A stretch of DNA of 63,687 bases, the filler included, from Rhabdomonas costata (taxonomy: Eukaryota): NCBI GenBank assembly GCA_019059605.1. It is 57 parts of 57 records of this genome, joined end to end, with 100 filler letters (N's around TTAATTAATTAA, not from the genome) between each part and the next. Parts side by side here need not be neighbours in the genome. Positions count along the whole stretch, not along the records: positions 14,556 to 15,574 come from JAHMHO010033214.1; 56 more parts are not named here. One strand, written 5' to 3'. The notes under the pieces were generated by a model. The model was not told where the DNA came from. It worked only from the letters and a program-made list of their open reading frames with translations, and did not search any database. The first letter of the stretch is position 1. Each line of letters opens with the position of its first letter. Of the stretch, positions 1 to 63,687 are shown one piece after another. The position numbers and the translations under genes are program-made.

Positions 1-664
1 GTGACATCCCCGAAGGTCACCATGCAGTGGTCTGCACGGGGAAACCCCGCGGTAGGGATGCTGGGGGAGTCGATCGTGGACCAGGTGAACAGCGCTACAG
101 GCAGGGAGACACAAGGTGGACACTCCTCGCCCCCTTATTGCCAAGTCCATATGTCCAACCCAGGAGCGTGTAAAACCCAATGAGACCGATCCCGCCCATG
201 CTGCCAATCAAAACCCGCCGTCAGAAGGACGGAAATAGAATCCACACAACCCAGAACATGGGGATCCCCAAATACAGCCCCTGAGGTTCTGAATGCTTCG
301 CAAGTAGTCGAATACCTGTAGACCCGAGTCTCTGTCATATATATCACCAAAATTCGGTTCCAATGCAAAAAAGGCTCAAAACCAAATGACTTCATTCCGA
401 GACGTGCGTCTGCGGGGTTTTAGGGCTGTTGGTGGTTGTCTGAGCATTTCGTGACAACAAACGACCGATCTAACCTTGAGAAAGGCATCGCCCAGCACTA
501 TAGGAAGAGTACAGCGGCAGTCACAACCAAAACGCGCGTACCGGCGCAGCAGTCCGGCGCCGCGCAGGAGCCGGAGGGGCATTGATCTACGGAGGCGTTG
601 ACGAGGAAGTTGCCGCCTGGGCACTGGTGACCCGCCTCGACCCAGCCACCGCAATCCGCGTATA
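1..664 (-). CDS. Partial gene, 2 exons (664-542, 94-1): Cys-rich module followed by a Kelch-like repeat
   Basis: cctcag|..YADCGGWVEAGHQCPGGNFLVNASVDQCPSGSCAAPDCCA G|gtacgc joins in phase 1 to ctgtag|CG, giving ALFTWSTIDSPSIPTAGFPRADHCMVTFGDV. W..(P)R..H.M is Kelch-like. Confidence 0.6.
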
Positions 665-1019
665 CTGAGGGAACATGAAAAAAAACGAACTTATTTGGGG
701 AGAGGGGAGAGGGTAGCATTTGCGCCGGCTTGGAAAATTTTGCTATGTTAACGCACTGTAAACCTGTGAAAAAATCGCTTGAAAGACGTTGTGTTATCTG
801 CCATACAACTTCCACCATCGTTTACTACCTCGCCTAGCTGCGGCTGGACTCCGCTTTCCCATCTGAAAAGTGACCCCGGCACTTCTCACGAAGTTTCCGC
901 ACATACACACGAAAATGATTGGCCACAGATTTGCAGAAAACCATAGGATGCCCCAGCACAACTCAAAACAGACAACACCCCACAAACCCCCAAGTCACAA
1001 GTCAAACGAAACAAAACAC

Positions 1020-1119
1020 NNNNNNNNNNNNNNNNNNNNNNNNNNNNNNNNNNNNNNNNNNNNTTAATTAATTAANNNNNNNNNNNNNNNNNNNNNNNNN
1101 NNNNNNNNNNNNNNNNNNN
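1020..1119. other. Synthetic contig linker N44-TTAATTAATTAA-N44 (first of 56; recurs about every 1119 bp, last at 62570-62669)
   Basis: Identical 100-bp N-padded palindrome with stops in all six frames between every ~1019-bp block; (63687-5600)/57 is about 1019. Confidence 0.99.
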
Positions 1120-1158
1120 GTTTGTGGTTTTTGTTGGGATGTTTTGACCTTACCACAG

Positions 1159-1313
1159 GTCCTCTCTGCGTACAAAGATAGCACTGCCGCACTGTGGGAT
1201 CTTCGCTCAGGACAGCGAACGGTAATCCGTGGGCACAGCGGTAGGATGAGACAGACGGTATTCGCCGATCCTTTGGGCCGGAGGGTGCTCACCGCCAGTA
1301 ATGATGGCACCGC
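1159..1313 (+). CDS. WD40-repeat protein fragment (downstream part frameshifted or intron-interrupted)
   Basis: After cacag|: VLSAYKDSTAALWDLRSGQRTVIRGHSG..F.DP.GRRVLTASNDGTA, with GH, SxDxT and WD motifs. Confidence 0.8.
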
Positions 1314-2611
1314 GAACCATGACATCATCGTGGCTTTGGAGCGGGACGTTGCCGAAAACCTTCCGTGGTTTGCTGGCAGACTCAGAGTCGAAAACGGTAA
1401 GGAGCATCTTTTCTTCAGTGGTGGCCGTAATAAATTTGGGGTCACTCTGAGAGGCCACCCGTATGTGGTGTTGCGCTGCCTGGTGAGTACTGAGATGTAC
1501 TTCGCTGGCGATGCTGCTTGCGCCCTGGGGACATATGATTGTTGCTGCCGGTGACTCCCGTCTCATGATTACTGCCAATAACCGGCATACTGTGGTCCTT
1601 GCGCCGCTACTTCAGCCGGGCGCTGACACAACAGAGAAGGAGGGGAAACGGGCACACTGGTCTGGATTCAGCGATAGCCAAGGGACAAGATGCAAAAGAG
1701 GCGCTTCCGCATTCCTGAATGCCGCACCGCTGCTGTGGGAGTGCCCCGCTGAAAAACGTTCGCTCGGGGTGACCCTCCCCTTCATCGAAATGCACTGTAT
1801 TGTTGAAAAACGATGCACTTTTTGTGCACTTCCATTCACTTGACACACCTGCCTCACTGCACGGTCCGTCCCTCGCAAGCAACGAATTTCAGGACAATTT
1901 AAGTTGGTGCTAAAAGGAGGTTCGCCCGCCCCCTCCTCCCAGCTATGCTCGAAGGCTCCTTGTGGTGGATATTTCATTGTGTTGTGGGACGCACTGCTTG
2001 TCCTCCAGCATTAGGTTTGCCTTTGCTTGTAGTCCGGTTGTGTTTTCTCCTTTTTTGTACTGGAGCTTGCGGCACTGCCCTTGGAATCACACTTCTTGAG
2101 CAATCCACGAAACAGGGGAGAAGCCGCNNNNNNNNNNNNNNNNNNNNNNNNNNNNNNNNNNNNNNNNNNNNTTAATTAATTAANNNNNNNNNNNNNNNNN
2201 NNNNNNNNNNNNNNNNNNNNNNNNNNNGGTTGTGTGTAAGGCTGCCGTCTGTTTGATTTCGGCCATCGCCGTTGCGTCGTCCTTCTCGCTGTTGTGAAAA
2301 TATTTGCCCTGAGAACTTGAACTTGTGGTCATCCCAATGAGGGAGGGTGAGACCGTGCCGAAGAACTGCGCACAAAGGAGCGCGGCGTGACAATTTGGAG
2401 TACCCAAGGTTGCTGGTCTAAAGTGCCTGCGGGTGTCGGAGGTTCATCAAATGGTGGGTGCAGTGCTGCTACATTTAAGGATTAATGGGGACCCTAATTT
2501 GGTCCTAATTTGGTCCTTAACGGAGAAACGGTCTGCGGAAGGCCTATCGATTCTCTCAAGTTATGTGCGACCAAGGACCACCTCCTAGGATTGCTCTTGG
2601 TGTGTTTACAA

Positions 2612-3237
2612 AGTCTCGGGTGACGGAGCTGCTGGAGGAGACCGCGGAGGCAACAGGGAAGCGCACGTCGGAGCTTCAACGGGCGCTGCAGTTGGAGCAC
2701 GGCGAGGCGTGCCGGCTGAGCCAGGAGTGGCTGGCCGTCCTGCGGGAAAAGCAGGCCTGGGAAGCCTACTACGAGGAGAAGAGGCGCCACCGACCCTTCT
2801 GGAAGAAGGCATCGCGATCCCCCCGACCTCCCGCGCTCTTTCTATTTTTTACATTTGAATAGTGTGCTCGACCTTTGACTTTGGTACTTTTCTTTAGCGT
2901 CAGCGAATATTAAACCGTCGGTATTTCCTCTTTTCCCTCCCGTCCGTTACTGCTTATGGTTGTGCCTTTTCTCACCTGTTGGGATGTCGTGACATTGTAC
3001 CATCTGCGGCATGCTGTCTAGAAACAGGATTGAATTTGCGGGAGCAGTACATGAATAGTTTTTACAGCAATCGCTTTTGTGAGGGTGCGAGACGACTCCG
3101 CTGTCCCTATCGTCCCCTGAATGCCCATATTTCTCCATTTGGATTTTCTTTCTGACGAACATACCTTTTCAGCTGTTTGGCAAGAAGCACCCCGAGGGCT
3201 ACAAGCCGTGGCAGCAGTACCTCACGATGGCCACCAG
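2612..3237 (+). CDS. Hypothetical coiled-coil protein, 2 exons (~2612-2808, 3173-3237) joined by a probable GC-AG intron
   Basis: GC-rich codon-like blocks ..EAYYEEKRRHRPFWKK|gcatcg ... ttttcag|LFGKKHPEGYKPWQQYLTMAT|gtgac; the join is in frame. Confidence 0.55.
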
Positions 3238-3576
3238 GTGACAAAANNNNNNNNNNNNNNNNNNNNNNNNNNNNNNNNNNNNNNNNNNNNTTAATTAATT
3301 AANNNNNNNNNNNNNNNNNNNNNNNNNNNNNNNNNNNNNNNNNNNNTGTTTTTGGTTGATTCGCATCTGAAATCGGAGGATACGTCGTGTTCTGGATGTG
3401 CGAAGTGCGGGAAGACGGGATGATGTGGTTGAGGCCGGGGGTTAAGAGGATTAGAGAGAGAAAAGAGAGCTTGAGACAGAGTTGGCTTTGGTCCTTGGAT
3501 AAATATTCCTTCGCGAAAAATTTTGCTGCAGAACATTCCTCTTCAAAATCCTAACCCGGTGCTAAAAGCACGTCAC

Positions 3577-3790
3577 CTTTTCTCATGGGCTACCTCCCCA
3601 GGCAGGGCAATGTTGTCAGCCACTTGAGAGACTTCCTTCCAGTATTGCTGTCCACACGGCCACGTGTGCGCGCAAGAGAGGAAGGGAGAGGGAACAAGCA
3701 GGCAGGTACCAGGACGATGTACAGCCTCTTCTCGTCCTGCGAGTGGAGGACACGGGCAAAGATGCCGCATATGATGGTGTGAAGCAGAAA
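3577..3790 (-). CDS. Hypothetical protein, 2 exons (~3790-3710, 3647-3577) with a 62-nt GT-AG intron
   Basis: HTIICGIFARVLHSQDEKRLYIVL|gtacct...ggacag|QYWKEVSQVADNIALPGEVAHEK|gtgacg is in frame; no family recognised. Confidence 0.45.
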
Positions 3791-5763
3791 GCGTGAATTT
3801 TCCCTTCAGATTCTGGCGATCCTAAGCCTGTAAAGCCTAAAAAGAGGAAGGAAGATTTTCAAACGATTTTCCCGGCCGCTTGGCGTCCAGGCTTCACGCA
3901 AGGTCTCTCCGTCTGTTATATTTTGCTGAGTTGCACACTTGTGGGACTGGAGTGGAGCGGGTTGCCTTCAGCAGAGGCGTTCAACCACTGTCTCCCAACG
4001 AAAAGCCAGAACAGTCTCTCAGAGGTTGGAATTGAGGTGTTCCCTCACTGACCCAAACGCGTGCCATTATTTAGCCGCCGTGTAACTGTTGCGATTTCTG
4101 TACGAAGTCGTCATTGCTAACGGCACAGCTATCAAGAAGAAATAACCTTTTTGATCGATCCCTTACCGAAACCAATCACAGTGCAGGTGCAATGTTTGAA
4201 GTGAACACAGCGTCAAATGTTATTCATACAGGAATTGATACGATTGATACGAAGGAGTAGCGTGAATCTGTTTATCCCCGCCAAGCAGATTCACGCTACT
4301 CCTTCGTATCAATCGTATCAATTCCTGTATGAATAACATTTGACGCTGTGTTCACTCCAAACAAANNNNNNNNNNNNNNNNNNNNNNNNNNNNNNNNNNN
4401 NNNNNNNNNTTAATTAATTAANNNNNNNNNNNNNNNNNNNNNNNNNNNNNNNNNNNNNNNNNNNNGGTGGTTTCTTGAGCCCCGAATGTTCACCACACGG
4501 ATGGGCTTCCCCATCAGCGCGGCAATGGAGAAGCCATTCCTGTGCGCAGTGAAACAAGAAGAGCGTGACTGCATGGAGGGGAGCTTTGCAACGCGCTGCT
4601 TTGGAAGGGAACGACCAAAGATCGCCCCAACTCCAAACGATGACGCCCCCCCATAAAAGCTTTTTTGACGGGCATCCCCTCGTATCCTATTACTCCTGCC
4701 TCTGCTAATAGCCCGATATAATTTTGAAGCGTCACAGTTCCCATTTCTGAGTCATGTTCAGTTCAGGCATCCAAAAGCAAACACAATCCCGTCACTGGCT
4801 ACACTGCCCATTGTGGGGCGTTTGTGCTCCACAAAATGCACTCACCCAACTCCATGGAGTTGGGGATGATGCGAGACTTCCAGAAAGAGGAGAAGCCGCC
4901 CTGCAAAAAGACGAAAGGTATCGAGGAGGGCGGGAGAGCATGCTGACTTTTCGCAACCAACAGCGCAATTGAACTGCAGCCGATCTTGACCGTATTACAG
5001 AAAAAATATCATGCCTGAGGATTTGCCCTCCGCCAGCGTCCCCATCCACCGTGACGAACTCTGCAGACATCACTGCGCAGCCACAGCCGCAAAACAATCC
5101 CAAAGGGGGTTACAAGTGCGGTGTTCCCGACAGGTAAGGAAAGACAAAACAAAGCAGAAAACAGAAGCAGAGCTAAGCTGCGCACTGGTGGAAAGAATAC
5201 AGCCTCAGAACAGGGATTCACGATAGGTCCCATCTATCGCAGAACGAGTTCCTCTCATTAAATTGAAATGCGTTTTTTCTGTCTTCCGGGTGAATAATGC
5301 CCCATCCCTAGGGCCAAGTGCCCCAGGATTATTGAATATTCATCCAAATTGTCATTATTGCAGTCTCCTCTGATGACCGGTGTAACGGCAGTCCCATGTC
5401 CGAGTCCCGGATCTTCCAAGCAGGATGAAGGCACAGAGGCTGACAGCAAGACAACAGAGAAAACACGCTGTCATCCCACCACACNNNNNNNNNNNNNNNN
5501 NNNNNNNNNNNNNNNNNNNNNNNNNNNNTTAATTAATTAANNNNNNNNNNNNNNNNNNNNNNNNNNNNNNNNNNNNNNNNNNNNGGGTTTGGTTGTGATG
5601 GAACGTCCACCTTTCCATGCAGAAACAGAACAAGAGACTTTGGTTTCAACAGTAACCTCTTTTTTTTTGTTTTTGCCTTTTTCTTTCTTTGATGTGCTAG
5701 AGCAGCAGAAGAGGAGACAAAACAACCCAACCAGAAACTCGCCTGCTTGCTTCATATTCTCTT

Positions 5764-6314
5764 ATGAGCGCTCAACCTCAGCCGAAGCCGGGCGCGGCTC
5801 CCGCCAGTGCTGCTCCCGGAGGGATCCCCTCCTCTGGGCCCAACACAGCTCGTCGGGCAGATGTGACGCAGAACTTTGCCGACATGCGAATTTCCCGTGT
5901 GTCGCTGCTCGTCCATTTGCTTATTCCTTGCTTAGGAAGCACTGTGACTGGGAAAGTTTACAAGAATTTTTCGCAGTGAGCATTTTGTATGCGCACTTTG
6001 TCTGCAGAAAAGGACGGGGAAGTGCCACCCCCGACGGTGACCGCTCGCGATGGGACGGACAAGGCCGCTTCCTCCCCCACGAGCGCGTCCATGCCCAAGA
6101 GCATCAGCTACAGTGCGGAGCGCGTTATCGGGCACGGCTCATTCGGAGTGGTTTTCATGGCCAAGGTCCCGGCTTTTTTTATTGGGTTAATCTGGTTGTT
6201 TCTCCCCTCATCCTCCTTTTGCTCACCAGCTGCTGTGAATTTTTTTCACCAAAGGTCGTGGAAACGGGAGAAATTGTTGCCATCAAGAAAGTGCTGCAGG
6301 ACAAGCGATTCAAG
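5764..6314 (+). CDS. GSK3: Glycogen synthase kinase 3 / shaggy-like kinase, 5' part; exons 5764-5896, 6008-6165, 6255-6314
   Basis: Spliced translation ..ISYSAERVIGHGSFGVVFMAK|VVETGEIVAIKKVLQDKRFK is the GSK3 signature; GT-AG introns with compatible phases. Confidence 0.95.
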
Positions 6315-7903
6315 GTGTGAAGGCTTTTGAAGGTGTTTCTAGGTTTCGAAAGTTGTTGTGGCATCTTTTGTTTTCGTTGCTTGGTTGCCTACCCGGTTGA
6401 GGCAATGCTTGGGGGGCTTAAACGGTTTTCATGTTGTTGAAGGTGGTTGGCTCCGCCATCCGCCAGTCCTTGGTTGCGGTTCCAGCCTTTCACTTTCCTT
6501 CCAGCAAAGGCCTCAAACCGCAAAAAGAAACGTCCTCAGTAAAACAACAAACCTGTACATGAAGCCGCTTCTGAAACCGCACTATATCGTTCCCCCCCCC
6601 ACANNNNNNNNNNNNNNNNNNNNNNNNNNNNNNNNNNNNNNNNNNNNTTAATTAATTAANNNNNNNNNNNNNNNNNNNNNNNNNNNNNNNNNNNNNNNNN
6701 NNNGGGTGGGGGTTTCGACCAACCCGCTCTTCCCTGGACATGCCAAGTGCGCACATCCACAGCGAAGAAGGGGTTGGTCGAAACCTCCACTCTGAAACAG
6801 CGCTGGGAGCATTACAAACCTCACAGCCTATAATGCGACCTACCAATGCAGTGGCACATAAGCAATGCCAGATTGTTTGCACAGCAGCAGAATCCGCCAT
6901 TGTAAAAAGCCAGAAGTCGAACGAGTGTGCGAATGAGAGTAATTCTCGTATCTCTCTCTGCAAGTGTGGTGTGCATGGGGAAATAAATGAAGGGCAGGGT
7001 AAGCACACCCATCGGAGAGGGCCAGACCGCGCGGCACACAAATCTGCCCCGCAGTCAGGCTGGTCTCCTAAATAACATTATGGTTGGGGCGGTCACACAA
7101 AAAGCTATAGAATGCCTGTTCCAGTCTTAGCAACAAAAGCATTAGTGCGTTGAAACGCGCACGCAAATGAGAAACTGATGTATTCATACCATTCGAATTG
7201 TTGAGATTGGGAATACGTTTATGCTTGTCAACCATACTGCAGAGTCCACATGTAGGATTCAACCTCATCAGCAGAGAATATTAACACTGTACAATGACTG
7301 TGTTGGAACAAGTTTTGGTTTTAGCAGTCCGTGAGGGAACCGTGCCTAGGTGTTCATAATCTTGAAACTAAAGACACCAGCGGTAGCAGTAGGTACAAAA
7401 CAGCAGACCACTTGCGCATCTCGGGAAGAGTTCATAATATTGTCTATTTTAAACAAGTCAAGTCATTGACGACACAATTCAAGTGAAAGACAACAACAAT
7501 AAAAACAAAATTAGAGAACTGGATAGAACATCTCGAATGCGGCGGGAGAAGGCAGGAGGGGGGAGGGTGGATGTGCCACCGCTGCTTCGCGAAGCGAAAC
7601 GATTCCGTTGGACTGCACCACACCCGCTGTCTCCGCAGCCGCCCACAGCAGTGCGAGGCCTTCCCAGGGTGCGTCTCCCTGCGTTTGCAAACAAACAACC
7701 ACTCCGCAACGTCCAAAAAACANNNNNNNNNNNNNNNNNNNNNNNNNNNNNNNNNNNNNNNNNNNNTTAATTAATTAANNNNNNNNNNNNNNNNNNNNNN
7801 NNNNNNNNNNNNNNNNNNNNNNAGTGGACGTATGCAGGGATTTGGTCAACAGGGGGCGCTCAGCACAGCTCGGGGGCTGCAGCAAACAGTCGACAGCACA
7901 ACA

Positions 7904-7965
7904 GTGTTGTTGTTGTTCATGTTGTTGTTGTTGTTGCTGCTGCTGCTGTTGTTGTTGTTGTTGTT

Positions 7966-8043
<78 letters not shown>

Positions 8044-8045
8044 AT
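7904..8045. repeat. (GTT)n microsatellite with GCT interruptions
   Basis: Seen directly; explains the poly-L/C/N ORFs. Confidence 0.98.
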
Positions 8046-11000
8046 TCTGGATCAGGAACTTTTGCGGTGGTGCGGTTGTTCGCATTTGTGTAGGTTTGTG
8101 CGATCAAGACAAGAAAGAAGAATTGAAAACATCTAGAGCTCATTCAAACCAATGGACATGTGATGCCCCTAGAAAGGGCTTGCAAAGGGCTTCATCGCAC
8201 GGACGCAAAACGAAAGAGCTCGGCAGGACGATTCCGAAGCGCCCCCAAAAGCAGTAAGAGGAAAGGACTGTGACGGTGAGAGAGCCGTGACCAAAAAGCG
8301 CAGGGAAAACCGAGACAGGACAGAAACCTTGTCGCGGCTAAGCGGAGACGTGCATCCCTGCAAGAGAGCAGCACGAAAAGCCATAAGACCTTGGTCAGCG
8401 CAAAAGCAAGGAGCGAGCTTCGCTGTCAGAATAAAATCGGGTTACCCTCCTTACGCCGAACAGCTGTGACGGGCGGAATTCCGGAATAGCGCCGCGGATG
8501 ATACAGCAATCAAACCCCCTCAGAGACACACAATGCTGTATTTTTCGTGTGTGTGTGGGGGGGGGATTCCAGCCTCAGCCGCCCGCTCCAGCAGCGCCAC
8601 AAAAAAAGTCGAAATTAATTTACTGCCCTCGTTCCCCTCCCAATGGCACCAGCGGCATGACAAAAAACACGCTACGCACAAAGAAATTAACATCGCTACC
8701 TTCTCCTCACCAAGAAAAGGCAAACGACAAGATGATACCGGCTTGAGAACAGCAAGGAGCGCCTGAAAGCAAAAGAGTCAAACGAGTTCTCGTGCCCAGT
8801 GACTTCCCCGTGTCCTTGTTTCATTCAAAACGCGCAGCCCTATTTAAAAACAACAACCNNNNNNNNNNNNNNNNNNNNNNNNNNNNNNNNNNNNNNNNNN
8901 NNTTAATTAATTAANNNNNNNNNNNNNNNNNNNNNNNNNNNNNNNNNNNNNNNNNNNNGGGTGGTTCGGAGAATATTCCGGCGCAGTATTGTGTTGTTGG
9001 TCGTGTTGCTGTTTTGCTTTCGGGCCGGTTCGGGGAGAAAACGGGGAAGAGCCCAAAGAGAAGATGGATACGTCGGACTCCAGCCCTCATTCGGGTTCAT
9101 TCGGGGTTGTTGGCCGTAACCTTTGGGATTGAAGGGCAAGTTCTGTTTTTTTGCACCCTTCATTGCCCGCCGTCCGCAAACCGACTGTTTTTTTTAGGTT
9201 GGCTGATGAAGATGAAGGAGGCGACTTTTAGGAAGCGCGGCAATCGCGAATGAAAGGTATTTTTTTGAGATAGGGATCGGAATGGGTTATTTCCGGCGCT
9301 TTGAGGTATTAAGGGCCCCAGCAGTTATTTGTTTCCTGGTTCCATAAAATAGCAAAGGCCACCACAGCAACGCACGGGGAGAACACAAACAAAAGCCGGA
9401 AAGACAAAGCTTTATTTTAAGTGCTTATATCGAAATGGGTTATGGCGATCAAATATCCCAAGAAATCCAAAAAGAGCGGACGCATATGTGGGAAAGCCGC
9501 CGGCAAAGAGAAAAAAGGTCCCGAAAAAAGCGGTGGTCGAGCTGAGAAAGCAGAGGAAGACAACAATGAGAAGGCTCAGCACGTCGGTGCTGAGGAGATC
9601 TGTGTTAGAGGAGATCCGTGTCGGAGTAATCCGGAAAACAAGGCAGCGAAGCTGAGCACAGTTTTGGGCGGTGCGACAGCCGAGCGTTCGAAGCAGCGGT
9701 CCGGACCTTATTCATCGGGTATTCCGCCCCCATACTATCATTAGGTCTCAACATCAAGTCATGAAACGTTTGTACGTGCTACGTTCGTCCCTCGCTTCGT
9801 TTCGGAAAAAAAAGGGACTCAAACGATAGTCCCGCTTTGGGATTAGGGTCCTTTCCCAGACCGTATGTTATGCCCAACGGACCGCACATCGCACATGGTA
9901 TGTTTCAGGAAATTTTCAGGTTTTTCGGACATTAAAACAGCCTGGCTCGTCTTTGAAGTTCGAAAAACCCAAAAAACNNNNNNNNNNNNNNNNNNNNNNN
10001 NNNNNNNNNNNNNNNNNNNNNTTAATTAATTAANNNNNNNNNNNNNNNNNNNNNNNNNNNNNNNNNNNNNNNNNNNNGTGGGGTTGGTTTTAATGATTTT
10101 CTATGCTCCGTTCTTTCGCAATTTACTACTTTCCAGCAGTCGGCTGCAAAAGGCATGTAAGAAGCGGCGAAGTGGAGCTGTAACGGTAAAAACTCGGGGA
10201 TTGCAGGGAACACAAAGCTACCATAAAAGTAATATAAGGATCAGTACAAAATTGGTCAAATGGAACGGCGCGCAAACCATGATTTGTGCTGATTTGCCAT
10301 TTCCGCTGTATACATATACAAAAGACCCCATGCCTGCTTCAGCTTACCTTTATAGCGTCAATAAAAGAAAAAAAAATGCCATTTCTGAATTTTTCCTTTC
10401 CGAAGGTGGCGCTTGTTGATGAATTTGATACTCCATTTATTTTTCTTCACCGAAAATTCCGGAGCTGATCCAATATTAAGCCAATCCATATATATGTATG
10501 ATGTGTATAGTATATGTGTTCTATAAAAGACAGCAAGAGAGACAGAGAGAGACAGAGAAATAGAGAGATACAGCTGACCATCCAATTCAGTCATTCTTTG
10601 ACATTTTTTTTCCAGTTTTTATTGATTGGGGGTTTGGTTGGAAATCTAAATCACGCTTCCACTGTACAATGCTTGCGGCTGCTGCGGAAGCAGACAGCCT
10701 TTGCAGCGAGGGACCCACTGCCGCCGTTCGTTTCAACCCTGGCCGGTCTGCATTGATTTTCTAGTTTTTATCTTTTTCAAAATTTGTCTCGACAGTGGGG
10801 GTCTACACAGAGTGAAAAAACTTAGAGCGAATGAGAAGGAAGCAGGTAAGAAGGGGAGCTGGGGGACTCGAAACCCTCCCGACGCAGAGTGTACATATGG
10901 AAAAAACAAAGGGCAATGGGCTGTCGCGAGGCGGCAGCATGAACAGCAACCAGGAGGGGAAGCTCTACGAACCTACCTACGTACGGGCTTCAGCGCAAGG

Positions 11001-11198
11001 CTGCTGGTAGTGTTCGGCGTTCCGCTGGCACGGAACCCGGAGCGGACTTCCCAGGACCCGTCCCAATACCGCGCAGCAGTGACCGGGCCACCCCCCACNN
11101 NNNNNNNNNNNNNNNNNNNNNNNNNNNNNNNNNNNNNNNNNNTTAATTAATTAANNNNNNNNNNNNNNNNNNNNNNNNNNNNNNNNNNNNNNNNNNNN

Positions 11199-12197
11199 GT
11201 TGCAGCTGTCAGCAAATGGCCCAAAGGTGAGACCGCCGATGACGAACACTTGCAACTTGTAGAAAATCTCCAAAACATCTGCAGGCGTGATTGAGGAGAA
11301 GTCATCGACAATACCGGGAAGGGCCTGCAGTCCAGCAATCGCAAGTCGAGCGGATGCATATGCCTCTAAGGAGGTCACAGAAGAAACATCTCCAGAGCCA
11401 AATGAAAGCATCGCTGCTTGGAAACCCTGAACCATCGAGTAGTCCGGAGAATGGGGAACAACTTGACTAACCACAAGCTTAGCTGAGCTGCCGTTCATCA
11501 TGGTAACAAAGGCATCACCAACGGAAGAAGGGCAAAGGTAAACCACCTCCGAAGGTAGTAACGCCTGAGCTGCACGAATGAAAGCAGCAGCAGTGGTGCC
11601 ATTGGTCCACACCACTACCACCTGGGGTACGAAGGGTTTCGCACCACCAACGAGTGAAGCCAGCCCATCGGCAATCGTCGGAGAAAAGCTGCCACCGCTG
11701 AGCAACCGAAGATTCACCGCCTGAAGTGCCAAGCGAAGAGACTCAACCCCTTGTTGCCCAAAGCTGTCGTTGCTGTAGAACATCGAGAACATCGTTAGGT
11801 CAAGGCCACTGGCGGCATAGTTTACCAAAGCATTCATCTCATCTCCATAACTCGCGCGAACCCTGATCACGTTCCGATTGCCTGCCATGGAAATCAGTGC
11901 AGCAGAGCTTGGGTAAGGGCCAATGAACGCCATCCCCGTCGAGTTCAGGGAGGAAGACAGAGCAGGGCTGAAACCGTCTTCGTAGCTCCCAACAAAACCA
12001 AGAACTCCATTCAACCCAAGAACTGCGGTAGCGGCAGAGCCTGCGCTGCTGCCGTCTAATGTCACCAAGTGGAGAAGGCGACCTGCAATACCACCTTCCC
12101 AGTTCTGCTCTCAAAAACCCACTTGCACCCCAATCTGAAGGGAGACCCCGATGGACTGAAGATATCCTGTCAATGGAACAGCTTGCACGAACACAAG
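11199..12197 (-). CDS. Type-1 periplasmic-binding-protein (LivJ / Venus-flytrap-like) sensor domain, probably the ectodomain of a receptor cyclase or kinase; one in-frame TGA at 12113-12111
   Basis: LVFVQAVPLTG..IG..LQIG...GF*EQN..GGIAGRLLHLVTLDG ... FIGPY...NVIRVRASYGDEM...FYSNDSFGQQG...VSQVVP...SLEAY...IGGLTFGPF..CN follows the PBP1 ligand-binding pattern; no introns over ~1 kb. Confidence 0.85.
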
Positions 12198-12599
12198 GGC
12201 CTTCAAACCCAACCCAGNNNNNNNNNNNNNNNNNNNNNNNNNNNNNNNNNNNNNNNNNNNNTTAATTAATTAANNNNNNNNNNNNNNNNNNNNNNNNNNN
12301 NNNNNNNNNNNNNNNNNGTGGTGTTGGGAAAGAAAACGTTGCTGGAACGTTGCGGACAACCTAGATTTACGCGGTAAACCTCAGGTAGTATTCCTGAGAT
12401 TCGTTCCTGCGATCATGTGAATGTGAAGTTGGTGTTATGTTTTTTTGCTTGTCGTTTGAGATGATGGTGGTTCTGAGGCGCGGCCACACTAAACGGCCGG
12501 AGGCCTCAAAATAAAATGCCACTGGCGAACAGCAGCGGCGTGCGCTGAAAAGTGAGGGAACCAGTTCATTATGGGTTTTTTTTACTGCCGATTCTGCAG

Positions 12600-12736
12600 T
12601 GCTGCTGGACGGGAAGCCTGTGAAGGCTCTGGAATCCACGGACATACTGTTGCTGCCCTCTGAGGCCATGGCGTGGGCCGTGGCCCACGAATGGGCGGAG
12701 CAGAGCGGGCACCTCAATAAGCTGCTGATGCCCATG
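12600..12736 (+). CDS. ATP12: Mitochondrial F1-ATPase assembly factor ATP12, internal exon
   Basis: ctgcag|..LLDGKPVKALESTDILLLPSEAMAWAVAHEWAEQSGHLNKLLMPM|gttctt matches the LDG..K....L.LP...A..VA.EW..Q.......MP motif. Confidence 0.88.
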
Positions 12737-12913
12737 GTTCTTTATGCTTTTGGCGCAACCTTTGGATACTTTGCTGCTCTCTCTTTGCTGCTCTCACCAT
12801 TCGTGGGAAGTCATGTCCAAACGCTGTGTTTTATTGGAACCTGCGTGCCTGGCTGCATTGCATGATCGCTCTTTCTCGACAAGGCCTCTGCCGTGCCTTT
12901 GTGAACGTCTGAT

Positions 12914-13315
12914 AAAGCTCGATTTTTAAATGCCCTATCACAGTAAAAAAGGGTCAATAATTCAATATCGGTTTGCTTCTCCGTCACCGGAACTCCTCTT
13001 AGACGAGACGTAACCTCAACTATTTTTGTTTCGTCGCCGCACTCGTAATTTGCTTCTTTTCTTTTCAACAATTTTGGCCTAGAAACCACTGTTTTACTAA
13101 TTAACATCGGCCTTTTTATCTTTTTAGAAAAAGGCCGATTTAGGCACTTTTGCGGTTTCTGTGCAAAGCATACGCGCCCCCCTTTCCCCATGTAGTCAAT
13201 GTTTCACAGTGGGGCTCCCAGCCTACCATAAAAGTCAACATTGACCCAATGGGGGAGAGAGGGGTTCGAGTTGGGGAATTATTGACCCTAAAAGCGCATT
13301 TTAAAATCGAGCTTT
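12914..13315. mobile_element. Putative MITE-like fold-back element in the ATP12 intron
   Basis: 12914-12963 (aaagctcgatttttaaatgc..gggtcaataattc) is an imperfect inverted copy of 13276-13315 (gaattattgaccc..gcattttaaaatcgagcttt); central hairpin at ~13108-13139. Confidence 0.5.
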
Positions 13316-14203
13316 TAGGGTCAATAATTCCCCAACNNNNNNNNNNNNNNNNNNNNNNNNNNNNNNNNNNNNNNNNNNNNTTAATTAATTAANNNNNNNN
13401 NNNNNNNNNNNNNNNNNNNNNNNNNNNNNNNNNNNNGTGGATGAGATGTGAGGAAAGGGGGTGGAAACGAGGCGAGAAAAAGGGGTGAGGCGAAAAGGAC
13501 GTAAAAGCAAAGAAAAGGCACAGAAAAGCTCCGGCGGGGCAGTGACACAAGATGCTGCGAAAGATATGGGGGTTAAAACACAACAGGCCCAAAACGCAAC
13601 ACATCGTGCCCATCTCAGCAGACAAACAAGCAAGCAGGCAACGTTTTCCTCAAAACAGAAAAGTTATCTTCAGAATCACCCTCGCAGTTCTGGCTCTCAA
13701 TGCTACTTCTGTTAGCAGGAGGGCAAGCTAAGGGCAGCACCGCTGGGCAGATTTTCGGGGACAAATACCCTCCGTCGGAAAAGGAAGGAAGACAGGGAAG
13801 GAAGGGGAGGGAAGCACACCCCATATAAGGGTCCACTTTGGCGAAAAAAAAACCTGCCTAAACTGGTTTTCCGTAAAGCTGAAAGTATTTCAGAAAAATA
13901 TAACTGAATCCCAATGTGCGTAGTTCTGGCGACAATGAACAGCCATCACAAATCTTTCTTCTGAGGGTCCTCCCTTGGGGCTAAAACCCCAGCCCGTTCA
14001 CTCAACCGGCTCAGTCCACAAACCCCCAAAAAAATAGCTAGTCAGCTTTTAAAACCTTTACATTTAACGTGATGGCCATGAGGTGAGAATCGTGGAACTC
14101 CACCTCCCCCCCACACACACACTCCCTCTCCCACCCACTCCAGCTGGACCGCCGGGGAGTGACCGACGTATGGGTGCCCCCCTGGGGGTGTAGGGGGGTA
14201 GGT

Positions 14204-14299
14204 AAGTGGAGCATGCGAGCTACCGAGCATGCGACTCTTCTTGCATCTTAGTGGAGCATGCGAGTACCCGAGCATGCGACTCTTCTTGCATCCAAGTGG
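14204..14299. repeat. 45-bp tandem duplication
   Basis: agtggagcatgcgag..ccgagcatgcgactcttcttgcatc occurs twice with few mismatches. Confidence 0.9.
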
Positions 14300-14555
14300 C
14301 CCCTGCACTAATGCTGTCCCAATTGTCCAAACGCACAGCAACAAGCTCCCTACCAACACTAATAACCAACCAAAACAGCTCCGAAAAGCCACAATAACGT
14401 TTTTCAATTTCTCATCCCATGACCACAGAAGGGGTGTTGTCATAACCAACACCACNNNNNNNNNNNNNNNNNNNNNNNNNNNNNNNNNNNNNNNNNNNNT
14501 TAATTAATTAANNNNNNNNNNNNNNNNNNNNNNNNNNNNNNNNNNNNNNNNNNNN

Positions 14556-15574
14556 GCACGTCTTGGCCCCCGAGCTGGCAGCTCGTCCACTTTAGTTAGA
14601 GTGGGGCTCTGAACGATTTTTCCGGCTGTTCCAGGCTGCAACCAGCACGGGTGACTTTCTCTGCGCGCTTGGCCCAAGCACCGCTGCGGTTACCTTCAAC
14701 ACTCACCCTCGGGGTCGGCGTCGCGACGCAGGGTCTATGACTACGTGGTCTCGAAGTGCGAGGGGGGGGGGCAAGACTAATTATTACGGCCGGAAAACGT
14801 AAGCTTTCCTAGCAATACGCCATTATTGTCAGATCGGACCACACTGGATACCTGATCTTGCACCCCCTCTCTTCCCATTTTCTGGATCACGAATGATGTC
14901 CACCTCTTTCTCTCTCAATTTTGCAAGGCTGCGGAGGCTCCTGTGGGACTTGCACCTCGGGGACCTGCAACACCACCACCGGGCAGTGCGTTGCCACCTG
15001 TGTTCCCTCGTGCACCGGAAAGCAATGTGGCAGTGATGGTGAGCTTCTGCGTTTATTCTTTTTGCTCAAGGCTTCTCCACCCTCCTCTTAGACGCTAGTG
15101 CATTTATGCCCCCTCCCCCCTCCGTGGGGTGGGTCCACCCTGTTTGGGCTGTGAACGAGAGGTTTTATGGGCCGGAGAGTGGATTGGGTTAGGAGGTGAT
15201 GCAGGGGTCTCCTGGGATTTTAGTATTGGAATTTTTAGGGGGTTAGGTGGCGATGCACGGTTCCCCGGATCACGATAGGAGCTTTTGCAGGTGGTTAGGT
15301 GTATCTGTGCGTGAGCTTGGTTGTGAGTTTCAAGCCGAAAATTTGTCGACTTGTTGTGGATGTGCCTGTGACGTCCTTCGCCATCCTTAAAACTCCGGAG
15401 ACGTATACTTCCTGTCTGTGTGTTATTTCTGAGTTGGGGCCACCAATGCACGTCTTGGCCCCCGAGCTGGCAGCTCGTCCACTTTAGTTAGAGTGGGGCT
15501 CTGAACGATTTTTCCGGCTGTTCCAGGCTGCAACCAGCACGGGTGACTTTCTCTGCGCGCTTGGCCCAAGCACC
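14556..15574. repeat. Self-overlapping contig: 892-bp unit plus a 127-bp exact terminal direct repeat (collapsed tandem array or circle)
   Basis: 14556-14682 is identical to 15448-15574 (127 bp, typical of a k=127 graph loop). Confidence 0.93.
14928..15038 (+). CDS. 111-nt symmetric phase-1 exon encoding a 37-aa 8-Cys module (GCGGSCGTCTSGTCNTTTGQCVATCVPSCTGKQCGSD)
   Basis: Pyrimidine tract plus ttgcaag| acceptor and |gtgagc donor; the last G plus the first GC rebuild Gly, so the exon splices in frame to itself. Confidence 0.85.
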
Positions 15575-15841
15575 NNNNNNNNNNNNNNNNNNNNNNNNNN
15601 NNNNNNNNNNNNNNNNNNTTAATTAATTAANNNNNNNNNNNNNNNNNNNNNNNNNNNNNNNNNNNNNNNNNNNNGAGACTTGAACATCTTCTCGAGCCCG
15701 AACCGCCCAGGGGCATGCTGGATTATAACACCGGGTCTGCGAGTTGAGAAAGCAAAATACCTGGGATGTCAGTTGGTGACTGAGCAAGGAAAAGCTTGGG
15801 AAGTCGAGGTAGCACATGTGGATGGGCACTCCGAAGCGAAG

Positions 15842-15845
<4 letters not shown>

Positions 15846-15881
<36 letters not shown>

Positions 15882-15981
15882 AGAAGGAGAATGACAAAGA
15901 GCCCACTGGAACCCCGACGAGGACGGGGACGAGATGGACATGGAGGAAGCGAGGCGAGAGAGACAGAGAGAGAGAGAGAGA
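15846..15981. repeat. (GA)n microsatellites
   Basis: Two GA runs seen directly. Confidence 0.9.
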
Positions 15982-18857
15982 GGGCACAGGGAGAAAGCCA
16001 GAGAGTCCAGACAGGACACCATAGACACCATCGACACCATCGAGGATGAGGACGAGATGGCCCATGGAGAATGGAGGCAGAGAAGGAGAGCAGAGCAGAG
16101 GGGAAACTACAAAGAGCCCAGCGGATCACCAGCAAGGGCAAGAATGAGATGGCCATGGAGGAAGGGAGGCAGAGTGAGCAGAAGGGGAATGTTCAAGAGC
16201 CCACGGGTTTATCAACGAGGACGAGGACGAGATGGCCAAGCACACGAGACAGCGCGAGTGGACCGCAACACAGGAAGCGACCGCGACGCAAGCCGTCCCT
16301 GCGGACGTAAAAGGGGAAACCTGGCGGAGAAGGGAGGCCCGACAAGTCTCCCCGATCGACACCACCAGATCCGAGACACCAAGTCACCAAGAATCAAATA
16401 GAGATTGCCCAAACGGCGTCCAGTCGTGAGGGCAGGGCCCAGCAGAACCCAGAGCGAGACAGACGTCATGCACCACCCCCGATGAATGACGGCCGACGCC
16501 TGAATTGCGCGGGGGAGACGAGTTGGCAAGCAAATCGGAGAGAGCCCCACAAGTCAGGCGGAGATCAGAGTCAGAGAAAAGCATTGGGAATGGCTGGAAT
16601 GGACTGAGGAGCGAGAAATGGTAAGAGCAAAGAAGACAACGGTGGGAAACCGTGGAGATCAATACGGGCAAGAATGGACCCACCCCCAACANNNNNNNNN
16701 NNNNNNNNNNNNNNNNNNNNNNNNNNNNNNNNNNNTTAATTAATTAANNNNNNNNNNNNNNNNNNNNNNNNNNNNNNNNNNNNNNNNNNNNTTTGTTTTG
16801 TGGCTATGGAACTACCGCGTAACACAACATAAGTGATTGATATTGTGTAGTCCCCTTAGATATGCTACATTATCACTAATGGCTAGTGAATGTGTTGTTC
16901 TAGCACCACAACCGCCCTGATACCACCACCGTGGAGCAATGTAATAATGTCACCACAAGCACAGTTCTCCTTACCCTAAATGACTCCACATCACCAAAAC
17001 AAAAACACTGGAGGTATTGATAGGTACGATTGCGAAAACTGTAAACCTAATCCAACACCTGGAAGTAGCACACACACACGTATAAAAAGCATAGCTTTTC
17101 TTTTGTAACCCCCGTGCATTGCTCACTAACCAGTGTAAATTGCGGTGGGCTCCTCCACCAGTACCCGCGCAGATGTACCGCTGGGGAGCGTGTATGGCGA
17201 CCTAAACCTGTGCAAATCTTCTATTATCATAAAGCGTCAACATCCTCTAAATCTCTGGTGGAGTAAAATAGGAAAGCTGTGCAGTATAAAACTATTAAAA
17301 TGGCAACACACTCTGCGTTCCTTTGTACTGTACATCCATGTACCATGTTTTTGTGTCTCTGGATACATGTTGGCATAAGCGTTTAAGCACCTGAACTTGA
17401 CCAACCTGTGGCATTCATGCATAACATTAGCTCAGCAGTTTCTATTTGCCTTTCAAGCAGTACCCCACACTTCATTTCCTTGTATACTTTGTGTGACTTC
17501 AGCTTAGTCGTGTTTAATTTCCTAGATAGTAGCCGTACTCAGGTAGTACATCTTGCTTGTTAACACAGTCCTCCTATGTACACTATCCATTCACCTCCAC
17601 TCCGCTTGAAGATCAACCAGACAAACCAGACACAACACCTTTTTCCAGAATTATATGCAACCACGAAACACATTGATATGATGAAATACCGCATGGTTGG
17701 CAAAGAGGCGTTTCTGTTTCCAACACCGCACCAAACAACTGTCCTCTACCAACCAATCGACATACACAGAGACATACACGCTCAACACCACTAAACCTAA
17801 CCCAAACACCNNNNNNNNNNNNNNNNNNNNNNNNNNNNNNNNNNNNNNNNNNNNTTAATTAATTAANNNNNNNNNNNNNNNNNNNNNNNNNNNNNNNNNN
17901 NNNNNNNNNNGTGGTTTTGTGAGCTCCACCCTCGCAATAGGTTCTTAAGCACCAAAAGCCGTGTCTGAACAACCCTGCCTTCAAAAGAGCTATGCTAGCC
18001 ATCGTTTCGCACACACAGAGAGAGCGAGAGACAGAAAAATTCATACTCAAACATGCACAGGGAGTGCAGCCAGGCGTACAACATCGCCGACAGCGGGATA
18101 CCTGTGAAAAAAAATACAGATCCAGCCTGCGGTGGGAGGTATTTGTCACGTCGGCGGCTGCTTTCAACCCAATGCTTGCTTGCGACTTCAACCGAATGAG
18201 ACAGGCGGAGACAGAAACTACTGCGGCCAAAACACCCTTTCAGTGAACCCTGCAACGTTGCTAAGCTTTCATGACCCAGGGAGTTGAACACCCGGAGATG
18301 CCTGCGCTAAGTGCATTAAAATCTGAGGTATTCGAACGAAAGGAAGCGTTCCCTTGTTCTCCGAAACTTCGTAAGAGCTGAAAATTCCAGTGCTCATTCC
18401 AGTGCTCAAGGTATCCTTTCTGTTGGGTATTAAGGCAACACACAAGCCGGCTACCAAAAGTGATCAAGTTGGGTCAAGAAGGTAGGTCAGAAATGCAACA
18501 CGGAGCACCCGACTTGTGCAAGCGAGTGCGCTGGGAAAGGAAGGTGCGGGGGGGGGGTCAGTGTGAAAGGGAAGTGATCGACCCGCGGGGAGGAACCCCA
18601 CCACAGTCATCTCCAAAAGAAAAACCCCCAGGAGCACGGCCTGGTAGAGTGCCGCACTGCACTGCCGCAGAAATCTGAGGGCCGAATGTGTGTGAACCCT
18701 CACCCCCCAGCCTCAAACTGACCAACGTGTGGGAGGCTACGCAGTTTGCGCGTTGCCGGATTGGGAAGAGAGGACGCCCGTCTTTTCAGCGGTCGTGGGT
18801 GCGCCATTCGCATTTTTGCAATCGCTAAATTAAAATAGGCGAGAATTGGTCAGTACT

Positions 18858-18858
18858 C

Positions 18859-18940
<82 letters not shown>
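18858..18940. repeat. (CAA)n microsatellite at contig end
   Basis: Seen directly. Confidence 0.98.
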
Positions 18941-19075
18941 NNNNNNNNNNNNNNNNNNNNNNNNNNNNNNNNNNNNNNNNNNNNTTAATTAATTAANNNN
19001 NNNNNNNNNNNNNNNNNNNNNNNNNNNNNNNNNNNNNNNNGTGTTGGGTGTGGTTGGGGGGGGGGTGAATGCAGC

Positions 19076-19860
19076 CTTTGGCCCAGTTCGTTGAGCAGTG
19101 CCCGGGCATGCTGGCCCAGAAGGGCCAGGAAACGATCCATCAGCTCAAAGTGAAACTGCTGCAGCACTGTTAGCACTCCCGCAATGAAGGGGAAACCTGA
19201 GGGTGAAAAGCGCAGCAGAGAGGGGGAGGGAATCCATTACTACCATGCAAAAACCATATGAAGACACTAAATTGACTGTAAAAAAAACTTCCAGCAAAAG
19301 GGCACATCCGCACACCGTCAATCGTTCCATCCTTCTTCACAGCCTCCAACGTGTCTGATAAAAGCGCGAGCGAGCGAGCGAGCGAGAGGATCGGAAGCAC
19401 CACATCAGGCAGAGATTCCATCCGTGGAGACGGACTCATGGGCTTTGCCGAGACGATTACACTTGACTTAAAAGTGGTGCTTTGCAGCACACCTTCCGCC
19501 CATGAAATATTCCACGGCTACTTTCACGCCTTTAATCCAGCTGTGGTCGACGTTTGTGAACACCACCCTTCCACCCACATACACATACACACAAATGCAC
19601 CGGGGACGGGGACGGGGACGGTTGCACCTGTGGGCGATTTTATGGAGGTGTGCGCTTGAAAGAACCTGTCACCTTGTGACAATTCAGCAACTAAAACCTT
19701 AGACTTAGGGGCATTGCTCACTGCTTACCATCCTTCGGACGCCATTCCTCGCCTTCTCACCTGTGCTTGCATTGTAGGCCAGCCGGCCATTCAATTGAGC
19801 CAGCACAAACAGCATCAGCACAAGTGGTGCCTGGGGAATCATCGCTGTGGTGACGTAGAC
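19076..19860 (-). CDS. WASHC5: Strumpellin (WASH complex subunit 5), C-terminal part; exons 19860-19761, 19354-19316, 19196-~19076
   Basis: Spliced: VYVTTAMIPQAPLVLMLFVLAQLNGRLAYNAST-DTLEAVKKDGTID-GFPFIAGVLTVLQQFHFELMDRFLALLGQ. It parallels the strumpellin C-terminal pattern as I recall it (KIYITT..FLF.IAQL.KL.Y...D..P...G..TLLKQFH......FLAL.GQ); splice phases agree. Confidence 0.88.
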
Positions 19861-20967
19861 CTTCCCAAACGGCCTTAGGAAAAAGAGAATCACAAGACGT
19901 AGGAGCAGCCCTTGAGCAGAAGGAGGGGCACTGCCGTTGCTTATCTACTGAGGCAAGAAAATGTCACCTCAGCGTAAAAACTGGAAACTTAGCGAATCCC
20001 CTTCTCTTCCCTTTATTCCCTTTTGGCCCTTTTCCCAACCCCCCCCAAACACACCACACNNNNNNNNNNNNNNNNNNNNNNNNNNNNNNNNNNNNNNNNN
20101 NNNTTAATTAATTAANNNNNNNNNNNNNNNNNNNNNNNNNNNNNNNNNNNNNNNNNNNNTTTGTGGGTTGCTGCTCCGCGATGACTTCGAATGAGAGGAC
20201 GAGCCGGAACCCATCGCGGAGCAGCAACCAAAAGGTCAGATAAAATAGCCAACTGAAAGGGAAAAAAATCGAATTATCAGAAGTAACCGAAGAGTTGAAG
20301 AGCTGTAAACTGGCCGAAAAAGCCCAGCACCCCCACATTGCAGAGCTAAAGAAGTCCCAGAAAAAAGTTGTTTCTTGAATCACCTGTCGCAATGATTTAC
20401 TTCCTAAAATGGAAGCGTTTTCAGTGAAGTTTCGTCTATTATTAAGTCGGAGGGATCGGGGGTGGGGGGATGAGTTTGGTGCTGTGCATCGCCTGAGTCT
20501 GAACGTGTGTCATGCATATTCACACAACACGTATCAGCCGCACGTCAAAACAAACAGCACGCCTATTTCTGGACCGAAACACAGCACATCAAGCAGGAAG
20601 CAGAAGCCAGTGCGGAAGGTGATGCAGAATACCTCCCTCATAGGCTTCTGCCTCCTCTTATCAGCGACCATCACTGCCACTACGAAGCTAGGAGTCTTCT
20701 TCGGGTGTGCGGAGCGCAAAGGTCAAATACATTATCGTGCCAAAAACAACCATCTTTGGTGCCCAGAGCGCAGCAGGCACGACGTCATCGAGATCTCATT
20801 AGCGATCACTTTTCTCATACCCATCGCAATAATGCCGAAAACGGGCATACCCCGACCGACTCAGCCCGCACAAGGGAGCAAGTCTCACACTGGTGAAAAG
20901 CTGAGCTCCAATTTCTGAAGGTCACACTGCGAAGTGTAGAGTTCGATTGAGAAAGGCGTGAAGTAGG

Positions 20968-21170
20968 TCACTCCACGAGGCCCTCCTCTCGCCACGTGAC
21001 CTCCACCTCATCGGTGCGGAAGCGCTGCGTCACTGTGGACTGCGCCAGTTCTGTCCTGTGGCCATGGCGGTACTGCAGCAACCCCGTCCACGCAATCATC
21101 GCACCGTTGTCCACACAATATCGGTCGTCCATGTCGAAGCAGCGTCCTCCGCGCAGCTCGCACATTTGCC
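20968..21170 (-). CDS. KAE1: tRNA t6A threonylcarbamoyltransferase KAE1/OSGEP, last exon
   Basis: [21 protein letters not shown]...[17 protein letters not shown] is the canonical Kae1 C-terminus; ends at TGA. Confidence 0.96.
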
Positions 21171-22679
21171 ACACCACCNNNNNNNNNNNNNNNNNNNNNN
21201 NNNNNNNNNNNNNNNNNNNNNNTTAATTAATTAANNNNNNNNNNNNNNNNNNNNNNNNNNNNNNNNNNNNNNNNNNNNGGTGGGTTGGCAGGCGCTTTTC
21301 GTCTTCTCAGTTGGTTATCAAGTAGCGATAGAAGTTTTCTATGGCAGTCCTGTGATGCTACAGCTGTTTTATACTAATGAATGCGGACTTCATTGGACAG
21401 GACCGGTAGAAAGATATGATTTTGTTAAGTTGCCTAGAAATTTGCTGGCACGCGGTTTGCGCATAAACAAGGAGAAGTGCTAGGTGTACTCCATCGGTAG
21501 TAACCAGCTGTACAGAGCATTTTCTGATGTTCCAATTGAAAATTGCTATGAAAAATGGTCTTATCTAAGCTTTTCACTTATTGAACAGTCCATTAGTGCA
21601 TTATACGTGACTATTAGCCGCATTGAGGCGGTTAATAATGGCGATGAGCAACTTGCTACGTAGAATCAAGCACTCCAAATCATGCGCTTCTTACCTGGCG
21701 CATGCAGTATTGAATTCCTACTGCAGACGCTGCACTCATCATCAGTGGTCCAACAAATCGTTTACTCCTGAGAAACTGGACTACACAAAGGTTTCTCCGT
21801 GGTGCGTGGTGTTGATTCTCGTCAATGTCCCCATTTGAATCTGCGGTCTTGGCGAGATCACGTTTGCGGCTTGTCTGGCAATGAAACAATTGAATAGGAG
21901 CTAATGCTATGTAAGTGGAGCAGATGACACGAAGAGCCATGTCACTACATAAAAAACAGCTTGGTGGTTCCATCACTTGTGCTCTAAAACATTGGAAGTA
22001 CATTGCAGGCAGAGACACATCTACATGCTCACACTTGAATGGAAGTTGTTGCATATGGCACTGTTCACCACTAGCGGCTCAACGCTCTGTAAACACCACA
22101 TGCAACATCATCTACAGCATTTTGTGGCCAACACATTTGGTGCGTTTGGTGCGCTGCACTATTCCGCCGGTGAATTCATCTTCTCGATCGTCGCCAAGAA
22201 GAGGCTCTTCCACAAATACTGGACGTGCCGTGTGGATTGCAGTATCATGTTCAGCACGTTCAGCCTGCCAAGCATCAGACAAATCATAACAAACAACNNN
22301 NNNNNNNNNNNNNNNNNNNNNNNNNNNNNNNNNNNNNNNNNTTAATTAATTAANNNNNNNNNNNNNNNNNNNNNNNNNNNNNNNNNNNNNNNNNNNNGGG
22401 TTTTGTGGGAATTGACCAGCACGTTTCCAGCCGCCTTCCTCTTGGGAGAAAGGATCGCCTCCTGATGGTTCGCAAACGAGGTTTTGTTTGTTCTTGTTCC
22501 CGGAATTTGGGCTTCCACTCAGATCTTCCGCGCGGTAGCACACTACTTGTTTATCGTTCCGGTTCCGGGGCCGGGAAGAGTGGCTGGCTCACATTGTCTT
22601 CACTCAAAACGTGGGAAGACCTTTCTAACCAAAAAATTGGACAATTTGGCAGATTCTCGCAAAGCCCGGGTGAGAGGGG

Positions 22680-22911
22680 CATACATCCGCCCAAAGGTGA
22701 GCGGAGGGTAGTTGTTGTAGGAAGGCCGGGTCGGGTTGGCAGGTGCGGCGGAGTCCGTGATGGTAACGGTGAGGACAAAGCCATAGCTCTGGGCCCTGAC
22801 CAGGGCTGCGTACAGAAACTGCAGGGTGGTCAACGCTGCCGCGGCGGAGCTCCCCTTCGTGGTCAGATACACCACGACCGAACCGCACTGCCAATACGTG
22901 ACCGTCATGGC
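22680..22911 (-). CDS. Exon of a probable extracellular protein (SEA-like GSVVV strand)
   Basis: ctccag|AMTVTYWQCGSVVVYLTT..; GC-rich open frame between pyrimidine tract and GT. Confidence 0.35.
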
Positions 22912-23699
22912 CTGGAGAGAAAGGCACCGCAAACACACCCACCTACCCACCCACTTTTGGAGTTGAAGTTGGGGAGAATTTCAGAAAAGGACAAGAAAGC
23001 AGCAGAACATCAACAGATACACACACACACACACACACAGCTAGACACTTGAGAGAGAAAGAGACGCTGTGCGCTTACGGCGTCCGGGAACCCTTCAGAA
23101 CGTGCAAAGGACCCATTCTCTTTTGCCATAACGCGAGCCAATGAATGAGACCGCACATATTCGCGCTCACTTTCTTTCTCAAAGCACAAGCCCGATCTAA
23201 AGCCAGTGCAAAAACAAAAGGTCCTGCCAAGCCTGTATAAAGGCAGCAAGAGCCCCAAAACACCCCCAAATTGGCCCTTAAATGTATTCTAGCGTGGCGC
23301 TAAAGAATTCCGGCCCACTCCGGTGCCAGCATGAAGCACTGGGTGGTGACAGCGAACGCGCCAGAAAGGACTGCTGTGTGCCGAAGGCACTCACTCACTC
23401 ACCACACACACCACACNNNNNNNNNNNNNNNNNNNNNNNNNNNNNNNNNNNNNNNNNNNNTTAATTAATTAANNNNNNNNNNNNNNNNNNNNNNNNNNNN
23501 NNNNNNNNNNNNNNNNTTGTGGGTCGAAGAGCTTTGCTTGGAGTCTAGCAGGGGAGCAGTGCGGAGCGGAGGGGGCGAAAAGACGTGTTGAGAGCAGACC
23601 CTTTGTTTGCCCCTTTGTTCACCTACGTTGCCGTTTGAAAAGATGGACCCAGAGGGGGACGGGTTCTTGGAGAACTTGAAGGACCCGCCGCCGCCTCAA

Positions 23700-24535
23700 C
23701 CCTTGCTTTTCTTGCCAATGGTTGTGGGACAGAGAGCGCTCCTGGATTCGTGGGCGGCAGACTCTTTTGTGAGTTTGGATGTGATGAGGGAGTTGTGGTT
23801 GCAGCAATTTCCTTTGAAGCAACCTATGACGGTTAGAGTGGCCAATGGTGAAGGGATGGCTGTGACGCATTTTGTCAGGTCGGTGTGGAGGCTTGCGCCA
23901 ATGCCTGTCAGTAGTGCCTGAGAGTAATAAATACTACTATTCCCATTGCGTTGGGCTACCCGTCCTTAATGCGGGTGCAGCCGTTTGTGGCCTGGAAGAG
24001 GCAATTGTTCAGAGTGGAGCGGAAATGGAAAGTCTTTGAGATACGGGCACTCTCAGCGGCAGAGTCGTTTCGTATAAACTGACCTCCAGTAAAAAGCAGT
24101 ACAGTTGTGAGAGGTGCAGTCTTGGCAACACTGGGGGAGAAAGTTTCAGCTTTGGAAGGGGAAAAAGACGAGACGAAAGACTCTTCGGTGTGAGGTGCAT
24201 CACGTACCGCCTGAGATACTGGAGCTGAACAAGGAGTTTGCCAATCTCTTTCCAGAGTAGTTGCCAGTGGGGCTCCACATTTTGAGACCAACGGACCATA
24301 GGATCCATTTACTGAAAGAGAGTAAGGCCCTCGCGCAGAGACTGTACCGGATGTCACCAGCGAAAGATCAGGAGCTGATGAAGCAGCTTAAGTCGCTGCA
24401 GGACTTGGGTTTCATCGAGCCTGCGACATCGCAGTTTGTGGCGGTAGTGTTGTTTGTTCCTAAAGCGAACGGGAAGCTGAGGCTGTGCGTGGAATACCTC
24501 CCGCTGAATGCAATCACGGTGACGGAATCGTACCC
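23700..24535 (+). mobile_element. Decayed Ty3/gypsy LTR retrotransposon pol (aspartic protease to start of RT)
   Basis: RALLDSWAADSFVS (from LLDSGA), VRVANG, DHRIHL, LYRMSP..QL..L...GFIEP..S....VLFVPK.NGKLRLCVEY..LN.IT; contains frameshifts and stops. Confidence 0.92.
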
Positions 24536-37325: not shown

Positions 37326-40011
37326 CAGACAACCACGAGGCAGAGAAGAAGAATAGGACAGGAACACATTAAGCCCAACAAGGCGGAACAGGAGACAGAA
37401 AAATCATAACGCTGCAAGACGGAGTACATATCATTGAACATTCAAAGCTACGCACTGGCAAAGACGAGTGAGCCAATCAGCCAGTCATGCATGCCTTTTC
37501 CTCAATCCATGAGCACCCCCCCCCCAAAAAAACAAAAGTCCATCAGCAAGCTGTGCGGAGCCAAACTCTCTCCCACCGGATAACTAACCAGCAGAGGTAA
37601 GTCCCTATGGCCGTTGTGGCTTTGTATATATTTGGATCGTATAGGGTTTTGGGGCAGAGAAAAATGAAAGGCAGAAGCAGTGACCAGTAACCAGTAACCA
37701 GTTACCCTTAAGGTCAAGAATGGAAAAGAGAGAGAGAACGTTGTATAAAAAAGAAAAAGCAAAAATATGTATAAAAAAAGTAAAAGCAAGGAAAAAGAGT
37801 TCAGCGTGTAAGCTGGCGTAAGTTAGCAGAATCAATCCGGTTTACTGTCAAAGTACAGGCAGCTTGTGGGGCCAGAAAGCCCAACCTCCAGCACAAGTGA
37901 AGGTTCAGCGGCGCGCGCAGCCAAATGCCACTTCACCTCGAGCAAACAGTGTTCACAAACCCCCNNNNNNNNNNNNNNNNNNNNNNNNNNNNNNNNNNNN
38001 NNNNNNNNTTAATTAATTAANNNNNNNNNNNNNNNNNNNNNNNNNNNNNNNNNNNNNNNNNNNNGTTGTGTGGTGAGTGCATGTGTGTTTATGTGGTTGC
38101 ATTCTGCCATATGCCTGCCGCAGGGCTCGTACCCACCCCACTACACACGCACACACACAGACACAAAGACAGAGGCACACGAATATATAGAGGAATGTGC
38201 TGGCACGGCTGATACCCCCTGCAGATACCGGTGCTGCCCGGCGGCAGGCATATGGCAGAATGCAACCACATAAACACACATGCACTCACGCACACTGAAA
38301 GCCAGACAGATGGAAGCTGCAGCAGCCGCAGCAACGGCTTTCGTAGCCTTTCAACCGGTTGTCGTTTTTTTTTGAGCGAGCAGTGGATTCTGCGACCTGC
38401 AGCAAGAAGGGTATGAGAGGTCGGGATTGATCTTGTGGCCATGGTCGTTTGGCGCAATACGGTGTAATTTAGTGTAGTTAGGCCGAACAAACCGCAATTT
38501 AGCAGGAACCACGTCCTGAAATAAGGGCGGAAAAATTTATTCGCATCCACTTCGCGCTTCTTTCAAGGGATGGTGCACCCCACCCCCATAGCCGCACGCA
38601 TGCGCCAACTCGGTCCGTCCCAAGAGAGGGCGGGGAGAAGGCATAGGGGGAAAGGTTGGGCTCTTTTCGAGTTTGCACAAGTGGCCACGTGGCCGTTCAA
38701 CGCTCCCTCCCGAAATTTGGTTTTGGCACCCGCAATTCGCAATTTTGGCGCAATTCAGCGCAAAATTGGTTCAGTGTAGGGCCCGGCATTGATGGGTTCA
38801 AGGTGTAACTTGAAGAACCACCACTGTTACGGTCACCACCTCACCGGATAAGTTTATTTATGGGAATGGTGCCACACAGGAGGCTGTGGAGCGGCGCCAG
38901 CCATGGTACCCGCTGGACCAGGGGAAGTCTCGCTCCCACTCGGCGGACCTCGTGGCCGCTGCAGAGCGCCGTCGGCTGCAGGAAGCCTGGAAGGCATGTG
39001 CACGTTGCTGTGCCCCCGCTGTGTGGATCCGGGAGCGTGACCTCAGCATAGGCTGCAGTAGCTCTTGTAGTAGAACAAAAACCNNNNNNNNNNNNNNNNN
39101 NNNNNNNNNNNNNNNNNNNNNNNNNNNTTAATTAATTAANNNNNNNNNNNNNNNNNNNNNNNNNNNNNNNNNNNNNNNNNNNNGGGGGTGCGAGAAAAGT
39201 GGAGTCTCAATTCAGCAATGCAGACCCCATTGTCATCAATCCAAGATGCCATCAATACACTCGCCATGCGCCCGCAGATACCATGCAATACAATAACAAA
39301 CGACATGAACTTGACAAAGGTACTTCACCTCTGGTCCACCCACATCGATGGAGCATGGGCCAATCGAGTCTTGTGCTTTGTTCTGTCCGGCCCTCCCGGT
39401 GCCACGCCTTCCCCCTTGAATACCATTCAGAATTCTCTTTCTGACCGTCCACTCATTGGCGCCCGTCCACAGCCCTCAGGGTCCATCCTGCTTTTGGACT
39501 CCTGGTCCTCTACGCGCTCCGCAATCCGAACCACTGACCTCCAGGTTTGGTTGTTTTTTTGTGTTTAGGTGTCTCAAGGTAAAAATCTCCGATGAGGATG
39601 AGGATGACAATGGGGTCTGCATTGCTGAATTGAGACTCCACTTTTCTCGCTCCCCTCCTGCCTCTTCTCGCCGCCATCTTTTAAGAGGGGCTCATTTTTT
39701 TCTTCAAGGGGGCTCGATTTCTCGCCTTGACAGTTCGCACTAAACCTCCCCTTTTAATTTACACCCGGCCCAGCGCCGACTCTCTCTGTCATTGCTGGAG
39801 TCAATGCTGGCTGGTCAGGCCGATGTCGTCGTCATTGGAAGAGTCACTACAGGGGAGCAAAGGGTGTCTCGCTCTGGAACCACCCCAACAGCGGCGTGCC
39901 GGGGGGGGGGGTGGCATCTCTCTTTTCGCAGCGGGATGACCGATCTGCTCAGGCACAGGTAGCGCACCCAAGAGCAAAGAAACAAAAAAAGACATGCAGG
40001 GTGCAGGCACA

Positions 40012-40119
40012 CCCTACGATGCAAGCCGCTACCAGGCCCACCGTCAGCGGCACCCCAGAGTTGATCTCCGCCATCCACACCGACCTCTTCGTGCCCACCA
40101 CAAGCACCCAGTCCAGGCC
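40012..40119 (-). CDS. Exon encoding end of a Cache domain plus TM helix
   Basis: ttgcag|GLDWVLVVGTKRSVWMAEINSGVPLTVGLVAACIV; GLDW.IVV......M..I is a typical Cache-to-TM junction. Confidence 0.6.
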
Positions 40120-41639
40120 CTGCAAAAGCGAAGGGAGAAACCTAACACGAAAGGCAAAGCAAGGCAAAGCATTCCCACCACGAATAGATTTGCAGACAAC
40201 AANNNNNNNNNNNNNNNNNNNNNNNNNNNNNNNNNNNNNNNNNNNNTTAATTAATTAANNNNNNNNNNNNNNNNNNNNNNNNNNNNNNNNNNNNNNNNNN
40301 NNTTTTTTGTGACTGATTCCAGAGATGTGCTATGTGGATTGTGATTCCAGATGTGTGTGAGGTTGCGTGGTGTTTCCAGAGAGTATGTGGCGTGTTTCCA
40401 GAACGTGTTGCGTGATGTGGTGTCTTTCCAGAGCGTGTGGTGTCTGCGTGTTGCAAAGAGAGTGGAAGGAGATCTGGTGCAGAGATGTTCCAGAGGACGA
40501 GTTTACACAGGTGATGTCTGGACCGTCATGAGTGATCGCCCGTCGCCCGTCTGTTGGGACATTCTCCGTCCTAGCAGGGGAGCGTGTAACGGTCCAGGTC
40601 ACCAAGGTGTTCCTCATTCCAGAGGAAGACAGCCAGTACATCAAGGTGTTTCCAGAGACTAGTTTCCAGAGGTTTCATAGAGATTCCAGAGATCCGACAA
40701 GGTGAGCGGAGACGGATCTCAGCCTCTCGTGAGCCAGATCCTGGCCAAACGCTAGGTCAGGCTACCTATCCACAGCTGGGCGAGAGAGCAGAGCAGAGCA
40801 GAGAAGGGCCAGGTGAGAGATGGATGGCCGATAGAGTGACAGTGGGGGAAGACCCCAGGTGAGACAGAGAGCCATGCCACGGGAGGGAGGCCGCATGGAA
40901 TGGGAATGCGTGCACACGACCCGACTGCAGCGATTCAGGTGGTATGTTTTCGGAGTTTTTCAGAGGAAGAAGGATGCACCCACAGTGTTTTTCCAGAGTT
41001 TTCACAGGTGAAAGAGACAAGGAGGCCGAGAATTCAGAGAATTTTCACAGACAAGGCCTCAGCGGATGCAGGCGGAGAAGACGGGCAGTGTGGTGTGTTA
41101 CACAGCGGCGGTTTGAAAAGGTTAGGGTCCCTTCTTTTGTATAGGATTTCAAATTTTACGTTAGGTATTGAAGAAATCCAAAAATCATCAGGTTGCTTTG
41201 TTTTCCAGAGTGTTTTTCTCGTTGCTTTTCGCCTTTTGTTGTTACAGAGGTGCCCTAAAAGAACCACAGCAGAGCCGCAGGCCAGAGCCGAGCGGAGACC
41301 AGGAGGGCCCTGCAGAGGGTANNNNNNNNNNNNNNNNNNNNNNNNNNNNNNNNNNNNNNNNNNNNTTAATTAATTAANNNNNNNNNNNNNNNNNNNNNNN
41401 NNNNNNNNNNNNNNNNNNNNNTGTGTTGGTGTTCGTTGCTGGGAATTTGATGAGACCGAAGTTGCTAATTAGTGGGAGTTGAGCTACATTGGCCGTAGGC
41501 GATCGTTCCTGCTTGCAGACAGACATTTACCACTTTGAACAAAAGGTATCACACAGAAGGTAGTGGATGAAGGTGGTCAGACGCCAGGGCCTCACGAATA
41601 CCCCCCAGCATGCACAAGCTTCCCCATACGCTTATGCAG

Positions 41640-42009
41640 TGGAAGGAGTTCGACGTCACAGAAGCGCTGTTCACCATCGACGACCTGGTGAAGGCGCACG
41701 AGGAGAAGCGGGTATGTGGTGCTGTGTTATATGCACATGCCCGCCTGCTCCTTCTTTTCTCCGACTAATTCGGTCGACGCGAACTTTTTTCAGGGACTGT
41801 GCTCGTCTGCCATCGCGAGGAACCTGAAAAGGCAAACTGGCCAGCGTTGCTTAACTTTGCTGCCGTAAGAATCCCCCGATAGTTAGGCCTGCTTTTGCAC
41901 GCGCACCTGCGGATATGGGAGGGGGGGGTTTGTGCTTCTTAGATCCTGGAGGTGTTCGGCACGGGGACGGCCGCAATTGTGTCCCAGGTTTCCTGCTTCG
42001 CGTACAAAG
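41640..42009 (+). CDS. BCAT: Branched-chain amino-acid aminotransferase, C-terminal exons 41640-41711 and 41943-42009
   Basis: WKEFDVTEALFTIDDLVKAHEEKR|ILEVFGTGTAAIVSQVSCFAYKG; the E.FG.GTA motif; GT-AG in frame. Confidence 0.93.
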
Positions 42010-42108
42010 GTGCTCGCTGCCCTCCTCTCAACTGCTCGCATATGCCGTCCTCATTCTCCCTCTGGCTGCTTCCCTGGAAGTTCCTTCTCACTCTCCTTCT
42101 CCTTCTTG

Positions 42109-42142
<34 letters not shown>
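42109..42142. repeat. (GCT)n microsatellite in the BCAT intron
   Basis: Seen directly. Confidence 0.9.
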
Positions 42143-43141
42143 ATGCTGTGCACCTAGAGTTCCAAATGGCGGGACCCTTTTCCCAATGTTCCGCCTTAAC
42201 AACTTAGCGGATCATTTGGGCTGTTAAGGGGTAATTACGGACCAATACCGAAGCAAATCTTATGGCCGCATCTCACGCCTGCTCCCAACTATATGCTTTC
42301 GGGGTCATGACTCATGTGGTCAAGCCACCGGGTAAATCTGCCTCGTCCGCCACTCCCATGTGACGCGCCCCGCTGCTTTAATCGGTGACTTTCAAAAGGA
42401 GGCATGTACCGGGGTGACCGCCCTCCCCTGCCCACAAACANNNNNNNNNNNNNNNNNNNNNNNNNNNNNNNNNNNNNNNNNNNNTTAATTAATTAANNNN
42501 NNNNNNNNNNNNNNNNNNNNNNNNNNNNNNNNNNNNNNNNCCAGATCAACCTTCATCAATTCATTAAGTTCATTAAGTTACTAGCGCCACTTGCGAGAGC
42601 TGGACTTGCTCTCTGAGAGCCGAAAAGGCGCAAAAGATGAGAGGGCTGACACCTTCCTCTCTATTCGCTCCCTACACCTCTGACTCGTGCGCCAGTCGTT
42701 TGGCTGCTCGATCAATTCACTGACGCCAGCACCTCAGTTCGCTCAGTTTCTTTCAGCATATCTGCTTGAGTTACTTCTCGCCGTTTCGGCTCAGTGCTTT
42801 TGTCAGCGCCGGAAAGCGCAGTTGCTGTAGAAGTCTCAGTAGTTACCTTCGCGTGGGAAATTTGCTTCGTAAACCTCCTTGTATTTGCGTGCGTTGTTCT
42901 TGGTATCGTTCAGTTTCCTCACGGTATGCGTGGACTTCACGAATTAGAACTGAACAGTATGGGCCTAAACGGTCCATGTCGCGAGTCTGTGTGATTCAGC
43001 AGCTGGATGCTTACTTCCCAATGCAGGACAATTTATTCGATTACAGCTGGTTTGCTGGATAATATGCATACCACTCTGCTTTCCTTTACCACAGTGTCAT
43101 CCCTTTTCGTTCCTGCTTCCTGTGTTAGATATCTTGTTGAG

Positions 43142-43559
43142 ATGAATCGAGCTGCGCGTTGGCAGCTTTCGAGCGAGCGTCCTCGCTTGTCCCTCCTGCT
43201 TCTCTTTTCCTTGCTTGTCTCTGTTTGTGTCTCCACTGCCCTTTCCTCTGGCACCCCACGCAAGAGGACCATTCACCTGCAGCACTCCGTGGACACCACC
43301 ACGGCGCCTTCCCTGCTCGGCTCCGCCCGGGCAGGTCAGGACTTGCCCCGCACCCTCGAGACCCCAGCGCTGTACTTGTTGCACTTTCCCTCCTCGGTAA
43401 ACTTCTCTGAAGTCACCCGGGAAGTTTCGGAGGTCGCCGGCTCTTCCGTGGACTATATCCCTCACAACACCCTTCTCGCCAGCCTGACTGGAAGCCTACT
43501 CCATTCCCTGACCAATAGGCTTCCTCATCTGCTGTGGGTCAGCCCGTACAACCCAACCC
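43142..43559 (+). CDS. Signal peptide plus prodomain of a Kp43/TagC-type S8 subtilisin-like protease
   Basis: Hydrophobic leader, then IHL...DT..., LYLLHF, DYIPHNTLL, WVSPY; the catalytic domain is not in the contig. Confidence 0.6.
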
Positions 43560-43669
43560 NNNNNNNNNNNNNNNNNNNNNNNNNNNNNNNNNNNNNNNNN
43601 NNNTTAATTAATTAANNNNNNNNNNNNNNNNNNNNNNNNNNNNNNNNNNNNNNNNNNNNGGGGGTGTGT

Positions 43670-43990
43670 TCGGGGCTGACGACCGCAGCGCAGGCCCAAG
43701 CACATTCGCCGTCATCAGCCCCGAACACCCCATCGGCCCAACAAGCAGACGCCCCGTCGCGATCCCCACGCTGAACGGCACACGGCACGCCTCCTCGTGG
43801 CTCTGCATCCGCCGCGCCGCCGCCACCGCCGCCACGGCGTGGTTGCTGCGCTGGTACAGCACCACCAGGCGGTCCCCGAAAAGGCTCAGCGAGAGCCCTT
43901 CCCCGAGGCAGGAGTTCGCCCCGGAAAGCACCACTTCCATCTCCCGAGTGAAGGCGACTGTGCCCTTTGACCTATGCACCGAGAACACCG
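43670..43990 (-). CDS. Divergent class III adenylate/guanylate cyclase domain fragment
   Basis: FGDRLVVLY...HAVAAVAAARRM......FSVGIATGRLLVGPMGC.G....NVLGP; GD and GIATG..LVG.MG motifs. Confidence 0.8.
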
Positions 43991-46900
43991 AGAAAGCCTT
44001 CTTGGGAATGCATACCGACTCGGCAAAGAACAGAATAAGGGATGTGTACGGGGGCCGGTTCTGTGTCCAAGAGAAGCTGCTTCTTTGTAATAATCGCTTG
44101 AACTTCAGCTGCTGCTCTTGTTGGAACCCCAGCCGAGAGGGCTCTTAACGACCGGTGGTTACCAGAGTCAAACCAGAAAATCAGTATCCAACTGAGCATA
44201 GCTAAATGGGGAACGCCACCATAGCGGATGAGACGGAAACCATTTTGCAATGGTGAATGTTAGCATTGGTTGCGCTCCATTCTCCGGCGGAGCTCTTATG
44301 GGATAAATGAAGGGTCTGGTCTGGGGCTTAAATTTGGGTCCCATGGGTCCCATGGCGACGCACGTTAAAGGGAAGAATGTCCCTCAGCGTGCTGTTGTGT
44401 CGGGCCCCCTTGGTTTCAATTCGCCCTTCACCGTATCCAAAAACAGTGTTAAGGTATAACACCCCGCCCCCTAAAATAGGGACCCGGATTAGACACCTTC
44501 AACTGAAAAATTACACTAAACCACACGATGGCATACCACCCGAGCTCGCCAAAATCCAACCCTTCGGGACAAGACGGTGACCGACATTCAGGGAAAACGG
44601 GACGTACCACTGCCTTGAGTGGGTTCCCCAGTAGTTGACCACCAAAAAGGTGCCGAACTGGAACTGACACCGTGTGGGNNNNNNNNNNNNNNNNNNNNNN
44701 NNNNNNNNNNNNNNNNNNNNNNTTAATTAATTAANNNNNNNNNNNNNNNNNNNNNNNNNNNNNNNNNNNNNNNNNNNNGTGTTTGGTTTTTGGGGGAGGG
44801 GGGGTGAAGTTTTGTAACCATGCCGCAAGGTGGAAGAAGACAGGCGTGCAACCCCAGTCACACATTTAACTGTGCGATGGGAGAGCACGCCTCGTGTTCA
44901 CGATGGATCTGACTTATTCTGTGTTTGGCGTACCAGAGTGTTTGCCGACCCTGTCATTGTGGTCCTTTAAATTCCCAGCAGTTTGTTTCCATACTCAGCA
45001 ATGTGGACTTGACTATATGGAGCTCTCGTCGCATTTGCGTTTGTCGCGTGTTGTAGCCTCCGCTGCGGATCCTCCAAAGAAGCCTCTCGAACAAAGCATG
45101 GAAACCGCTGTGCTGCTGGAGGCCGGCGGGGTGGTGCTGTGTGTGACCGGCCCAGACACCCCACAGCACTTCCTACAGTTCCACCACGACGAGGACGACC
45201 TGAACTCGGACTTCTTGATGGCCCCTGTGAACGAGGAATGTCACTCCATCCCACCTCCCGATTCCTTCCGCCCCACGTAGTGGTATGGCATAGAGGTGCG
45301 TGCTTGTGAGAGGCCTCCTCGATGGCCTGCCATTTGTTTTATGTTTTGTCCGGTGTGTGATGAGATACTGCTGATGGCTTGGGATGTGCATTTGCCAACA
45401 ATCAGTGCGCGTAGCCTCCTTTTTCCGAGTTTGTTGTGGATCCACGGTGCATTGGTAATCTATAATCTTGATTTTGCACCATCTCTTGCTGCAGGTGCCT
45501 GCTTCCTCCCTTGCTCGCAAGGAGCTTAGTGGATCTTGAATCTTTAGTTTTTCCTCCACACGCATACACGGTGGGCAGCACGCCGCACTCATTTTTTTCT
45601 GATGGGGGATTAGGGGTTTGATTCATTATTAGTGCCCTGCTTGGTCAGTGGGGTCAGTGGGGTGCGAATGTGCCCAGGCTGACTTTGACAGTGAGACGCA
45701 GTGCTGTGTGGACTCGAAAGACCCCAATGGGCCGAAGTCCTTCTACGAGCACTTCGTCTCACTGTCAAAGTCAGCCTGGGCACATTCACACCCCACANNN
45801 NNNNNNNNNNNNNNNNNNNNNNNNNNNNNNNNNNNNNNNNNTTAATTAATTAANNNNNNNNNNNNNNNNNNNNNNNNNNNNNNNNNNNNNNNNNNNNTGT
45901 GTGGGTGTGTGTGGGGGTTGGGGTGTATACCAGAGGTTTAGCTCACGTAGCGTGTCCCCTGGAAGCAACTGATTGGTCATTTTACTGGGTGCCGCATGTA
46001 AATGTCCAAATATGATTTTTGAATGCAAGGCGGGATTGAATCTAAGGTGGGGTTGCATGGTGTGTATCACGGCCATTTTGCCTGGTGTATCCTCGGCCTT
46101 GTTTCAGGCTTGCAGTCAGGAAATGAAATAAAAACCTGAAGGGGAGCCGAAGCGCGTACAGCAGAATGGAGGTCAGAACGATTAAGTGAGGACAGCACGC
46201 CCTCCGCCATCTCGAAGGCGTACAAAAGTCAAACTGGGACATTTTATTTGGAGCACCTGGTACCATGCAGTTGCTAATGTGTTCGTTGGAGAGGGAGAGG
46301 GAGAGGGAGAGAGGTTTTGCCGTGATGGTGTTTCGCGGAATCGTGTCTTGAATGCGGGTCTGGGGCTGGAAAGAGGGGTCTGGTTAGGCATTTTTCAGCA
46401 CCTTAGATGAGCTGGAAGCGGATGGACTAGGATTGTGCATGTGACCATTTTGGTGGTCAGTGCTTTCAGGGTGTATCACATGAAGCTCCCGAAATCCATG
46501 TATCACATGAAGCTGGTCTTGCGTTAAGCGCATGTGTTTTTAGGACCCTAGCTTCCGTTGGGTGTAAGGTTATATAATATGTAAGTGTAAGGTTATATAT
46601 ATAAGGTTATATATATGTATAAGAACGGGCACGCCGGGCCAGGCGCCTTCCCTGCGACATCGCAGGCTTACATTACTGAGTGTAATCATTCTTTCGGTAT
46701 AAATCTCTTCCACTAGGAAGATCCGGAAGCCTGCGGCTTCCAATTTTTGCCTCCCGAAAGGGTACCGAAAGGGTATATATAGGTTATATATACATAACTT
46801 TCGGTCGTGTTTTGGAAACGTATCCTGGAAACGCACGGGCAACACCCTCTGTTTCACTGCCTCCTCCCAGCCCCTGTTGAGTTTGTGGTCGTTGAGAAGA

Positions 46901-49770
46901 TGAGAAAGAGGAACCANNNNNNNNNNNNNNNNNNNNNNNNNNNNNNNNNNNNNNNNNNNNTTAATTAATTAANNNNNNNNNNNNNNNNNNNNNNNNNNNN
47001 NNNNNNNNNNNNNNNNTCGCGAAACGCACTGCAAATTCTTCGATTGACGGTGGCTGTAGTCAATCAGTAGCGTGTGAAATTCTCAGTGGCTCCCACATTC
47101 TGACCGCAAGATTCTCAATGACAGTCAGCCCTGAGCTGAGCACTATCCAAACCTCGAATAGTGTGTGTGTGTGTGCTCCTTACGTGACAAGAGAGAGGGA
47201 CAAGGCACCGCGGACCGACAAGGTTGTGGGTCCATGCCCCTGTCGAAAATCGGAAGCCCAGGGTGAAGTAGACCTCGAGTCCTCCTCAGAAAAATTTCAC
47301 TCTTGCCAAGTGTGAGACAGATGGCTCAGACTGGTTCAGCCCATTTATAGCCCCAAAATCCGTAACTGTTCTGTGTACCGGTGCATCCTTATGTTTCCTT
47401 TCCTCTCAGGGGTCGAAGAGTGGTAGCAGTGCCACAGCCTCACCCTCCGCAAAGCCCACCCCAACCCGCCGCCATCCTGTCCCCTTCTCCTCCGGCTCGC
47501 TCTTCTCGGGCTCCACCTCCGCCCGCAACCACGATCCTAGCCCGCTCTCTCACAACTTGGGGGCTTCTGTTCTGGCGTTATCCCGGCGCCCACAGGGTGG
47601 GGTCTCCTCCCCATCCCTGGGCTTCGCCCCGGCAGCGGTTTTGCCGGGGGACGTCCTGCTGGGCACCACGGCGACTGTGGTTCCAGTCCAATCAGAGTTG
47701 ACCGGAGGCACCGCTTCTGCCTCTTCGGAGGCTTTTCCTGCTGTTCTCGGGACGTAGGGAGATTTTGGCGCCTCGCGGCTAGGGGGAACATACTGACGGA
47801 GAAGTTGTATAACGGCGGTATGTGCCATTGAGCTATAACCAAGAATCTTGGGCTGTAAGGCGTTCGGCTACCTTTACCCGTTCAAAATGGGTAAACTATA
47901 TAAAAACGAAACGTCCACACCACTTTGCACTGTAAAGTCGTACTGGCCGTTATGGAAGCCGTCTACCAACAGTGAATCACTTGACATTCTAATGCAGTAA
48001 TGTCAAGCCTTTGTCAATTGATAACCAACCCACANNNNNNNNNNNNNNNNNNNNNNNNNNNNNNNNNNNNNNNNNNNNTTAATTAATTAANNNNNNNNNN
48101 NNNNNNNNNNNNNNNNNNNNNNNNNNNNNNNNNNCTGTGAGGCAGCTCACTGCACCGGTGAGAGAGGGGGGTTGTAGTGGAGGAGAGGTGAAACCCTGCG
48201 CCCCCCAATGTATCTTTGGGGGTGGGGAGGGCCCGCCGGAAAGTTCCGGAACGCCCCCCCCCCTGATCGCCGCTTCTCAGTAGTAGGCCGAGTAAGGGTG
48301 GTAGCCTCGGGAGATCCGGCGGCGTGGGCGGTACGGCCGCGGGGAGTACGAGCGGTACGAAGGATAGTACCTGCACCAAAGGACCCATGAAAGGACTCCT
48401 TACCGCACCCCTACCCCCTCCATTCCCGTTCCAGAAGGAAAATCACATAGCGCGTCCGCAGCAAAGCGTCGACGCAGAATTTTCTCTCCGTCCCAAGTCA
48501 TAAACAGGGCATCGGTTTCGTGAAATCGCTCACTGCTCACCAATTCCAATCCTGGAGACCAGAGAAGTGGTTTAGGTCCGCTGCGGAGCTGCGAGAAACA
48601 CAGGGTGGGCACTTGCGAAAATGCGACCCAAATCGGAGGACACTGCAGTCAGCAGTCTCGAAGAAGCGTTCGAACAAAACGGTGTACATGTTTGTGTCAA
48701 GTGTTGCAAATCTGTTTTCCAATGAGGGTCATCGCCGTTTCTACAGTCCAGCCCAAATCCAATCCAAATCCATCTGGTGCAGCCATAATTCCAGATGGGC
48801 GAAGGATCGCACCCCGCAACAACATCATACGATGGGGGTGCGGGCGGAGGTGCACGGTTTCATACCCCCGGGAGCGTGGGCGCCTTGGCGATTAGCCACG
48901 GCGCGGAGGAGAGGTCAGCCTGCCGCGAGTGTGGCCCATCCCCGGCACATTCACGCGCTTCGGGGAAACCTGTGCATATGCCCCACCAAATACGCAAACA
49001 CCAGCAACACACTCTGACACAAAACAACTGGCACCGGAACGTGCACCGGCCTTTTTGGAGATTTTGCCCAACGCCCGACTGCCATTCTTCTGTGCCTTTG
49101 ATGGACAGAAAAATGCCTACCCCCCCCCTGCCCATGAAAGCGCGCTCTCTCNNNNNNNNNNNNNNNNNNNNNNNNNNNNNNNNNNNNNNNNNNNNTTAAT
49201 TAATTAANNNNNNNNNNNNNNNNNNNNNNNNNNNNNNNNNNNNNNNNNNNNTTGTTTGGTTGACATTCTTCAATGGGTCGACATCACGGGCTTAACGGAG
49301 AAGGAAGTAAGTCTCCGGAAGTGGTTTTCGCAGATGCATCCACCCATTGAAGAATGTCAACCAGAAAACTGCACGGCCCTCCCTCCCAATCTCTCTTTCA
49401 CAGTGACATACAGTCCGCGGCGCGGTTCTGGTGCAGGAAGACGCCGAAGTTGTTCGCCGTGGGGTTGAGGGTCAGCCCGATCCTCCACCACAGCGAGCTG
49501 CTGGTGCCCGAGCGCCTCCGCGGCCGAACGGGCTGTCCAACGGGAACCACCGCGCCCGCATCGCCCTCGCCATTCTGTAGAGCCCACGGGTGGAAATCCA
49601 AAACAAAAAACCCAGGCCAAGAGACAGGTTCACACCACACGCACTCACAACGCGATGTAGTGCACAGGCGCCTGGGGGTTGTTATGGCAAAAGAGAGAGG
49701 CCAGTCACTTAGGCCCCCCCGGGGGGGAACCTCTATTTCTAGGATGAACGGAATCGCACGTCCGTGGACA

Positions 49771-50081
49771 TAAAATCAGGGTGCCGGTGCGCCAACTAAA
49801 ATGAATTCCTCTATCATGTTATACCAGGCCACCAAAGAGCTATCGGATGGCTGTAACATGTGTTAGGCTTCTGGGGGGATTGACTCCTCTCTAAACGAGG
49901 CTAGCAACGAAGAACGCACCTACAAGAGACCAGCGACGAGAGACATTCACGCTATGACATAAGAGACCCTAGGTACACAAGACACCATCACAACGATAAC
50001 CGGGGCCGCAAAAATTAGGGTGCCGGTGCGCCAACCTGAAATGAATTCCTCTTCATGTTATACCAGGCCAGCATCGAGCTA
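49771..50081. repeat. Pair of ~70-bp direct repeats about 239 bp apart
   Basis: agggtgccggtgcgccaac..aaatgaattcctct.tcatgttataccaggcca..gagcta at ~49778 and ~50017. Confidence 0.85.
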
Positions 50082-50377
50082 AAGTCCCCAAAAATGACCT
50101 AAAGGGCAGCTGCAAACCAAACCAAGGAATTCCAGGCCCACGCCGCTGCCGGCATGAAGTATGCCGGGCTCTACCATTATGTACGCCAAGCAGGCTCAGT
50201 ATGACCCCAGACCTTTTAAACCATCCTGACAACCGGTACTAGACAGATGTGACAGATGGAACAAAAACCNNNNNNNNNNNNNNNNNNNNNNNNNNNNNNN
50301 NNNNNNNNNNNNNTTAATTAATTAANNNNNNNNNNNNNNNNNNNNNNNNNNNNNNNNNNNNNNNNNNNNGGGTTTGT

Positions 50378-50969
50378 TCTAGGTGCTCCTCCCTCGGGTG
50401 CACAAAGGGACACCGTTGAAACTTGCATGATCCCGTGCAGCATCGCACTCCTGGGGCACACGTGCTCGTCTTCCACCTGCTTTCAGCTGCGGCTTTCATG
50501 TCTCGCACCTGGGAATGTCAGGGGTCTCTTTCCTGCCGTCGTGTGTGTGTGCGTGTGCGTGTGTGTGCGTGGGGGGTTCGCCCTCTGCGTGCCGCCGGCC
50601 TATGCCCATTTGCCGCGCCATTTTGTTGATCTGGACAATTCATTTTGGGCCTGTCACGGTTGCGCGTACTTACAGCTTCAATGCTGTCCACAACGTCAGC
50701 TTCTGAACACCGTTTGCACATTATTCAATTAAAATAAAAAGCGTGGCTGGGTTTGCATTAACGCTGCGCGGCAGGTGGGTACCCCAGTACAACGCACACG
50801 GCATCAAAGATGTCGCTCTCCTTCTCAATGATGGCCAGCCGCAAGGCGGGGATGATCTGCTCCAGAGCGGCGCTAACCTTCGGCCGAACATCCTGAGCAA
50901 GGCAAGGGAGTCCCAAACCCGTTTGTCCTTCATGACCTTCCGGCAACTGCATGATGGGCACGTAACCGT
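50378..50969 (-). CDS. CCCH zinc-finger-like protein fragment (exons ~50969-50783, ~50508-50378)
   Basis: WKTSTC......CTGSCKFQRCPFVHPREE resembles YKT..C.....G.C....C.F.H..EE. Confidence 0.55.
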
Positions 50970-51653
50970 CTACACCACAGAACATACGACAATGCAGTCC
51001 AGCTTCTTTTTCCCATTGGTGCAAGTTGGTGCAAGTACAGCGATCAGCACAGAACCGTGCCATCTCGCGTCTTGCGCTTACCTTGCGCTTACCAGGGGAA
51101 GCTCGCGGGGTGCTCCATACCACACTGCCATACAGCTTTCCACTGCATCATAGGGAAAAGTCTGAAGCCTGCCATGAGTACATATGGTGATAAGAATTAA
51201 ACCTAATACAGGATGAAACCTGGAGAGGAAAGAAATATTCGGCGTTACTTTAGAATTGTATCCACCTCTGTCTTCAGGTTCTTTTTTGAGATGCTTACGC
51301 TTTATGATCTTTTGGAAATTGTTGGAGATGACAAGAAGCGAAGAAAATGGATGGAAAAGTACAAGATTATTGTCGGCTTCTTTGACGTNNNNNNNNNNNN
51401 NNNNNNNNNNNNNNNNNNNNNNNNNNNNNNNNTTAATTAATTAANNNNNNNNNNNNNNNNNNNNNNNNNNNNNNNNNNNNNNNNNNNNGGTTTGGTGTAG
51501 GTTCATCCAATTTGTTGAGTCTCAAGACCTTGGTCTTTATTTCTCCAAGGAGGAAAGAACCCCTTGCCTGGGGTGCTTTTTCTGCAGCGCGCTGCAGGGC
51601 AAAGTTACAAGGGAGAGTGTGGTGAGGGAGGAAGGGCTTGAGGAGAGGCGGAC

Positions 51654-52251
51654 GATACCCATCCCAAAAGCGATCGTGGCGCACACCACCAGGACCTCGT
51701 CCCTGCTCCAGCGGTCCTGCACAATCTCGCGGTCGGTGCGGCCGGCGTGGTAGTAGTCTGCGCTGATCCCCCCGTTCTGCACCCAACGAGACAAAGCTTC
51801 TCACGGAAGCCTCAAAAAGTCAACATTTTAGAGTTTGCCTTTAGCTTCAAGCTGTCCCGAATCTTTCGATTAGTTCACTCCCTCTCTTCGCACACGCATG
51901 CAATAGAACATATCAGTTCCTGAGAGTCAGGCAGCAGCAGCGCAACTCGATGCTTCAGGGACAGAGGAAGAATTCCGCAGCACGTCGGGAACACTCTTGA
52001 GAGAACTGAGAACCCTCACTCATCATCCTTTCACTCATCCAGACTTGGAATTGGAATCCCCCCCCCGTGAAATGGGTTCACCAAGCGATTCGCGCCAGCA
52101 CACCCTCAGCGTTTCGGCGGCCTGCTCGGACTCGTGCTTGGAGAGGCAGTACACAATCCCGGACTTCCCCCGATACCTCTCGTTGATCAGCTGCACCACT
52201 TCCTCCAAGACCTTCGCCGAGCCCACCCCAGGCCGCTTCACAAGTCGATAT
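51654..52251 (-). CDS. RECQ: RecQ-family DNA helicase; exons 52251-52104 and 51776-~51654
   Basis: SGIVYCLSKHESEQAAETLR|NGGISADYYHAG...VQDRWSRDEVLVVCATIAFGMGI, RecQ motifs IV-V. Confidence 0.95.
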
Positions 52252-52630
52252 CTGAATGAAAAAACCCCCGAACCTCTGCTGGAAAGGTTCCACTTCAAAG
52301 GCTTCAGGCCTTTGCCCATGACACACAGAGAAAAGCAGACAACATAACGTTGTCCTCCCTTGATCAGATGCGCATGGTGGTGAAGGTAAAAGGTAATCAA
52401 CTCCGTTTATTTTTCCGTGACGGTTGTGTTCGTCTGACTCAAGCATGCACACGAGGCGAAAAAAAGCATAAGTGGAAACGTCTCTGAGGTGCATTCTTGA
52501 GTCAGANNNNNNNNNNNNNNNNNNNNNNNNNNNNNNNNNNNNNNNNNNNNTTAATTAATTAANNNNNNNNNNNNNNNNNNNNNNNNNNNNNNNNNNNNNN
52601 NNNNNNGTGTTGTGGTGCGGCCCTCTCTGA

Positions 52631-52663
<33 letters not shown>

Positions 52664-54031
52664 TGTGCTATTGAGGTTCCCAAGAACCTCTGCCCTGCAG
52701 CCGGGGTGATCTGTAACCCGCGAAGCGGCCAGGCAGCGGAGAGAATTCGAAGCCCGTTGGATGTTAAAACAACCTCCACCACATCAATGCCCCTTGTGCA
52801 CGTAGTGTGTGTGTGTGTGTGTGTGCTTGCCCCCGCTTGTGGGTGGGTGCATGCCCGAAAGTGGGCATGCAGCCCTTGCCCGGCGTCATAGTATGAGAGA
52901 AAGAGCCGTCTCACTAAAATGCACACTGCTTTCGTATCCTGATCGCGTCCATGCTGTGTAAGTTATCCTCCCTTTGCGGGGAAGTAGATTTCAATGGCCC
53001 TGAAATACGAGAAAATCAGTAACCCTTGCAATACCTGAACCTCAGCTTCAATTCGAGCATTACGGCCCACTCTGGTGCACACATAACAAGGAAAATTCCT
53101 GGACTTGATCCCACTTATATTGTTTAGCAGCTTGGGCTCAGTAGAAGTCCAAAATAGGGGGCTCAGAGGGCTCACTCAGGACTTGGAAAATGAGGCTAAT
53201 TGCAAGTGGACTGGAACTGGCTTTGATGTTGTCTGGCAGCACCCGTTCCTGCATTTTTCACCCCCACCCCGGTTTTGTGTGCTCTTGCTGGATGATGATA
53301 GAGGTTTTTTTTCGTGCGTCTTCTGTATTCGCATTCTCATCGCGCGCCGTGTTTTCACGCATCAGTTTGTGTACCAGACGAGTCAGCCTTTTGTTGTTTT
53401 TCTTCCCTGTTATTCGAACCGCAGCAATGTTTGTATGTGTAACTGCGTGCGTTTGTGTGCTTTGTGATCGACGGTAATGTGTGTGTTGTGGGTGGGTGCC
53501 TTTAGGTGACCCAACTGCTGCTCTCCCCGGCGGGCGGGGAGGCCCAGGTGTGGGTACGCAACGACAGCCCCTCGGGGCTGCAGGTCGGGCTGAGGCGCCG
53601 CGCCGTCGCACCGCCATGACACCCACANNNNNNNNNNNNNNNNNNNNNNNNNNNNNNNNNNNNNNNNNNNNTTAATTAATTAANNNNNNNNNNNNNNNNN
53701 NNNNNNNNNNNNNNNNNNNNNNNNNNNTGTTTGTGGGAAACAGGTATCGCGCAGCTTGATGCTCATTTGAGCAGCAAGCTGCGCGATACCTGTTTCTCAT
53801 AAACTGAGTATTCTATTTCCCACTGGGAATCCCAATGGGACTCCGGTCTGGTCATTTTGGTCTTTGGATCTCGGTGGCCCCCAAAAAGAAGCTCGGGGTT
53901 TGGCTTTGTCGTTGTCCCCAACTCCTCGTTCGTCCACTGAAGCGTTCTACTGGATGAAGTAGCAGCTGAAGGCCGGCGATCTTGATTTCTACTTTGTTTG
54001 TGTTGTTCTGCTGCTTCTGCTGCTTTTTCAG

Positions 54032-54711
54032 GTGAGGAGGTCGTGCCGTTTCCGTGGCCCGGTCAGGATCGGCCCCGGAAGAGGGTCAGGCGGCAGGACG
54101 GGTACACTGACGACCCTGAGGAGGGCCGCCAGGACGATGCCGCTAGGCCCCCACCGAAGTCTCGCCTTGTGCGCCGCGCAGAGAAGATCCTGGTTTGCAC
54201 TCTGTCGCCTGTATTGTCTTTGGTTGTTTGATGGTAGGCCCTAAAGTGCCCTATTTATATGTATGGCGAAATAGGCTTAGTCTTTTGCACTGTCAGAGTC
54301 GTTTGCAGCCACACTGCTCAGAGCACGGTCGCGGGTAGTGCGTGTATGTATGTATGTAAGTCGGAGTTCTCGCCACCAGTGTTTAACCAGTTAGAGGTTA
54401 CAAGGATGCGCCCTCAGCTTCCCGATGCCCTGCGAATCTTCTATTCCAATGCCAGCGAAATAAGTATCGTTGAGTATCGTTGGTGTCGCTGAATTCGCTG
54501 GGATGCAACTGTTGCCCATCTCCGTGCTTTTCTGGAGACAAGCAACAAGGATCGCATTGTGTCGTCTGTCCGCTTGCCTGCCTCCCTTTTCAGTCCAGGG
54601 AGTTCAAAAAGGCTAAGTACGGCATCCACCGAGGACTGGACTTCACCGATGTTTCGTGGGTGATCAACTTTGACGCGCCAACGGACCCTGGGGTCTACCT
54701 TCACCGCATTG
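54032..54711 (+). CDS. DEAD-box RNA helicase, DDX56/Dbp9-like; exons 54032-54192 and 54594-54711
   Basis: Charged insertion followed by YGIHRGLDFTDVSWVINFDAPTDPGVYLHRIG (motifs V-VI); YG..RG.DF after an insertion is Dbp9-like. Confidence 0.85.
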
Positions 54712-56296
54712 GTGAACACCATCCTTTTCACCCCCCCCCCCACCNNNNNNNNNNNNNNNNNNNNNNNNNNNNNNNNNNNNNNNNNNNNTTAATTAATTAA
54801 NNNNNNNNNNNNNNNNNNNNNNNNNNNNNNNNNNNNNNNNNNNNGGTTGGGGTTAGTTCACACGCACGTGGGTCTCGCTATGATGGGTTGGGAGATGAGG
54901 TGGGCCCGGTTGTTACTGTAGGGCCTCCCGTGGCTCCACCGTTTTTCGCTTTCTCTTTGGGTTTTCCATCTCCGTTCTCCGGCAGTCTTCCTTGCCGTTT
55001 TCATTCTTTGCCCCTGTACTCTCCGGACTGCGCCCTATGTGTCCTTCGTCACGGCAGCACCGACTGCATTGGCTGGTGGGTTCCTCGATTGTCCTTTGGT
55101 TTCGGTGTGTGCCCCTCCGGTGCCGGGCTTGCACCAACTTCACCTCGCTGACTTCGCAGGCGAAACGATTTCGTAGCACGAATGAAGCACCTGGTTTGCC
55201 TTCTGGGAGCGAATTTCCTGGCATAGCCTTGTCAGTGTGTGGCAGCGCCTTCCTTCGTTTCTTGACATCATAGGCTGCAAAGGGGTTAAAATTTGGCTCC
55301 ATTCATAGCGACCAACGAAGTTAAGTAGTACCATCGGATCTCTGCCACGAGGTTTTGATTCGTTATTTTAAGGCTTGAAACTAGTCGAAATCGAGAGACG
55401 AAACGTATCCGGACCACATCCCCAATCCCCGCCCCCAAAGGCATAAAATGTTGTGCACCATCGCGTAGCAGGGTGCGCCGTAAAGTTCGACTTTGGGGCT
55501 TAACGGTAACATAGAGCATATCCAGCAGCTGAAAGTTAATGTGAAACAGCACCATGTCGGCACACCATCCACATCCACTTGCATTTGGATGTAGCCAGAT
55601 ACTTATTTTCAGACCCACTTTCGGTGCTCGCACCTCCTCAAGCCCCATTCTCCTTTTCAGCCCTCCAAAAAGCCCTCCTACCCGACTTCTTCCTCTCCCA
55701 CACCGCTCTCTGTCCGCACACCTTTCTGTGGCTCGGAGCACCATCAATAGAATCGCTTTTTCCTTCCACATACACGTCAGGACTCTTTTTCTTTCAGCTC
55801 TGCAAAAAGCCCTCCTACCCGACTTCTTCCTCCCCCACACACCAACCAACCACACCCAACACNNNNNNNNNNNNNNNNNNNNNNNNNNNNNNNNNNNNNN
55901 NNNNNNTTAATTAATTAANNNNNNNNNNNNNNNNNNNNNNNNNNNNNNNNNNNNNNNNNNNNCCGCATAGCTGTCCCAGAAATGGAATTTTACTCACTTA
56001 CTTTTCTTACTTTCTCTCTCGCATGTAGCGAACACTTTCTGTAAGAATAAACATTTTTTCGCTTGTATCATGAAGCCAGCAACGTATAGCGCTATGTGGA
56101 TCTGGAATGCTTCGGTGCTTCTTCTTTCGATGACCCTTCTCCCGACGGGCGCATACACAGGCATACGATTTAGATAGTATATTCCCTCCAGGTTTTGTGT
56201 GTATGCGTTTTTGCGTTTTTTTCGTTTTTGCATTTTTGCGTTTTTGTTTTGGTGGTTGCAGCTGGCCTCATCCTTTGATCGCTTTGTATATGCAGG

Positions 56297-56601
56297 TTCT
56301 CGATTTCCTGGAAAGCGGGGAATTCAGGGAGCTATTCTCTTCCGTGATGCAGGGAAAGGTGAACCCCCCCCCGCGTAGTAGCTAGACCTCCGGTCAGAAA
56401 CGGCAAATGCATGGCACATCGTCACATCGTCATTTATAACTAATTTTGATTTGGTGGAGGATGCTCTCAATAGGAATATTACCTCGCTCTTGTTCTGATT
56501 CGTGTTTCATCCAAATTGCGCCTTTTTATTCTTAGGTTGCGACCAGCATCACAAAGACCAATGAGCACACAGACAAGCGAGCCACGGAAGTTGTGGAGCA
56601 G
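56297..56601 (+). CDS. Hypothetical protein, two phase-0 exons (56297-56358, 56536-56601, approximate)
   Basis: gcag|VLDFLESGEFRELFSSVMQGK|gtgaac ... ttag|VATSITKTNEHTDKRATEVVEQ|gtgcat. Confidence 0.45.
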
Positions 56602-56844
56602 GTGCATGCGTGGCTATTATTTCGACATTACCTCAGTATTTTGTTTATCTAGATGCATTCTCCGCACGATCGCCTAACATAAGAAACATTCTCTGAGAAA
56701 CATACTCTCACTGTCAGTTTCTTGATGACATTGTGTAGCCTCTCTGCAACCTCCTGCAAGATTTAGGGGTCTAGGAAACGTCAATCGCATACACGACCTT
56801 TGCCGCGGAGCGCAGCAGAGCAAGATATGCTGTAGAAGCACAGG

Positions 56845-56962
56845 GTTATTACATTGTCAGCAGAGACTTAGTGGGCTCGAGGCGATATGAAGAATCCGGA
56901 GTTGATCCTGCGACTCTTGGCACGGGTGACACTACCTGGGTACCCCCTTATTACAATCTTTA
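56845..56962. repeat. Truncated copy of the 151-bp satellite family
   Basis: ttacattgtcagcagagacttagtgggctc..gaggcgatatg..gagttga..gcgactcttggca..ttattacaatctt matches the units at 26960-27892. Confidence 0.75.
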
Positions 56963-58198
56963 CATTTACATTTACAATCTNNNNNNNNNNNNNNNNNNNN
57001 NNNNNNNNNNNNNNNNNNNNNNNNTTAATTAATTAANNNNNNNNNNNNNNNNNNNNNNNNNNNNNNNNNNNNNNNNNNNNGTGTGGGGGATTGGACTTGG
57101 GCTCCTGGGAAAGGCGCTGGCGAGAGCCAAAGCCCGGTACCCAGAGCCGCCCATCCTCTGTAATGGCGGCTGACACCTCCTGCAGAAAGTGTTGGTGCTG
57201 CACTGAAGCAGAAGATTATTAATAAGGTTTGCGAATGGCTAAATGATGCAAATGAATTGAAGCAGATATCAGACGAGGGGTAAAGGCTTCCTTATTTTAA
57301 TTTTAAAGCACCCAATATGCATCACAAAAACATTAATTGATTAGCATGGCGACATGAAAAAACCTACACGACAAAGAAAAAATTGAAAGAAACCGCACGG
57401 ACTTTTCCGTATGCAAGAAACGAAACTGACAATCGGATCTACAATAACACCCGTGTCGCTGTGGGTGACTACTGATGGTTCCGAGCGAGGCCTTATTTCC
57501 ATCCCACCTACAGGCACACCCCTTCCTGCACGTACCTTCAGATAAGGGTGAGGCCCAGACTGTACGCAACCCATTGTTCTGGTTGAGCGTTACGTGTCCT
57601 CTGGTGACAGGGGGTCAAAGCATCCACACACGCACAAAACCCGCACTCAAAAAGGCAAGCGCCGCACAAAAAAAAGAAAAGAGCACAGGTACAAGCACAA
57701 GGAACTGCAAAAGAATGAGACAGACAGTGTCCTTCCTCATCTTGGTGTATTCGGACGGGCGGGGGTTATGGTATTCACCAAGGGGATGTCTTTCGGGGCA
57801 CGGCATCCAAACTATGATATTTGTGAAATCAAATATCAAATCCCCGCCCCCTTCGACTTCCTTCACTACACATCCCGAATACGAAACAATCTCCATACCA
57901 TCCCTTTTCTAAATATAACAATGTGTCCATCACAACATGCATGTCCATCACAACATGCACACACACAAGGAACTGCGCAAGCCATACCAAAACCTAAACC
58001 ACATGCCACAGCATTCATTAGCAAGGAGGCCCGCCTCCCCTTCCCAAATGCCCAAGCACCTGTTTATTCCTCATGGAAATCGGAAGCACACAACAACANN
58101 NNNNNNNNNNNNNNNNNNNNNNNNNNNNNNNNNNNNNNNNNNTTAATTAATTAANNNNNNNNNNNNNNNNNNNNNNNNNNNNNNNNNNNNNNNNNNNN

Positions 58199-59053
58199 TT
58201 CAACACTTGCAACTTAAAACCCTGCTCGAAGGCCAAGAGACCAAGAGTTTTTCAGACGGCTGCGCGGCGTCTCTGCCAACAGTGCAAAATTCTGGTTGCG
58301 GATTTTTGTTTTATTTGAGTTCGCAGGTTAAGCACTTTGCCATCTGTTTTAGATCAACTTATGGTGAGGCTTGCCAGTCATGAGCCCTTCAGGATGGCGC
58401 ACGTGACGGGGTCGGAGGTGTACCAGATGCTGATTGCATGTTAAGGTGATAATAAGCAATGTCAGAAGCGTGGTTTTGAAGTGAAGCGAAACTGTGCTCC
58501 GCGGATCATTACACGACCAATTGAAGCAGCCACCACTAAGCTTGCTTTGTGGTCAACAAGCAGCTCCTCCCCATGAAAATCGGAGCGGTCTCACTTCCAA
58601 AACCGCAAGAGACGGGCAACAGTGCCGTGTTCCGTCCATAGAACAGTAGTGTTATGCTCAGTAACGTGTCTACAGAGTCCACAGACAGAGAGCCGCGGAA
58701 AGGAATCACTTGCCACGTGACAGTGTTAGCGTGTGCAGTGGAGGAAGGCGCAGAGAGGTTCACAAGCTCCCGAGGCTCGCGTCTCGCTGAAACTTGGGGC
58801 GCACCCACACACGATTCTTGGACGGCCTGTGTGCACAATCGGGCAGAAATACTACACGCGAGGCAGGAAGATGATCAGAGGGAAAAGTATCTCTCGGTGG
58901 TGGGCGGGGAATTGACGCTTCGCCACGGGGAACTTAAATAAAACTAAAATCCGAAACCAGAATTTTGCACTGTTGGCAGAGACGCCGCGCAGCCGTCTGA
59001 AAAACTCTTGGTCTCTTGGCCTTCTAGCAGGGTTTAAGTTGCAAGTGTTGAAA
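58199..59053. mobile_element. Non-autonomous DNA transposon/MITE with imperfect terminal inverted repeats of at least 120 bp
   Basis: 58199-58322 is the reverse complement of ~58930-59053 with several scattered mismatches; ~600-bp interior without a recognisable ORF. Confidence 0.75.
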
Positions 59054-60569
59054 ATTAAACAAAATCACTTGCAGAATCAAATTTGGTTATGTAAACCACC
59101 GTCTGACAGGTAACAAGGTTTTGATGGGGCATTTGCCATAAACCATGCGATGCCACGCCTTTTGTTGGTCAATGTTCTTCCCTCGCACCCGAATCAAGCT
59201 GCACAGCACACAAAAANNNNNNNNNNNNNNNNNNNNNNNNNNNNNNNNNNNNNNNNNNNNTTAATTAATTAANNNNNNNNNNNNNNNNNNNNNNNNNNNN
59301 NNNNNNNNNNNNNNNNTGTGGGTGGGCCTTCATGACATTCATGAATGGAAACGCAACCCCATCCAATCCCATCGCTCCAACTTTTCCATTCATGAATGTC
59401 ATGAAGGCCCGCCCTGTCACTTCGCCAGCCCCATGATGTCATACGGGGCGCGCTCCGCGTAGAATCCCCCGGAGTCCGGGTCTGGACGAGTCACCAGCCA
59501 AACAGGGGTATCGGCTCCCTCATCTGTGTGCGCAACGCGATTGGTGCTGTTAACTCAAAGCACAAGCCACTGCCGAAAAGTAATATGATTTTCGGCCCAA
59601 AATATTCAGCCCCACCCCTCCCGGTCACTACTCCGGTATGAGCGGTTGCTCACGCGCCAGGCTACTCATAATTGGAAAGACCATGCAAAAATTTCCGAGC
59701 GAGGAGGCCGAAAATACGGTGCGGTGGGAGCGCTTTTTTTTTTGCGCCAAGGCATTGACGACACCAGAGCGCCATGCGTGTTTAATTCCAATAGATGAGA
59801 ATCGGGGGGGGGGGCAAGCCTCCATGGCGTAGAGGCGATCCAACAGTCCACCTGAACACTTGCAGTGCATTTGCAAAGCGCTCAATCGGACACACAAACT
59901 CATTAGTAAGATGTTGTTTGTTTCATTTTAGACACCCCCATTTCGCACCCTAATGCCCCTCCAAAAGTAGATAACCCCAAGAAATATCAACATCAAAATC
60001 AAAAGAATCTACATCGAAAAACCTCAACATCTCCTCTTCTTTCTTGTACCTTTGCACAATTTCGCGTTCAAATGTCCTTGAGTAGGGATGATTGCGGGGG
60101 AAAGGTGAATATACAATCCCTGCACACCAACGCACCAGCATGCTCCCCTTCAAGTTCCAAGTTTAGGGATTTGAGCAGCGTCCTCTGGCTCCCCATGAGT
60201 TCAACAACTCACATTTTTGTGCTCACCGACCTAAAATTCACGCTCATCTCATTAAAACTTCCGACTTGATACTGATATACATTCCAGATGTACGATAAGG
60301 TGAGCGGAGACGGAAGTCGAATCACAAACCCCCNNNNNNNNNNNNNNNNNNNNNNNNNNNNNNNNNNNNNNNNNNNNTTAATTAATTAANNNNNNNNNNN
60401 NNNNNNNNNNNNNNNNNNNNNNNNNNNNNNNNNTGTGGGTGAATGGCCCTTCTGCGATTTTAAGCGCGGCAGCCATTGCTTTAGGAATGATGGCTTCAAA
60501 CTGGGCAAAAACATCATTCCTAAAGCAATGGCTGCCGCGCTTAAAATCGCAGAAGGGCCATTCACTCAG

Positions 60570-61451
60570 ACCATTCATTCCAAAGCTGCAGGTGTGGGGG
60601 AGCACGGAGCGTGTCAAATAGGCAATCTTGCATATGGATTCATAGTTCCGGACCGACTGGTTCCGCCGAAACAACGGAACCAGTTTCCTGGCCCGAGCCA
60701 GCGGCTACTTTCGTGGACCCGCCGTTCCATTTGCTTGGTTCAGAACGAACTGACGAAGCAGAGCTTACCATGAAGAAACAGGCGGGTATTTTTTGTAACC
60801 TTGTGATGCATCAGACGCCCGCCGTGGCGGAAAATATTCCCAGTGGTCTCAATCAACAAAACCTTAGGTAGCCAGTGAACACCGGTTTCGGTAAGCGTCA
60901 CTAGATTGATCGGGGAGTTCCACGTTGTATTCCCGGAGAAACTTACCAGTGGACTTCCACCGACCATCTAATTAACAAAGAACACGGCTCTAAGCCTCCG
61001 ACACCCTAACCCGACTCTACCGGATGTCGACAAAGCTCATCGACAAAGCGAAAGTTTGTAAACAGTTTTATGAGTTGTTTGAATCCGGAAAAGCGCCACT
61101 ATTTATTAGCCCGTATGGAGCACGTGTCCTCTTGCGGAACAAGGGGGACAATTTACGACGCATGGTGATAGACTAGTATTGCGGTCAAGAACAAGTAACA
61201 GTTTTCACAAATTGACCAAACAAAATTTTCGAGATAATGAAGAAGGCATGTTACTACTCGAAGATTTACCTATGGAGCGAGTTTCATCAAACTCGAATCA
61301 GAACTGGAGACAATCACAAAACCGCTTTCCAAACAAAATTCTTCGACTGGACAGTGATGCCATTCGATCTTACAAATGCACCTCCAACTTTCAGAGAACG
61401 ATGAATTTTGCGTTTGTCGAAATGACAGACTTCACCCATTTACTTCGGTAA
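60570..61451 (+). mobile_element. Decayed Ty3/gypsy pol (reverse transcriptase)
   Basis: LYRMS..., SPYGARVLL..K....RMVID*, YYSKIYLWSEFHQTRIRTGDNHKTAFQT..FDWTVMPFDLTNAPPTF..MN; contains stops and frameshifts. Confidence 0.92.
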
Positions 61452-63687
61452 NNNNNNNNNNNNNNNNNNNNNNNNNNNNNNNNNNNNNNNNNNNNTTAAT
61501 TAATTAANNNNNNNNNNNNNNNNNNNNNNNNNNNNNNNNNNNNNNNNNNNNGGTGGGTTGTGGAAAATAAAAAGCAAAGAACGAACGAGTACAGAGCAGG
61601 ACAGACTCTCCGACAATGCAATGAGTGCAGCAAGTACAACTTGCACTAGGCAGAAAGGAAAGGGAGATGATAGAGTGCATTTCGCTCAGAGACTTGAGGT
61701 TGCAGCACCAGTTACCGGTGCTGTGAAGTTTCCGGAACATCTCAGACCAACACTGGGAAATCTGTGCAGTGCACTCTCTCCTCTCTCAGAGGCAGTCCGT
61801 CACTAATTGGGGGCAAGAGAAGAAGCCTAGGGAAGCGAGGCGGCGGCGTTGCGGCAAAACAACCCAACTAGCAGTACCGGAACAAAGGCAATACAGGTAC
61901 AGAGTATACAATGATATTCGCCTTGTTCTGTCGAAAGCGGAGGCGGGAAATGGCGACGAAAACCACAAAAATAAACACAGAATGGTCCCACAGGCAGCCC
62001 AGCAACCCCGCTACGTCTTCCACCACTGCAGGGGAATCCCAACGCTGATGGCCATCGCCCCGGCGCACCCCAGGGCTCGAAGCATCAGAGGAAGCGGAAA
62101 TCCGCCTAAGTAGTGGAAGACCTGAAACCTGAAACCCAAGGGTTCAAGGAGGAAACGGAAAAGGAAGAAAAAAGAGGTCGGAAACTCTGCCTCATTAATG
62201 GCAGCAAGCAAGGCTGACATGAGAGTGCATGCAGGAGAACCCACCATGTAGGCAGCCGCAAGCACAGCACGTGTTCCATCACCGTGCCGGGAAATAAGGG
62301 AAAGAAAGAGAGCAGGGCGCAAAGAGAAGAAATCCAGTCCAACCCAATTCAATCCAACAGCGCATATGCCTGCAGACCGAAAAGCTGTAATTCCCCGTAG
62401 ACGAGCGCCGTAATAGAATATGAGCGCAGTGCCCAGTAGTAAGTCTCGCAAGGACATTTTTTATAATCTCTTTCGTACAGAGCCAGAAGCAAGCACTGCT
62501 GATCGCGTTCACAGCGACCGAACTTGAGCAGCAGTTCATTATTTGGGCGGCAGTCTCCAGGATGGTAACNNNNNNNNNNNNNNNNNNNNNNNNNNNNNNN
62601 NNNNNNNNNNNNNTTAATTAATTAANNNNNNNNNNNNNNNNNNNNNNNNNNNNNNNNNNNNNNNNNNNNGGTTGGTTTTTAATCTTTCATCTTTTACCAA
62701 GGTTGTTGATTGAGGTTGAGTGTGAAAGGCTCGCTCCACCTCTCTAATGTGGTTACTGTCACTATGTCACAACCGTCATACTTGGCATGCTGCCTCGTGT
62801 CCTTCATGTTTCTCTTTCTCTCTGTCAGTCACATTCAATGCGTTTTTTTCACACATTTTTCTCTTATTTGATATTGCGTTTTTGTCACGTCGTTCATCCT
62901 CATGTCATTTGTTTCACATTCACACTTTCTGCGCTCCTTTTCATGTTCACTGTTCTTGTCGCCACATTCACTCCATACGGTCGTTCATGTTCCTAGGTCG
63001 TCACACTCGCTCAGTTCATTCGCTCCTGTTCCTAGAGTAATAGAGAAAGAGATAGATGTCGAACGGAAGTGAGGCCTAACTGAGAGAGAATGCTTGATGT
63101 AGGGATGTGATCTCACGATTTTATGCCATCCATACTTTTATACCCACTCGCTATCCGATCGTGGAGGCTCTACTTCCTGGGGTGCTGATTGAATAAATGG
63201 AGTGATGTTAGCGTAAAGACACCGCATGGTAATGTTGCAGATTCAGTATCCAGGTGGAGTCCTGTGATCGTGTCCTGTGATCGTTCACGTGCATATATTC
63301 CACAGTGTCCATTCGTATATATTTACATTGACATCATCAACATCACCATCACTCATACACTCAAGTCATTAGCGATAGGGACGTAGTGATGTCATACGCA
63401 GCAGGGCATCACGGAGTAGGAGTAGACATCAAGATGCTAATTTCACCATAACTGAGTGCAGCTGTATGGATTGATTGAAGTTGCATCAGCTCTCGCATTA
63501 CACCAAACCTCATCATGGGGCTGGTTTACGCCATAGCTTAGCATCAATAACTAGGACTTATATCAGTGGGACTTCCACTGGAAACTTCCACATGGCCTCG
63601 CGGGACCACTGCGCACGTATTTCAATGCGAACCTGAGACCACCGCCACCGAACAACCTAGGCAAATGAACTTCTAAACAAACACCCA

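What the first reader, a model, noticed from the sequence alone, without database searches (positions are those of the whole stretch)
14556..15574. Self-looping 892-bp unit with one self-compatible Cys-rich exon: a gene built from near-identical tandem exon+intron cassettes
Seen: the contig ends overlap exactly by 127 bp and lack primer-like ends. The 892-bp loop holds one 111-nt exon (aag|...|gtgagc, phase 1-1) and a 781-nt intron. Splicing round the loop yields (GCGGSCGTCTSGTCNTTTGQCVATCVPSCTGKQCGSD)n with no stop. Inference: copies are similar enough, introns included, to collapse at k=127, implying recent amplification or concerted evolution of a length-variable disulfide-rich surface or extrusome protein. 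An extrachromosomal circle is the alternative. From memory, the C.P.C.GK.CG.DGCGGSCG.C pattern resembles repeats in myxobacterial secreted proteins, which would make it an intronised, possibly transferred module.
Basis: partly seen in the sequence, partly recalled or inferred. Interest (0 to 1): 0.8.

Follow-up and report, generated by a model that had tools for sequence, protein, structure and literature searches.

The report
Collapsed tandem exon-intron cassette, euglenid gene
A 1-kb contig that loops back on itself holds one small exon for a cysteine-rich protein module otherwise typical of myxobacteria, most likely one unit of a repeated exon-plus-intron array in a gene for a secreted protein of a euglenid protist.

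Summary
The contig 14556-15574 has an exact 127-nt end overlap (unit 892 nt), the only one among the window's 57 short contigs.

It carries one 111-nt exon (14928-15038) with AG/GT borders, in phase 1-1.

The exon is real. A profile of 416 bacterial and metagenomic modules matches it as the last 24 positions of one 37-residue, 8-Cys module followed by the first 13-14 of the next. Only head-to-tail splicing restores a whole module (50.2 bits; best of 500 shuffles -4.7).

A transcript-derived Rhabdomonas costata protein (P0061: signal-like N-terminus, chitin-binding CBM_14, then modules) reads straight across that junction. It is 34/37 identical to the spliced module.

In bacterial genomes the module is overwhelmingly myxobacterial: 56 of the 80 kept loci carry myxobacterial names. 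No other eukaryote-labelled hit was found.

The claim that many near-identical cassettes, introns included, were collapsed rests only on the self-overlap. Without reads or the assembly graph it could not be tested.

Verdict: a real, moderately interesting new member of known kinds. The extrusome role is speculation.

The parts
14556..15574 (+). Self-overlapping contig: one 892-nt cassette plus a 127-nt repeat of its start
   Evidence: ends identical over exactly 127 nt; 1 of 57 contigs in the window with a terminal overlap
14556..14682 (+). First copy of the 127-nt end overlap; lies inside the intron
   Evidence: family D1, 100% identical to 15448-15574; no similarity to the other 56 contigs beyond 12-33-nt chance matches
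15448..15574 (+). Second copy of the 127-nt end overlap; the same intron stretch
   Evidence: family D1
14556..14927 (+). 3' part of the 781-nt conventional intron: pyrimidine-rich tract about 14897-14925, acceptor AG at 14926-14927; contains a G10 run at 14762-14771
   Evidence: only one AG lies between the upstream in-frame stop and the first conserved residue (sequence)
14928..15038 (+). 111-nt exon, phase 1-1, 37 codons. It encodes profile positions 14/15-37 of one 8-Cys module and positions 1-13/14 of the next
   Evidence: DNA similarity to 80 bacterial loci is confined to unit positions 372-484, i.e. window 14927-15039
15039..15447 (+). 5' part of the intron, donor GTGAGC at 15039-15044
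   Evidence: stops in all three frames; a 127-aa minus-strand ORF (15107-15487) has no Pfam hit

Best explanation
The contig is one unit of an intragenic tandem array in a nuclear gene of a euglenid, Rhabdomonas costata or a close relative.

Each 892-nt cassette is a 111-nt exon plus a 781-nt conventional GT-AG intron. The intron sits inside the protein module, between D13 and G14 of the CG-x-D|G-CGG core. Each exon therefore carries the back two thirds of one 37-residue, 8-cysteine module and the front third of the next, and splicing neighbouring exons rebuilds whole modules.

Because the breakpoints of the repeat unit lie in the intron, unequal crossing-over between homologous introns can add or remove cassettes and keep them alike. 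A short-read assembler with k=127 then folds the identical copies into one cycle.

The mature protein is probably a secreted or surface glycoprotein: signal peptide, a chitin-binding CBM_14 domain, then a beads-on-a-string run of small disulfide-knotted modules, each with an N-x-T sequon and a Thr-rich loop. The run would act as a stiff spacer or matrix element, as the same module appears to do in myxobacterial exoenzymes and surface proteins.

Shown:
- the overlap;
- the exon and its permuted fit to the module;
- the transcript-level junction in a 34/37-identical relative;
- the myxobacterial distribution.

Inferred:
- the number and identity of the cassettes;
- that P0061 is the 5' end of this same gene;
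- secretion, glycosylation and the spacer role.
For: 1. Exact 127-nt self-overlap, unit 892 nt.

2. A profile of 416 bacterial/metagenomic modules matches the unspliced 64-aa ORF as profile positions 14-37 followed by 1-14. Two spliced units give a complete 1-37 match of 50.2 bits. 500 shuffles reach at most -4.7 bits.

3. The exon length, 37 codons, equals the commonest spacing of modules in the relatives: 83 of 244 successive pairs, and 136 of 244 fall within 35-39.

4. P0061 = EukProt EP00906 Rhabdomonas costata P017414, predicted from a poly(A)-selected transcriptome (PMC8219788, passages read). It carries the joined motif and is 34/37 identical to the spliced module. It has CBM_14 at residues 34-85, E 2.2e-9.

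5. All 29 complete introns examined in six R. costata genes are conventional GT/AG (PMC8219788, section 7 read). The borders here are AG|...|GTGAGC.

6. Exon GC is 0.64 and intron GC 0.53, the same direction as the species' transcriptome/genome contrast of 58% against 51% (PMC8219788).

7. Homology to bacterial DNA stops within 1 nt of the exon borders. In-frame stops flank the exon. So this is not an uninterrupted bacterial gene.

8. In the relatives, the modules sit next to secreted enzymes (GH9, PAD-type deiminase, M23 and trypsin-like peptidases, GH18) and MYXO-CTERM-like tails.

9. In the AlphaFold2 model of relative P0128, the four-module stretch has pLDDT 88-95 per 10-residue block while pTM is only 0.45, i.e. 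well-defined beads with loosely defined relative positions.
Against: - No reads, depth, graph or long reads were available, so copy number and intron identity between copies are unverified.
- A cycle embedded in unique flanks should normally be cut at its entry and exit nodes. A clean self-overlap needs the flanks to have been lost or pruned, or the molecule to be circular (my reasoning on de Bruijn graphs, not a tool result).
- None of the other 56 contigs shares sequence with this one, so no entry or exit edge was seen. The window is a tiny sample of the assembly.
- P0061 differs from the loop exon at 3 of 37 positions and lacks the 'AT' dipeptide before its next module. So either the array is not uniform or P0061 is a paralogue.
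- Five of six frames of the exon concatemer are open, so the open frame is not evidence in itself.
Confidence: 0.72

Rival explanations
1. Only a local repeat, not a homogeneous array. The gene has several exons of this design, but the cassettes have diverged. Two neighbouring introns merely share a stretch of 127 nt or a little more, or the flanks dropped out of a patchy assembly, and the assembler closed the path into a loop.
For: P0061 shows that exons of this type are not all identical: 3 of 37 differences plus a 2-residue length difference in the next module. The self-overlap equals a typical assembler k (recalled: 127 is the largest default k of SPAdes), so the overlap length says nothing about the true length of the repeat.
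Against: A repeat longer than k bounded by unique flanks would split the loop into two contigs. A repeat of exactly k would be a coincidence (reasoning, not a tool result). The whole 892-nt path, exon included, must be read-supported as returning to itself.
Confidence: 0.14
2. A small circular DNA of 892 bp. It would be an extrachromosomal circle excised from such an array by recombination between cassettes, or a product of genome amplification, rather than the chromosomal array itself.
For: An isolated cycle with a k-length overlap is what a circle gives. Euglenids keep rDNA on extrachromosomal circles (abstract of PMC9082867, seen in the listing).
Against: The exon is a permuted module that makes sense only next to like exons. 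A linear mRNA context exists in P0061, which has an N-terminal signal-like region and CBM_14. A circle would therefore still derive from a chromosomal array. No replication or promoter feature was sought or found. The only Rfam match is a sub-threshold chance hit (16.6 bits against a gathering score of 58).
Confidence: 0.1
3. Bacterial (myxobacterial) contamination or a chance open frame, with no splicing.
For: The module is overwhelmingly bacterial in the databases searched.
Against: Bacterial relatives encode the modules as uninterrupted arrays (sequences). Here in-frame stops bound a fragment that begins and ends in mid-module. Similarity to bacterial DNA is at most 74.5% and confined to 111 nt. 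The flanks are 53% GC against a median of 68% in the bacterial loci.
Confidence: 0.02

Closest known systems
Rhabdomonas costata RCo025133 (EukProt EP00906_P017414; P0061), transcript-derived, 130 aa, truncated at its 3' end
   Same: The module is 34/37 identical to the spliced window module, with the CGSD-GCGG junction contiguous in the mRNA-derived sequence. It is probably the 5' end of this gene or of a paralogue.
   Different: Three substitutions. Its next module starts without the 'AT' dipeptide. It shows only about 1.3 modules, so it says nothing on array length.
37-residue 8-Cys tandem module of Myxococcota secreted and surface proteins, e.g. P0002 (JGI name: endoglucanase; GH9) and P0005 (NCBI name: agmatine deiminase family protein, Deltaproteobacteria MAG)
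   Same: Same Cys spacing and core motif, and the same 37-residue period. Up to 29/37 identity (P0006). Profile score 50.2 bits for the spliced module.
   Different: The bacterial arrays are uninterrupted ORFs attached to enzymes and MYXO-CTERM-like tails. Here the module is split by a spliceosomal-type intron and is paired, in P0061, with a eukaryote-style CBM_14 domain.
Cys-rich tandem repeats of Myxococcus xanthus TraA (TIGR04201), proposed as a rigid stalk (PMC3325183, passages read)
   Same: A tandem Cys-rich extracellular spacer in a myxobacterial surface protein with a MYXO-CTERM tag. This is the working analogy for function.
   Different: Neither the exon nor four module-rich relatives match any NCBIfam repeat model, TIGR04201 included, even at E up to 10. 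The module is not a member of that family by this test.
Human LPA kringle IV type 2 array (recalled, no call)
   Same: An intragenic tandem array of near-identical exon-plus-intron cassettes that vary in copy number and collapse in short-read assemblies.
   Different: LPA has two exons per 5.5-kb unit, and each unit is a whole domain. Here there is one exon per 892 nt and the intron cuts inside the module.
EGF-like, LDL-A and furin-like small disulfide-rich repeats
   Same: Beads-on-a-string small Cys-rich extracellular modules. These are the only (very weak) fold-search neighbours.
   Different: 0 PDB matches at E <= 0.001; the best is E 0.27 with TM 0.11. There are no sequence matches to PDB chains.

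Membership tests
Myxococcota-type 37-residue 8-Cys module (no name in the local Pfam or NCBIfam copies) | Full-length match to a profile built from the family's modules, with all eight Cys in register | tested here: met
   The profile of 416 instances (window and P0061 left out) gives hmm 1-37 and 50.2 bits on the spliced peptide; 500 shuffles reach at most -4.7 bits.
Myxococcota-type 37-residue 8-Cys module (no name in the local Pfam or NCBIfam copies) | Tandem arrangement with a period of about 37 residues | tested here: inconclusive
   The exon is 37 codons, equal to the modal spacing (83 of 244). P0061 shows 1.3 modules in tandem. The number of tandem copies in this gene is unknown.
Myxococcota-type 37-residue 8-Cys module (no name in the local Pfam or NCBIfam copies) | Extracellular context (signal peptide or lipoprotein signal) | tested here: inconclusive
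   P0061 starts with a hydrophobic signal-like segment, judged by inspection only; no signal-peptide predictor was available. Its CBM_14 domain is extracellular in kind.
TIGR04201 (TraA-type Myxococcales Cys-rich repeat) | Match to the NCBIfam model | tested here: not met
   No such hit for the exon at E <= 10, nor for P0009, P0128, P0043 or P0236 at E <= 10. HMMER's filters can hide very weak matches.
Pfam PF02363 C_tripleX cysteine-rich repeat | Score above the gathering cut-off | tested here: not met
   12.9 bits against a cut-off of 22.9, E 0.14, on the exon alone.
Pfam PF26780 (label precomputed on 4 of 65 hits and on P0249 and P0251) | Match to the model | not testable with these tools
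   The local Pfam copy returned no such family for P0013, P0017, P0249 or P0251. I do not know its name or whether it is this module.
Conventional (spliceosomal) euglenid intron | GT...AG borders with a pyrimidine-rich 3' tract | tested here: met
   GTGAGC...TTTTGCAAG, with a pyrimidine-rich last 30 nt. All 29 complete introns examined in R. costata are GT/AG (PMC8219788, section 7).
Conventional (spliceosomal) euglenid intron | Removal seen in RNA | not testable with these tools
   The only support is indirect: the junction motif is contiguous in transcript-derived P0061.
Intragenic tandem exon-intron cassette array (LPA KIV-2 kind) | Several head-to-tail copies, near-identical over exon and intron | tested here: inconclusive
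   The only evidence is the 127-nt self-overlap of the assembled contig. There is no depth, graph or long read.
EGF-like / LDL-A fold | Significant structural match | tested here: not met
   0 of 186 listed PDB matches reach E <= 0.001; the best TM normalised by query length is 0.17. The model is of relative P0128, not of the window's own protein.

The most novel reading that the evidence does not exclude
A myxobacterial extracellular Cys-rich module entered the euglenid lineage by horizontal transfer and was fused to a eukaryotic chitin-binding domain. It then acquired a spliceosomal intron in the middle of the module. The resulting exon-plus-intron cassette was amplified by unequal crossing-over between introns into a homogenised array of variable copy number. 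That would be a documented path from bacterial repeat to intron-punctuated eukaryotic macrosatellite gene, giving a surface or mucilage glycoprotein of hypervariable length.
Probability: 0.35. Interest if true: 0.65.

Novelty: new member of a known kind. Interest (0 to 1): 0.5.

Why it matters
If the array is confirmed, it is a compact natural example of three processes at once:
- a bacterial-type extracellular module working in a protist;
- an intron lying inside a structural module rather than between modules, so the classic 'one exon, one domain' picture of exon shuffling does not apply;
- homogenisation of whole exon-intron cassettes.

It also flags a class of genes that short-read assemblies of euglenid genomes will systematically collapse.

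The module family itself is large. 303 representatives score E <= 1e-3 at the 50%-identity cluster level. It has no model in the Pfam and NCBIfam copies used here and no solved relative, so it would merit a family description and a structure.

Tried and rejected
**Family and structure searches**
- Pfam and NCBIfam on the exon and on module-rich relatives found no model for the module.
- PDB by sequence, with a single protein and with a profile of A2, gave 0 hits at E <= 1.
- PDB by fold gave nothing at E <= 0.001.
- Rfam on the contig gave one sub-threshold hit, taken as chance.

**Searches inside the window**
- No other contig carries a further cassette or an entry or exit edge (blastn; motif scan; profile scan).
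- The 127-aa minus-strand ORF in the intron has no Pfam hit.

**Searches for other eukaryotic carriers**
- Only P0061 carries the 'eukprot' source, and none of the 120 listed rows does. One search found 359 hits and I saw 120 rows. Most sources give no taxon, so this is weak evidence of absence.

**Literature**
- The motif strings and PF26780 gave 1 paper, irrelevant.
- 'euglenid' plus 'chitin-binding' gave 2 papers, neither on this (listing only).
- The one supplement file of PMC8219788 that is held has no mention of RCo025133, peritrophin or chitin.

- Searches failed because the query was too short or the alignment not conserved enough. I re-ran them with a longer window stretch or with P0061.

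**Ideas rejected**
- An introner-like dispersed element as the source of intron identity. The intron sequence has no copy in the other 56 contigs and no terminal inverted repeats, but the sample is small.

**Unchecked**
- The closed collections metagenome contigs and viral contigs.
- Reads, depth and the assembly graph.
- bioRxiv supplements.

Full report
**What the window is**

The window is not one locus. It is 57 contigs of 1008-1036 nt joined by N/TTAATTAATTAA spacers. The finding is contig 14 (14556-15574).

A Pfam scan of the 70 longest stop-to-stop ORFs of the window gave hits for only 2 of 70. This fits a gene-poor, intron-rich eukaryotic genome in fragments.

**The observation**

The first and last 127 nt of the contig are identical, giving a unit of 892 nt. 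No other contig of the 57 has such an overlap, and none shares sequence with this one.

- It follows a pyrimidine-rich tract and the only AG between the upstream in-frame stop and the first conserved residue.
- It is followed by GTGAGC.
- It is 111 nt, in phase 1-1. Round the loop the intron is 781 nt.

The 'endless' frame is true but weak on its own, because 5 of 6 frames of the concatenated exon are open.

**Is the exon real?**

Yes, and the test is independent of the loop.

- The 42-aa stretch around the exon finds 65 proteins at E <= 0.01 among 112 candidates, the best at 1.6e-38.
- The 36-aa exon peptide finds 303 cluster representatives at E <= 1e-3. Each of the 150 listed matches it in 3 to 30 stretches.
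- From the 209 fetched proteins I extracted 417 full-length module matches. I built a 37-position profile from 416 of them, leaving out the window and P0061.
- The unspliced 64-aa ORF matches this profile as positions 14-37 followed directly by positions 1-14. So the exon starts and stops in the middle of the conserved CG-x-D|G-CGG-x-CG core.
- Two exons joined give a complete 1-37 match of 50.2 bits. 500 shuffles of the same peptide reach at most -4.7 bits.
- Of 2483 six-frame segments in the window, this is the only one that matches (E 4.6e-11; next best 0.65).
- The exon's 37 codons equal the commonest module spacing in the relatives: 83 of 244 successive pairs, and 136 of 244 within 35-39.

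A fragment whose two ends are the complementary halves of a module can only be functional if it is spliced to exons of the same design on both sides.

**Transcript-level support and the organism**

One hit, P0061, comes from EukProt. The cluster look-up names it EP00906 Rhabdomonas costata P017414, RCo025133.

That protein set was predicted from a poly(A)-selected Trinity transcriptome (PMC8219788, passages read).

P0061 (130 aa) has these parts:
- a hydrophobic, signal-like N-terminus (by inspection);
- CBM_14, the peritrophin-A chitin-binding domain, at residues 34-85 (E 2.2e-9);
- the module, with the junction motif uninterrupted.

Its first full module is 34/37 identical to the window's spliced module, against 29/37 for the best bacterial instance. 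The protein breaks off in its second module, as expected if a transcript assembler meets repeats.

I therefore take the contig to be from R. costata or a close relative.

In that species all 29 complete introns examined in six genes are GT/AG (PMC8219788, section 7), and coding sequence is richer in GC than the genome (58% against 51%). Here the exon is 64% GC and the intron 53%.

**Bacterial relatives**

A scan of one genome per bacterial and archaeal species, with P0061 as query, confirmed 240 of 432 candidate stretches. By my count from the table, the 80 loci kept are labelled as follows:

| Label in the record title | Loci (of 80) |
|---|---|
| Myxobacterial names (Myxococc-, Polyang-, Archang-, Anaeromyxobacter, Haliangium) | 56 |
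| Deltaproteobacteria | 14 |
| Other or vague labels | 10 |

- Named database hits are likewise Myxococcota or Deltaproteobacteria MAG proteins.
- The modules sit beside GH9 endoglucanase, PAD-type deiminase, M23 and trypsin-like peptidases, GH18 chitinase, deacetylase and lamin-tail domains.
- Some relatives end in MYXO-CTERM-like tails. These matches are weak and below the cut-offs.

DNA similarity between the cassette and these loci is at most 74.5% over 106 nt. It is confined to unit positions 372-484, i.e. the exon plus or minus 1 nt. The intron is not bacterial, and any transfer is not recent.

No other eukaryote-labelled protein turned up (and the 120 listed rows of 359 hits).

**Family and fold**

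- No model in the local Pfam or NCBIfam copies matches the module, TIGR04201 (the TraA repeat) included.
- A precomputed label, PF26780, sits on a few hits but is not in the local copy, so I cannot say what it is.
- No PDB chain matches by sequence.
- An AlphaFold2 model of the complete bacterial relative P0128, made with a 48-row alignment, gives pLDDT 88-95 per 10-residue block over the four modules but pTM 0.45. Each module ends in a beta-hairpin.
- Foldseek against the PDB gives no match at E <= 0.001, only faint likeness to EGF, LDL-A and furin-like repeats.
- In the model the intron position falls inside the N-terminal knot of a module, not between modules.

**How it most likely works**

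The repeat unit's breakpoints lie in the intron. Misaligned recombination between neighbouring introns would therefore add or delete whole exons in frame and keep the copies alike.

The product would be a secreted chitin-binding protein with a variable run of stiff, probably glycosylated beads. Each module has an N-T-T sequon and a Thr-rich loop (by inspection).

For function the best analogy is the 'rigid stalk' proposed for the Cys-rich repeats of TraA (PMC3325183, passages read). That is an analogy, not membership.

**What remains open**

The claim that many near-identical cassettes were collapsed rests only on the self-overlap.

By my reasoning on de Bruijn graphs, a cycle embedded in unique flanks should be cut at its entry and exit. 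A clean loop therefore needs one of three things: pruned or missing flanks, which is plausible for a high-copy loop or a patchy assembly; a repeat of exactly k; or a circle.

My estimates:

| Explanation | Confidence |
|---|---|
| Tandem array | 0.72 |
| Merely local repeat | 0.14 |
| Small circle | 0.10 |
| Contamination or chance | 0.02 |

The extrusome role has no support.

**Novelty**

Intragenic arrays of near-identical exon-intron cassettes are known (LPA kringle IV-2, recalled), and so are bacterial-type genes in euglenids. This case is a new member of those kinds.

It has one unusual twist: an intron inside the module of a domain that is otherwise myxobacterial.

Literature searches for the motif strings and for euglenid chitin-binding proteins found nothing on it.

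Noticed in passing
window 11199-12217 (contig 11), ORF 11199-12110 minus strand: A 304-aa ORF open over almost the whole contig matches Peripla_BP_6 (E 6.9e-21) and ANF_receptor (E 8e-6). It is either a bacterial contaminant contig or an intron-less eukaryotic ligand-binding receptor fragment.
   Followed up: partly
window 35827-36845 (contig 33), minus strand: A 339-aa reading frame is open across the entire contig with no Pfam hit at E <= 0.001. It may be a long exon of an unknown protein.
   Followed up: partly
window 30231-30300 (contig 28) and 50472-50541 (contig 46): The two contigs share a 70-nt stretch at 94% identity, at the very start of contig 28. This may be a dispersed repeat or an assembly-graph neighbour.
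   Followed up: no
window 14762-14771 and 15110-15126: The intron holds a G10 homopolymer and a C-rich run (ccccctcccccctcc). Such tracts are error-prone in amplified short-read data and could hide differences between copies.
   Followed up: no
proteins P0005, P0009, P0128, P0093 (relatives, not the window): A second Cys-rich element (GCCDG...L.YC...CGW...Y.CG) recurs next to the module arrays in several bacterial relatives. It is modelled with low confidence (pLDDT 34-70). No family was found for it.
   Followed up: no
precomputed Pfam labels: PF04371 (PAD_porph, agmatine deiminase family) is by far the most frequent enzyme partner of the module in the listed hits. PF00526 (Dictyostelium Cys-rich repeat) is labelled on a few module proteins (P0034, P0050, P0230, P0280).
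   Followed up: no
window 1120-1551 plus strand (contig 2): A weak WD40-like match (CAF1B/HIR1 beta-propeller, E 8e-4, far below the cut-off) in a 144-aa open frame. It may be an exon of a WD-repeat gene.
   Followed up: no
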